A stretch of DNA of 58,581 nucleotides, filler included, from Squatina squatina (Eukaryota): assembly GCA_031763465.1 (NCBI GenBank). It is 4 parts of 4 records of this genome, joined end to end, with 100 filler letters (N's around TTAATTAATTAA, not from the genome) between each part and the next. Parts side by side here need not be neighbours in the genome. Positions count along the whole stretch, not along the records: positions 28,693 to 43,945 come from JARFOE010000073.1; 3 more parts are not named here. One strand, given 5' to 3'. Every line of letters starts with the position of its first letter. The first letter of the stretch is position 1. Under the pieces are notes generated by a model. That model was not told the DNA's origin and did no database searches. It saw only the letters and a program-made list of their open reading frames with translations. Shown one piece after another: positions 1-58,581 of the stretch. The translations under genes and the position numbers were made by a program.

Positions 1-480
1 CCCTTATCCACTCTACTAGTTACATCCTCAAAAAATTCCAGTAAATTTGTCAAGCATGATTTCCCTTTCGTAAATCCGTGCTGACTTTGACCAATCCTGT
101 CACTGTTTTCCAAATGCTCTGCTATTGCATCTTCAGTAATGGACACTAGCATTTTCCCCTCTACCTATGTCAGGCTAACAGGTCTATCATTACCTGTTTT
201 CTCTCCCTCCTTTTTTAAATAGTGGGGTTACATTAGCTACCCTCCAATCCTGTTACTTAGCCAATCCTCTATCCAAGCTAATATATTACCCCAACACCCT
301 GAGCTCTTATCTTGCGCAGTAACCTTTTATGTGGCACTTTATCGAATGCCTTTTGGAAATCCATATGCACTACATCTACTGGTTCCCCTTTATCCACCCT
401 GATCATTACTTCCTCAAAGAACTGTAATAAATTCATCAAACATGATTTCCCTTTCATAAAACCATGTTCACTCTGCTTGA
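1..480 (-). mobile_element. Two adjacent CR1-clade LINE ORF2 (reverse transcriptase) fragments
   Basis: Minus strand of 1-90 reads SQHGFTKGKSCLTNLLEFFEDVTSRVDKG. 250-480 reads a second HGFMKGKSCL..FFEEV..VDKGEPVDVV..DFQKAFDKVPH..ILAWIEDWL. Both are hallmark CR1 RT motifs and are degenerate. Confidence 0.9.
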
Positions 481-1413
481 TTGTATTCTGAGTTTCCCTT
501 CATCACTACAGCCCAATCTAATTTGAATCAGTTCTAAAATTTAAAATATTATGTTTCTTGTCTCTTGAGAAGCCTATAATTTACAGCCATGAGTGGCTAT
601 AAGTCACAAGGATTTTTGTTTATCAACAGGTGCTAACAGTTGAAGTTTAACCCCACTAAATAACAGTCCTTCTCCAGGTTTTTCATCATCTTGCAACCAA
701 GGTCAAGATGTGTGATACAGCCATATATTAATGCTCATTCAGGAAGACACTTGAGTCATTGACTTGAATGATACCAATGGGATTTCCACTGATTTCAGTG
801 GGGAGCTGAGAAATGGGAAGTGACGCCTCGTCTGGAATGGATCTGGACTAGTTTATACTACAACAGGAAGGCACATAGCAACGCAAAAAGCATGTAATAT
901 GAACAAGACATAAACTGTTTAGATCTCAGCAATAATCATGAAAGTTCTGATTTTAAATTCAGATACATTCAATTCAAAAACCTGCTTTTTAAAAATTCTT
1001 GAACTTGAATCTAAACTTTGTTTTTGCAACAAAAGGGCTTGTGCTTGACACACACTGCATTAAACAAAGCTAAAGAGAGAAGTAGGAGATAAAGAAAACA
1101 AACACTAGGTTGCTATTAACACACCACACAGATTAAGCTGGGTTATTGTGTTGGAGCAACAGTAGAAGGACAGAGTACAGAATTCCCTCACTCCATTTGA
1201 ATTACCAGTTGCACATGCAATGGGGAAGGTTCGTCAATGGTGATACAAGCAGAAAGCTGGAAGCTGGTTATATGGTCCAAATCCAAAGCCATCAGTTCGA
1301 TTTCATCCATTTATAAAGAATTGTTTGAAGCGTTTATAAAATTTTCTTTGCGTTATTAGCTTCATGTTTTTCAGTTCTATTTAGTGAATTTGATGATTTT
1401 TGTGTTTTAACAG

Positions 1414-1492
1414 CTCCGAAATGCAGGTGAATATGAAGAACGTAAACTGATTAGAGCTGCTATACGCAAGCTCCGTGAACAGGAGATTGAAG
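1414..1492 (+). CDS. SMTN: Smoothelin internal coding exon (79 nt, phase 0 in, phase 1 out): LRNAGEYEERKLIRAAIRKLREQEIE
   Basis: Acceptor ttttaacag at 1405-1413 and donor G|gtgggt at 1493. The peptide matches the recalled human smoothelin repeat LRSAGEYEERKLIRAAIRRVRAQEIE. Confidence 0.93.
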
Positions 1493-2527
1493 GTGGGTTA
1501 ATCTGCGTACTTCATGCACAAGTACATTCAAATGATTTTTTTAATAACATAGTGTTTGTGCCCACGAGGCAGCTGCAGATTTGCTGTCTTTATTTAGCAA
1601 GTGATATTGACTGTAGCTACATTTTGCTTTGAGTTTTTTTTTCCTGTGAAAGTGTTATCACCCATACTAGAAAATCTAAGTTTAAAGGATAAGAACGCTG
1701 GTAAAAAATTGAAACCAAGGAAATGATCCAGTTGCCATTATGGTCAGTACTTGAGCACAAGTCCCCTCCACCACAGCTGCTTTAATAAAAAAGATGTCAA
1801 GTTTAAATTGTAGATCTGACTGAGGTTTCAAATTGTACCTACACTTTTTCCAGAGGGGTCACCAGACAGCAGTCAGGATCAAAAAGCCTGGCCACTTTTC
1901 TCTCTTTCCCTCTCATTTCATACAGCTCCTGCTTACGTCTAGCAGTACAGTTAGTGCGCAGCATTTNNNNNNNNNNNNNNNNNNNNNNNNNNNNNNNNNN
2001 NNNNNNNNNNNNNNNNNNNNNNNNNNNNNNNNNNNNNNNNNNNNNNNNNNNNNNNNNNNNNNNNNNTAGTTTGGTAATACATAAATATAACTTCAAGTAT
2101 TATATGCAGATTAAAGATTAAAAAAAGTGTTCTTCACAATTAAAGAAAACATACACTCTATGAAAACAATTCTGTTAGCAGGATAGCTTGTAATTACAGA
2201 CTTATTTTTAAACAAAACTAATAACTGAACCAACAAAATTAAAATCAAAATGGTAAGATTGGATGAAATTAAAATAAAGACACCAAGGGGTTTCACATAA
2301 GGTTCATCAAACAAAATTGAGCTGTCATTGTTTTTCAGTGGTGGTGAAACTAAGATATAATGGAAACATACGAGTTATTTGTGGAAAAATAAACCCACAT
2401 TTCAGTTTTTCAGCATGCCTAATACCTGTTTATATACAGTCACATTTATTGCTCTGTACTCATAAAGGGCTTTTCCTTCTTTGAGTAGTTGATAAAAGCA
2501 ATCTGTAATTAAGCCTTCGGAACCAGC

Positions 2528-2770
2528 AAGTCCCAGGTCTGCGCTGAGCTAGCTGAGTTAAGCTGGAGTGATGCAATTGGCTTTAACTCCCCTGGGCTTG
2601 GGAGTGGAAAATAAGCAAGGCTTCCTGTTGCTGATTGCTGACACCTGCTGAGAAACACATCTGTGTGGACATTAGTGAAGATCGGCAAACTCTGACCAGA
2701 CTGAGAATTGAACCTGCGACTTCTAGTCTGCATGGTTCACCCATCCCAAGTCTTTACTAACTCAGCTGGT
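2528..2770. mobile_element. Degenerate tRNA-derived SINE fragments
   Basis: The motif cccaggtctgcgctgagctagctga...caattggc...cccctgggc recurs in reverse orientation at about 9490-9635 and 42965-43070. A B-box-like ggttcaattctc lies on the minus strand near 2705-2716. Confidence 0.5.
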
Positions 2771-3117
2771 GGGGAATATTTTGTGTGTGTTATTAATTCT
2801 TCCTTTTGGTAGCCTGCATCTATTAACTTGCTGTGTAATGTTTGCCAGCGTAATAATTCAGGTTGTCAGAAATAACAGTGAAAGTATGTATAAATTACTT
2901 TTCAAGGCCTGCAGTTGATTGGGTCGTAAATTATTTACTACAGTAAAGACCCTCCACATCAATTGGCAACATATGTACACCTTCATCAGGGTGACCCGGG
3001 TGTTGATTTGAGCTCTAATGTTAAGTAATGTTAATCTTAGATTTTTTTAAGCCTAGGCGCCTCATGACTATAGATTACTTTTATATTTATATTATATACA
3101 GTATTAGCTTTGGCCAA

Positions 3118-3238
3118 GTGACAGGAAACAAAGTAGCGGTGAACGGTTGCTTATCGGACTGGAGGAAGGTACACAGTGGGATTCCTCAGGGGTCGGTACT
3201 AGGACCACTGCTTTTCTTGATATGTATTAATGACTTGG
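3118..3238 (+). mobile_element. CR1 LINE RT fragment
   Basis: [35 protein letters not shown] matches the non-LTR RT motif [17 protein letters not shown]. Confidence 0.9.
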
Positions 3239-3366
3239 CGGGCCCCAATTAGATAGTTAGCGCTGGNNNNNNNNNNNNNNNNNNNNNNNNNNNNNNNNNN
3301 NNNNNNNNNNNNNNNNNNNNNNNNNNNNNNNNNNNNNNNNNNNNNNNNNNNNNNNNNNNNNNNNNN

Positions 3367-3547
3367 CAAAAAAAAACACAAAATGCCGGAAAAACTCAAC
3401 AGCTTAGGTGGGCACTAACGGTGGAGAGAGACAAACAGAGTTAACGTTTCAGGTCGACGAAGGATCATCGACCTGAAACGTTAACTCTGTTTCTCTCTCC
3501 ACAGATGCTGCCCACCTGGTCTGCTGAATCTTTCCAGCAGTTTCTGT
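3367..3547. mobile_element. Palindromic (hairpin) non-autonomous repeat, Penelope-terminus-like; same family as 43808-43945
   Basis: Perfect 25-bp inverted repeat 3433-3457 / 3468-3492, extending to about 35 bp (3421-3502) with a 2-nt bulge and looser outer arms. The arm sequence is nearly identical to 43892-43926. Confidence 0.8.
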
Positions 3548-4989
3548 AAGCATTTGGTATCGTTCTGTAGAACAAGATATGAGTGATGGGATCAAATATA
3601 TATGCAGTACTGCACAGGACAGAGACCCACAACAGATTGGCTAGACCACTAGATAATTATTTCATATTTTTAATTAAAACTTCCAACATTAGATTTTATT
3701 TGATTGATTCTCAGAACCTTAAACTTAAAGAGAGGAAGAGAGGATTACTGATGAACTCTCGAGTGCCAGAGAAGGGGTTTTGGAATAGACTAGGAAACAG
3801 AATTATTTCACAGTGAAAGCCTCTGAAGGGTTGGCTTCAACTCTGGTAATTTTGCTGCTGCTGTCATTCAAGGCAGGAACTGCCCTGGGAAAGATGGTCG
3901 CACAGTGGTGGGAAGGTGGATCTGCACAATGAACGTCTGCAAGAGTTCATTACTCTCCTGGGGAAAGTGCACGCCCTGGGGCTGAGCTCATTTAAACAAG
4001 CGATTAAGCATCCGTTTCCACAAAGTACTACCTTCCTGCAGCAGTGATAGAGAAGACAGAGTGCCCAAACTGCTACTACAGTCTGTCTGCTTCACAATCT
4101 GAGAAGATGGAAAAGCATTTAACAGTAAGTGAGGTGTAACTGAATTTTGTACTGTTAGTTAACACTTTCCAGCCTGATACTTGCTTGCCAAGACAAAGCT
4201 CCAGCAACCAGTTTGACACCCATTTCTTATTTTACTGTTTCCTAACCTTTTTCTATTTCATTTTTCTGTAAAATTGGAAAAAAATAATCTTATCCTTCAA
4301 TCACACCAATTACACATCTTCCACAATTGAAGGACCATTTGAGGAACTTCTATGTGATCTCTGCAAGTGCTGCCGAGTAGAAAATGCGTGAGCATAGCCT
4401 GGAGCAATTGTTCCCTTTTGCTCCCTGCGCTTGGCCTTTGCTTGCCGTGGTAGGATGNNNNNNNNNNNNNNNNNNNNNNNNNNNNNNNNNNNNNNNNNNN
4501 NNNNNNNNNNNNNNNNNNNNNNNNNNNNNNNNNNNNNNNNNNNNNNNNNNNNNNNNNGATTCAGCATGTAGCGATCAAAGAATTATTTTGCTTTGTTGGT
4601 TCCCTGCGCTCTCTGTATCTAAATAAAATGTTAATGTGGCTTCCTGGATCAGCTAGCAAGAGGTGAGTTATCTCCACTCAAGGTGAACAGGTTATCTGCC
4701 ACTTCCACTTCCGATGAAGGGTAAATATGTCCACAACGACATAGTTGGCAACTAACAGAATTCATTGCACACAAGGCGATTGAGTTTCACTGCACATAGC
4801 ACAGACCTTTAAAAAGGTTATCTCTGAGGCTTAGTTATCTAAGCTGTGAGAGCTAAATGATCTGAAGATTCTTACTGCAAGGACATATAAATAAATCGTC
4901 CCCATGCAGCATTTCCAAATTATATTTTTGCCAATGTCCATAATCTGTAGTGTAATATCTGGAAATAACGAGAGGTACATTGACTGTCA

Positions 4990-5109
<120 letters not shown>

Positions 5110-6780
5110 CTACAGGAAGCAAATCATATTTAGAGTGAGGGACAGACATAATAGATATTCATTATGCAGTGGCTGCTACTCCACTTAGACGTTTGACGAT
5201 GAGAGATGAACTACATTGAAAGTGTGAGCAAGCTCTACGTACGATGAGCTGAACGGTTACCTTGACTTTCTCTGAGACTTCATCGTAAAGGTTAATGTTG
5301 AGCTTCTTAATTCAGTCATTGTTAAGAGGAGATGGGGAACTGAAGAATGAATACCTGCAGCTTTTCTGTGCATGTATGAGTGGCTAGGGACTTGGTAGAT
5401 TTTCTCATCTCCTTTCAGTCTAATGAGCTGTTGCACGCTGAGATCAGAGGTCAAAAAAGAAGCCCATTGTCAATCTAAGGCAGGCCTGCATATTTAAATG
5501 GAGTGCATAGCAACAGATTATGCTGGTCTCCAGCATACTGTGTCTTCATACTTAATTTATTTAAATCTCTCTGGGGTTTTTGCCCCTATTCTTGCCACTT
5601 TTGGCTCTAGGTTAAACTAAAAATGGACTACAAAAAACACAATTAAAGGGGTAACTTCACGTTTCATCAGAACCGCTGAGAACTGATGATACTTCCATTG
5701 AAAGACAAACTAAACTTTCCCTTTCCCTATCTGTGCTGAATGTTCATCATAACCAATGATGAGAATGTATCTGTGCAATGGAGAAGTAATTCTTTTTTCC
5801 TATCCTTCTATCACTTTTCTACCCTCTCTCCTGCTGTCCCTGTTGGGGTACAGTTCCATGGAACCAATCACCCTCTGTTACCTCGCACAAATTCCCAGTC
5901 TCTNNNNNNNNNNCCACTGCCTTCAATTTCTTTGCCTCTGGCTCTTTCCAGTGCACCACCAGAGACACAACGGGGGTCTCCCAGTTGCCTGCATGTAAAT
6001 GCATAAGGCAGGTGAAGAATGGATTGTTTGCCAGGGCAATGAGTTATGTAAACTTCTCATCTATGACTGGCTTCCTACAGGTACAGGGTGTCATCGATTT
6101 CACACACCTGGCAATCAAGGGCTATGAGGTCAACCAGGAGTATTAGTCAACTGTAATCGTATCCTCTCACCTGAGCTGGATTTTTCACCTTGGTGGAATC
6201 TCGGAGTGAAGTCAGTGGGTGGGCTCTGCATCCACGCAACTTGGTCATCACTAACTCCAACAAATTTTCTGAGCTTAATTTAAATAATTTTGACAGACTC
6301 TTGGTGGGATTCCTGTTTGCACTGGGAAACCCACCTTAGGGCCAAGAGAAGGAAAATAGCTGTTGTAGACATTGTAAACAGGGTGGAAATATCCCCCGTG
6401 ATCAATTACATTCTTTAACGGGGCTGTTTCAGATTTAAAAACCTTTTCGCATGCCATATCAACACTAGACACAATGGAAATTAACGTGGTAATTGTGATG
6501 TATGACATATTTGAATACTTTCCCCTTTATTTGGGTGGACACACTCAATAGCTGTCATCATTTCCAGCAGAAAATGACAGGCAGCTAGCAGAACAGCTGA
6601 TCAGCTGATTTCTTGCCTCACAGCGAAGCACGAATAGGGAGGTAGATGAAGGGAAGTGGATATCATCTGCTGGAGGGGAANNNNNNNNNNNNNNNNNNNN
6701 NNNNNNNNNNNNNNNNNNNNNNNNNNNNNNNNNNNNNNNNNNNNNNNNNNNNNNNNNNNNNNNNNNNNNNNNNNNNNNNN

Positions 6781-7491
6781 CCCACTCCGGTCCCAGAGAC
6801 CACAACCCCAATTCCCCTCTCAACATTAGTCCCACAGCTTATCTTCCATCTGTTACTGACCATCACAATGTCCTCTTGGCCACGATGCAGAATTAAAAGC
6901 CATCACAATGCAAACTTTCCAATCCACCTATATACATCTATCCATCCTATGTGTCATCAAGAAATCAGCTCATCTCCCGTATGCATTCTCTTAGCGAGTG
7001 TCTTGCATGTGCCTTTGCCTATCCTACTGATGTCACGCAGTGCAACCCTAGTGGCTGCAGCATGGCTGGTGGTAGGCTGCTGACTTTGTGGGGGGCACTG
7101 CAAATGGCTGGTTGACAAATTGAAGAGCTTGTGGCTGGGAGTGTCAAATCAATGATCTTCTGTTCTTGTTCTTCACTCTCTTCTCTTCTTGGTCACCCAC
7201 TGGCTGGGCAGGCTGCATTTCTTGGGTATGTGAAATGAGGAAGGCACAAGGGTAGAGTTGTGGTTATGGGAGGGTGGGAAAGCATGAGATGCATGCCAGG
7301 AGGAGGATAACGTATGAGGATGCCAGCATTTTGCATCCTTTCAGCCTCGCTGATGGCCAAGGGCTCAGCCATGTCCTTGCCATGAATGGCCATACTGTCT
7401 CCTCCAAAGGGGTGAGGTGAGGCTAGGATTGGAAGATGTGTCTCATGATTGGTGCAAATTGGTGGTAGGCGAGTGATTGAGAGTTGTGCAT
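6781..7491 (-). mobile_element. Probable decayed Harbinger-type DNA transposon sequence
   Basis: A contig bounded by gaps on both sides, with composition similar to the Harbinger relic around 40014-40330. No clean motif was recovered. Confidence 0.3.
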
Positions 7492-9640
7492 NNNNNNNNN
7501 NNNNNNNNNNNNNNNNNNNNNNNNNNNNNNNNNNNNNNNNNNNNNNNNNNNNNNNNNNNNNNNNNNNNNNNNNNNNNNNNNNNNNNNNNNNAGTGACAAC
7601 AGCAATTAATTGAAAATTTTATCTAAACAATCATCAGGGTATAACTACAGTGTTTTCGCTGACCCCGCTAAGTATTTGCATTTTTTTTTTATCATTGGCT
7701 TGATTTGTGCTGCAGCTACAAATTCATACTGGAACCTGTGGTATCAATGCTGTGGAATTGTTCATTTTGTACTGTGAGGTGGAAAGGTCCTAACCGGCTG
7801 TGTCCCAGATTTGCAATCACCTCATGTGCAGTTATTAAGCCCTTCCCATGGCTCAGGGAATCCAACCCTTTCCCACCTTCAGATCCACGAGAATGAATAG
7901 GAATATTGAGTGTAAGAGCCCCACAGCTAACTGTGATTTAGCCTTTTGTATGCTTGTCTAACCAAAAGAGACTGTTTACATTGTTTTCTCCAATTGGTAG
8001 ACGGCTGCTATGAAATAAACTCTCTTGAGTTGTAGAAGAGTACCATATGAGGTACTGAATTCGATTGAATAAACATTAACTGACCTCGATACAGTTATAA
8101 AAATGGAGATACTGTTTTGACAGAGTCATTATGTCATACCTTACCATCTGTGTCCTTCAAGGGATTTAGTGTAACCTTTTAAAGCAGCATTGCCTCATTA
8201 TTTTCAAATATTTGCCCAAACCAAACATTGTTACTTTATTTCCACCAAGTCCATTTTATTTAAATTTATTTGGTAGCACCTAATATCTCTGTTTTCTTTC
8301 CCGTCATGATCCTCTCTCTGACCTTGTAAAACCTGAGAATTTGACTGGCCATCCTGCTCCCCTGCCTCCACCAAAGGGGCTCTGCACAATCTACTGGGCT
8401 GTGTGTGACAGTGACGTGGGAATAATTCTTCCATCGGTTTTCTCTCCCTAACACAGTTGAGATTGAGAATTATGCAGCGTGCAAAATTAAACCAGAGTCC
8501 ATTCCCCACCGCCCCTGCCCCACCTAGCAAATAGCAGGGGTCCACTTGATGGTGTTTTACCATGCTGCAAGCCCCAGATGTTTTGGTAATTAATAAATCA
8601 TCATTCTGCAGTAAATATTTCAAAATTATCCTGAAGCTAGTTTTTAGAAAGAGAGAAGTGGGAAACATCTGTTTACCAGGCCAGTCTTATTCCATTAACT
8701 CATTACCCTCCTCACTCACATCACGGTAGTGGTATCTGAGGGGCAGTGACATGAGAACTTCACTGAATTGATGATTTTTTACAAAACAACAACCTAGAAA
8801 TTAGTGTCATCGATATAACAGCCAAACACATAATGCACTGGTATAGCGTTCCTTTGAAAGCTATTTTAGTCCATGTTTGTTTTAACAAGGTAAATAGCCT
8901 TTGGAAGAATGCCATACAAATGCATTAAGCATTTGATCGCAAATATCATCAACACTCATTTCGAGGTTAATTTCTGCATTTAAAACTATTTTAGAATACA
9001 CCTTAAATATGTGGCTCCATGTTGTCAATATTTATTTATTTTCTCTTACCCTCCCCATTTCTAGCCAGAAGGGCAAATGAGTGACTTATTTGCTCTTTGC
9101 TGCTACTCCTTTGTAACCAACCACTGGAAGTTACATCAAAAATGGCCTGAAATAATTTATCAACTAAGCTCTCCTACACCGTCAGTCTTTTTAAGATTAG
9201 GAATGTGGAGAATCACAAACCGATATGCCAGTTGCCCTGTAGCACAGTGCATTGGTATATGAACCTGCTCCATTATGTTTCATGGCTGGCCAATTCATTG
9301 TTTTAAAATATTGTATTTTCCCCCCAATTTTCTCCTTCCTTCCCTTAAGAATACTTAGTGTTGCTGGAGTACAGTTCCATGACCATTTGGAATCCTCCAA
9401 GTCCTCACCCAAGTGGACATTCTTCATGTCTGAGCCTGGACAATGAATATTGTCAAGAGTATTCAACTGTGATCCTGCCGAGCCTGAGGCCCAGCAGGAT
9501 ACTGATCAGTAGTGGGAACGATGGCTGATTTTACATTCCGCAGCCCAGGGTTGCTGAAGCCAATTGTAGTGCCCAATCCAATACCGCAGCTAAGATCAGC
9601 TCACTCAGTGCCAACCAGTGATCGAACCTGGGACCTCGTC

Positions 9641-9747
9641 CTACATTATAACAGTAACTGCACTTCAAAAGTTCTCCGTTGGCTGTAAAGCACTTTGGGA
9701 TGTCCTGAGGTCATGAAAGACGCTATATAAATGCAAGTCTTTTTCTT
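9641..9747 (+). mobile_element. 3' tail of Deu-domain-type SINE (SacSINE1/AmnSINE1-like)
   Basis: ctacattataacagt...cttcaaaag...gtaaagcactttgggatgtcctgaggtcatgaaagacgctatataaatgcaagtc. The same tail recurs at least seven times in the window. Confidence 0.75.
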
Positions 9748-10022
9748 TAAGGACCCGTGCTGCACTGTAACACATTTAGCTGCTAACATCAGGAGGTTGT
9801 AAAGAAAAATGGCGATTTTCTGACTTTATTTCGCTTCATTTTAAGGCCCCAATATGTTGGGCATTTTTTTTTCCCCCCCCCCCTCTTTTTAGGCTCTGAG
9901 CAATGACATTGTGAGAGTGTCGNNNNNNNNNNNNNNNNNNNNNNNNNNNNNNNNNNNNNNNNNNNNNNNNNNNNNNNNNNNNNNNNNNNNNNNNNNNNNN
10001 NNNNNNNNNNNNNNNNNNNNNN

Positions 10023-10630
10023 ATCACTGAGAGAGAGCATGTTCAGCTCTATCCAAAGGAACGGAAACGATTCACCACATTCTGGTTATAGTTTGACTTA
10101 TAGCACTGCCAAATCTAACTTTGCAAGTCCAGAGGTGTACAAAGGCTGGCCTAGGGCAACACCTTCATCGGTTTCTTCTTCTGGAAGCTTAAGTCATCCA
10201 ATTACACCTGGAGTTCCTGTAGAGGAATCAAGTAAGCCAACATTGCCCTTGTTGTCTTTTGATAAGGACTGTACTAAGAAATCCCTCATGCAGAACACTG
10301 ATACTGATAAATCATACATCAGGACTCCAGGGAGGAGCAACATAAGCAAGTCACAGACACACCAGCTTGCGTCAGAAAAGGACTCCAGTAAAACCCGCAC
10401 AGACAGCTCAGTGCACTTAGACCAACTCAGCTCTGCAAAGCACTCAGACCTGCCTGCTACATCATACAGCCACTTTCAACAAAGCTTTTCCAGACAAACG
10501 GAAAAAGAAAAAATACTGAACAACGACGAAGACAACATGAAGACACTTGTGACAATTGAAATCAAGGAGGGGCGGAACCCCGATCTTGTCTCTACAAGGA
10601 TCTCTGGCGCACCTTCCTCACAGAGGGGAG
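10023..10630 (+). CDS. SMTN: Smoothelin large S/T/P-rich exon (5' end lost in gap) ending ...MKTLVTIEIKEGRNPDLVSTRISGAPSSQRG
   Basis: Open frame of more than 200 codons ending at donor G|gtatgt (10631, phase 1). The C-terminal part matches recalled human SMTN MKTTFTIEIKDGRG...NQRA|E. Same strand and correct order relative to the exon at 1414. Confidence 0.88.
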
Positions 10631-11230
10631 GTATGTATGTTTAGGGATGTCTGTCTGTTTAAAGTAAACGGGCACATCTCAGTGTCTCAATAACTATTAT
10701 TCCACAGTTCCACAAAGAAATTATTTTAACATTCATTTCTTTTTAATGCTATACTGATTTTGCTTATTCGTGAAGTATTAACTTTTTATTTTTATAAAAC
10801 ATTTGCCTTTTATTCAAGCAGCACACTGCTACTCTGTGCTAATAATGAGTCATGACCCCCTTTGGTGATTTTACTGCAAACTTTCTGAGTGAGGTAATNN
10901 NNNNNNNNNNNNNNNNNNNNNNNNNNNNNNNNNNNNNNNNNNNNNNNNNNNNNNNNNNNNNNNNNNNNNNNNNNNNNNNNNNNNNNNNNNNNNNNNNNTG
11001 TCCATGAGTTCACAGTCCAAGGGAAGTATTGGGGTGCAGGGTGGGGTGGGGGGCGGTCCTCTACCTGAAAACTCATGACAAAAGTCCTCGTATGAGGGAG
11101 GGTGACGTGTTTGTTGATTACAGAGACAGGCTAAAGACTTGCTTTCTGTTTAAAATCTTTGAAGAGACAGACATGAGTATTTTAATCACCTTGCATCTCA
11201 GTTCATTTTTAAAATGTTGTGTTAATTAAT

Positions 11231-11290
11231 AACCTGGCGGTAAGGGAACATCTTGTGAATAATGACCAAAATATGATTGAATTTGATATT
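11231..11290 (+). mobile_element. CR1 endonuclease C-terminal fragment
   Basis: NLAVREHLVNNDQNMIEFDI resembles the APE-endonuclease motif V.E.LG.SDHNMIEF. It is truncated by the element starting at 11291. Confidence 0.6.
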
Positions 11291-12006
11291 GGCCCAGATT
11301 TTGCAGGGCCGATGACAGCGGACGCTGTGAGTCCTCAAAATGGCACCCCAAGTTCCAGGTTTTGTAATGCACAGCGAATGCGCAAAAAGCCCGAAACTTG
11401 TGCTGTGTGAAGTTTCTCCTTGATACACGTCCGCATGTGTGGCAAAATCACTTTCACTGCCGCAGAGTTAGGCTGTCTGCCCAGCAAATGCCCATGAAAA
11501 CCTGACACCTGCCATAGGGCCTACTTTCACCAGCGTGAGTGTTAAAATCAATGTTAAATTAAAATTTAAAAAATGATGAAAACATTAAAAAAATCTATAA
11601 TTAGTTTATAAAAATTTTGGACCGAATTTAAATGTTTTTATTATTTTTCAAAAAAAATAAACCTTTATGTTAAGTGCTTAATCGAAAGGACTTGTAATTA
11701 ATTTTCAACATGAGTATGTTTATTATTATTAGAATCGTGTTTTACTTAGGATTCTGTTCATAAACAGGATCCCCAAAAACTTATGAGGAGTCCCCTTTTC
11801 TCATTGGTTGGCATGGTTCACGTGATCCCAGGGACACTTCCAAACCTCCTGCATCCCTGGGATTCATGGGCCTTTGCGCTGACTTCTGCCTGGAGGTCCG
11901 AGACTGGAACTCTCTGCAGTTTTGGATGCCTGGCGGTAGGTTCGGATTTGTTTTGCGGGTCAGAGGCATTTTCCGGGGTTGCGCCTCCAACCGCAATTTC
12001 TATCCC
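11291..12006. mobile_element. MITE-like DNA element with imperfect terminal inverted repeats
   Basis: Left end GGCCCAGATTTTGC. The right end reverse-complements to GGGATAGAAATTGC. GC-rich arms flank an AT-rich core. Similar ends occur at 35534, 42077 and 48431. Confidence 0.4.
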
Positions 12007-13924
12007 AATACATGTTATCAATATAAGAATTTTTGTTGTAATCATCTCATCCAGCTGAGGCCTAGACAGTAGAATTCTGATTTTCCCCTCCGGCTCTGTT
12101 TGTAGAGAGTTGGTATTTTTCAACAGAGTAAGGATTACTGATTGAGTAACTGAACAGAGTTCTTTATTCCATGCCATTACATGGAATAAGTGAGTTACAT
12201 AGGGTGCTAAGGGGCTTTTGCAAGTAGGACCTTACAGGATCAAAAGAAAAGCATATTACAATTCTGCCAGTATGATACCACTTCAAACAGAGCTTACATG
12301 AAAAGATATTGGTGGGGGGGTGGGTTGGATTTTATCATTTTGGAGGACAGCTGGCAAAATGCATGGACTGACCGCCCGGGAGGTACAATGGGAGGCTTGG
12401 ATCATTTAAATAGAACTGGTGAACTGCCCACCCCAACTAGGTGTGCCGCTGCAGTTTTTATTGTGTTTGTGGGGCTCGGAGTACTCCTGTTCCTTCTGGC
12501 CCCATACACAGAATTTTTTCACCTGTCTTTCAAAGGCCTGTGCTTCATGGCCAAGAGATTGTACTGAGTGGAGTATCCACCAAGCAAGCCATAAAAATGA
12601 CTGTGGTGGGGGTGGGGTTCCTATCTACGTAATAGAACCCTGATTTTAAAATGTATTCACGAGGCTCCTGACTGAGTTAGGCAGGCACCTCAGCCACCTA
12701 TTAAACTGCCAATGGGAAGATAGCAGGAGGGTGGAAAGCCAGAGGTAAGACTATAAGACTACCACTTTGATTTTCACTTGAATCTCATTTTGAGTTTCCA
12801 CCAGGCAGAGGGAGTGTGTGTTCTTCTGCATTACAATGAATGCTCATGTGTTAGGGAATGAGTGAGTAGGGATAGAAAAAATACAATGCAAAGGATGGTA
12901 CTATCACTAGTTTAGGAGATCTTCAAGTCCTCTGCTTCTCCTTGCCTCAGCTTCATGGCACAATCTTTTCACAGTGAAATATGACAGGATTATTTTGTTA
13001 GGTGCTAATTTTGTAACGGCTGCAGCTCTGCTAACACACTACTTTCTGTCAGTCAGAATTTGACAGCTGCTGGTTTGATTGTTGAATTTCTTTGAAGATA
13101 TTAATCATCTAAATTGTGCAAGTACATTAACTATTAGATTAAGTGTTTAAGTTTTATATATTTATTAGCTTTTGTTGCTATAAGAGGAGCTAACCATTAT
13201 AGCATTTATTTACATAGGTACACAAATTATTGTAATTTCCACAGTCCAAGTATGTGAAGTGTGACTTTTAAAATTATCAGTGATGGGATTGTTTAACTGT
13301 CACACTGCCTCAAAATCCCCATTTCAAAAACATTAAAATTACTCCCAAGATGGAACATGACTCCTTCCAACTGTCAGTTAATATCTCTTATTAATTTCTG
13401 AATTTAAGCATCCTGATTCTGTACTTTGATATTACCTCCTAACTTATGCTGCACACTTAGTTTAGATGTGAATTATCTTCCGGTGGAATATTTCTGAAAT
13501 GTAACTAGAATAGTTTGTTGAGATTGGGAAGAGAATTGCAAATTTAGTAATAAGATTGATAGTATATAGCAAAAATGTGAAGCTATTGTCCCATTGATTG
13601 ATACACTACACCGATTATTGGTCAGAATTTTAAATATTTTCTGATTATTTAAGATGAGAACTAAACATACATATTTTTTGTATGTTATTTATCTAATTAT
13701 ATCTTACTAAAAATCTGCGACTGCAGCGTGGTCCAATTATTTCCTACTGTTTAATCTTGTTTCACCTAAAGATGACTACATTTGGTTGACTTCCAATGTG
13801 CAACATCATGGGAAATCAACTAATATGCACGTGAAATGCTTGAGTTGGTTCCAGTCTTTTTGAAACTAACGTTAGTGTCTGCTATTCTTAGATCCGCCAT
13901 AGGATGGCGTTTTTTTTAAAATAA

Positions 13925-14112
13925 GAAAACTTGCATTTCTGTAGTGCCTTCCATGACCTCAAAACGCGGCAAAATGCTTCATAGCCAATTCAGTGCTTTT
14001 CAAAGGTAGTCACTGTTGTAACATAAGGATTACAGCAGCCAATCAAGGTCTCCCTAACAGCAATAAGAAAACTGACCAGATTATCTGTTTTACTGATGAT
14101 GGTTGAGGGATT
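13925..14112 (-). mobile_element. Deu-type SINE fragment
   Basis: aacttgcatttctgtagtgccttccatgacctc...gtagtcactgttgta is the reverse complement of the SINE tail. Confidence 0.7.
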
Positions 14113-15912
14113 ATACCTGTGTGCTAGAGGGATTAAGTATAGATTTGAGACACTTGATAATCAGCACTGCAAGGCTAGGAGATAATTAGTTTTTGCTTAT
14201 TTGTGTAGTTAGTTGAGCAGCTTGTCAGACTGTAGTATTCTGGGTAATGATCTTGTAAACTCATTAAAATATTAGTGCTTCAGTGCTGGACTGTTGGGAA
14301 CTCTGTTGTCTCTCAGATCTTGTGTTGTTTCAGTTCAATGAAAAGTCGAAAGTTGGGTTACAGCTTTTAATTAAAGGTGGACACAGGTAGGATGCGGTTT
14401 TTAGTGCCTGTATATTTATAAACAACTGGAGTAAAAATTAACTGGTGTTGTGTGCCCGGAGAGCTGTTGGATGATAATCCCACTGCAAATGGATTAGGAA
14501 ATTTCAGTCTATCTGAATTTGCGGTTAATCGCAGACAGTGAGCGACTATAACCTTATTCACTAGCTGAAAAGATGCTGAATTCTAAGTGTGCTAATGTTT
14601 TATGAACCAGCCTGATTCAGTTGTCCAAGAAGTTGTTTAATATTTGAATTCTAAAGTATCTCAAAGAAGCTAAACCTTGTGGATGTGCAGTTTTTGAAAG
14701 TTTTATTTTATTGGGTGTCCATTTTAAGCAGGATTGTTTATCATTGTACTTACCTGGATTGATTGTTTACCCCAGATGCTCAGACTGTGCATTTTNNNNN
14801 NNNNNNNNNNNNNNNNNNNNNNNNNNNNNNNNNNNNNNNNNNNNNNNNNNNNNNNNNNNNNNNNNNNNNNNNNNNNNNNNNNNNNNNNNNNNNNNTAATG
14901 AACAGAAAAACAGAAGAATTGTAGAGGCTGTTGTAATGTGGTGCTAAGGAGCGACAGTTACTTGTTGAAAGTGAAAATAATGTTGGGGTGCTAGAGAATG
15001 GCAGTGAAGGTTTGCATCTGTTATATACCAAAAGTCTCAATTGAGATGCGAAGTAGAAGCCAGTTTGTTTCCTGGAGGGAAGGAAATTTGGCAAGAATGC
15101 CACTCCAGTCTGCTCAAATGCATCTTCTAGCGGCTGATCTCTGAGCAACAAAGCCAGAGACCCGGCAGCAGATCACTAGTCTGCTCTCTGGTTATAAATA
15201 GCGCAAAGCAGCAATCTCGCCCTCAAAAGCAAAAGAAAACAANNNNNNNNNNCATCATGTTTTGATGTATATTTCTTTTGTATTTGGAAGATCCTTTTGA
15301 AACCCTTTGAGTCCCTCACTAAAGAAAAACCCAGTACAGTTCAAAAAAGCAAAACAACAAAAGAAAGTGCTGCAGACCTGTATCTTTTGAGAACTGAACT
15401 GTTTAAATGTGTGTTGTGTCATTTGGATATATGACCCTTCAGGGCTATAACGATTGAATATTGAATCAGGAGTTACAGGGATCACCAAAAATAGAGCACA
15501 ATTTATTTTGAAGATCAGTAAAATATTCTCACCTGTTTGAAGCAGCTTGTTATCTTTGTTGGAATGTCATCTGGGAAAAGAGGAGCAGTTGCCTCAAGAA
15601 TCCAGGCTATATTTGGGTTTGGTTGATGGATGGGTTTTGATGAAACTTGGAAAACAGTGGATTCAGTTAGAGTAAACAGTCAGCTCAATTTGACTTTGAT
15701 TCAGAGACCAATTGGAAACCTCTAAGCCAAAGAAGGTGCTGTATTCTTTGCCACTTCAAGCTGGCGCCTGACGTGAAACTGACTGCATACTTAAGAAGGA
15801 TTAGGATCCTGAGACTGGCTGATTTTCCTGTAGCTGAATTTGAATGAACATGTTTGATAAAAAGGTAATTGCGAGAATCTGGGGAAAACAAGCAGACGAA
15901 GATTAGGCAAAT

Positions 15913-16012
15913 NNNNNNNNNNNNNNNNNNNNNNNNNNNNNNNNNNNNNNNNNNNNTTAATTAATTAANNNNNNNNNNNNNNNNNNNNNNNNNNNNNNNN
16001 NNNNNNNNNNNN
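15913..16012. other. Artificial scaffold-joining linker (44 N + TTAATTAATTAA + 44 N)
   Basis: Six-frame stop sequence at 15957-15968 centred in an exactly 100-nt block. Gene content changes across it. Confidence 0.97.
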
Positions 16013-19000
16013 CCCAGCCCTTTGGACATTACAATCCTCACCACTGAAATAAAAATATACAGTAAAGCTTAGTTAAGCAAATGTCTGATAAGTGACTAGC
16101 CCGCTTAAGGGAATCCAATCTCACTACACAAATTCTTTTCTTATCATTTCCTAACATTTTCCAGATCATTTAAATTAATTAGACAGTGTTTAAGTGAATT
16201 ACATTACTCAGCTATTACCAGCCATTAGCAGCCCATTTGAAATTATAAAAATGTGTTTTGGTAACTGCAGCAGAGTCATTAATGTTGATAAGTTGCTACT
16301 TGTCTGTGACTCTCCTGACATGTTGCTGCCTCCCTACAGCCACTTTGAACGCCAGGCTGGTAGAACATCATAGCTGACTGAACAGCTGAGATATAAGCGG
16401 AGCAGCAGTTTACGTCAATGCACTGAATCAGTCAGATGTGACGTTCTACTGGAATCAAGCTCAGTGGATGTGCCAATGGAAAGCAACAGCAAGTTGGAGG
16501 ATTTGGGCTGGAGGATGGGAAAGCTGGTAGAATGTCACTGTAACAGGTAATGTGGAGGAGGGAATGGGAAATCACTGAAGTGAATAGCCCAGATAACTGA
16601 AGAAAGTTTGTTAGTCAAGAGATTATTCACTTAAACAAGCTCCACTATATGTCAAACTTATCCATGACTTGTTTCTTATATATTGATAGGAAATGTATTC
16701 ATTAATGCACGATGGGTAAATTCAATTACCAGAGTCTTTATGCAAATCTAGAATACATAAAAGTGATTAATAAGAATGCACAGCCCTCAGTCAGTCAGAG
16801 AGTCACAGTCTCCAAGAGCTTCTGGCACCAACTCTCCATAGTCCTCCACTGGTTGATTATTTCCTATCATTGACTATTCCCATCCTTGCCTGTCTGTANN
16901 NNNNNNNNNNNNNNNNNNNNNNNNNNNNNNNNNNNNNNNNNNNNNNNNNNNNNNNNNNNNNNNNNNNNNNNNNNNNNNNNNNNNNNNNNNNNNNNNNNTG
17001 TTGCAGGACAGGACTCAATGAAATCGCGGTGCCCCTCTTGTGAATACAGTTTGTACGGCAGGTAGCACTCCAATCAGTCAAGCTTTATTGATGCACTTTA
17101 TTTTGCAGTTAAGAGTTATCTGTGTTTGATGTGATGTAACTTATGCTTCTGGATACGCGAAATCAATTTTTTTTAAAATTGAAAAATGCTGAAAGTGCTC
17201 ACCACCGCCACCTTGCGGCCACCTTGTGAACTAAATGCCGAGGCGTGCAGCCTGGTACCAATTTCAGATATGAGTGAAGGGCTCAGAGACTTAAGAATTC
17301 AATCCATCTTTTCGCAGCACACGCCATTTCGGGCTATAATAATAGAAATATCGCAAAATGTGATTATACTATAACCACTTGCATTCTTATCGCAGTAGTA
17401 GAACGTCCCAAAGCGATTCACGGAGGCGCAATGAAAAATCATATCACAAGGTAGACGCGAGCTCTGTCCATTTCAGCACCATTTGTCCCAATGGACGGTC
17501 GCTAATGACAATGTAATGTCCGATTAACTTTCAGACTGATGCTTTGCAAATTGCTGGGACCACTAACATTAGTCATAGTGACTAGCAGCGGTCTGACATT
17601 CTCCTATTTTTCAATAGTAATATTTTCATTTGCGCGATCCATAACATATTGATTTATAGCCTGATTTATTATTGCAGCAATTGCTATATTCAGGGAGTAT
17701 TTTTTTTTAAGTTACGTAACACTTCATAAATACCCTCATGGTGGTTTAAACACAATAGCAAGTCAAGGTCCCTGTATCATACCGCGTATTTTTTCAAGTT
17801 ATATTTTGGTTAGTGTTATGTTTTAGATGCTGTGAGCGCGGTTTCACATCGCAATTAGCTGCTTGATTTTTTGGAAAAAGATGAAACATTTCTGAGAGTC
17901 CTTTTTGGACCTCTAATAGCATGTAGGCGATTCTCGCTCTATGTTGCTGTTGATTTCCAAGCACTGCAATAAATGTAGTGTTACTTGGAACGTATGTCCA
18001 GTGAAAGGTACTTAGAACTAAACGGGCTGATAATTAGAGTGGGTCGATACAGTCTTACTACTGGAGAAATGTCTTGACTACACAAAGTACGAATCTGAAT
18101 GGTGCTTTTAGATGGTTGATGGTGCTAATGAATCGATTCATTGTCAGCTTTTTAATTAAAAAGCGTGAAATATATTCAACCAGACCATGTCGCCGGAGCG
18201 CTGGACTCTTAAAGAGGAATGTTTCATGTTTCTGCACCATTCACTGTGAGGGAAATTTAACGTTATTTGCGGGCAGTATACCAAAGGTATTTAATACAAC
18301 AGTGCTTTGCACCTTGCACCTTATAAATTTCGCAAATTCAGCTCCACTTCACTCAGAGGCTTGGGTTTCAGAGTAATCTTTAACCAAACCCGTCAGACAA
18401 TAGTATTTTTAATATATAAAAATTGAAAAACACATGATTTTTAAAAAATTATTTTTTGTTCCTGATGTATCTCACAGTCTAGTATTTAATTATGAATTTT
18501 ACTTAAAGAAAACCAGCCTTAATGATAAACATATAGCGTGTGCACATAGATTGATACAGTGTGATAATTGATCAGAAATGTAGATATGTTAACAGGGGAT
18601 GAGCCCTAAATAAGAATTGAATGGAGTTGGAGAGATTGATAGTTACAGACAGGGAACACCAACAAAATTCCAGCAGATAATGTATGTCATTTTAAAGTTT
18701 TTTGTTTGTTGCTAAAACTTAATGAAACAAAATCAGTCTGTATCGCAGCCCCACCCTACCATTTGAATGATTGTGAAATTCTCAAATGTTTCAAATGAAC
18801 TAATCGGCCATTTTCCGGCTCGCTTTTTAAAAAAAAAATAAAGCGTACAACTGGGGAAAGAATTGCGTTTGTCAAGTTTAGAGTTATGAAAATAGCTGCA
18901 GTTGATTCACATTGGGTATTAAGGAACAATAAGCGAGTGGGAGTACTTTTATTTGCCACGTCGGTGACTGGGCTACCTTAAAAAAAAAACCTCAGTCTGC

Positions 19001-19039
19001 AGCAGGGATATATTGTGCATCGCACACGCTACACAAACT

Positions 19040-19611
19040 TTTTTTTTCTCTCCCCCGCACCATAAAGGAGAGCCAGCCTCGCCTGGCGTGCAGATTTTAA
19101 TGACACACCAGTCAGTAAATTAAACACCCTTGACTTATTTACGGGCCGCTCGCAGCACTGGCAGGGTTAATTACGCGCTGTTGCATATCTGGATAATTAC
19201 AACAGGCGATCAATAGACGCTGCCAAGCAGTGACTAGCTGCAGTTGGAGACCTCATTGCTGCAGGGATCAAGCAGTAATGTGGTTCTTGTGTGGTGGAAG
19301 AGGATGAGAGAGGGCAGCGATCGGGGCTTTTACGACCCAGATGCACACCCCGCCGCCTGGATCTCGGGGTGTTTGCTAAGTGGATTCGCGCGATCGGTCA
19401 CAGTCCAGGCTGGATATTTACACAGGTGCCTTGTTTTTGGATAGTGTTGGGGTTTTTATTTTGTTGTGGTGTGTGGAAATCGCTCGCCGACTTCTGGGGC
19501 TTGAATGTGGAAAGAGAGAGAGAGAGAGAGGGAGAGAGAGAGATCTACATGTGTGGTCCTGGTGCGGGTGAGACGCACAGAAGCTGAGCTTTGAAGCCGG
19601 AAGATCCGAAC
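19040..19611 (+). promoter_or_regulatory. CpG-enriched promoter/5'UTR region of the TAFA5-like gene
   Basis: Local rise in GC and CpG immediately upstream of the ATG at 19612, on the same ungapped contig. The TSS cannot be determined. Confidence 0.55.
19513..19542 (+). repeat. (GA)n microsatellite
   Basis: About 15 GA/AG units with one interruption, roughly 70 nt upstream of the start codon. Confidence 0.95.
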
Positions 19612-19705
19612 ATGCTGCCCGGCTGGAGAGGGCTCTGCACCGGGGCAGGGGCAGCACTCTGCTGCCTGCTCGTCTGGATCATCTACTCGCACTTAGTCAA
19701 AGAAG
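19612..19705 (+). CDS. TAFA5: TAFA5/FAM19A5-family first coding exon (signal/anchor peptide): MLPGWRGLCTGAGAALCCLLVWIIYSHLVKE
   Basis: ATG in aacATGc context and donor G|gtaaat at 19706 (phase 1). Matches the recalled human TAFA5 alternative N-terminus MQLLKALWALAGAALCCFLVLVIHAQFLKEG. Not in the ORF track because it is short. May be the TAFA5-like paralog. Confidence 0.88.
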
Positions 19706-22700
19706 GTAAATTGTTGCCTCCCGTGATAAATAGCACTGCAATATTCTGTCACAGCTTTCCTTAAAGGTATCCTGGTAAAGTTCGAGTGCTGAATACCGAG
19801 GAGCATTGCCAGCAATTACAGCCTGTTTTTTTAAATTCATTGTTTTGCTTCCAACANNNNNNNNNNNNNNNNNNNNNNNNNNNNNNNNNNNNNNNNNNNN
19901 NNNNNNNNNNNNNNNNNNNNNNNNNNNNNNNNNNNNNNNNNNNNNNNNNNNNNNNNGTGTCATCTCACATGGCATTGGCACTCTGCAACCTACCTTGGAG
20001 AGTGTGGTCATGGCCAGGGACATTGCAGGCAGGCCCTCACAAATAGATTCAGTGTTACCACCAAACTCGCATGTGCCACTGACACCACCAGAGTTTGCAT
20101 GAGTATTGGGAGGGCAGCTAACTTGCATGGAACTGGCAGATGCCTGTGCCATTTGTGGAAGTTCAAACGGTTACCGTGTAGACTCTTGCCTCAAACCTGT
20201 GTTCCTCCTTGAGAGGCAGACATTTGCCTTTAGAGGAAGACATTCATCTTGGAGAAACCGGTGCAGCAAATGTATCAGGGCTTTCAAGGAGTCAATCTTC
20301 TTTTATTGTCTGCTCTCCCCCCGATATCTGAAAGTGATGAGCCTCAGCCAAAACGGGAGCGGCGGTGGTGAGATGGGAGCAGTATTGTTGGCTGCCTCTC
20401 AGGGTGTTAGCACGTCTGCTCCTTCACCATCCCCTAACGAATAACCACCATGGTGCCAGAAAGTCAGATGGCCATGAGCATCTCAAGGGTCCCAACCTGA
20501 GCAACAGCAGTCTTCCACCAGTTTTGCTGAGGCCACTAGGGGAGCATCTTATACGAGTAGTAGTTAGTAAACCTTCTTATAAGGCATCATGGGTTGATAC
20601 TTGTAATGGAAACCAGTTATCATCTTTGCCATCAATCATCTTTATCACATCTGGCAATTTATTCTTCAGTGTGGTTTCACAGCATCTTCTGAGTCTGCAC
20701 TGCCAGTATGCTAGAGAAGTTGGCTGAAATGTTTGAATGTTCTTTAATGCTGGATGAAGGGAGTGGTGAAGAATGTAACTACGGCCGTTGAGCAGAGGGG
20801 TTCTGTGTAAATTCTAAGGGTAATAGAATGAGCAGGTTAACGGAATCAGTGAGCAATTAGACGATCCCTCATGCCTCTTGCTGCAAGACATTGAGGTAGC
20901 CCTCCTTCTTCTGCTGGTTCTTTACCTTCCCCCTGGTCTTTTTCATCTGATGAGGACTGCTGCTGTGCCTCATCCAAATGTATGACAAGGTTAGGCTGGC
21001 AGGGTTAAAATCGGGCTTAATATATTTGCTTGGAGGGGAATGTACTGCATTCATTCTGTGGTTGCTACTGACGGCCCAGTTGAGATCAAGAGCTAGTTAT
21101 TTTGGGAATCCTGCATTTGAACCCAGGTACATCTTCACCCCTGCTGGGATTAACATCAGGAGCATAATGCTCATTAAAACATTTGAAAAGTCAAATATTC
21201 CTCAGTAAAGTTAAAGGATTTTGTTACTGTTTGGGATATCTAATGCTTATATACCTATTTTAAATGGAATAGTAGGGTGGTTTAAAATTGTTTCTCTAAA
21301 GTATTACAGAATATAAGGAGATATGAAGGTATTATGACCTGACTCAATCAAGTTTCCTGTATTATGAACATGCACCAGAGGGATTAAGGGATCGTGGAAA
21401 ATAAACCTTTGAGTGGCACTGAGCTCCATAGCTTCTAGTGATTGTTGGTGGGAGTGGGAGAATTTTTTTGTAATGCATTTGCTTTTTGCTGCATACTGTA
21501 TTTATGATGCTTTGATTTCTGTTGCTTTATAAATTATTTTTAAATATGGAAAAGTAGCAATAAATAGAAATTTATGTTTGGATCTGAGTTTAATAAGAAC
21601 GCCCAGGAGTATCACCGGTTGGGCACAACTGTCTGATATAAACCATACAGAATGTGTACTGTATAAATTAAAACTAAGGACTCGTTCAAAATAATATCCT
21701 CAGTTATCACTTTGAGTTGTGATTAACTAATGTTATGGAGTATTGCTGAATGTTATAGTTAAGTGTAGTTCATTAATGTGACAGTGGCTATATAAAACTT
21801 GGCAGTAATAAATCTTAATTTCATAGAAACTGGAATTACTTCGAACACACAGTAACACTTATTGATAAAATGTAATTTTCAAGGATTGGAAATAATAGAA
21901 TGAGTCAATTGCTCACAACCTCACACAACCAATGTTAACCAGTTCCGTAGTGCATACAAATCTGCACTTGTACCAATGCCTTTTATGGATGCTAAAAAGT
22001 GTGGCAAAATAGCTTACAAAGAAATATAGGAAAAAAAAACAGACAGATTAATAAATGGAAGACAAGAAAAAAAACTATTTTTAAATAACTGAAGTTTGGG
22101 AGTGTGTGTCTATTTAAATGATGTGTAATAGTTAACAGGAATGCTTTCCATTGTCTGAAAAAGGTTGATTCAGGGATCTCTAACAAAGAATGCTTCACCA
22201 GGCCTTTTCCGATGTAAGAAATCGTTTTGAAAACCTCTGTTTAAAAAGAAGACACACTGTCCATTTCATTTCACATTTTATTTAAGTTATTGCATTGTCT
22301 ATTAACAAACATGGGCCTTCCGCTCCTGCTCCTTCTAGCTCCACATCCAGGTAAGTAAATTAACTTTTATTTTACCTTTTTGCCAGTCACCTCCAGCAGC
22401 CTCTTTAAAGACTGCTGGTTTGAATGCTGTTCGTCTGAGAAAATGAACTGAAGCGCATGTTGCATTCAGCCACAAACCANNNNNNNNNNNNNNNNNNNNN
22501 NNNNNNNNNNNNNNNNNNNNNNNNNNNNNNNNNNNNNNNNNNNNNNNNNNNNNNNNNNNNNNNNNNNNNNNNNNNNNNNCAAACGCTTTAGTCCACTGCT
22601 CATCTGCTGAAGAATAGCTCAGCTTATCTCAACTGGCCACACCAATGTTAACAGAATCTCAAAAGGCTTAAAAGGGGACAGCTCCTGAACTTGTCCCTCT

Positions 22701-24233
22701 TCTCCGGAACAGCTACAGTGCAGAAATCTTCATTCTTCAGCCTCGTATTTTGAGATACAATACTGCTACCTGGTTAAGTAAAATCCTCACGTCACAGTCA
22801 AGGGTCTAATTTAGTACCATTCTATCTCGCTTCTGAATTTGTAATTAGGTACCCGCTGCTGGGATTTTTTTTAATAACTGTGATGATGAATAATGTTGGT
22901 TAGCAAACCAAGAACTGGTCAAAATGTTGGGAGATTTCATGGAGGCAGTTTTTATCCGTCTGTACAAAAGCTTGATTCAGCACAATATGACATTTCCTAT
23001 TAAGTTACCTCTTACAAATTAGAAGTCCAGCATTTTAAATGAGTAAGTCTGCAGAGTATTGTGGCTATAATAGAGCAATCTTGAAATGTGCAAGTTCTAT
23101 AATGTGTACTTTATGATTCAATGTACTGTCCCCTTGGGTAAAATCTGAACTGGAATCAATTAAATGCGAACAGTTGTAGGTTCAGTTCTGAATACCAATC
23201 TTCTGAAGCCCATGTACAGTATTAATATACCTTTATGTTACCTGGAATAATAGATACGGCATACTGTTTAAATGCATACTGAAATTTCTTACTTGGGACA
23301 TAATGATTAATATGATGTGTTTAGTCTGGAATACAGTAATAATTAGCAGATTGGCTAATTATTCAGTGTGNNNNNNNNNNNNNNNNNNNNNNNNNNNNNN
23401 NNNNNNNNNNNNNNNNNNNNNNNNNNNNNNNNNNNNNNNNNNNNNNNNNNNNNNNNNNNNNNNNNNNNNNAAGTGTAGTCACTTTTGTAATGTATGAAAT
23501 GCAGCAGCCAATTTGCAATGTGACAGTGACCAAATCATCTGTTTTAGGTGTTGGTAGGTATCTAAAGGTAAATCAATCTTGTCTAGAATCAATTACCTTT
23601 TCTTTGAAGCATTTTGGGGCCTTGTGAAGGCCCATACATAACCTATGCCTCAGGGTTATTGGGTCCCATTAAGTGACATGGTGGGCAGAACTTTCCAGTG
23701 AAGCTGGAAACTCCTCAGCCACACTTCCTTGATGTGGGCAGGAGTAGGACAAATATCTGCCCCTCCCCTTCACTGGAATTTCCTGACCACCTCTCCATGG
23801 GCAAAATCTAGTTTCATCCAACATTCTGGCCTCCCTCTGGTAGTAATGCCGGAGATGTGCCTAGGCCCAGGGCAGAATTCCAGGTCCAGGATATTTAGTC
23901 CCGCATTTTTAATTGTAGTCAAGTAGCGTAAATTCTTAATTCTGGCCTTCCAGGTTTAGGTACAGTGTACATGATAAATCTATCAATCATATCTGTCAGT
24001 GTACAATATATTGCCTGGGAAACCAGGTCAGGCAGCCGCTGCACTGCCCTCTGTCAGTCCATGTGGAAAATGGCAGCGTTAACGAAGATACAGAGGTGTT
24101 ACTCTTTCCCTGTATGCTGTCAATGGTAAGGAAATTGTTTCAATACGTCAGGTAAATCCTGCAACTAATCCTGATATTTGCAATTCTGTTGCGAACATAT
24201 CTGGCTAAGGAGCCTTGCAATTAAAAAAAAACA

Positions 24234-24650
24234 TTCATAGGATGTGGCCATCGCTGGCATTTATTACTCCTCCCTCATTGCCCTGAGAAGGCAGTGGTGG
24301 GTCACCTTGTTGAACTGCTGCGATCTTTGTAGTGGCTCGATATAACTTAGTGATTTGCTAGGCCACTTCAGAGAACAATTAAGAGTCAACCACGTTGGTG
24401 TGGGACTGAAGTCACATATAGGCCAGACGGGTAAGGACGACCAGGTTTTCTTCGCCAAAGGACACAGTGAACCATTTGGGTTTTTACAACAATCTGACAG
24501 CTTCGCTTTTCCTGATTATAAAAACTGTAAAAAAAAAAATTGAACTCAAATTCACAATCTGCCATGGCAATATTTGAACTTCTTCAGGTTGTTAGTCCAG
24601 GCTTCTGGATTGCCAGTCTAGTAGCATAACCACTGTGCTACTGTACTACT
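24234..24650 (-). mobile_element. Retroposon 5' region with tRNA-like head
   Basis: Minus strand begins gtagcacagtggttatgctactagactggcaatccagaagcctggactaa...agttcaaat, which is A/B-box-like. A related head lies at 48600-48716. Confidence 0.6.
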
Positions 24651-27051
24651 CTACCCACTTGAAATTATGAATGACATTCTGAGATTTCATTATTCTGTAC
24701 TGGGCTGTTACCAACATTCTGTTGTCTCTCCAGCTCCTGCAAGATGGAATAATTTTCTGAATTCAAATGATCTGTTAAAACATACAGTTTGCAACCCTTT
24801 TCACTTTCACAGAAACCTATCTTTTATCTGTCAAAAAAGCACTAATAGAGTCTATGTAATTGTACATTTTTTACCCTATCTCATCATTCAGCCCTTAATT
24901 TAATTTATATCTGTCTCACTAATTCCCAACTACAGTGCATCTAGATTTGTTTTGCTTTGTTTTTCCTGATCACTTTCATTAATATTCAGCAGCTGCAGGG
25001 GAAAGTATGCACTCTCAGTACATACAATATAATTGATATGCAGTCATCATCTATTTTATGCATTAATCTTTCCCTGGGTTACATCCACATTCTCATTTCT
25101 AGACCTCTTTATGATAAGAAGAAAATTGAAAGCAAAAGGTCATAGGCATCTTATCTGATCCATGCAACTGTGGATTTAGTGAGTCACTTTGTAAGGACTT
25201 CAGCTTTCTTCTGTCTATAAAAGTCACAGCAAAAGTCTTTTAATTTTTCAATAATCAAGATATCTTAGATAACCATTTTGGGGCCCACAACCTTAAGCAG
25301 CTAACTGGTCTAATTCTTAATGGGACGCAAGTCCTTGCTACTGATACAGCAGCCAGTTTCACTATTGTAAAGACGTTGGTCGCCTGAATGAGTTTTCCAT
25401 CACAAAAACAAGATTTCAATCACTTCATTATGATGCGTATGATTCAAATGCAGAATCTTAACATCTATAGATGAGAACTACAGCATTAAGCCCACTCCAA
25501 ATCAAATCTGATGTAAAATGCTATTATAATTAATTTATGGACTTCCATTTTTACTATTAACTGATGTCCCCATGACTTCTTTCTTGCTACAAACTGGGAC
25601 AAAACGGACATCACCTGGCTTTTTAAAGGCAGTTCAAATGATTAATTGGGATTTTTTTGTAGACTTTATTTAGAATGGCTGCAATACAAGTCATGTAGAC
25701 CAACCAAAAGAAATACTGTCGTCGTAATAAGTAGTTGGTCGGTCGTGCAATACTTAAGGGATTATTTTACAATGAAAGTCTCAAAGTGTTTTTCAAAATT
25801 GAGCATAGTTTGCATGATTAATTGCTGCATTAANNNNNNNNNNNNNNNNNNNNNNNNNNNNNNNNNNNNNNNNNNNNNNNNNNNNNNNNNNNNNNNNNNN
25901 NNNNNNNNNNNNNNNNNNNNNNNNNNNNNNNNNAGAGCTTGGAAATGACAAAATCCCTCCATTCTGTCAATCTCCTTGTCTCTGCAATCTTCTCCATCTC
26001 TATGCCCCAGCTTTCGTCTTTTGAGTCTGGAGTACTATGTATGCTGCCTTAACTTTTAATTTGTACCAAGAACATAAAGATATGTACAAGGCTAGATTGT
26101 TCCCATATGCATTCATACAGGAACTTAACCGCTCGCTCTGTCACATAAACCATGAAAGCAAAGTTTGAATGCTGGCTCTGCACCACAATCTAACTTTCAC
26201 ATTCCTCACACAAAATATTTGATTTGTTTCTTCATGAAATAAGTTTCTTTGCCTTTTGTTTTCTTGGTTTCTATTTGGAGTCTTGTACTCGGTGTTCTTA
26301 TGCTTAGGTTGTTGGAGAGTTAGACAGACAGTTTGATGAAGTCCTTACAGAGTCAACTTCATATGACAGGATGGGACAGTGTTGCATGGAATTCATTTGT
26401 ATTCTAAAAGGATCTGTCAGTCTTGTATTTTCTTTTTATTTTACAAAAGCAAATTTATATTTCATGCGTTTGTTAAGACTGAGGTGTGGCATTGCTGCTG
26501 AATGAAGCACTTCTCAATTTTGCCATCCAATCTTAGCATCAAGCAATCTTAGTTCAAGTATATCCCAGCTAAATGCAGACCAATCCTTCATCTATTTTGG
26601 CCTGATGATCTGTCTTACTACCAATCTCAGCATTCTGTATTGCACCCTTGTGGCTTTGTCCACTTTGCAGTTACCATCCTTTTAGCTAACTAATGCGACT
26701 GTCAGTTTAGTGCCAAATTTTGTGCCTTTTTTTATTGCTGTGGGTGCCCACATCCACTAGGATTGGAGTAACAATTTCCAAATTCATTTAATCTGGGACA
26801 CTGACAAGCAACAGAGAGGAAAGGCCTTCAATTGCATTAGCCAGGTTGAACCCAACCAGGGTTTTCAGGTTTGCAACAACCATGTGTCAGTGTGACAGGA
26901 TGCTGCAATGGCAGCTTCTGCATGGATGATTAAAATGGGCCGAATGGCCTTCCCCCACTGCATCATTCGATCTCCATCTTGCATTTATTGAAAAAATGTT
27001 TCTATGATTAATTTTTCAATGACGTCTAACCATTCCCTCTTTTATTTGCAG

Positions 27052-27179
27052 TGCGGGTTGTAAAGAGCAAGCAGTGGTGTGAAATGATCCCCTGTTCAGA
27101 AGGAGAAATCTGTGGTTTATTAATGAACAAGTCAGGCTGGACCTGCACACAACCAGGAGGTCGAATAAAGACAATAACG
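27052..27179 (+). CDS. TAFA5: TAFA5-family third coding exon (128 nt): (V)RVVKSKQWCEMIPCSEGEICGLLMNKSGWTCTQPGGRIKTIT
   Basis: Polypyrimidine tract plus ttgcag acceptor (27051) and donor ACG|gtagac. Cys spacing and the SGWTCTQPGGRIKT motif are diagnostic of TAFA5 (human ARIIKTKQWCDMLPCLEGEGCDLLINRSGWTCTQPGGRIKTTT). Confidence 0.92.
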
Positions 27180-28592
27180 GTAGACCATGCTGAGTGTTCA
27201 TGTTATGAATGTGATGTTATATCAACCAGTTATTTTTTTTTGCAGAAATAGGTTTTTACATTTACAAGGACAGAAGTAAATCTCATTTTCATGTAACTTC
27301 AAAATCTGTAAGACAGTTAGCTGTAACAACATGTTTAACGGAAGTAGCATATCTTAATTTCACAGTCAACNNNNNNNNNNNNNNNNNNNNNNNNNNNNNN
27401 NNNNNNNNNNNNNNNNNNNNNNNNNNNNNNNNNNNNNNNNNNNNNNNNNNNNNNNNNNNNNNNNNNNNNNTAATGGAGTGTATATATGCACCATACATTT
27501 TAAGGTTGCCTGCTATTAATATAGATTACTCTTAGGAACTGAAACAGAGAGGCAATTTGTCTTCACTTGAAGGATGCCAAAAAGGTTGGGAGTTTATATT
27601 CTCAGGTGCGGATTCGCTGCAGACAAATATGAAGTACAAGTAGGAGAAGACAGATACAAACAGGAATCATGCAAATCCAAATCTCTCAAATGTTATTTTA
27701 CCTTGGTAACTGTTGGATTTTTGAGAANNNNNNNNNNTTTACTGCTCAATCTTTTTCTAAATGTGGTAGTAAAAGGTATCAAAGGCTGTTAAAAATGCAT
27801 GTGGCAACTTATGGTGGTTTAAGAATTTACAAAGTGTCCACTGTTTCTATCACTTATGACAGGCAACTAGGATAAGGCTCACTGGGGTAGACACTTGTCA
27901 TGGGTAGTAGTACAAAGTGGAAAACTATGGTACTGAGTATCAGGTGGGCCTTGTCACTGGCGGCCATCTTGACACTCAACGTTTTGTGCCACGACAAATT
28001 TCTTCCCCACTGTTTTTTACCACTGATTTTCATGTTTTTTCAAAGTTCTCTTCCTTTGGATATGGCTGGACTTGTCATTCGAGGCCAAAATACATTTTCC
28101 TCTTTGAAACCATGCCGCCAGTTACACCTTTGCTGTCTCTTCACTGTCAGTAGAGGTTGAGTTGCTGCTCTAACTGGGAACAAAGCACCGGGAAGCAGGT
28201 TCTTTGAATATTTTCACTGGTTCATTGTTGCTAGTAAGAGGCAATACAACAATGAGTAGGCCACCAAGTATAGAAGTATCAAAAACAAAAGTACTCTGGG
28301 ATATTTCTTCTGTACAAATGTGATCCTGTCTCACTGCATATATGAATGCAATGTTTTCGGGACTATGTAGTGAAATATCCTTATGCAATATATTAAAACC
28401 GAATCACACAGCACAGGAGGAGGCCATTCGGCCCATCACCCCTGAGCTGGCTCTTTGAAATAGACAATATTGCCATTTCTCTGCTCATTTAGCCTAATAA
28501 GCTAACATAAGGAGACATATTTTCATTCCCCCCTTAATCAGCAGCAAGGAACGGAGTGTTACCTTTTTCATTTTTGTACGATTTTAAAAACC

Positions 28593-28692
28593 NNNNNNNN
28601 NNNNNNNNNNNNNNNNNNNNNNNNNNNNNNNNNNNNTTAATTAATTAANNNNNNNNNNNNNNNNNNNNNNNNNNNNNNNNNNNNNNNNNNNN
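28593..28692. other. Artificial scaffold-joining linker
   Basis: 44 N + TTAATTAATTAA (28637-28648) + 44 N. Confidence 0.97.
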
Positions 28693-29120
28693 AAGACTTT
28701 CTGGTTATTATCTCATTGTTGGTAGGATCTTGTTGCATGAATTGGCTGCTGCATTTCCTAAGTTACAACAGTGACTACACTTAAATGGTTATAATGTGCT
28801 TTGGGATATCCTGAGGTTGAGAAAGGCACTGGATCAATGAAAATTCACCAGAGGGTCTGGATTTAAATCCAACTAGTTTCAAGGGTCCAATGTGAAACAA
28901 TGTGTAGTCTCAATCTAGTTTATAGGATTGCCACACCAATACAGATCACACATACAAGGTGGAGCCACATGGTTGAGAAAGTGGAATGTTGGCCTTGCCA
29001 GTTGCAGCTATATCCAAGAAAAAGAAAATTGCATTTTGCTTAACTTGGTCGTGCATGATTAGTCACTCAATATAGCAAGTATTCAAATCCTAGCAATAAG
29101 TCTGAACATTAGAGTTACTA

Positions 29121-29252
<132 letters not shown>

Positions 29253-29256
29253 TTAC

Positions 29257-29356
29257 TTTCATCCGGGTTTGGTGCAGCGAGGATTGCACTGTGTTTCCGT
29301 TTAACCTCTTCCACGTTCTCAGAGATCTTGTCTATGAATCCTCGGATTTCTTCAAC
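29257..29356 (-). CDS. STX1A: Syntaxin-1A exon 3 (100 nt): [33 protein letters not shown]
   Basis: Minus-strand acceptor ttttcag and donor A|gtaaga. The peptide is near-identical to recalled STX1A ([33 protein letters not shown]) and less similar to STX1B or STX2. Confidence 0.93.
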
Positions 29357-31644
29357 CTGAAAATTACACGAAGCATTTAGAAACACATTCTCTTTACTAC
29401 TCACTTGAGACCGGAGCAGAAGAGAAAGCAGACTTAAATTTAGTACATTACCCATTACGCAATGCAATAAAACAAGGACATTAAAATAAAGCTTGCGGAC
29501 CCTGCCAACAACTATGCGGTGTCGTCAATTACTGAGTCTTAATGCCAAACATAGGATCCCAAAACATGAGACACGCTCATAAAACTTGAAGATGTCATTT
29601 CACCCAAGCAGCTCACTTTGCCTCTCCTCTATCAGAGCAGAGTCTATTTCTCATCTTTTCCAACCAATAACAATCCACTCTGGTTTTTTTGACTCCACCT
29701 CACTGGTGCCTTCATTATTTGAAAAATGTGGATCAAAGCTCTTCCTTTACTTTCCCATTTCCAACGAGATTTGAGTTACCCGCTCAAACTCGACTCAGTG
29801 TGATAATCCGAAACCTGGAGTCTCTGCTGTTGCTCTCAGAACCCTTTCCAACACTTTGCTAGATTTTCAGGTGTGTACTTTACACAGTAAATAATACTGC
29901 CTGTGTACTCTCAGTGATTCTAAGTGGAGTATCAGTAATGTTCCCATGGATTTATACATTTCACATCTGCTTAAACACTCAAAACTGCTTTTGCGGTTGT
30001 TGTCCTCACTGAAACTATGACTTCAACTGCGACGTTTTCTAGATTCTTTGAATGTAACTTTGAATTTTATATTTTCGATTTTAGTTCCAAAACCTTGTAA
30101 ATGTACCTTTCTTGATATTCAAGCACTCGTTCATCAGCCCAGTTGTTAAGTCTCTCTGAATGTAATCCTTGCCATCTCATGGGGAGAAAGCGGGAATATG
30201 GCGATGAGATANNNNNNNNNNNNNNNNNNNNNNNNNNNNNNNNNNNNNNNNNNNNNNNNNNNNNNNNNNNNNNNNNNNNNNNNNNNNNNNNNNNNNNNNN
30301 NNNNNNNNNNNACTTGCATTTGGCTAGTTTTTTGGGCTCTAACAACTCTTCATTAAAGAGATGCAAATAAAAAGAAAGCGTTTCAATCTTGCTGAAAGGA
30401 TGGGGAAAATTTGAATTCTTCACAACACTTGGACTCGAGGATATAAATCATGGACAGTTTTGCCTTGGATTTCACTTCAATTGAGACAAACCATCTCAAA
30501 TCAGCTCAGACCAACCAGAACATTTTGAGAATGCGGTAAGACAGAAAGTCAGAGAAAGACAACTGCCCCAGGCTTGATTTCCTAATCAGGTACACCCAAT
30601 TAATTGGAGTAAATCAGGTGGACTCAACTGGAAAATTCTGTAGAATTCCATCATGCCAGATCTCCATTCACTCTGCATTGCACACAACTCCTCTGTGAGA
30701 ATGGAATGCTGGTATTGAACACAGGTAGACAGGATTAAAACATTAATTTGGGGGTAGGGATGTTCTGGTGTGCTGGTCTCTTCCAAATGATTTCCCATGC
30801 CGGCATGGGCTGGTTGGGCTGAATGGCCTTGTTTCTGTGCTATATATTTTATGAAATGGTTGCTAGGAATTAACTGTGAGTAATTATTATTTTAATGGAC
30901 ACAGTAAATAAGTTGACTCTTCAGCTTTAAAATTATTTAACTGTTTTTCATTTTTTTTGCTCATTTTCCCTCTACTAACATTTAGGTTCTTTTTGAGCCT
31001 TTGCCGATTGATGCACGATTTTGCCTCCCATACCATTACTGCCACCGATGGGCTTCACAATGGAAATCACCAGAATTGAGATGTTTGAGGGAGGACGGAG
31101 GAGGAGCGGTAAAAGACTGCCAGGCGTAAAAGGTATTCTGTGCCAGGCTGCCATTACTGGTATTTCTGCACCTTCAGACCGAGGTAAATATCACTTTGGC
31201 AAATAAGTCGTTCATGTGGAGGGTCCTATGCCAAAGGAAGCTCGGCCAGTCGACACAAAGGCATCACTAGGAGATGTGGATGCCAGACTAACCCTCCTCA
31301 TGCAGCACCACCACCACTTCAACATTCAGCAAAGAGATAGTCGGGCGCTGGCTGCTTTATCATGTGCCTGCAGACTCACGCTTGCACCTTGGGTTTCCTT
31401 TCTCTTCATTTTTTTTCCCTGTTTCTTCTTAGTCCCCAACCCCTTCAGCCTGGTCAAAGGCTTCCAGTGAGAACCTTTCCTAAGGCTGGAAGAGTTTTTG
31501 TCTCCCTACTCTGACACTGATTTTTAATTAACTGTACCCCGTAAATTTCACCTGCCCACAGCACTCATGTATTCCCCTTCACATATACAAACGCAAAGCT
31601 AAACATAATTATGATATTGAACCAACTTTGGAAAATGTCTCTAT

Positions 31645-31876
31645 ACAGAGGGAGGTTACATTGTGGAATTCTCTGCCACAAAGCATTGCTAAAGCAAAGT
31701 TCATAATTTAGATAGTCATTTGAAAAGAGGATTATTAAAGGATATGAGGGGGGGGTAGCGGACTGAGTAGGAGAGTAGAATTAGACTAGGTGGCTAGACA
31801 GCAGGGCAGTGGTTTTAGTTTTGGATTATTCCAGCATAGAGCCATTGGACACAAGGTCTCCTCCTGTGCTGTAAAT
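31645..31876 (+). mobile_element. CR1 LINE 3' end (degenerate)
   Basis: Encodes Q R.V.LWNSLP, then the typical 3'UTR ending cctcctgtgctgtaaat. Confidence 0.65.
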
Positions 31877-32275
31877 ATTGGCCTACGCAGGTACTCCTTG
31901 GACATGACCACTTCCTAAATTCTGTGCTTGTATCTCAAGCTCCTCCTCAAAGAAGAAAGGCAGCTCGGGGAATTCTACAGAAGTGGTATTGTAGCTGTAT
32001 GAAGATGCTGGTTTGATCCAGCTGCAACTCACTCCAATCTTTTGATTCCAATTGATCCAAAAGTTTATAAAGGGCTTCTCCAAAGGCAGCCCCTATCTGA
32101 TGATCTAACTGTACTGACATTTAACACTGTGGGTTCATAGTTCACGGTCATATTGCTATATCCTTGCTTCCTTTACAGCCTGCTTAGGATGTACCTTGAG
32201 CCCCGATGAAATCCCGCTGTTACAACAGCTGTTTCCAACTGTTCTTCCCTCTGCCTCCAGTCACAACCATCTCAC

Positions 32276-32353
32276 CTGCTCAAAGAACTCATCCATGAAG
32301 TGGTCCCTGTCCACGTTAACACTGACTTCGTCATCATCATCGCTGTCCTTTGC
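32276..32353 (-). CDS. STX1A: Syntaxin-1A exon 2 (78 nt): [26 protein letters not shown]
   Basis: Acceptor ttcacag and donor CAG|gtgag, phase 0, joining the exon at 29356 in frame. The 26-codon length fits STX1A (recalled STX1B has 25). Confidence 0.93.
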
Positions 32354-32379
32354 CTGTGAACGAATAAAGAATAATTGTT

Positions 32380-33020
32380 ACCATAAGACCATAAGAAGTA
32401 GGAGCAGGAGTAGGCTATTCGGCCCGTCGAGCCCGATCCGCCATTCAATTGGATCATGGCTGATCCGACATTTCTCAAGTCCACCTCCCCGCCTTCTCCC
32501 CATAACCCTTGATNNNNNNNNNNNNNNNNNNNNNNNNNNNNNNNNNNNNNNNNNNNNNNNNNNNNNNNNNNNNNNNNNNNNNNNNNNNNNNNNNNNNNNN
32601 NNNNNNNNNNNNNCATGCCCTCTGCCTCCATGCGTAGGTCTCCTTTTTGATCCCGAATCAGCCCCACCCCTCCTCTTACTACCTGTTTACTTTTATATGC
32701 CGATAGAAGACTTTTAAATTCTCCTTTATGTTGGTTGCCAATCTATTCTCGTACTCTTTTTTTTCCACTTCCCCTCAGAACTTTCTATAATCAGCCTGAT
32801 TCTCACTTGTATGATCAACTTGACATCTGTCATATGTGCTTTTTTTCTGCTTCATCTTATTCTCTATCTCTTTCGTCATCCAGGGAGCTCTGACTTTGGT
32901 TGCCACGTGGGAATGTACTTCGGCTGTACCCGAACCATCTCTTTAAAGGCCACCCATTGCTCCATTAGTTTTGCCAGCCAATCTTTGATTCCAATTTACC
33001 TGGGCCAGATCCATTTTCAA
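32380..33020 (-). mobile_element. CR1 LINE (3' tail at 32380-32513; ORF2 linker region at 32614-33020), interrupted by a gap
   Basis: Tail reads ...cctactcctgctcctacttcttatggtcttatgg on the minus strand. The ORF2 piece reads EYENRLATNIKENLKVFYRHI..GGVGLIRDQKGDLRMEAEGM. A close copy of the tail lies at 37798-37982. Confidence 0.8.
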
Positions 33021-33435
33021 CCCACTTTATTTATTTATATATTAAAATGTTAGCTTTTAGCACACACTTCCTGTTGTCAAACTTACTTCCGGCATTATGA
33101 TTTTGCTATGATGTAATCACATCTAGGGTAACTCCTGGAATTGCTTTAAAACTGAAAGATTTGTATAGGTTTTAGACCTGCAAACACTAGGTGGTGCTGC
33201 AGCTATTGCACGCTGCATCTCCCAGCTCCATTTCTCTAGATGGCACTGCAGGTACATTTTTCTTAGATTTATTAAACTGCTAGATAATGTCCCGTGAAAA
33301 TGTACATGACACTGAAGAAATTGTTGTTGAATAAGAACAGAAAGATAAAATAGTACCATGGTGAATATGTGACTGGAAGCTAGTATAGAAATTATAGAAA
33401 AAAAAGTTGAAAAATGATGGCACAGCTGAGACCCA

Positions 33436-33638
33436 TTGCCTGCAATTTCTGTGCCGTGTGGGAACTTCAAGACGCTTCATATATCTGGATAACCACGTGG
33501 GCAGGAGGTGCCTCCAGTTGCTCGATCTCAAGCTCAGGGTTTCTGAACTTGAGGAGTAGCTGAAATCACTGTAGGGCATACTGGAGGCTGGAAATTTCCT
33601 GGAGCGCACATTCCAGGAGGTGCTCACTCCACAGCTAC
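33436..33638 (+). mobile_element. CR1 ORF1 N-terminal zinc-finger/leucine-zipper fragment
   Basis: C..CAVWELQDA...(frameshift)..RRCLQLLDLKLRVSELEE*LKSL*GILEAGNFLERTFQEVLTPQL. Confidence 0.7.
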
Positions 33639-33738
33639 NNNNNNNNNNNNNNNNNNNNNNNNNNNNNNNNNNNNNNNNNNNNNNNNNNNNNNNNNNNNNN
33701 NNNNNNNNNNNNNNNNNNNNNNNNNNNNNNNNNNNNNN

Positions 33739-34086
33739 TGTGGGGTAGAATAGGAAGTAGAGATCACAGTTCTCAATCAGTTGTGGGATTGGGTCAGCAG
33801 TAGAGATCACAGTCCTAGACCAGTTATGGCGTCAGATAGGAAGTAGAGATCACAGTCCTAGACCAGGTGTGGAGTTGGGTCAGCAGTAGAGATCACAGTC
33901 CTCGACCAGTTGTGGGGTTGGATTGGAAGTAGAGATCACAGTTCTAGACCAGTTGTGGGGTTGGGTAGGAAGTAGAGATCACAGTCCTAGACCAGTTGTG
34001 GGTTTGGGTCGGCAGTAGAGGTCACAGTCCTAGACCAGTTGTTGGATTGGGTAGGAAGTAGAGATCACAGTCCTGAACCAGTTGTG
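33739..34086 (+). repeat. 43-bp minisatellite, about 8 visible copies
   Basis: Unit gtagagatcacagtcctagaccagttgtggggttgggtaggaa starts at 33757, 33800, 33843, 33886, 33929, 33972, 34015 and 34058. The left end runs into a gap. Confidence 0.95.
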
Positions 34087-37038
34087 TTGCAGATATCTAT
34101 GTGTTGAATTCAGGAAAGCAGTGCAGTGATACAATTTGTGACCTTGTTGAGGTAAAGATATTGGGCCCACGCCTGACATATTATAATCTTGCACATGGTT
34201 GTGCATCAAACTGAGACTGTTGTGATTTGTAACAGTTGGTTATCGGGTTTAATATTCCTGATACAAACTGTAGCAACAAAGTTTCCTGGTGGCTGTTTAT
34301 CGCAGTGTTGAGGTCAGGCCATTTGCGGGGGCTCTTTTCTCCTGTTTGTCTTAGTGGTGTTGGAATTTCTTCCTCAGCATAATTTGCCACATTATGAAAA
34401 TAGAAGCTGTGAAAGCAGAAAAACACAACTTCGAACCGTTAAGCTTTTTGTGTCAGTGATGCTGAGAATGACAAGTATCTGGATAATTTCTATAGCTATG
34501 TATTAGAAATGTAATAAATGTGTGAGCACATTCCTATGTGTGGTATTCAGAATAACTAATTTATGTGTGCTTATGGGCTACTAAATCAGACAGTTTTGAG
34601 ACAGAAATTATATCCCACAGTTCCCTGTATGATGTCTGTGAATACTTCTTTCTGCCCTATTCCTTCTGTGAGATAATGGTCTCACAGGAAAGAAATGAAT
34701 CAACTATCGTAAATTGGGTTGAACTGCTAATGGATAAACCTATAAAAGTATTTAAAGAAATATTTGGTATGATACAAAGCCAGCACACACCCCTAAAAGG
34801 CAAAGACTCTGCTTGTTCAACCACAGTCAACAAATGAGGCAAGATACAGTGTCAANNNNNNNNNNNNNNNNNNNNNNNNNNNNNNNNNNNNNNNNNNNNN
34901 NNNNNNNNNNNNNNNNNNNNNNNNNNNNNNNNNNNNNNNNNNNNNNNNNNNNNNNGATTGTTTGTAGAGAGTGGAATGTTGGTTATTGTCAAACTCTGGC
35001 AGCCGTTTGTTGCCCGGTTTTGGGTATTTTTTTTCTCTGGGTTTTGGATGTTTAAAATCCAGTATTTGGGTTTTTCACCTCATAAGTGGGGCATCTGGGA
35101 TACTGTTGCTAATTTTCTGGTCTATCCTTACTATTTGCAGCCACCTGATTACAGGATAGGGCCTCCTGAATCCCAGCCTTCCCTGGAGGTTTTATTAGCC
35201 GCATCCTGAGCCTACCTTCTCTTGCTCCGTAATCCCTGCCCCCACCGTTACTCCCAATCCTCATAACCTCTCATCCCATTGCGAACCAAGTCCTAATATC
35301 TACTCCCCACAACCCCCCCAATCTGTACCTCTACTTTGACTACAGGATTGATTGGTCGATTGTATTATGACAAGGTGAAAACCCAGAAGTGCTGAATAAA
35401 GTAATTTTTGTGGCTGTGTCAGTGTCTTTGTATAATACAGAGTGGCTGTGCTGCTCCGCGTGTGTGATTTGCACTTGCTGTCTTATCTGAAATATAGTAA
35501 CACACATACATACAGGTACTCCATCGAAAATAAGGGGCCGAAATTAATTCGCGCCCCACCGGAGTGCTTACGGGACGGGAGCCGGTATTTCTAGCGCTGG
35601 CTCCCATCCCGCCCTGCCCACCGCAGAATTCGCAATTCCGGGGCNNNNNNNNNNNNNNNNNNNNNNNNNNNNNNNNNNNNNNNNNNNNNNNNNNNNNNNN
35701 NNNNNNNNNNNNNNNNNNNNNNNNNNNNNNNNNNNNNNNNNNNNNNNNNNNNNNNNNNNNNNNNNNNNNNNNNNNNNNNNNNNNNNNNNNNNNNNNNNNN
35801 NNNNNNNNNNNNNNNNNNNNNNNNNNNNNNNNNNNNNNNNNNNNNNNNNNNNNNNNNNNNNNNNNNNNNNNNNNNNNNNNNNNNNNNNNNNNNNNNNNNN
35901 NNNNNNNNNNNNNNNNNNNNNNNNNNNNNNNNNNNNNNNNNNNNNNNNNNNNNNNNNNNNNNNNNNNNNNNNNNNNNNNNNNNNNNNNNNNNNNNNNNNN
36001 NNNNNNNNNNNNNNNNNNNNNNNNNNNNNNNNNNNNNNNNNNNNNNNNNNNNNNNNNNNNNNNNNNNNNNNNNNNNNNNNNNNNNNNNNNNNNNNNNNNN
36101 NNNNNNNNNNNNNNNNNNNNNNNNNNNNNNNNNNNNNNNNNNNNNNNNNNNNNNNNNNNNNNNNNNNNNNNNNNNNNNNNNNNNNNNNNNNNNNNNNNNN
36201 NNNNNNNNNNNNNNNNNNNNNNNNNNNNNNNNNNNNNNNNNNNNNNNNNNNNNNNNNNNNNNNNNNNNNNNNNNNNNNNNNNNNNNNNNNNNNNNNNNNN
36301 NNNNNNNNNNNNNCCCCACAGTCTGTGGACTGCCGATAAGTTTCCTGTGTTTGCTGCAGGTTGTCACTGTTGCCCTATGGGGATTGAATTGTTTTCACAT
36401 GTCCCTGTTAGGGCTGCAGTCGCAGGTTCTGCTATTCTCTGGGATCTCGGCAGGAGAGATTACGGTGACTGGGATCATTGCTGAAGTGTGCTGAGGACTG
36501 CGTTTCTGTTTTGCAGTGTGCTAACCTCTCTAATCAATAGCAAACACAGCATTCTAATACTGTAACCCAGGCAACGGGCACACATTGCCTGCTGATAGGC
36601 CAGCTCTGGGAGGAACGCTGGATTGGTGGATTGCAGAAGGTGGCCATGTAGTGGTGGGTTTTAATGTTGATTTGTTCCAAATAGGGGAGCAATAGGATAG
36701 CAGGTACATCTCCGACACTGCACTGCAGCTTGGGATCGTCATATGCTGAAGGGGGAGCAGTTTGTTTAATGATGGATGGGAGGGTGCTGAATAAATAGGC
36801 TGATGTGATGTACACTGGCTGGCTGTAAGGAACCTGCTGTGTAGTTGAGACACATTCAAATACACAGTCCACTGCCGAGACTCTATAGAAACTGCAGATT
36901 GCTGTCTTTTGTGTTACCGACGGGAAAAAACCTGGAGTTGTGCGCTTGATGTATGACAGATTTGTGTTGATGATGGAATCAGTAGACGCCGGCAGCTGAT
37001 GCAGGAGCTGCGAGCAGCGTTTCACTGCAGACCTTGGG

Positions 37039-37167
37039 ATGGAAACACGGACAGAGCGGGAGAGGCGGTCATCATCGCAGCAGCTCTTTGTCACTGTTGA
37101 GGGGACACCAGAGCATCACTCATTGTGTGAGAATATTAACGGATGGGAAATGGAGGCTGTGCAGCAG
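37039..37167 (+). CDS. Candidate first coding exon of the RIMBP-family gene: METRTERERRSSSQQLFVTVEGTPEHHSLCENINGWEMEAVQQ
   Basis: Strong Kozak gggATGG, in-frame stop upstream at 36997, and a strong donor CAG|gtaaga in phase 0 compatible with the exon at 38480. No homology recognised. Confidence 0.45.
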
Positions 37168-37797
37168 GTAAGAGCTGTGTATGGCAAAGACAGGAATGCA
37201 GATGTGTCTGACAGACAGCTCTGTGTCACATGGTTTACTGTAGGATTTGAACTGAGTGCGACTGACTGTCCCAGCTGCAGGGGACTGCGCAAAGCATATC
37301 TGAAGCAGACTTGCCAGGCAGTGGGGGAAAATTCAGCTGGAAGTGACTGCTTTCTTGTTCCTGGATCACCTGGGGGGAGACTGTTTGAGATCCACAATTA
37401 GGAAACATTGCAGAACTGTGGGAGTATTTTTTCATCCAAATTTTAAAAAATAAATTTGGAAGTGCAGTGGTTTCTTTACAAAATACTGTGACTGGCTGTT
37501 CAGAACTCTACTGATCCTTTAAAGCGAGTGTTGCAGAATAATTTCTGCCAGTTAGATTTTATTTTACAAGCGAACTAAAGAGTATTGAATAGTGTAACGT
37601 GTGTGCTGAATCACACTGCAGTGTGCCAGTGAAGGCAGGCCAACAGCTTTGGGTTAGCACAGAATGGACAGAAGCTCAAGATCTTCAATGTGTGGATGAC
37701 TGTCTTAGGCCATTCTGTGGTTTTGTGTATGCTTTTGCTTTTGTTATTTTCACTGGAGCTTCCCTAGCTTATTCAGTATTTGCTAAAATTTAATCAC

Positions 37798-37982
37798 AAG
37801 ACCATAAGAAGTAAGAGCAGGAGTAGGCCATTCGGCTCGTCGAGCCCACTCCACCATTCAATTGGATCATGGCTGATCCGGCATTTCTCCAGTCCACCTC
37901 CCCGTCTTCTCCCCATAACCCTTGATTCTCTTACTGATTAGAAATCTATCTATCTCGGACTTAAATATGCACAAGGTCTCAG
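37798..37982 (-). mobile_element. CR1 LINE 3' end
   Basis: Minus strand encodes IFKSEIDRFLISKRIKGYGEK (CR1 ORF2 C-terminus) followed by the 3' tail. Highly similar to 32385-32513. Confidence 0.85.
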
Positions 37983-38479
37983 NNNNNNNNNNNNNNNNNN
38001 NNNNNNNNNNNNNNNNNNNNNNNNNNNNNNNNNNNNNNNNNNNNNNNNNNNNNNNNNNNNNNNNNNNNNNNNNNNNNNNNNNACAGCAAAGCGAAAAATA
38101 TTCATATTTTAATATGTTTAGAAAATACCTTTGGAGTACAGTCCTCGTTACTAACCAGCGGGAATCAAGTTTCGGGATAATCCCATCATTCAATTATTCT
38201 GACCTGCTTATCCCCTCAAATTCCCAGACTCCCAGAGGCAGGCAAAGTGAAGAAATAAATGAATTAAACACAAGTGATTGATTGTCCTTTTGTCCAGATA
38301 CATACAGTTCCAGTACTTATCTCCTCACCACTCAGTGTACTTGTACTGTAAGTTTCAAACTGCACATTTATCAAAAGCTGTTAGTGATTCAGTCTCCCAA
38401 ATCAGTCAGTTCATCTTTAGCCTTCCAGGAAGCTGTTTCTCCAAAACTAAATGCACTCTTGTTTGTTTGTTTTTTGCAG

Positions 38480-38587
38480 AATGGTACCAGTTATGGATCA
38501 CTGGTGAGACGCAACACAGAGCTGCTGAAAGCTGTCAAAGAGTTGGAGCGCACATGCATAACACTTAGAGAGGAGAACACTTTACTG
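38480..38587 (+). CDS. RIM-binding protein family (TSPOAP1/RIMBP1 or long RIMBP2) coiled-coil exon: NGTSYGSLVRRNTELLKAVKELERTCITLREENTLL
   Basis: tttttgcag acceptor, CTG|gtaagg donor, 108 nt. Resembles recalled TSPOAP1 ELLRALGELRQRCAILKEENQML. Confidence 0.8.
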
Positions 38588-38721
38588 GTAAGGGCAAAGT
38601 GTCCATTTTACACAGGAGACTNNNNNNNNNNNNNNNNNNNNNNNNNNNNNNNNNNNNNNNNNNNNNNNNNNNNNNNNNNNNNNNNNNNNNNNNNNNNNNN
38701 NNNNNNNNNNNNNNNNNNNNN

Positions 38722-38942
38722 GGGGATCACTCTGTCCTGTAGACCATGAGCTTGGTGCCGGGTGGGTGGAAAGATCACAGCAGATCCAGCAGCTCGCCAA
38801 CAACCACGTGTGTGAATTCTTCAGTGCAGTCAAGACCATCTAGGGCCCAAACCCCACTGAGAGCTAAGAACGGAGAGGTGCTCATCAAGGCAGTCAATGC
38901 CCGCTGGAAGGAGCACTTTGAGGAACCCCTCAACCAAGACTC
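38722..38942. mobile_element. RTE-clade LINE fragments
   Basis: Plus strand gives IQQLANNH..FFSAVKTI*GP..LRAKNGEVLIKAVNARWKEHFEE.LN. The first ~40 nt match the minus-strand RTE piece at 54625-54661. Confidence 0.75.
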
Positions 38943-39210
38943 TTGTTTCAAGCTTAATGCATTGTTACATAAAATATACAAATATGTATTGTACTCTGAG
39001 ATACGCAAAAATTTATAACATCTTCACACAACTAGAAAATCCAGTTTCTTAAATCACATCTTGTTAATTCATATCAGCAATGAACTCAGTGCGCCAAGTG
39101 TAACACATTGTCATTACTTGCCGACAGGGGACAAAAGTAATTTCAGGATGGATTTCACAAAACCCCAGATAGATTCCTGCAATGATGTGTATTTTCACCT
39201 CTTACAGAAG

Positions 39211-39397
39211 CTTGGAATTCCCTCCCCAAGCCCCCACTGCTCTTTAACACTCCTTAAAACCTACTTTTGTCCAAGCTTTTAGTCACCTGTCCCAATATCT
39301 CCTCCTCTGATTTGGTGTCAATTTTTGTCTGATTACACTCATGAAGCATCTTGGGACTTTTTTTTCTACATTAAAGGTGCTGCATAAATGCAAATTG
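39211..39397 (+). mobile_element. L2-type LINE 3' end
   Basis: WNSLP...LLKTYF followed by a tail ending taaaggtgctgcataaatgcaa, similar to the SINE tail. Confidence 0.6.
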
Positions 39398-40089
39398 CTT
39401 TTGAGGCGTGTTTATGGTGTGACGAGTGCCCTACTGCACTCCATCACTTCTGGTTAAAAAAATGTACTGGCAGAATTTCTGACTATCCTAACCTGCAGAG
39501 GCTCCCCCCTCCCAATCAGCGAATGAAGGAGAGATTGCAGCAGAGCTGCTCAGCAGTGATGATACCTGATAAGACAGTTATATGGATTTAGACCCTACCA
39601 TGCTGTGCAGAAAAAGGAGGGTGAGGGCTGGATCAATCCACCCATCATTGCTGCAGTATGCACATCACTTACTAATCTCACATCTGTTATTTTGCAATAA
39701 AATGTGATCATAAATGTGATCCTCATTTCTCCTGAAGAAAGGTAACACTGTGGCTTTTCATGAAGAATGCTGAGATGATCAGATGGGTGCCTCACTCTCC
39801 ATTTGTGACAGTGAGACTGTCCTATAAATCCTTCGGCTGTTGCTTGGCAGCAGCAGCGGCTTTGCCTGGTTAGGTATAGCACCACCAGCATAGGCTCTAC
39901 ATTCATGCAGCGTNNNNNNNNNNNNNNNNNNNNNNNNNNNNNNNNNNNNNNNNNNNNNNNNNNNNNNNNNNNNNNNNNNNNNNNNNNNNNNNNNNNNNNN
40001 NNNNNNNNNNNNNTTTAGAAGTAGGGTAGGGAAGGCAGAGTGATGGGGATGTGATGAGTGACACAGCAGGATGAGGTTGAGTGTGGCTT

Positions 40090-40322
40090 TACAGTAATGT
40101 TGCATGATCTACTGAGATCATTGAAAGGTTTGCCCCACTGCAGCCTGATCCCTCTGACGACATCCCTGCTTGTGCCCTCCTGTGCAATGTTCAACCAGGC
40201 TGCGTTGATATCCTAGAGAGGTCCCTTCCGCCCATTGTAAGGGAAGTGAACCTGCCTATGTGCTCTGACTCCCTCAGTAAGCATCTGGAGGGAGTCATGG
40301 GAGAGCCTGGGTGCAGCCGTGC
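40090..40322 (-). mobile_element. Harbinger-type Myb/SANT DNA-binding gene relic
   Basis: Minus strand reads AAPRLSHDSLQML.EGV...FPYNGRKGP...AAWLNIAQE..S..VV.....QW.KPFNDLSRS, the trihelix/NAIF1-like pattern, with a stop. Confidence 0.65.
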
Positions 40323-41885
40323 ACCTTTGTGCAATGTTTGTCAGAGTTCTGCAGCACCTCAGTGCTGCAATACACTGACCGAAGGACTGTCAAAAAAAAA
40401 GTTGGCCATGGTCCCTTTTAAGGAAACCGGCTAATGGCACGTCACCAGATAACATCATCAGACCGGCTTCCTGTTAATTGGCTCGAAACCTCGCTGGGCG
40501 GGCTTAACAAGCCCATTCATCTTAGAATTGTTTTGAGAGGGTGGGATGGAACTGGGAGCGCGTTCCCCACATGTCACCAATGTCTCGCCACTGTTGGCGA
40601 AATTGCAGCCGGTGTCTCTGGAGGTGGGAGAAGACCTTCCCGACAATCATTCATTCACCTCAGGTGCAGAGGAGCTCCAGTCACTCACTCACCGCGGCTA
40701 GATAGGTGCTCCAGTGATTCACTCACTCAACTCACTCACCAACACATTTCTATGTCGATACTCCAAGCCCTTGCTGTCTGTCATTATCTCACATTCCTCA
40801 ACTATAAAATCATGGAACGTTCCAGTGCGCAATCAGGTTACTTGACTCATCAAGTATGCGCCAGTGTTTTTCTCTGCATAAACCACCTAGTTGAAGCCTT
40901 AACTGTTTTTATCTTTGTAGATATTTAAAGCCATCTCTTTATGTGAGGCGCACAGAACATTCACAGTTACTGTTTTTTTTTCCTCTACCAGAAAGTCTGT
41001 TTATTCACTCCCAATAGTTTTATCTTTTCCTTTCTTCCCAAAAAAGGAAAAAAACCTTAATTTTTAAAATAAATTTCTGTATTTTCTAAAACAAAAAGTG
41101 AATGTTCTAAGTGCTGAGAGTAAATGTTTGTATCTCGTTGTTGAGATGAAAGCACAGGTGCATAGAGGGCTTCAGCTTTTTTGAACTTTATGGGAGTGGG
41201 AGACGAAAGATACCCAATTGAAGACCATGTTAAGATGCAGGGAAAACACATTGCATCAGTCATTGGCCATTGTGGATGAGAGAAGTTTTAAGGCCTCTAT
41301 GTGCATGAGTGAAATGTTTCCACATAGTGATTATCTATCTAGTTTACAGAGAGTGTGTTGTGATGAGACTGGTCAATGCACAGACTGACTTATCTTTCAA
41401 TTATTTGACAGCTCACAGTTGGAACATCATCAGTGCATCCAGGGTTATCCCTGCAAACAACAACAGAATTCTTCAGGACCTCAGAGGCAAGTGGATCTGT
41501 TGTACAAAGTCAGGTCACAGGCTCAGATCAGGACAGCAAGCAGGTTAGGCAGTTGGTGAGTTCAGTCAGGNNNNNNNNNNNNNNNNNNNNNNNNNNNNNN
41601 NNNNNNNNNNNNNNNNNNNNNNNNNNNNNNNNNNNNNNNNNNNNNNNNNNNNNNNNNNNNNNNNNNNNNNCTGTCTCTTATTCTTCTATTGTACGAGGCC
41701 TGTGCACTCTGATTTCAGCAAATTTTGATTGGAAGAGAATGGGTAGTAAAGGGTTAATGCCATCTGCTGGAACATGTGGAGCCACTGAGAGTCAGTGGAT
41801 GGAATCAGACTGAAATGTTGAAGCACAGCCTGAAATGGTATTCTCTCTCCTGCCCTGGTTAGAATGCGTCTGCTTTTATTTACAG

Positions 41886-41975
41886 GAGAATGAGCTGAAA
41901 CATGTCTGGATTGAGAATGCACGGCTAACTGAAGAGACCGTTCGACTCAGCCAAGAGGCACAGGAGACTGAAAAG
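41886..41975 (+). CDS. RIMBP-family coiled-coil exon (90 nt): ENELKHVWIENARLTEETVRLSQEAQETEK
   Basis: ttttatttacag acceptor, AAG|gtaata donor, phase 0/0. Resembles recalled TSPOAP1 ELQLRQAQNENARLVEENSRLSGRATEKEQ. Confidence 0.85.
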
Positions 41976-42652
41976 GTAATACTTGGCTTCATCTCTCGTC
42001 AGTGCACTGAGACTGCCTTTCCACAGCCATATCCCAGTGGGGAAGGCATGCGTTTATAACTTTTAACTAAGACAGTGGGCGCCCAATTCGTCCTTTTCTT
42101 TTGGCGCTGAACTCGCATTAAATGGGTGTTAAGGGCTTAACGCCGATTTTGGGCGTTAAATTTAGTGCTGCGAAATTCGTCCACCCTTAATNNNNNNNNN
42201 NNNNNNNNNNNNNNNNNNNNNNNNNNNNNNNNNNNNNNNNNNNNNNNNNNNNNNNNNNNNNNNNNNNNNNNNNNNNNNNNNNNNNNNNNNNCTGCACGCT
42301 GCTCCCCTCGCCCCCTTCTGCACCCTCCTCCCCTCGCCCCCTTCTGCACCGTGCTCCCCATGCCCCATTCTGTACCCTACTCCCCTCACCTCTTTACTGT
42401 GTTTCCTTGTCCCCATACTGTACTGTGTTCCCTCCCACTGTTTCAGCTGAAGTGCTTCTCTTGCATTTACATGACTGAGCACGTGAACCAATTTATTTTG
42501 TTTTGTGGTTTTAAAATTGTTTTTTTTTCATTTTCTCTCTCTCAGTTATCTCCCTTCCTATTGTTGGGAATGAGCCATTTGGATGCTATTTCCCAGGCCG
42601 CTGTCCTCCACCAGCCCCTTTCGCATGCTCTTGCTCGACATTCACATACATA

Positions 42653-42942
42653 AAGAAAGACTTGCATTTATATAACGCCTTTGGGACGTGTCAAAGCCAA
42701 TGAAGTACTTTTGGAGTGTAGTCACTGTTGTAATGTAGGAACCCCAGGAGCCAATTTGCACACAGCAAGCTCCCTCCANNNNNNNNNNGGGATAACTCCC
42801 CTGCTCTTCAGGCCTCGGTTTGTCATCTCATCCGAAAGACGGCAGTGCAGCACTCCCTCAGCACTGGAGTGTTAGCCTAAATTTTTGTGCTCAAGTTCCC
42901 TGACTCAGACGAGAGCGCTACCTACTGAGCCACAACTGACAC
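42653..42942 (-). mobile_element. Deu-type SINE with tRNA-derived head
   Basis: Minus strand starts gtgtcagttgtggctcagtaggtagcgctctc (A-box-like), contains gtgctgagggagtgctgcactg and ends with the shared ...tatataaatgcaagtc tail. Confidence 0.8.
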
Positions 42943-43453
42943 TTGGACTTTGCTGCAAGAGACACGAGATAGTGATTGGAAATAGGAACTCTGGCTGATT
43001 TTCCCCAACTTCCCCAACGAGGCTAACAAGCATCCCCATTACCACCCTACTGAGATAACGGAGCACAGACTACATGGCTCCATGGAGGCATCATGAGAAC
43101 TCCTTACATTTTTGTTGTATTTATTCAGCTAATCCCTGTGCAGCTACCAAAGCGATAGTGTGGAAGGGAGGGGAGGAATAGGTGGGTGACATCACTTCAT
43201 TTATTTCCCAAGGGCCTGGAATTTAGGCATAAAACTCTGTTCCCATACTTATACCTCCAACTGCTCCAGGTCTCAAGCCTGTCACTGTGCTGCGTTGAGA
43301 AGACATCTGCATCATTTACAAAACAAGCAGAGGATTCATTTAAATTTGCCGACAAATTCAGTATCCTTTTATACAGTAATGAAGTGTAACAATTGGTTAT
43401 TGCGTTCCTCTTGGTCCTTTCGAATTGTGCTGAAGTGCCTGTGTTTGCTGCAG

Positions 43454-43576
43454 GTTAAAGCTCACAACAATGACCTGAGAGGGAGAATCTCAGTGGTGAC
43501 AGCAGAACGAGATTCAGCTCTGAAGGAGAATCAGCGACTCCAAGCCAAGCTGGAGAACCTAGAGCAGGTCCTGAAG
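43454..43576 (+). CDS. RIMBP-family coiled-coil exon (123 nt): VKAHNNDLRGRISVVTAERDSALKENQRLQAKLENLEQVLK
   Basis: ctgcag acceptor and AAG|gtaaga donor, in frame with the previous exon. Resembles recalled TSPOAP1 VEWENAELRGQLLGVTQERDSALRKSQGLQSKLESLEQVLK, which precedes HMRE... Confidence 0.88.
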
Positions 43577-43807
43577 GTAAGATCACTGGTAGCACCTTGT
43601 ACAAAAAAAATATACATCCCAGTGTGAGTGAGACTTTATTGAGCTCGGGTAACTCACAGAACATTACAGTAATAAATACACATCGCAGTGGGAGATTGCA
43701 AACTTGGGTAGCTCACAGCACATTGCAAGGGTTCCCTACACATTGTGTTTTCAAGCCTGCTGAGTTCTTGGAGAAGTTCCTTCCCTGCAGAAAGGAAGGA
43801 GATGTAT

Positions 43808-43945
43808 GAGCAGAAGCGAAATACTGCGGATGCTGGAATCTAAAATACAAACAAAAAAAGTTGGAAAGACTCAGCAGGTCAGGCAGCATCTGTGGAGAGA
43901 AAAACAGAGTCAACGTTTCAGGTCGATGACCCTTCGTCAGAACTG
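43808..43945. mobile_element. Left arm of the palindromic Penelope-terminus-like repeat (truncated at scaffold end)
   Basis: aaatactgcggatgctgg...tcagcaggtcaggcagcatctgtggagagaaaaacagagtcaacgtttcaggtcgatgacccttcgtcagaactg. Related copies at 3367-3547 and 53328-53357 (reverse). Confidence 0.75.
43908..43944 (-). ncRNA. Minimal type-I hammerhead ribozyme motif
   Basis: Minus strand: AGUU-CUGACGA-AGGGUC-AUC-GACCU-GAAAC-GUU^-GACU. Both core boxes, helix II and a 4-bp helix I are present. Helix III is reduced to the palindrome AACGUU. Confidence 0.65.
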
Positions 43946-44045
43946 NNNNNNNNNNNNNNNNNNNNNNNNNNNNNNNNNNNNNNNNNNNNTTAATTAATTA
44001 ANNNNNNNNNNNNNNNNNNNNNNNNNNNNNNNNNNNNNNNNNNNN
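43946..44045. other. Artificial scaffold-joining linker
   Basis: 44 N + TTAATTAATTAA (43990-44001) + 44 N. Confidence 0.97.
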
Positions 44046-46821
44046 CCAGTATTGCATAGGACAGACAATAAGAAACAGAGAGATTGTTCCAGTATTTCAT
44101 GGTACAGTCTATCAGGAACAGAGACAGTGTTCTAGTATTGCACAGCACAGACTATCAGGAAAAGAGATCGTGTTCCAGTATTTCACTGAACAGTCTATCA
44201 GGAACAGAGACAGTGTTCCAATATTCCATATCACAGTCTATAAGGAACAGCTACAGTGTTCTCGTATTGCACAGCACAGACTATCAGGAAAAGAGACAAT
44301 GTTCCAGTATTTCACAGTACGGTCTATCAGGAACAGAGACAGTGTTCCAATATTCCACATCACAGTCTATAATGAACAGAGACAGTGTTCCAGTATTTCA
44401 CAGATCAGTCTATCGGGAACAGAAGCAGCATTCCATTATTTAACAGTACAGACTATCAGGAACAGAGACAGTGTTCCAGTATTTAATAGCACAGACAATC
44501 AGGAACAGAAACAATGCTCGTGTATTGCACAGTGAAGAGTATCAGGAGCAGAGCGAGTGTTCCAGTATTTCACAGTGCAGTCAATCAAGAACAGAGCCAG
44601 TGATCCAGTATTTTACAGAACATTCTATCAGGAACAGAGATAGTGTTCCAGTATTTCACAGTACGGTCTAGCAGGAATAGAGGCAGTGTTCCAATATCTC
44701 ACATCACAGTCTATCAGGAACAGAGACAGTGTTCCAGTCTTTCACAGTAGAGTCAATCAGGAACATAGTCAGAGTCCCAGTATTTCACAGCACAGAGTAA
44801 AAGGATCAGAGCAAATGTTCCATTATTTCACGTCACAGTCTATCTGCAACAGAAACAGTGCTCCAGTATTTCACAGTACAGTCTATCAGGAACTGAGACA
44901 GTGTTCTAGTATTGCACAGCCCAGACTATCAGGAAAAGAGACCGTGTTCCAGTATTTCACAGAACAGTCTCTCAGGTACAGAGATAGTGTTCAAATATTC
45001 CACATCACAGTCTATCAGGAACAGAGACAGTGACCCAGTATTGCACAGCACAAACAATCAGCAACAGAGACAGTGTTCCAGTATTTCACAGTACAGTCTA
45101 TCAGGAATATAGTGAGTGTTCCAGTATTTCAGAGCACGGAATATCAGGAACAGAGACTGTGTTCCAGTATTGCATAGGACAGACAATAAGAAACAGAGAG
45201 ATTGTTCCAGTATTTCATGGTACAGTCTATCAGGAACAGAGACAGTGTTCTAGTATTGCACAGCACAGACTATCAGGAAAAGAGATCGTGTTCCAGTATT
45301 TCACTGAACAGTCTATCAGGAACAGAGACAGTGTTCCAATATTCCATATCACAGTCTATAAGGAACAGCTACAGTGTTCTCGTATTGCACAGCACAGACT
45401 ATCAGGAAAAGAGACAGTGTTCCAGTATTTCACAGAACAGTCTCTCAGGTACAGTGATAGTGTTCCAATATTCCACATCACAGTCTATAAGGAACAGAGA
45501 CAGTGTTCCAGTATTTCACAGCTTAGTCTATCAGGAAAAGAGGCAGTGTTCCATTAGTTAACAGTACAGACTATCAGGAACAGAGACAGTGTTCCAATAT
45601 TTCATAGCACAGACTATCAGGAACAGAGACAGTTTTCTAGTTATTCACAGTACAGTCTATCCGGTATTTCACATCATGGAAAATCATGTTCAGAGACAGT
45701 GTTCCAGTATTTCACATCACAGTCTATCTGGAACAGAGAGAGTGTTCCAATATTCCACATCACAGTTTATAAGGAACAGAGACAGTGTTCTAGTATTTCA
45801 AATTACAGACTATCAGGAACAGAGACAGTGTTCCAGTATTGCACAGCACAGACGATCAGGAAAAGAGACAGTGTTCCAGTATTTCACAGAACAGTCTCTC
45901 AGGTACAGAGATAGTGTTACAATATTCCACATCACAGTCTATAAGGAACAGAGACAGTGTTCCAGTATTTCACAGATTAGTCTATCAGGAAAAGAGGCAG
46001 TGTTCCATTCTTTAACAGTACAGACTATCAGGAACAGAGACAGTGTTCCAATATTTCATAGCACAGACTATCAAGAACAGAGACAGATTTCTAGTATTTC
46101 ACAGTACAGTCTATCAGGAACAGAGACAGTGTTCCAATATTCCACATCTCAGTCTATAAGGAACAGAGAGAGTGTTCCAGTATTTCACAGATCAGTCTAT
46201 CGGCAAAGTGTTCCAATATTTCACAACAGAGAATTTCAGGATCTGAGACAGTGTTCCAGTATTGCACAGCACAGACTTTCAGGAAGAGAGGCAGTGTTCC
46301 ATTATTTAACAGTACAGACAATCAGGAACAGAGACAGTGTTCCAATATTTCACAACAGAGAATTTCAGGATCTGAGACAGTGTTCCAGTATTGCACAGCA
46401 CAGACTATCAGGAACAGAGGCAGTGTTCCATTATTTAACAGTACAGACAATCAGGAACCGAGACAGTGTTCCAGTATTTCATAGTACATTCTATCAGGAA
46501 CAGAGACAGTGTTCCAGTATTTAACAGCACAGACAATCAGGAACAGAAAAAATGCTCGTGTATTGCACAGTGCAGTCAATCAAGAACAGAGCCAGTCATC
46601 CAGTATTTCACAGAAAATTCAATCAAGAACAGAGACAGTGTTCCAGTATTTCACAGTACAGTCTAGCAGGAATAGAGACAGTGTTGCAATATCTCACAGC
46701 ACAGATGGTCAGGAACAGAGACCATGTTCCAGTATTTCACAGTAGAGTCAATCAGGAACATAGTCAGTGTTCCACTATTTCACAGCACAGAGTAAAAGGA
46801 TCAGAACAAATGTTCCAGTAT
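44046..46821 (+). repeat. 43-bp tandem satellite, about 64 monomers
   Basis: Consensus ccagtatttcacagtacagtctatcaggaacagagacagtgtt. Equivalent positions recur at multiples of 43 (44084, 44170, 44471, 44686, 45202). Confidence 0.97.
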
Positions 46822-49800
46822 ACTGCACCCTGTAGTTACGTAGGCTGAAAAACATCAATAAAATCATAATAAAACATTATAATTTAATAGATGCCATCAG
46901 TAAAACAGACTTAAAAGAATATTGTGCATGCTGTTATTTTTATTGCTGTATGAACCTCAAAGCCAACTGTGGTATAATTAAGATTACACAAGTAATGAGC
47001 TGCTCTTGGTGCAGGATTCTACAGAAGGTTTCCTTTAATGAAAGAAAAGGCATGGCAATGTTTCCATATTAAATTTTACAATGCGCTTAAAACTGAAAGA
47101 ATTGGTCTCTAACAGGATCCTAAAAATACTGTACCCCTCAAGTGAAAGAAACTGAACATCTTATACATGAAAGCCCAATATTTTGTGAAGTTAACTGATT
47201 AAAGTAAAAGCCATGTTAATATTTAGGCAAGCAAAACGGAGAGTGAAACCAGATATGTTGGTTGAAAGAAAAAGACAGGCTTGCATTGATATAGCGCCTT
47301 TCACAACCTCAGGATGCGCTTCACAGTCAATGAAGTACTTTTGAAATGTAGTCAATGTTGTAATGTGGGAACCATTTGGCATTAAATATTGCCTAGGTGG
47401 AGCGCAGAGAGGAAAATTGGGCAGGCACCATTATGTGTGATCCCTTTTATGCTCTGCTTATGCTTATCCTCCTGGTAGAAAAGATAAAGATACTTTGCAG
47501 ACAGTGAGAAGCCTGTGGGAAGGTTTCCTCTGTTCTATGTGCAATAAAATCATGAACCCACTCTTTATAAACTGGTTTAATCACTTTGGTACGTGTAAGA
47601 TGCAGAAGAAATCGCCCCAGCATGTTAATACTTGGGTAAGTAAATCTGACGACCCAAATTTCCATGTGGTGACATGTACCGCCTTTATGCCAATGGAAAA
47701 AGAGTTGCATCTGCCAATAATCTGGAAAAGTATTTACAAAAACCTTTCAATGTTTTTGTCACCCTATTGTGACACTTCCTTTAAATTGCCCCCATCTCTC
47801 TAAATTTCACTTAACCACAATTTTCTGCTCCAATCACTTGTCCAAATGTGCACTTGAAGCTTTGCTAATGATTATAATCTCAAAAAATTGATGCAAGCAG
47901 CACACTGCCATTTGAGTCTGTCTAAAACTCATTAATGGCCATTCTGACCTAAATAATGTCAATCGCAGAAAATCAAGTGTTAATGAGCTTGAACAGTGCC
48001 GCAATATAGAGTAAAATAGTGCTTTTAGCCATCATACACAATAGCAGAAGTTTATGACATTTTAAGGGCCATGCCAGCTCTTAATTTTCTCTTTGAGATA
48101 TCCCTAAAATATGATATAAATTCCTGGCCATAAGAATTTATAGCTCAAACCATAATTGTAAAGCATGTTACAAACATGCTGAACTCTAAGCAAAAAAAAA
48201 ATTGAATTCAGATCCCATTCTGATTTGAATGTTCACACACAGACTTCGCATAAAGGGCCAGTTTGCTAGGCTTGGCAAATCCATCAATGCAAATAGGGAA
48301 AACTACTCAAGGAAGGATCCCATATGGCTTCTGACACATCAGTGGTGAAGCAATTTGCACCGGTCATATTATGGAATTAACCATTGATCGCTCACTTATC
48401 TTTATCTACTCTGCCGGGAAGCAAGACAGTGGGTGCCCAATTTGACTGCCCTGAGTTTCTGGCGCTAAGGGATGAATTGGGGAGTGCAAAGTTCAGGTCN
48501 NNNNNNNNNNNNNNNNNNNNNNNNNNNNNNNNNNNNNNNNNNNNNNNNNNNNNNNNNNNNNNNNNNNNNNNNNNNNNNNNNNNNNNNNNNNNNNNNNNNG
48601 TTTATTTAATTAACTGAATTTAAATCCCCCAGCTGCCATGGTGGGATTTGAACTCATCTCTCCGGATCACTCGTCCAGGATTACTCGACCAATAACTTAA
48701 CTACTATGCTACCGTCCCCATGTGCAACATTACGCTCCGATAGTCCACTTTGGTGTTCGAATCCATCTATCTCTGCCTATGGCTGCAAAGGTTGAGTGAT
48801 GCCAGGTAGACCACACAGCTCCCATAGGGAACACTTTGGTACCAGTGGAAGTGACCACACGATACGGGGCGGTATCTGGCACCCATACCTCGGTCTAGAA
48901 GCTGTGCAAATGTCACATCGGGCTCGGTTTATGCAACACATCAATGCTCAGTAAAACCTCAGTTTATAAATAAATAACCAGGCTAACCACGGTTCGATCT
49001 TTAATCTGTGCCAAGTTATCCGATCTATCAGGACTGTAGTATGGCTGTGACAATACAGGGGAGGGAAGGGGCGGGGGGAAAATCAGTTCTGCCGGCCTCA
49101 ACTGGACATCGCAGGAACTCTGCAGACTCTCAGCTCTGCTCCAGAGGCAGTTCGCTGGTTGTGGGAGAGGAACGAGATCGGTTGGCTGAAGGCCTAAGTT
49201 AAGTCTGCGGGGCAATCAGGATGGGTTAAGCGTGGGCCGTAGTTTTATCATGGAGTGAGGATGCGCAGGAGTGCTCAGGTAAGTAAAAAAATGTTTTACT
49301 TACTTTTTGGGTGGCAGCATCCAGCGGTCCCTTGTAGGACCATTGGTTTGGCTGCTATGCACCTGAGAAAACTAACCACAGCACAGCCCATGCTGCAGTC
49401 AGTCGAGAACCAATTTCAAAAAGGGGCCTGAGACAGGCATTATGCCTACGATTTCCAAAAGCAATGGGCCCAATGCCAGTTTCAGGCAGGCACCCTGGAC
49501 GACTAAAAGACACCCAAATCCACATGGTGCAGGGCAGACTTCCGGTGCCGACTGAGCACCTGCACAGCACATTGGGTCCTGCAACACGTGATTGTCGCCC
49601 TAAATACGGCCGCTGCGCAATCGAATATTGGACCATCCTCTCTTAAAAAGGTTTAGAAATATAACTGTTGATAAGGTTATTTTGTAACAACCACAACGTG
49701 TATTTATGTAGCGCCATTAAAGTAGTGAAAGGTCCCAAGGCGAGTATTATGAGACAAAACATTTTGGCACTTCAAATGATCAATTCAATTGTGACTGTGA

Positions 49801-51929
49801 ACAGCTGATCCTATGGTGAGCTGAATTTGAAACCCTCTAACTATTTTTTCTGCAGAATAATGATTTTAACTGCAGTTCAAAAGAAATCTGATAACAAATA
49901 TTTAAGAATCTGGAGAGGCTGTGCTTTTTCTGATGCATTCATTCTTCCGTTATTGGCCACAGGGTGTTTGAAATGTTAATGTCCTGTACAATATTAAGAA
50001 CGTTTGGTAATATACAAGCTAGGCCATTAAATATGAGATTGTGAAAAGTATTCTCAAGCAGTGCACTGATGTATTTCATTCCAAGAACAACACTGAAGAG
50101 GTGAAAACTAAGGACCCCTCTTGTACCCGCCTTCCCACATCTTAGCTGAAGGCTGACTCTGGTATTTCGCCAGTAGCAACAACGCTGAGGTAAAGCAGAC
50201 TAACCTTCAGACATAACTGAATGCCTTTTTCTGCATGACACTGCCCTTATATGAACCATGTTGGGCAGCGGTTCTACAGTTGTAATTTTATACTTATTTC
50301 CAGAGCAGCAAGCTGCTCTTTTTCAAGCCAGCCTGTCGTTNNNNNNNNNNATGGTTAAAACGTTTGTGGTCTGTATTTTCCATCTGTTGTGTTTGGCTTG
50401 ATACTCTTAACTCTTTACTTGGGAGGAGCATTTAGATCAATTTGGACTTCAAGTTCTCCAAAGCCAAAGACCAAAAATGAAGGTGGCCAGTTTGGCACAT
50501 GAGAAAGTGCTTTCCTCTCTTATGGGGATTCAAAATGTACAAAACACTAGCCACGAATGATTAGACAGATAACCATCTCCCCAGATTATCAGAAGTGAGA
50601 TGTCTACTCACCACTAGCTAACATGNNNNNNNNNNNNNNNNNNNNNNNNNNNNNNNNNNNNNNNNNNNNNNNNNNNNNNNNNNNNNNNNNNNNNNNNNNN
50701 NNNNNNNNNNNNNNNNNNNNNNNNNCAATTCAATGCCAACATTGAGCACCATTTTCTTCTTTGCCGGCCCTACATCACTGTAAGCTGGTACTGGTCTCAA
50801 TGTTTTGCTCCTGTGTCAGACGTGGCCTGATGTGAAACAGTATAACTGCTTCACTTTAGTGGGTATGGGCTTAGCATTACAGCTGCATTCCAGGTCTATT
50901 AGTCAGCAGTTTTTTTTATGTCTGTCAAATTTAATTTAATTGAGTTAAATTTCCAGATCAGTTATTTTACAAAAAGGTTATTTTAAATGCATGACTTTTT
51001 TTGAATGCTGTCAAGAAAAGGTTAATTTATAGTTTACCCATTCTAAAGAAAGTAATCTACAGCATGAAACATCACCCATTGCAAATCTCTGATAGATGCT
51101 GTGGTGTTGCTCATTCTGAAATGAAATAGCATGATTTAATACAATTACGTGCCTCGCTTTTAATATGAATTGCAGTCTGGAAACTAAGAGGAGTGTCTAG
51201 AAATGTATTTCTTCAGGAAAATCTCCAAGTTGTGTTTTGGAAGAGTTTCACAGAAGAAAGGAGTGTGCTTTTTTAAAAAAAAAAAGAAACCTTAGGGTGT
51301 ATTTAACCTCTGGAAAACCAATCAGTGCTCAGGTTTGAGATCTTAAAATGCCATGTGTAAGGTTTTCTTGAAATCTGTGCAAGGTTAGATCTGTTACTCT
51401 GCAGGAACGACGCTGTATTAAAAGTGGATCTCACTACCTCACCAAATCCTTTTGCTGTCAGGCTGGTGTGAGGGCTGCTTTCAGACAATGTTATTTAGGA
51501 GACTGGACTGGGGGAAAAACCGTAATTTGCCATTGATGAATTCCTATCTTCCCTTAATTGAAGTGTTCTGGAAAAGATTCCAATTACAAACTGTACAGAA
51601 TGGAAGCAAACCAGGAGATCAGGAAAGTTAAGAGGGAATATAAACAGAGGCCGACAGACTGCATAATAATGGCTCTTAAAGCATTTAAGAAGTAAAAGTC
51701 GAAAGATGGGTGGGAGCTTTTAGGGAAGCATCTTGTACTTGAGAATGAAAGAAAGACAGAGGTGGTTAATAAACATTTCACCTTGTTGTTTACAGCGCAA
51801 AGTAAAATTAAGACTTGAGAAGTACCTGAAGAGGATGTGGACGATCTACTGCTGGAGATAAATATTTAAAAGGAAACAGTGGTACAGAAGTTAATGGACA
51901 AAAGAAATAGAAATGTCACCAAAAGAAAA

Positions 51930-52260
51930 AAGAAGGACTTGCATTTCATGACCACTGGACATCCCAAAGTGCTTTATAGCAAATGAAGTACTTTTTGAAG
52001 TGTAGTCACTGTTGTCGTGTAGGAAACACCAAGGTCCCACAAACAGTAATATGATAATGGACAGAGAACCTGTTTTAGTGATGTTGATTGAGGGATAAAT
52101 ATTAGCCAGGACACTGGGTATAACTCCCCTGCTCTTCTTTGAAATAGTGCCATGGGATCTTTTACGTCCACCTTGAAATAGCAGATGGGGCCTTGGTTTA
52201 ACACCACATCTGAAAGACGGCACCTCCAACAGTGCAGCACTCCCTCAGCACTGCAGTGTC
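51930..52260 (-). mobile_element. Deu-type SINE, long copy
   Basis: Contains the central domain (gtgctgagggagtgctgcactgttggaggtgccgtctttcagatg...aaaagatcccatggcactatttcaaagaagagcaggggagtt) and the shared tail. Confidence 0.85.
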
Positions 52261-52299
52261 ATAAGGAAATATTGCAAGGAGAGCCACCCCAGGCTGTCA

Positions 52300-52495
52300 C
52301 TATGTTATGATCTGGAGTGCACTGCCTCAAAGCGTGGTGAAAGCAGATTCAAAAGGGAATCGGATAAATACTTGAAAAGGAAAAATATGCAGGGCCACGG
52401 GGAAAAAGCAGGGGAGTGGGACTAATTGGATTGCTGTTTCAAAGAGCTGACACAGGCACGATGGGCCTCCTTCTGTGTCATACGATTCTATGAAC
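52300..52495 (+). mobile_element. CR1 LINE 3' end
   Basis: W.ALPQSVVKADS..DKYLKRKNMQGHGEKAGEWD* followed by a tail ending ccttctgtgtcatacgattctatga. Confidence 0.75.
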
Positions 52496-54415
52496 TCTGA
52501 GCAGCCATCAGAAAGAGGAGTGCTGGCAAAGGCGTGGGAACGGGTTTCTAGCCCACCCACTCAGCCAGAGAATGATGTTCGGAGGGGATTCCTCAAGGGA
52601 AAAGAGCAAAAGGGAATTAAAAAATGATCAATGAGGAAAATGGAACACAAATGAAATAAATATAGGGCCCATTGTTTTGCGAGAAATTTTACACTTTGAA
52701 TATTAATTCTTCCAGACACACGAAATTTTTCGTTCTGTGAATGCACAGCCCAAGACTGTTGTCACAAATCATTGCTAGCTCTGCAGCGTATCAACATGTT
52801 TTAAATCACATGCCTGCCAGTTTACTGCACTGTAAGATTATGCACAGGATGGACCAAATGACTGAAGAATAATAGGTGCGTACNNNNNNNNNNCCGAGCG
52901 GTATATCAGAAATTCAAACTTCTGAAGCTTATAGGAACCAATAACTTTTTATTAAACAAGAACACAGCATAAACCAGCAAATAATATGGAAAATAATACA
53001 AGATGCGATACCAATGAGTCACTTTGTGTCTTTTATGTGCTTTATTTTGCCAGACAAGAATGGAAAGATGTTTTGGTTTAAAACCACAGACAAGACAGCA
53101 AAAGTGATATCCTATGAAATGTTTAACACACAGCCTCCAGGTAGGATATGAATGGAAAAGTGATGCTGGTTATTGGTGTAGCAGATCAATGAATGTGAAA
53201 ACAAAATAACGTTCAAATTGGTGGGCTNNNNNNNNNNNNNNNNNNNNNNNNNNNNNNNNNNNNNNNNNNNNNNNNNNNNNNNNNNNNNNNNNNNNNNNNN
53301 NNNNNNNNNNNNNNNNNNNNNNNNNNNCAGCATCTGCAGTATTTTGCTTTTGTATTAGTCTGATTCTTTCGCCCGATTCTCCTGGCAAAATCATTCCATG
53401 ATTACAGAATGCTGTAAGTCACTGGACGGGAGATTTTGACACTGGTTGTCTTAACCACAATGAGCCGATCTGTCCACAGACTGCAGAATGGGATCTGTAA
53501 CACAGGCTATGGTGTCTGATGGATGATGAGAGTGCTTGAGGCTGAATAAAGAGATCGTAGCAGCTAAAGTATTCCCCAAAAGGCTATGTTAATAAATGAT
53601 TTCCCAAAATGATGCAACGCAATTTTTAAAAAGCTGCATAATAAAATATAATTTAGAAAACTTTTCAAAAGAATTTAACATTTTGTTAGTTATCCAGAGG
53701 CTATGGAAGCAAACCCATCTAATGATGCAGATTGAAGGAGTTATGAACTATGACTCATGCTGTCTGCAGTTCCTTTCACGATAAATTCCTTAGACTCCCA
53801 GGGGAAGAGTAACAGATCCAGTAAAGTTCACAGAAAGGAGAGCAATTACTGAAGCAAAACCTTTTTAAGCAACGCAATTTATGTGCATTCAGGTAGACGC
53901 ACATTAAGTCTATGGCTTCATTGCCTGGTTGTCCCCACTTTTGTTATCACATTTGTCGAACTATATATTCTGAATCAAACAAACCTCTTAATAATAGATG
54001 TATTTGAGCTTAATCTCCAGAAACTTTATATTTTGTTAGCTCAAATACACCTAAATATTGCTTCAAAAAGGAGATCAGGCATTGAAGGCTGGACATAGTA
54101 TATTTGTATAGAATTGCTGAGAAGTGGATCTATGGCACCACATATGGGTTTCTCCTTTTTCTTTAACAACTTGGTTTAGATCTGCATTTTACAGTCTAGC
54201 AGTGCCGTCGCTGCCAACTTTCAGACAGGAACATGGACCAGCTGGACGTGTACACTCCTGTTATTCTACATGTCAAGCACCAAGCCTCCACGGACTGACC
54301 AGCGTAAGGGCATATNNNNNNNNNNNNNNNNNNNNNNNNNNNNNNNNNNNNNNNNNNNNNNNNNNNNNNNNNNNNNNNNNNNNNNNNNNNNNNNNNNNNN
54401 NNNNNNNNNNNNNNN

Positions 54416-54663
54416 GGGCATGCAGACAATGTGCCCCGCCCATTACAGCATGACCAGTGCTTCGATGCTGGGGATGTTGGTCTGAGAGAGGACGCTGACA
54501 ATGATACGCCTATCCTGCCAGTGCAATTGCAGGATTTTGCAGAGGCAGCATTTGTGGTACTTCTCCAGTGCTTTGAGGTGTCTACTGTAAATTGTCCATA
54601 TCTCCAACACATACAGGAGGGTGGGTATCACTGCTGCCCTGTAGACCATGAGCTTGGTGCCAT
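54416..54663 (-). mobile_element. RTE (BovB-like) LINE ORF C-terminal fragment
   Basis: GTKLMVYRAAVIPTLLYVLEIWTIYSRHLKALEKYHKCCLCKILQLHWQDRR..VSVLSQTNIPSIEAL matches the RTE motif TKL.VY.A.V...LLYG.E.WT.Y..H...LE.FH..CLR.IL.I.WQD. Confidence 0.88.
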
Positions 54664-56989
54664 GTATGTTAGCATACAACTCCTGCAGATTCCTATCCGC
54701 TTCAGTTCCATATATTGCCGATAATTTATAAAACTGTCTTCCAGGCACTGCACTACATGTGCCCCCACCTTTGGTATGTAGGGACTTGGTGATGTATGTA
54801 CTCAATATAAAAAAATGTCAATAATGCTCGGTAGCTTTCTTTTTCTGCTCCTGTAGTTGCTGCAGTACTCTGGTAAGGCGGATCTCTGCAGTGCTTTGCG
54901 GGGTGGGGGTTGGGGGGGATAGTGCTTTTACTGCAGACGTGTCAGTGATTCACATTACAGATTTTGTTTTCTTTTCCACAGTATTCCATTGTTATGAGTC
55001 ATCGGCATGGAGTGAGTCCTACTTGCTCAGTAAGGCCTCACAACCTTGGCACTGGAGTCAAACACTGCACATTCAGAGCAGTGTAAAGGATTCGGGAATT
55101 AGTACTGCAAACACATTTTCCTTGAACAGTTAAAAAGTATCAACGCATCCAATCGTAATTCTCTTTTTCTGATATCTGTGTCGATTTTCTGTTTCCTTTC
55201 TGTTCAATCTAAAGACACATGGGGCAGAGTAACTCAGATTGCCTTTTACTCGAATGGGCATATTATCTGCAGTTGGTCAGAATTTAGTAATTTTTTCCAT
55301 AACATTTCTCTCAGTTAAAAAACCCTGGGGTGTTTTTGTTTTCACTGCAGTCTGAGAGCTCTGGGTCAGAGCTGTCTTTTTGGTATGTATGTGTCTGGTT
55401 TCAGGAATAAAAGTTTAAACTGGAGTTGCAGATGGTGGAAAATACTCCTTATTCCAGCTATCCCGACTGTATCTAACTGAATTCACCACTATAAATTTCA
55501 GATAGCGATAAATGGAGCGGAAAGTGATTTATTTTTAGTTTTTAATTATTAACCANNNNNNNNNNNNNNNNNNNNNNNNNNNNNNNNNNNNNNNNNNNNN
55601 NNNNNNNNNNNNNNNNNNNNNNNNNNNNNNNNNNNNNNNNNNNNNNNNNNNNNNNACTTGTTTCCTACTTTTGCTGTACACTTGAGGGCCGCACATTGAA
55701 TATCTATCGTTGTCCACACTGATAGGTGTGGTTAAAATCTAACTCGGTGCTAAGTTTCATTCCAGGCCTTCTGATTGTTTTTTAGGGAGGGAGGAGCTAT
55801 TATCCTGGCTTGCTGAAAGTGCTTGTGTTACTATGAAGATTTTTTTTTAATGTACCGTACTAATTGTGTTAGCTCACCTTAAACTGGACCCTGGCAGTGC
55901 CCCAGACTAGCCTGTAGCATGCCTCCCTCATTTGGCTTTTGTTTCCCACTGGTTGAAATCTTTGGTGTTGAAAATTGGCCTTATTTATCACAGATGGTCG
56001 TTTTTTTAATATTTGCATCATGCTGATTGCCAGCCTTGTACAGTAGGGCTTTTTTTTGGAAAATCCCTTGTTAGGCTAAAAGCGTACGCACCTTCAACAC
56101 AAGTTCAAAGGCAGTCAAAAAAGCAACTCAGGTATTATGCACCTTGTTAAACTGGGCTGTAAAATAACACAGTAAGCATTTATCATCGCTTCAGCTTCTG
56201 TATTGCAGATGTTTGTAAACTACATGTTGTGTCTTTAATGTATAATTATTATGAGGCTGCATGGTTTAATTAAGCAGCAGTATCTACCTAGCAGCAGATG
56301 TTCCAGCGACTTCAAAAGAGACTTTATGTTGAAAAGGTTTTTTTTTAATTCCTAACATGGGAAAAACAATCTATGTCAGAGCATATCAAGCTGGAAAATT
56401 AAACTAATCATGCTTCTGGTTAGCTTCTATTTGAACAAAGTACATCAATTTTTAATAATCTAATGTGGAGAAATGTAAGAACTTAAAGAAATGCCAACAG
56501 CCCCCACCTTCTCTCTCGTTTGATGCAGGGACAAAACCTTGGACTGAATTGTGCGAAAATATACGACTGGGCATCTGTGCACACATAGGTTATTTTCCCT
56601 GCTGTTCAGCGTGGGAGGTGCTGTTTTAAAATAGGAAAGTAAATGATGGTTTGGCCCACTTGCCTAAATGCAGCCGCCATTTTGTTTTGGACCTGCGACG
56701 AACAGATGCAAGGAGCAACCAAAACGTAAATAGCGTTCCTAAATTTTTAGCTTATTAACTTTTTTTTATCAACATAATGTGGGAAAAATCTTCTTGATTT
56801 GCATTCTATTATTGGAGAAAACATGGCCCTGATTAGATGGATAAGATTTTTTTGCTTTCGTAATGTTTTNNNNNNNNNNNNNNNNNNNNNNNNNNNNNNN
56901 NNNNNNNNNNNNNNNNNNNNNNNNNNNNNNNNNNNNNNNNNNNNNNNNNNNNNNNNNNNNNNNNNNNNNAAAACCTAGAGCTCTCTTTT

Positions 56990-57300
56990 GCTGATCCTGG
57001 CGGGTATAAGGGTATAAGATGTAATGCCTCTTCTTGGTGACCTGCCTAACGGAACAATTAGTGTGAAATGTTTGAGATGTTGCCAGCGGCTCCCTGAAAT
57101 GACCCATTGGCATAAAAGCTCAGTGCAATAGTGACTTTCACTGCCACAGATAGAGCGGTGGAAGCCCTGCTCTGAGGCTGTAGGTCTGCATGAAGGACTT
57201 GGCATAGTTCGGTTATGACCTCTTTCCAGAATCGCAGTCTTCTAAGGCACTGCTCATCTGTCATTTGCAGTTAGCTGTGCTGCTGTCGGAAGACTCTGTG
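56990..57300 (-). mobile_element. Harbinger/PIF (HARBI1-like) transposase N-terminal relic
   Basis: MTDEQCLRRLRFWKEVITELCQVLHADLQP...ALSVAVKVTIALSFYANGSFQGAAGNISNISH* matches the HARBI1-type HTH pattern AL.FYASGSFQ...GD..GISQ, and contains a stop. Confidence 0.85.
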
Positions 57301-57969
57301 AGCATCCCTTCCTCGCTGACCTCTAGGCCCATTTTGCGCCTACGCTGGATGACCAATTGGGCCCTCTAGGTCCCTTATTTCCCTCTGTAAAGGAACTTTC
57401 CAGGCCCCCACTGCGAGATTAATCTGCCCTGCACGCTGATCTTTTGGCCTTTACCAGTATGGCAGGCGGCACATTCTGGCTTGTATTGAGCGTGCGCTTC
57501 CTACCCACCATACTGAAGTCTTAGAAGGCCATTTAGCGCCTGAAAAACGGGCACTGCACAGTCGCATTTCTAGGTATCCTCATTGCCACATATCATTGGT
57601 TAAATGCTTCCAGAATGGTGCTTTATTGTGATTTATCTCATTATTTTGGGTTTGTTTGTGCTTATAGTTGAGATATATTTTTAAATGAAAGTTAACGGTT
57701 TTCACTGGTCTGAGTTAGCTCCATATGTTTTTTATTTACAGAGTGCCACGTAGATGTCAAGTTTCAGGAATGCTCAGAGAAAATGCCGAGCAGAATCTAA
57801 CTGCAGGTTAACCCTGTCCTGAAAACATTTTATTTGAACATGTAGACAAAATAATTGATATTTGTAGCANNNNNNNNNNNNNNNNNNNNNNNNNNNNNNN
57901 NNNNNNNNNNNNNNNNNNNNNNNNNNNNNNNNNNNNNNNNNNNNNNNNNNNNNNNNNNNNNNNNNNNNN

Positions 57970-58115
57970 CGGGCGGGGATTCGGCTTGTTTTCAGCGGGT
58001 CAAATGGACTAGCCTGCCTGGAGATGGGCGGCAACCGTTCACACCTCCAAACCCAAGGCGCACATAAAAGGACAGTCGATCAGCAGACGGAACAGTAGGA
58101 AGTTTCTGCTGGGGC
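57970..58115 (+). promoter_or_regulatory. COL1A1: COL1A1 proximal promoter / start of 5'UTR
   Basis: GC box GGGCGGGG (57971-57978) and TATA-like CATAAAAGG (58063-58071). These are followed by CAGTCG..AGCAGACGG..AGTTTCTGCTGGGGCTCGG, which parallels the recalled human COL1A1 cap region AGCAGACGGGAGTTTCTCCTCGGGGTCGG. Confidence 0.6.
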
Positions 58116-58155
58116 TCGGCGCTGAAGATTGGAATTACACACACCAGAACATTCT

Positions 58156-58170
58156 ATGTGCGGGCGCTAA
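58156..58170 (+). promoter_or_regulatory. Conserved uORF1 (MCGR*) of collagen I alpha1 5'UTR
   Basis: ATGTGCGGGCGCTAA versus recalled human ATGAGCGGACGCTAA. Confidence 0.75.
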
Positions 58171-58187
58171 AGAGATTTTCCCTTTTA

Positions 58188-58235
58188 CCCCAAAGAGTCT
58201 ACATGTCTAATATTTAGACATGTTCAGCTTTGTGG
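58188..58235 (+). promoter_or_regulatory. Collagen 5' stem-loop (LARP6-binding element) containing uORF2 (58203-58217, MSNI*) and the start codon
   Basis: CCCCAAAGAGUCUACAUGUCUAAUAUUUAGACAUGUUCAGCUUUGUGG, 48 nt. Upper stem ACAUGUCUAA/UUAGACAUGU, lower stem CAAAG/CUUUG, with an internal loop as in COL1A1. Confidence 0.92.
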
Positions 58236-58301
58236 ATACTCGGACTTTGCTGTTGCTAGCAGCAACGTTAATAGTGGGAAGATGCCAAGCAGAAGATGAT
58301 T
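58220..58301 (+). CDS. COL1A1: Collagen type I alpha-1 exon 1 coding part (signal peptide): MFSFVDTRTLLLLAATLIVGRCQAEDD
   Basis: Fibrillar-collagen signal peptide with donor T|gtaagt at 58302 (phase 1). The 27-codon length ending EDD, the 5'SL sequence and the 5'UTR blocks favour COL1A1 over COL1A2 or COL2A1. Confidence 0.85.
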
Positions 58302-58581
58302 GTAAGTGTTGCTTTCTCGCTTTTCTTGTGTGCCGTTGCTATTCAGTTGTCAGGAATTGTTTGAAAACCTACCCGTCTTCACCTGCTCAGGGGTTTAACA
58401 CGAAGTCATTGAAAGTTTGAAATAACTGGAGAGAAAGATGCATGGAGTTTTTGAATTGGGGGAAAAAAGTTATAAAGTGAAGTTGACCTGCAGAAATGTA
58501 GCTGGAACAATGTAAGGCAAGGTTTAAAAGTTCTTCTGATATTAGTTTCAAATGGTAAGACGCATCTTTTTTAGGTGTCGA

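What the first reader, a model, noticed from the sequence alone, without database searches (positions are those of the whole stretch)
43908..43944. Intact minimal hammerhead ribozyme core at the end of a dispersed palindromic repeat
Seen: the minus strand reads AGUU CUGACGA AGGGUC-AUC-GACCU GAAAC GUU^ GACU. That is both invariant hammerhead boxes, a 5-bp helix II, a 4-bp helix I (AGUU/GACU; AACU in the 3.4-kb copy, which turns the U-G wobble into U-A) and an NUH site with predicted cleavage between 43912 and 43911. Helix III has no loop, only the palindrome AACGUU. Known: Penelope-like retroelements carry minimal type-I hammerheads with palindromic helix III that are thought to work as dimers. 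Inference: a high-copy, non-autonomous Penelope-derived family in this genome spreads ribozyme motifs into introns (here of a RIMBP gene, antisense to it), and some copies could still self-cleave.
Basis: partly seen in the sequence, partly recalled or inferred. Interest (0 to 1): 0.7.

Follow-up and report, generated by a model that had tools for sequence, protein, structure and literature searches.

The report
Shark Penelope retroelement hammerhead stub
This is a true sequence match to the small self-cutting "hammerhead" RNA already known from Penelope-like jumping genes, one of thousands of broken element ends in a shark genome and likely inert; the one fresh clue is that many copies begin right at the motif's first letters, which likely marks where the element's RNA starts.

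Summary
The motif is real (minus strand 43944-43908): both core boxes, bulged A, 5-bp helix II, 4-bp helix I, loopless ACGU helix III, GUU site. The core pattern occurs 7005 times in the genome against 46 for the reversed control. It is not the end of a non-autonomous palindromic repeat: it is the pseudo-LTR hammerhead of a Penelope-like element (PLE) with reverse transcriptase, linker Zn finger and GIY-YIG nuclease (Neptune type), found both behind and in front of the ORF. The window copy is a 135-nt visible 3' end with tail, antisense in an intron of a shark RIMS-binding-protein gene; its 5' part is unreadable (N). Copies decay neutrally (11 of 49 fully intact), so an intact copy is no sign of function; the active dimer fold is disfavoured in silico. 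Known kind (Cervera 2014; Frangieh 2024), and this scan reported it in other shark genomes before. Extra: 17 of 37 and 24 of 51 readable 5' junctions sit at the hammerhead's 5' edge, on an initiator-like motif about 31 nt behind a TATA-like box; only 1 of 64 starts at the cut site. Templates were likely uncleaved RNAs starting at helix I.

The parts
43908..43944 (-). minimal type-I hammerhead motif (helix I 43944-43941/43911-43908; core 43940-43934 and 43919-43912; bulged A 43933; helix II 43932-43920; loopless ACGU helix III 43916-43913; predicted cut 43912|43911). Closing pair 10.1-11.1 is G-U here; 7 of the 9 nearest relatives have C (G-C), so the U is likely CpG decay
43811..43945 (-). visible 3' end of a Penelope-like element: pseudo-LTR piece from offset -5 to +129 relative to C3; 5' part unreadable (N)
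43811..43845 (-). optional 30-40 nt 'tail'; copies end either at about +92 to +112 (19 of 30) or +121 to +141 (7 of 30)
   Evidence: tail concept from 10.1101/2021.04.23.441226 and PMC11167929
43940..43945 (-). initiator-like (Y)CAGUUC with A at 43944 = first base of helix I; family 5' junctions pile up here; predicted transcription start (inferred)
3368..3555 (.). second copy of the family in the window: fold-back (inverted) insertion whose centre has removed C3-U4 and the 5' strand of helix I; not a complete hammerhead
43451..43576 (+). host exon of a RIMS-binding-protein gene (RIMBP2-like/TSPOAP1 names), 234 nt upstream of the insertion; further exons at 38480-38605, 41415-41492, 41868-41978 and beyond the stretch end

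Best explanation
The motif is the minimal hammerhead of the pseudo-LTR of a protein-coding Penelope-like retroelement of Neptune type, left in a shark intron as a 5'-truncated insertion that is likely inert. Shown: the same hammerhead stands about 280 nt behind the RT + Zn-finger + GIY-YIG ORF and again in the pseudo-LTR in front of the ORF start; copies are 5'-truncated, have two alternative 3' ends 30-40 nt apart and sometimes an inverted 5' arm. Inferred mechanism: a TATA/initiator-like promoter in the pseudo-LTR starts the RNA at about the first base of helix I; the element's protein nicks DNA and primes reverse transcription internally at +95 or +130 (as shown in vitro for the anole PLE); the enzyme runs to the RNA 5' end and is there joined to the target (short stubs), folds back (palindromes) or jumps on (long copies and partial tandems). 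The hammerhead would cut only as a dimer through the ACGU palindrome and probably only with protein help; it was mostly uncut in the RNAs that gave these copies. The window copy is intact by chance of youth, and the host pre-mRNA carries its reverse complement, which is not a ribozyme.
For: L066 runs RT motifs, linker, GIY-YIG, 3' UTR, hammerhead and 3' end on one strand; L058 the same from the nuclease on. L110 holds a near-full broken ORF; its relatives (47-26% identity, 27 hits) carry RT, many also GIY-YIG. Of 29 loci picked by the ORF start, 6 carry a direct pseudo-LTR with the hammerhead in front of it (L178, L183, L189, L199, L201, L202). C-X4-C-X2-C linker and CC-HH nuclease motifs are visible across broken copies. 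Pair 10.1-11.1 is G-C 21, G-U 20, A-U 15, A-C 0 of 60; genome-wide A10.1 goes with C11.1 in only 80 of 1175; loop II varies more than the stems. Neutral decay: of 49 copies chosen without regard to the hammerhead, 21 keep the core and 11 core plus both helices, with CpG positions hit most. 5' junctions: 17 of 37 at -5..+2 against 8 at +3..+28 (p 3e-6), replicated by 24 of 51 at -6..0 against 12 at -60..-7 (p 8e-15); 1 of 64 informative copies starts at the cut site and a targeted search shows no spike there. Double-hammerhead fold -9.3 kcal/mol against -8.9 per monomer and -22.5 for the best dimer. Papers: PMC4209133, PMC11167929.
Against: No cleavage assay and no raw RNA reads were available, so promoter, start site and inertness are inferred. 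No intact ORF was seen among the loci examined, and no single contig shows pLTR-ORF-pLTR complete. Covariation rests on few lineage events and G-U may be CpG decay of G-C. The TATA/initiator match is shared by descent and the TATA pattern was chosen after seeing the sequence; most junctions lie at -3/-2, not at the A at -4; Drosophila Penelope has a TATA-less internal promoter (PMC2377424 abstract). 33 of 70 copies in the first junction set were unreadable because of N, which favours short copies. Folding energies ignore the hammerhead's tertiary core.
Confidence: 0.85

Rival explanations
1. The short copies are a separate non-autonomous family (SINE- or retrozyme-like) with their own short masters of about -3 to +95/+130, mobilised by the PLE protein; the window copy is one of them.
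For: About half of the readable copies are 100-135 nt stubs that begin at the hammerhead's 5' edge; a stub would lack the upstream TATA-like box but a solo pseudo-LTR would keep it. Tandem retrozymes derived from PLE pseudo-LTRs are reported in vertebrates (10.64898/2026.07.22.740005).
Against: Start points scatter over -6..+2 and occur in every sequence variant (G-C, G-U and A-U forms), which a few fixed masters would not give; the same variants run on into the ORF; no tandem array of this unit was seen in the loci fetched.
Confidence: 0.1
2. The 5' junction peak is not a transcription start but the footprint of the folded or protein-bound hammerhead: the RNA is trimmed back to the base of helix I, or reverse transcription and second-strand joining break off there. 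(Rival for the inferred step only; the identity as PLE hammerhead is unchanged.)
For: The peak coincides with the 5' strand of helix I as exactly as with the initiator-like motif, and its mode is -3/-2. PLE protein promotes hammerhead folding in vitro (PMC11167929).
Against: A TATA-like AT box begins 31-33 nt before the A at -4 in 32 of 40 long copies, with the same spacing in both main subfamilies; TATA plus initiator in a pseudo-LTR has a precedent (PMC3846280); a stalling enzyme would be expected to stop on the 3' side of a hairpin.
Confidence: 0.35
3. The window copy is a host-adopted, active intronic ribozyme that affects the RIMS-binding-protein transcript.
For: Core and helices are intact and it lies 234 nt from an exon.
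Against: It is on the non-transcribed strand of the host gene; 11 of 49 unselected copies are as intact; it differs from its nine nearest relatives at four majority positions, one of them weakening pair 10.1-11.1; it lacks helix III and loop-loop contacts; helix I probability in its own 135-nt context is about 0.06.
Confidence: 0.03
4. The peak at -3/-2 comes from splicing at the pyrimidine-rich CAG just before the hammerhead, as the Drosophila Penelope intron ends at helix I.
For: The flank looks like a 3' splice site; precedent in PMC4209133.
Against: Flanks upstream of such copies share no common exon and mostly do not end in G; no GT..AG joint appeared in the contigs laid; U-rich flanks are part of the published consensus.
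Confidence: 0.05

Closest known systems
Minimal hammerheads (min-HHR) in pLTRs of metazoan Penelope-like elements (Cervera and De la Pena 2014, PMC4209133)
   Same: CUGANGA + bulged H, G10.1-C11.1 in the master form, short helix I, no loop 3, palindromic 15.2-16.2, U-rich 5' flank, thousands of solo copies from truncated PLEs. The C-G-U-U site stands in 12 of the 44 alignment rows I read in supplement 2, part 2.
   Different: Host is a shark; no shark row in the part read and no hit for shark, Callorhinchus or Leucoraja in supplement file 2 (file 1 could not be searched). Helix II is short (5 bp, 3-nt loop).
Neptune/Nematis clades of EN+ PLEs (Craig et al., 10.1101/2021.04.23.441226)
   Same: Single ORF with DKG-type motif, RT, CX2-5CxxC linker, C-terminal GIY-YIG with CCHH; pLTR in direct or inverted form; 30-40 bp tail; strong 5' truncation.
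   Different: Neptune versus Nematis was not resolved by a tree; Neptune is preferred because only Neptune and Poseidon were reported from vertebrates.
Poseidon element of Anolis (PAc; Frangieh et al. 2024, PMC11167929)
   Same: Two internal priming sites that define the tail; hammerhead near the ORF start; uncleaved RNA as the main template; no RNA ends found at the cut site.
   Different: PAc is of the Poseidon clade and its ORF starts inside stem II; here the start codon lies about 170-190 nt behind the core. The sections I read report no pile-up of 5' junctions at the hammerhead edge.
Non-LTR retrozymes (10.64898/2026.07.22.740005)
   Same: Type-I hammerhead of PLE origin, no ORF in the short copies; reported from the one chondrichthyan sampled.
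   Different: Retrozymes are defined as tandem arrays; these copies are dispersed, truncated ends of a coding element.

Membership tests
PLE minimal type-I hammerhead | core CUGANGA ... GAAA ... NUH | tested here: met
   59 of 60 copies have U17
PLE minimal type-I hammerhead | unpaired base between A9 and 10.1; G10.1-C11.1 closing pair | tested here: met
   bulge A in 55 of 60; G-C 21, G-U 20, A-U 15; window copy G-U, 7 of 9 nearest relatives G-C
PLE minimal type-I hammerhead | palindromic 15.2-16.2 with no or tiny loop 3 | tested here: met
   ACGU, no loop; dimer geometry is nested and can be drawn
PLE minimal type-I hammerhead | helices I and II kept by compensatory change | tested here: inconclusive
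   pair 10.1-11.1 shows G-C/G-U/A-U with A-C rare (0 of 60; 80 of 1175 genome-wide); pair 2.1-1.1 one-sided U-A/U-G; other pairs nearly invariant; few independent events
PLE minimal type-I hammerhead | lies in the pLTR on both sides of a PLE ORF | tested here: met
   behind the ORF in L066, L058; in front of it in 6 of 29 loci; both on one contig not seen
PLE minimal type-I hammerhead | site-specific self-cleavage as dimer or with protein | not testable with these tools
   no assay; no raw RNA reads
EN+ Penelope-like element | single ORF with PLE-type RT and C-terminal GIY-YIG (CCHH) | tested here: met
   all copies examined are broken; Pfam does not hit the broken shark frames themselves
EN+ Penelope-like element | optional 30-40 nt tail, 5' truncation, inverted 5' copies | tested here: met
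Neptune/Nematis clades | CX2-5CxxC Zn finger between RT and EN | tested here: met
   seen in L099, partly in L112, L188, L098 and in relatives P0001, P0002, P0006
Neptune clade | RT phylogeny with named references | not tested
   no named Neptune or Nematis reference sequence was returned by any search
Non-LTR retrozyme | tandem array of hammerhead-bearing units | tested here: not met
   no tandem array at the motif in the window; dispersed single copies; the unreadable 5' side of the window copy is not covered by this test
Rfam hammerhead families | covariance-model match | tested here: not met
   no hammerhead hit at E up to 5 in the window or up to 10 in three loci; expected for a form without helix III

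The most novel reading that the evidence does not exclude
In this shark Neptune-type element the Pol II start site is the first nucleotide of the hammerhead (TATA-like box at -31, initiator = helix I 5' strand), so the ribozyme is the 5'-terminal structure of the RNA and, repeated at the 3' pseudo-LTR, its terminal redundancy. The thousands of short copies are 'strong-stop' products: internal priming at +95/+130, run-off at the uncleaved 5' end, then joining, fold-back or template jump. The genome would thus record that the hammerhead acts as a terminal landing structure rather than as a 5' processing enzyme.
Probability: 0.4. Interest if true: 0.55.

Novelty: new member of a known kind. Interest (0 to 1): 0.3.

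Why it matters
The motif itself is a known kind and this copy is one of thousands. What could matter is the family statistics: the role of hammerheads in Penelope-like elements is stated as unclear in the papers read (10.1101/2021.04.23.441226; PMC11167929). Junction counts from a high-copy family give a cheap in vivo record: templates mostly began at the hammerhead's 5' edge and seldom at its cut site, which fits the in vitro result that uncleaved RNA is the template and makes a sharp prediction for CAGE and reporter tests.

Tried and rejected
Rfam scans found no hammerhead. Pairs of motifs about 3.0-3.4 kb apart (L101-L104) and 1.7 kb apart (L105) looked like two-pLTR elements but are independent stubs with no ORF between them. 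Spacer lengths other than 14 show no second large family (15-22: 200 against 385 control; 10-13: 255 against 154, mostly indel variants). No RNA holder listed with raw reads; the contigs laid cannot show ends, strand or level, and showed no GT..AG joint. A cleavage footprint was sought: 1 of 64 informative copies starts at +28; among 30 of 128 copies lacking GAAA before a perfect downstream 26-mer, apparent starts are flat over +25..+29 (6, 4, 7, 6, 7; at +29 three with unique flank, two inverted, two internal deletions); a rate of a percent or two is not excluded. The idea that copies cut at the GTT|AAC palindrome are secondary insertions could not be shown: no upstream resumption in 12 loci, most of them short. 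Pfam did not name two exon-like frames at 29231-29524 and 32272-32385. Papers not held: PMC306830 (NUX cleavage rates) and PMC5785218 (Lunse et al., PLE hammerheads cleave as dimers; seen only as a reference title and a summary in PMC6765202). Searches for a paper on this shark family found none; Repbase and Dfam could not be searched, and supplements of the bioRxiv retrozyme preprint and file 1 of PMC4209133 could not be seen and may list it.

Full report
Observation. With C3 at 43940 as offset 0: helix I 5' strand -4..-1, CUGACGA 0..6, bulged A +7, helix II +8..+20 with a 3-nt loop, GAAAC +21..+25, GUU +26..+28, predicted cut between 43912 and 43911, helix I 3' strand +29..+32. A full descriptor matches once in the window and never in 150 Markov-resampled windows. 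Rfam finds no hammerhead, as expected for a form without helix III.

Place and host. The stretch maps to one place in G000 and ends at 43945 because the genome reads N beyond it; the 5' end of this copy is therefore unknown. The neighbouring exon 43451-43576 is 98% identical over 41 aa to a RIMS-binding-protein-2-like protein named from Heptranchias perlo, with other sharks and rays at 85-90%; four exons map in order on the + strand and a further one beyond the stretch end. The host is thus inferred to be a shark, and the insertion is intronic and antisense. The host pre-mRNA carries the reverse complement, which is not a hammerhead.

Copy number. The exact 32-nt pattern has 848 matches and 0 for the reversed control; the core with a free 14-nt spacer has 7005 against 46; a downstream 26-mer has 9255 against 0. 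These are lower bounds for a decayed family.

What the repeat is. Walking upstream from long copies leads through about 280 nt of pyrimidine-rich 3' UTR into a GIY-YIG-like frame with the two-cysteine, two-histidine signature (L058) and on into RT motifs on the same strand as the hammerhead (L066). L110 holds a near-full, broken ORF; its 388-aa RT frame finds 27 proteins, best 47% identical, and the four I scanned carry RT and GIY-YIG matches. A C-X4-C-X2-C linker is visible in broken copies and relatives, the mark of Neptune and Nematis elements (10.1101/2021.04.23.441226, passages). Of 29 loci picked by the ORF start, 6 have a direct pseudo-LTR with the hammerhead in front of the start codon, and several more have its tail or an inverted piece. 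Of 30 copies picked by the exact core, 19 end at +92..+112 and 7 at +121..+141, 4 being shorter or cut by N: the optional PLE tail, which the window copy has (end at +129, 43811). Six of 37 readable copies have an inverted 5' arm; the window's copy at 3368-3555 is one such, with its core broken at the centre. The family is therefore the debris of a coding PLE, not a palindromic non-autonomous repeat. No intact ORF was seen in the loci examined.

Structure evidence. In 60 copies picked by the core alone (60 of the first 100 listed, leaving out those already held and the last part of the list), helix II pairs hold in 53-59 of 60 and helix I pairs in 47-54 of 60, dropping to 6 of 60 at the fifth position; pair 10.1-11.1 is G-C 21, G-U 20, A-U 15, A-C 0; pair 2.1-1.1 is U-A 29, U-G 24; position 17 is U in 59. 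Genome-wide, A10.1 goes with C11.1 in 80 of 1175. This is the pattern of a maintained helix, but it rests on few lineage events and on a CpG site. The published consensus and alignment (PMC4209133, main-text parts 1-2 of 4 and supplement 2 part 2) show the same architecture, with C-G-U-U in 12 of 44 rows read, so the GUU site is not unusual for this class; a review passage lists GUU among usable sites and GUC/GUA as the fastest (PMC3138052, passages).

Is the copy active? Of 49 copies picked without regard to the hammerhead and spanning it, 21 keep the core and 11 keep core and both helices; CpG positions are hit hardest and the core is not spared. An intact copy is thus common and shows youth, not selection. 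The window copy differs from the majority of nine near relatives at four places, one turning G10.1-C11.1 into G-U. In silico the monomer's best fold (-8.9 kcal/mol) pairs G5-G8 with the cleavage site; the double hammerhead scores -9.3 against -22.5 for the best dimer; in the 135-nt context helix II has probability 0.29 and helix I 0.06. Published min-HHRs are inactive as monomers and weak as dimers; the anole PLE hammerhead cuts only with the PLE protein, and cutting is not needed for insertion (PMC11167929, parts 1-2 of 4).

Junction statistics. Seventy copies were taken in list order using only the downstream 26-mer. Thirty-three have N at the 5' junction. Of the other 37, 10 extend to -120 or beyond (three of these are self-alignments capped at -220), 2 start at -12 and -9, 17 at -5..+2 and 8 at +3..+28. 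Against the shorter class, which should assemble at least as well, p = 3e-6 (interval chosen after seeing the data). A second set of 73 further copies picked by the core gives 24 of 51 readable junctions at -6..0 against 12 at -60..-7, p = 8e-15. In contigs of one other organism the best-supported heterogeneous loose ends include -5 and -2 (run X2; also -2 in X2 and X3); run X5 did not show this among its listed rows, so this is weak support. Only 1 of 64 informative copies starts at the cut site, and a targeted search shows no spike at +29. In 40 copies that reach -45, an AT box begins 31-33 nt before the A at -4 in 32, and the YYANWY motif at -6..-1 is present in 39; these are shared by descent, and the promoter consensus is from my own knowledge. 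A TATA plus initiator pair in a pseudo-LTR has a precedent in a rotifer PLE (PMC3846280, passages), whereas Drosophila Penelope is TATA-less (PMC2377424, abstract and one section).

Mechanism. Shown: anatomy, link to the ORF, two 3' ends, 5' peak, neutral decay. Inferred: RNA starts at helix I (about 0.45; the footprint rival about 0.35); priming at +95/+130 by analogy with the anole element; run-off at the uncleaved 5' end gives stubs, fold-backs or jumps; the hammerhead cuts, if at all, as a protein-assisted dimer.

Comparison and novelty. This is a new member of a known kind. Five literature searches found no paper on this shark family or on a junction peak at the hammerhead edge, but Repbase, Dfam and some supplements could not be seen. 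The scan's own notes list 574 findings with these words in at least 28 genomes, none in this genome or by sequence; one notes the same 5'-edge peak, which I had found before the look-up, and one a cut-site footprint, which I then tested without finding a spike. Interest 0.3.

Noticed in passing
window 44046-46821: 43-bp satellite, about 38 + 27 copies at 77-78% match; a different 43-bp array of 8 copies at 33739-34086.
   Followed up: no
window 53328-53352: 25-nt piece of the same PLE tail directly beside a 100-N gap; probably a third copy.
   Followed up: no
window 29231-29524 and 32272-32385, minus strand: Exon-like frames that I recall as syntaxin-1-like, head-to-head with the RIMBP gene; Pfam gave no hit, so the name is from memory only.
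   Followed up: partly
L338, L342, L344, L347, L351, L353, L354, L355, L358, L361: Family copies that begin at the palindrome around the predicted cut (+25..+29) abut the end of another, GC-rich repeat with a shared AT-box-plus-CAGCCC-like terminus; either that repeat targets the palindrome or the reverse. No upstream resumption found. Such cases can mimic a cleavage footprint.
   Followed up: partly
G000:C370199:1335-1362 and 1467-1494 (also C238064, C371013): A different CUGAGGA...GAAACGUA motif, twice 132 bp apart: possible tandem retrozyme-like family.
   Followed up: no
L152, L162, L166 and others: Variants with a 13-nt spacer, GGGU/ACCY stem and often GUC site: possibly an older PLE family.
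   Followed up: no
window 43811-43911 minus strand; L178, L202: Two strong 3'-splice-site-like stretches behind the hammerhead (one at about +50, one just before the ORF start codon) and a short upstream ATG frame between them; PLEs are known to hold 5' UTR introns, but no splice joint was seen.
   Followed up: partly
L103:4360-4450: Head-to-head fold-back with two nearly complete hammerheads meeting at offset -5.
   Followed up: no
window 32382-32513 and 37795-37926: Two copies (92% identical) of another dispersed repeat, both ending at N gaps or near them.
   Followed up: no
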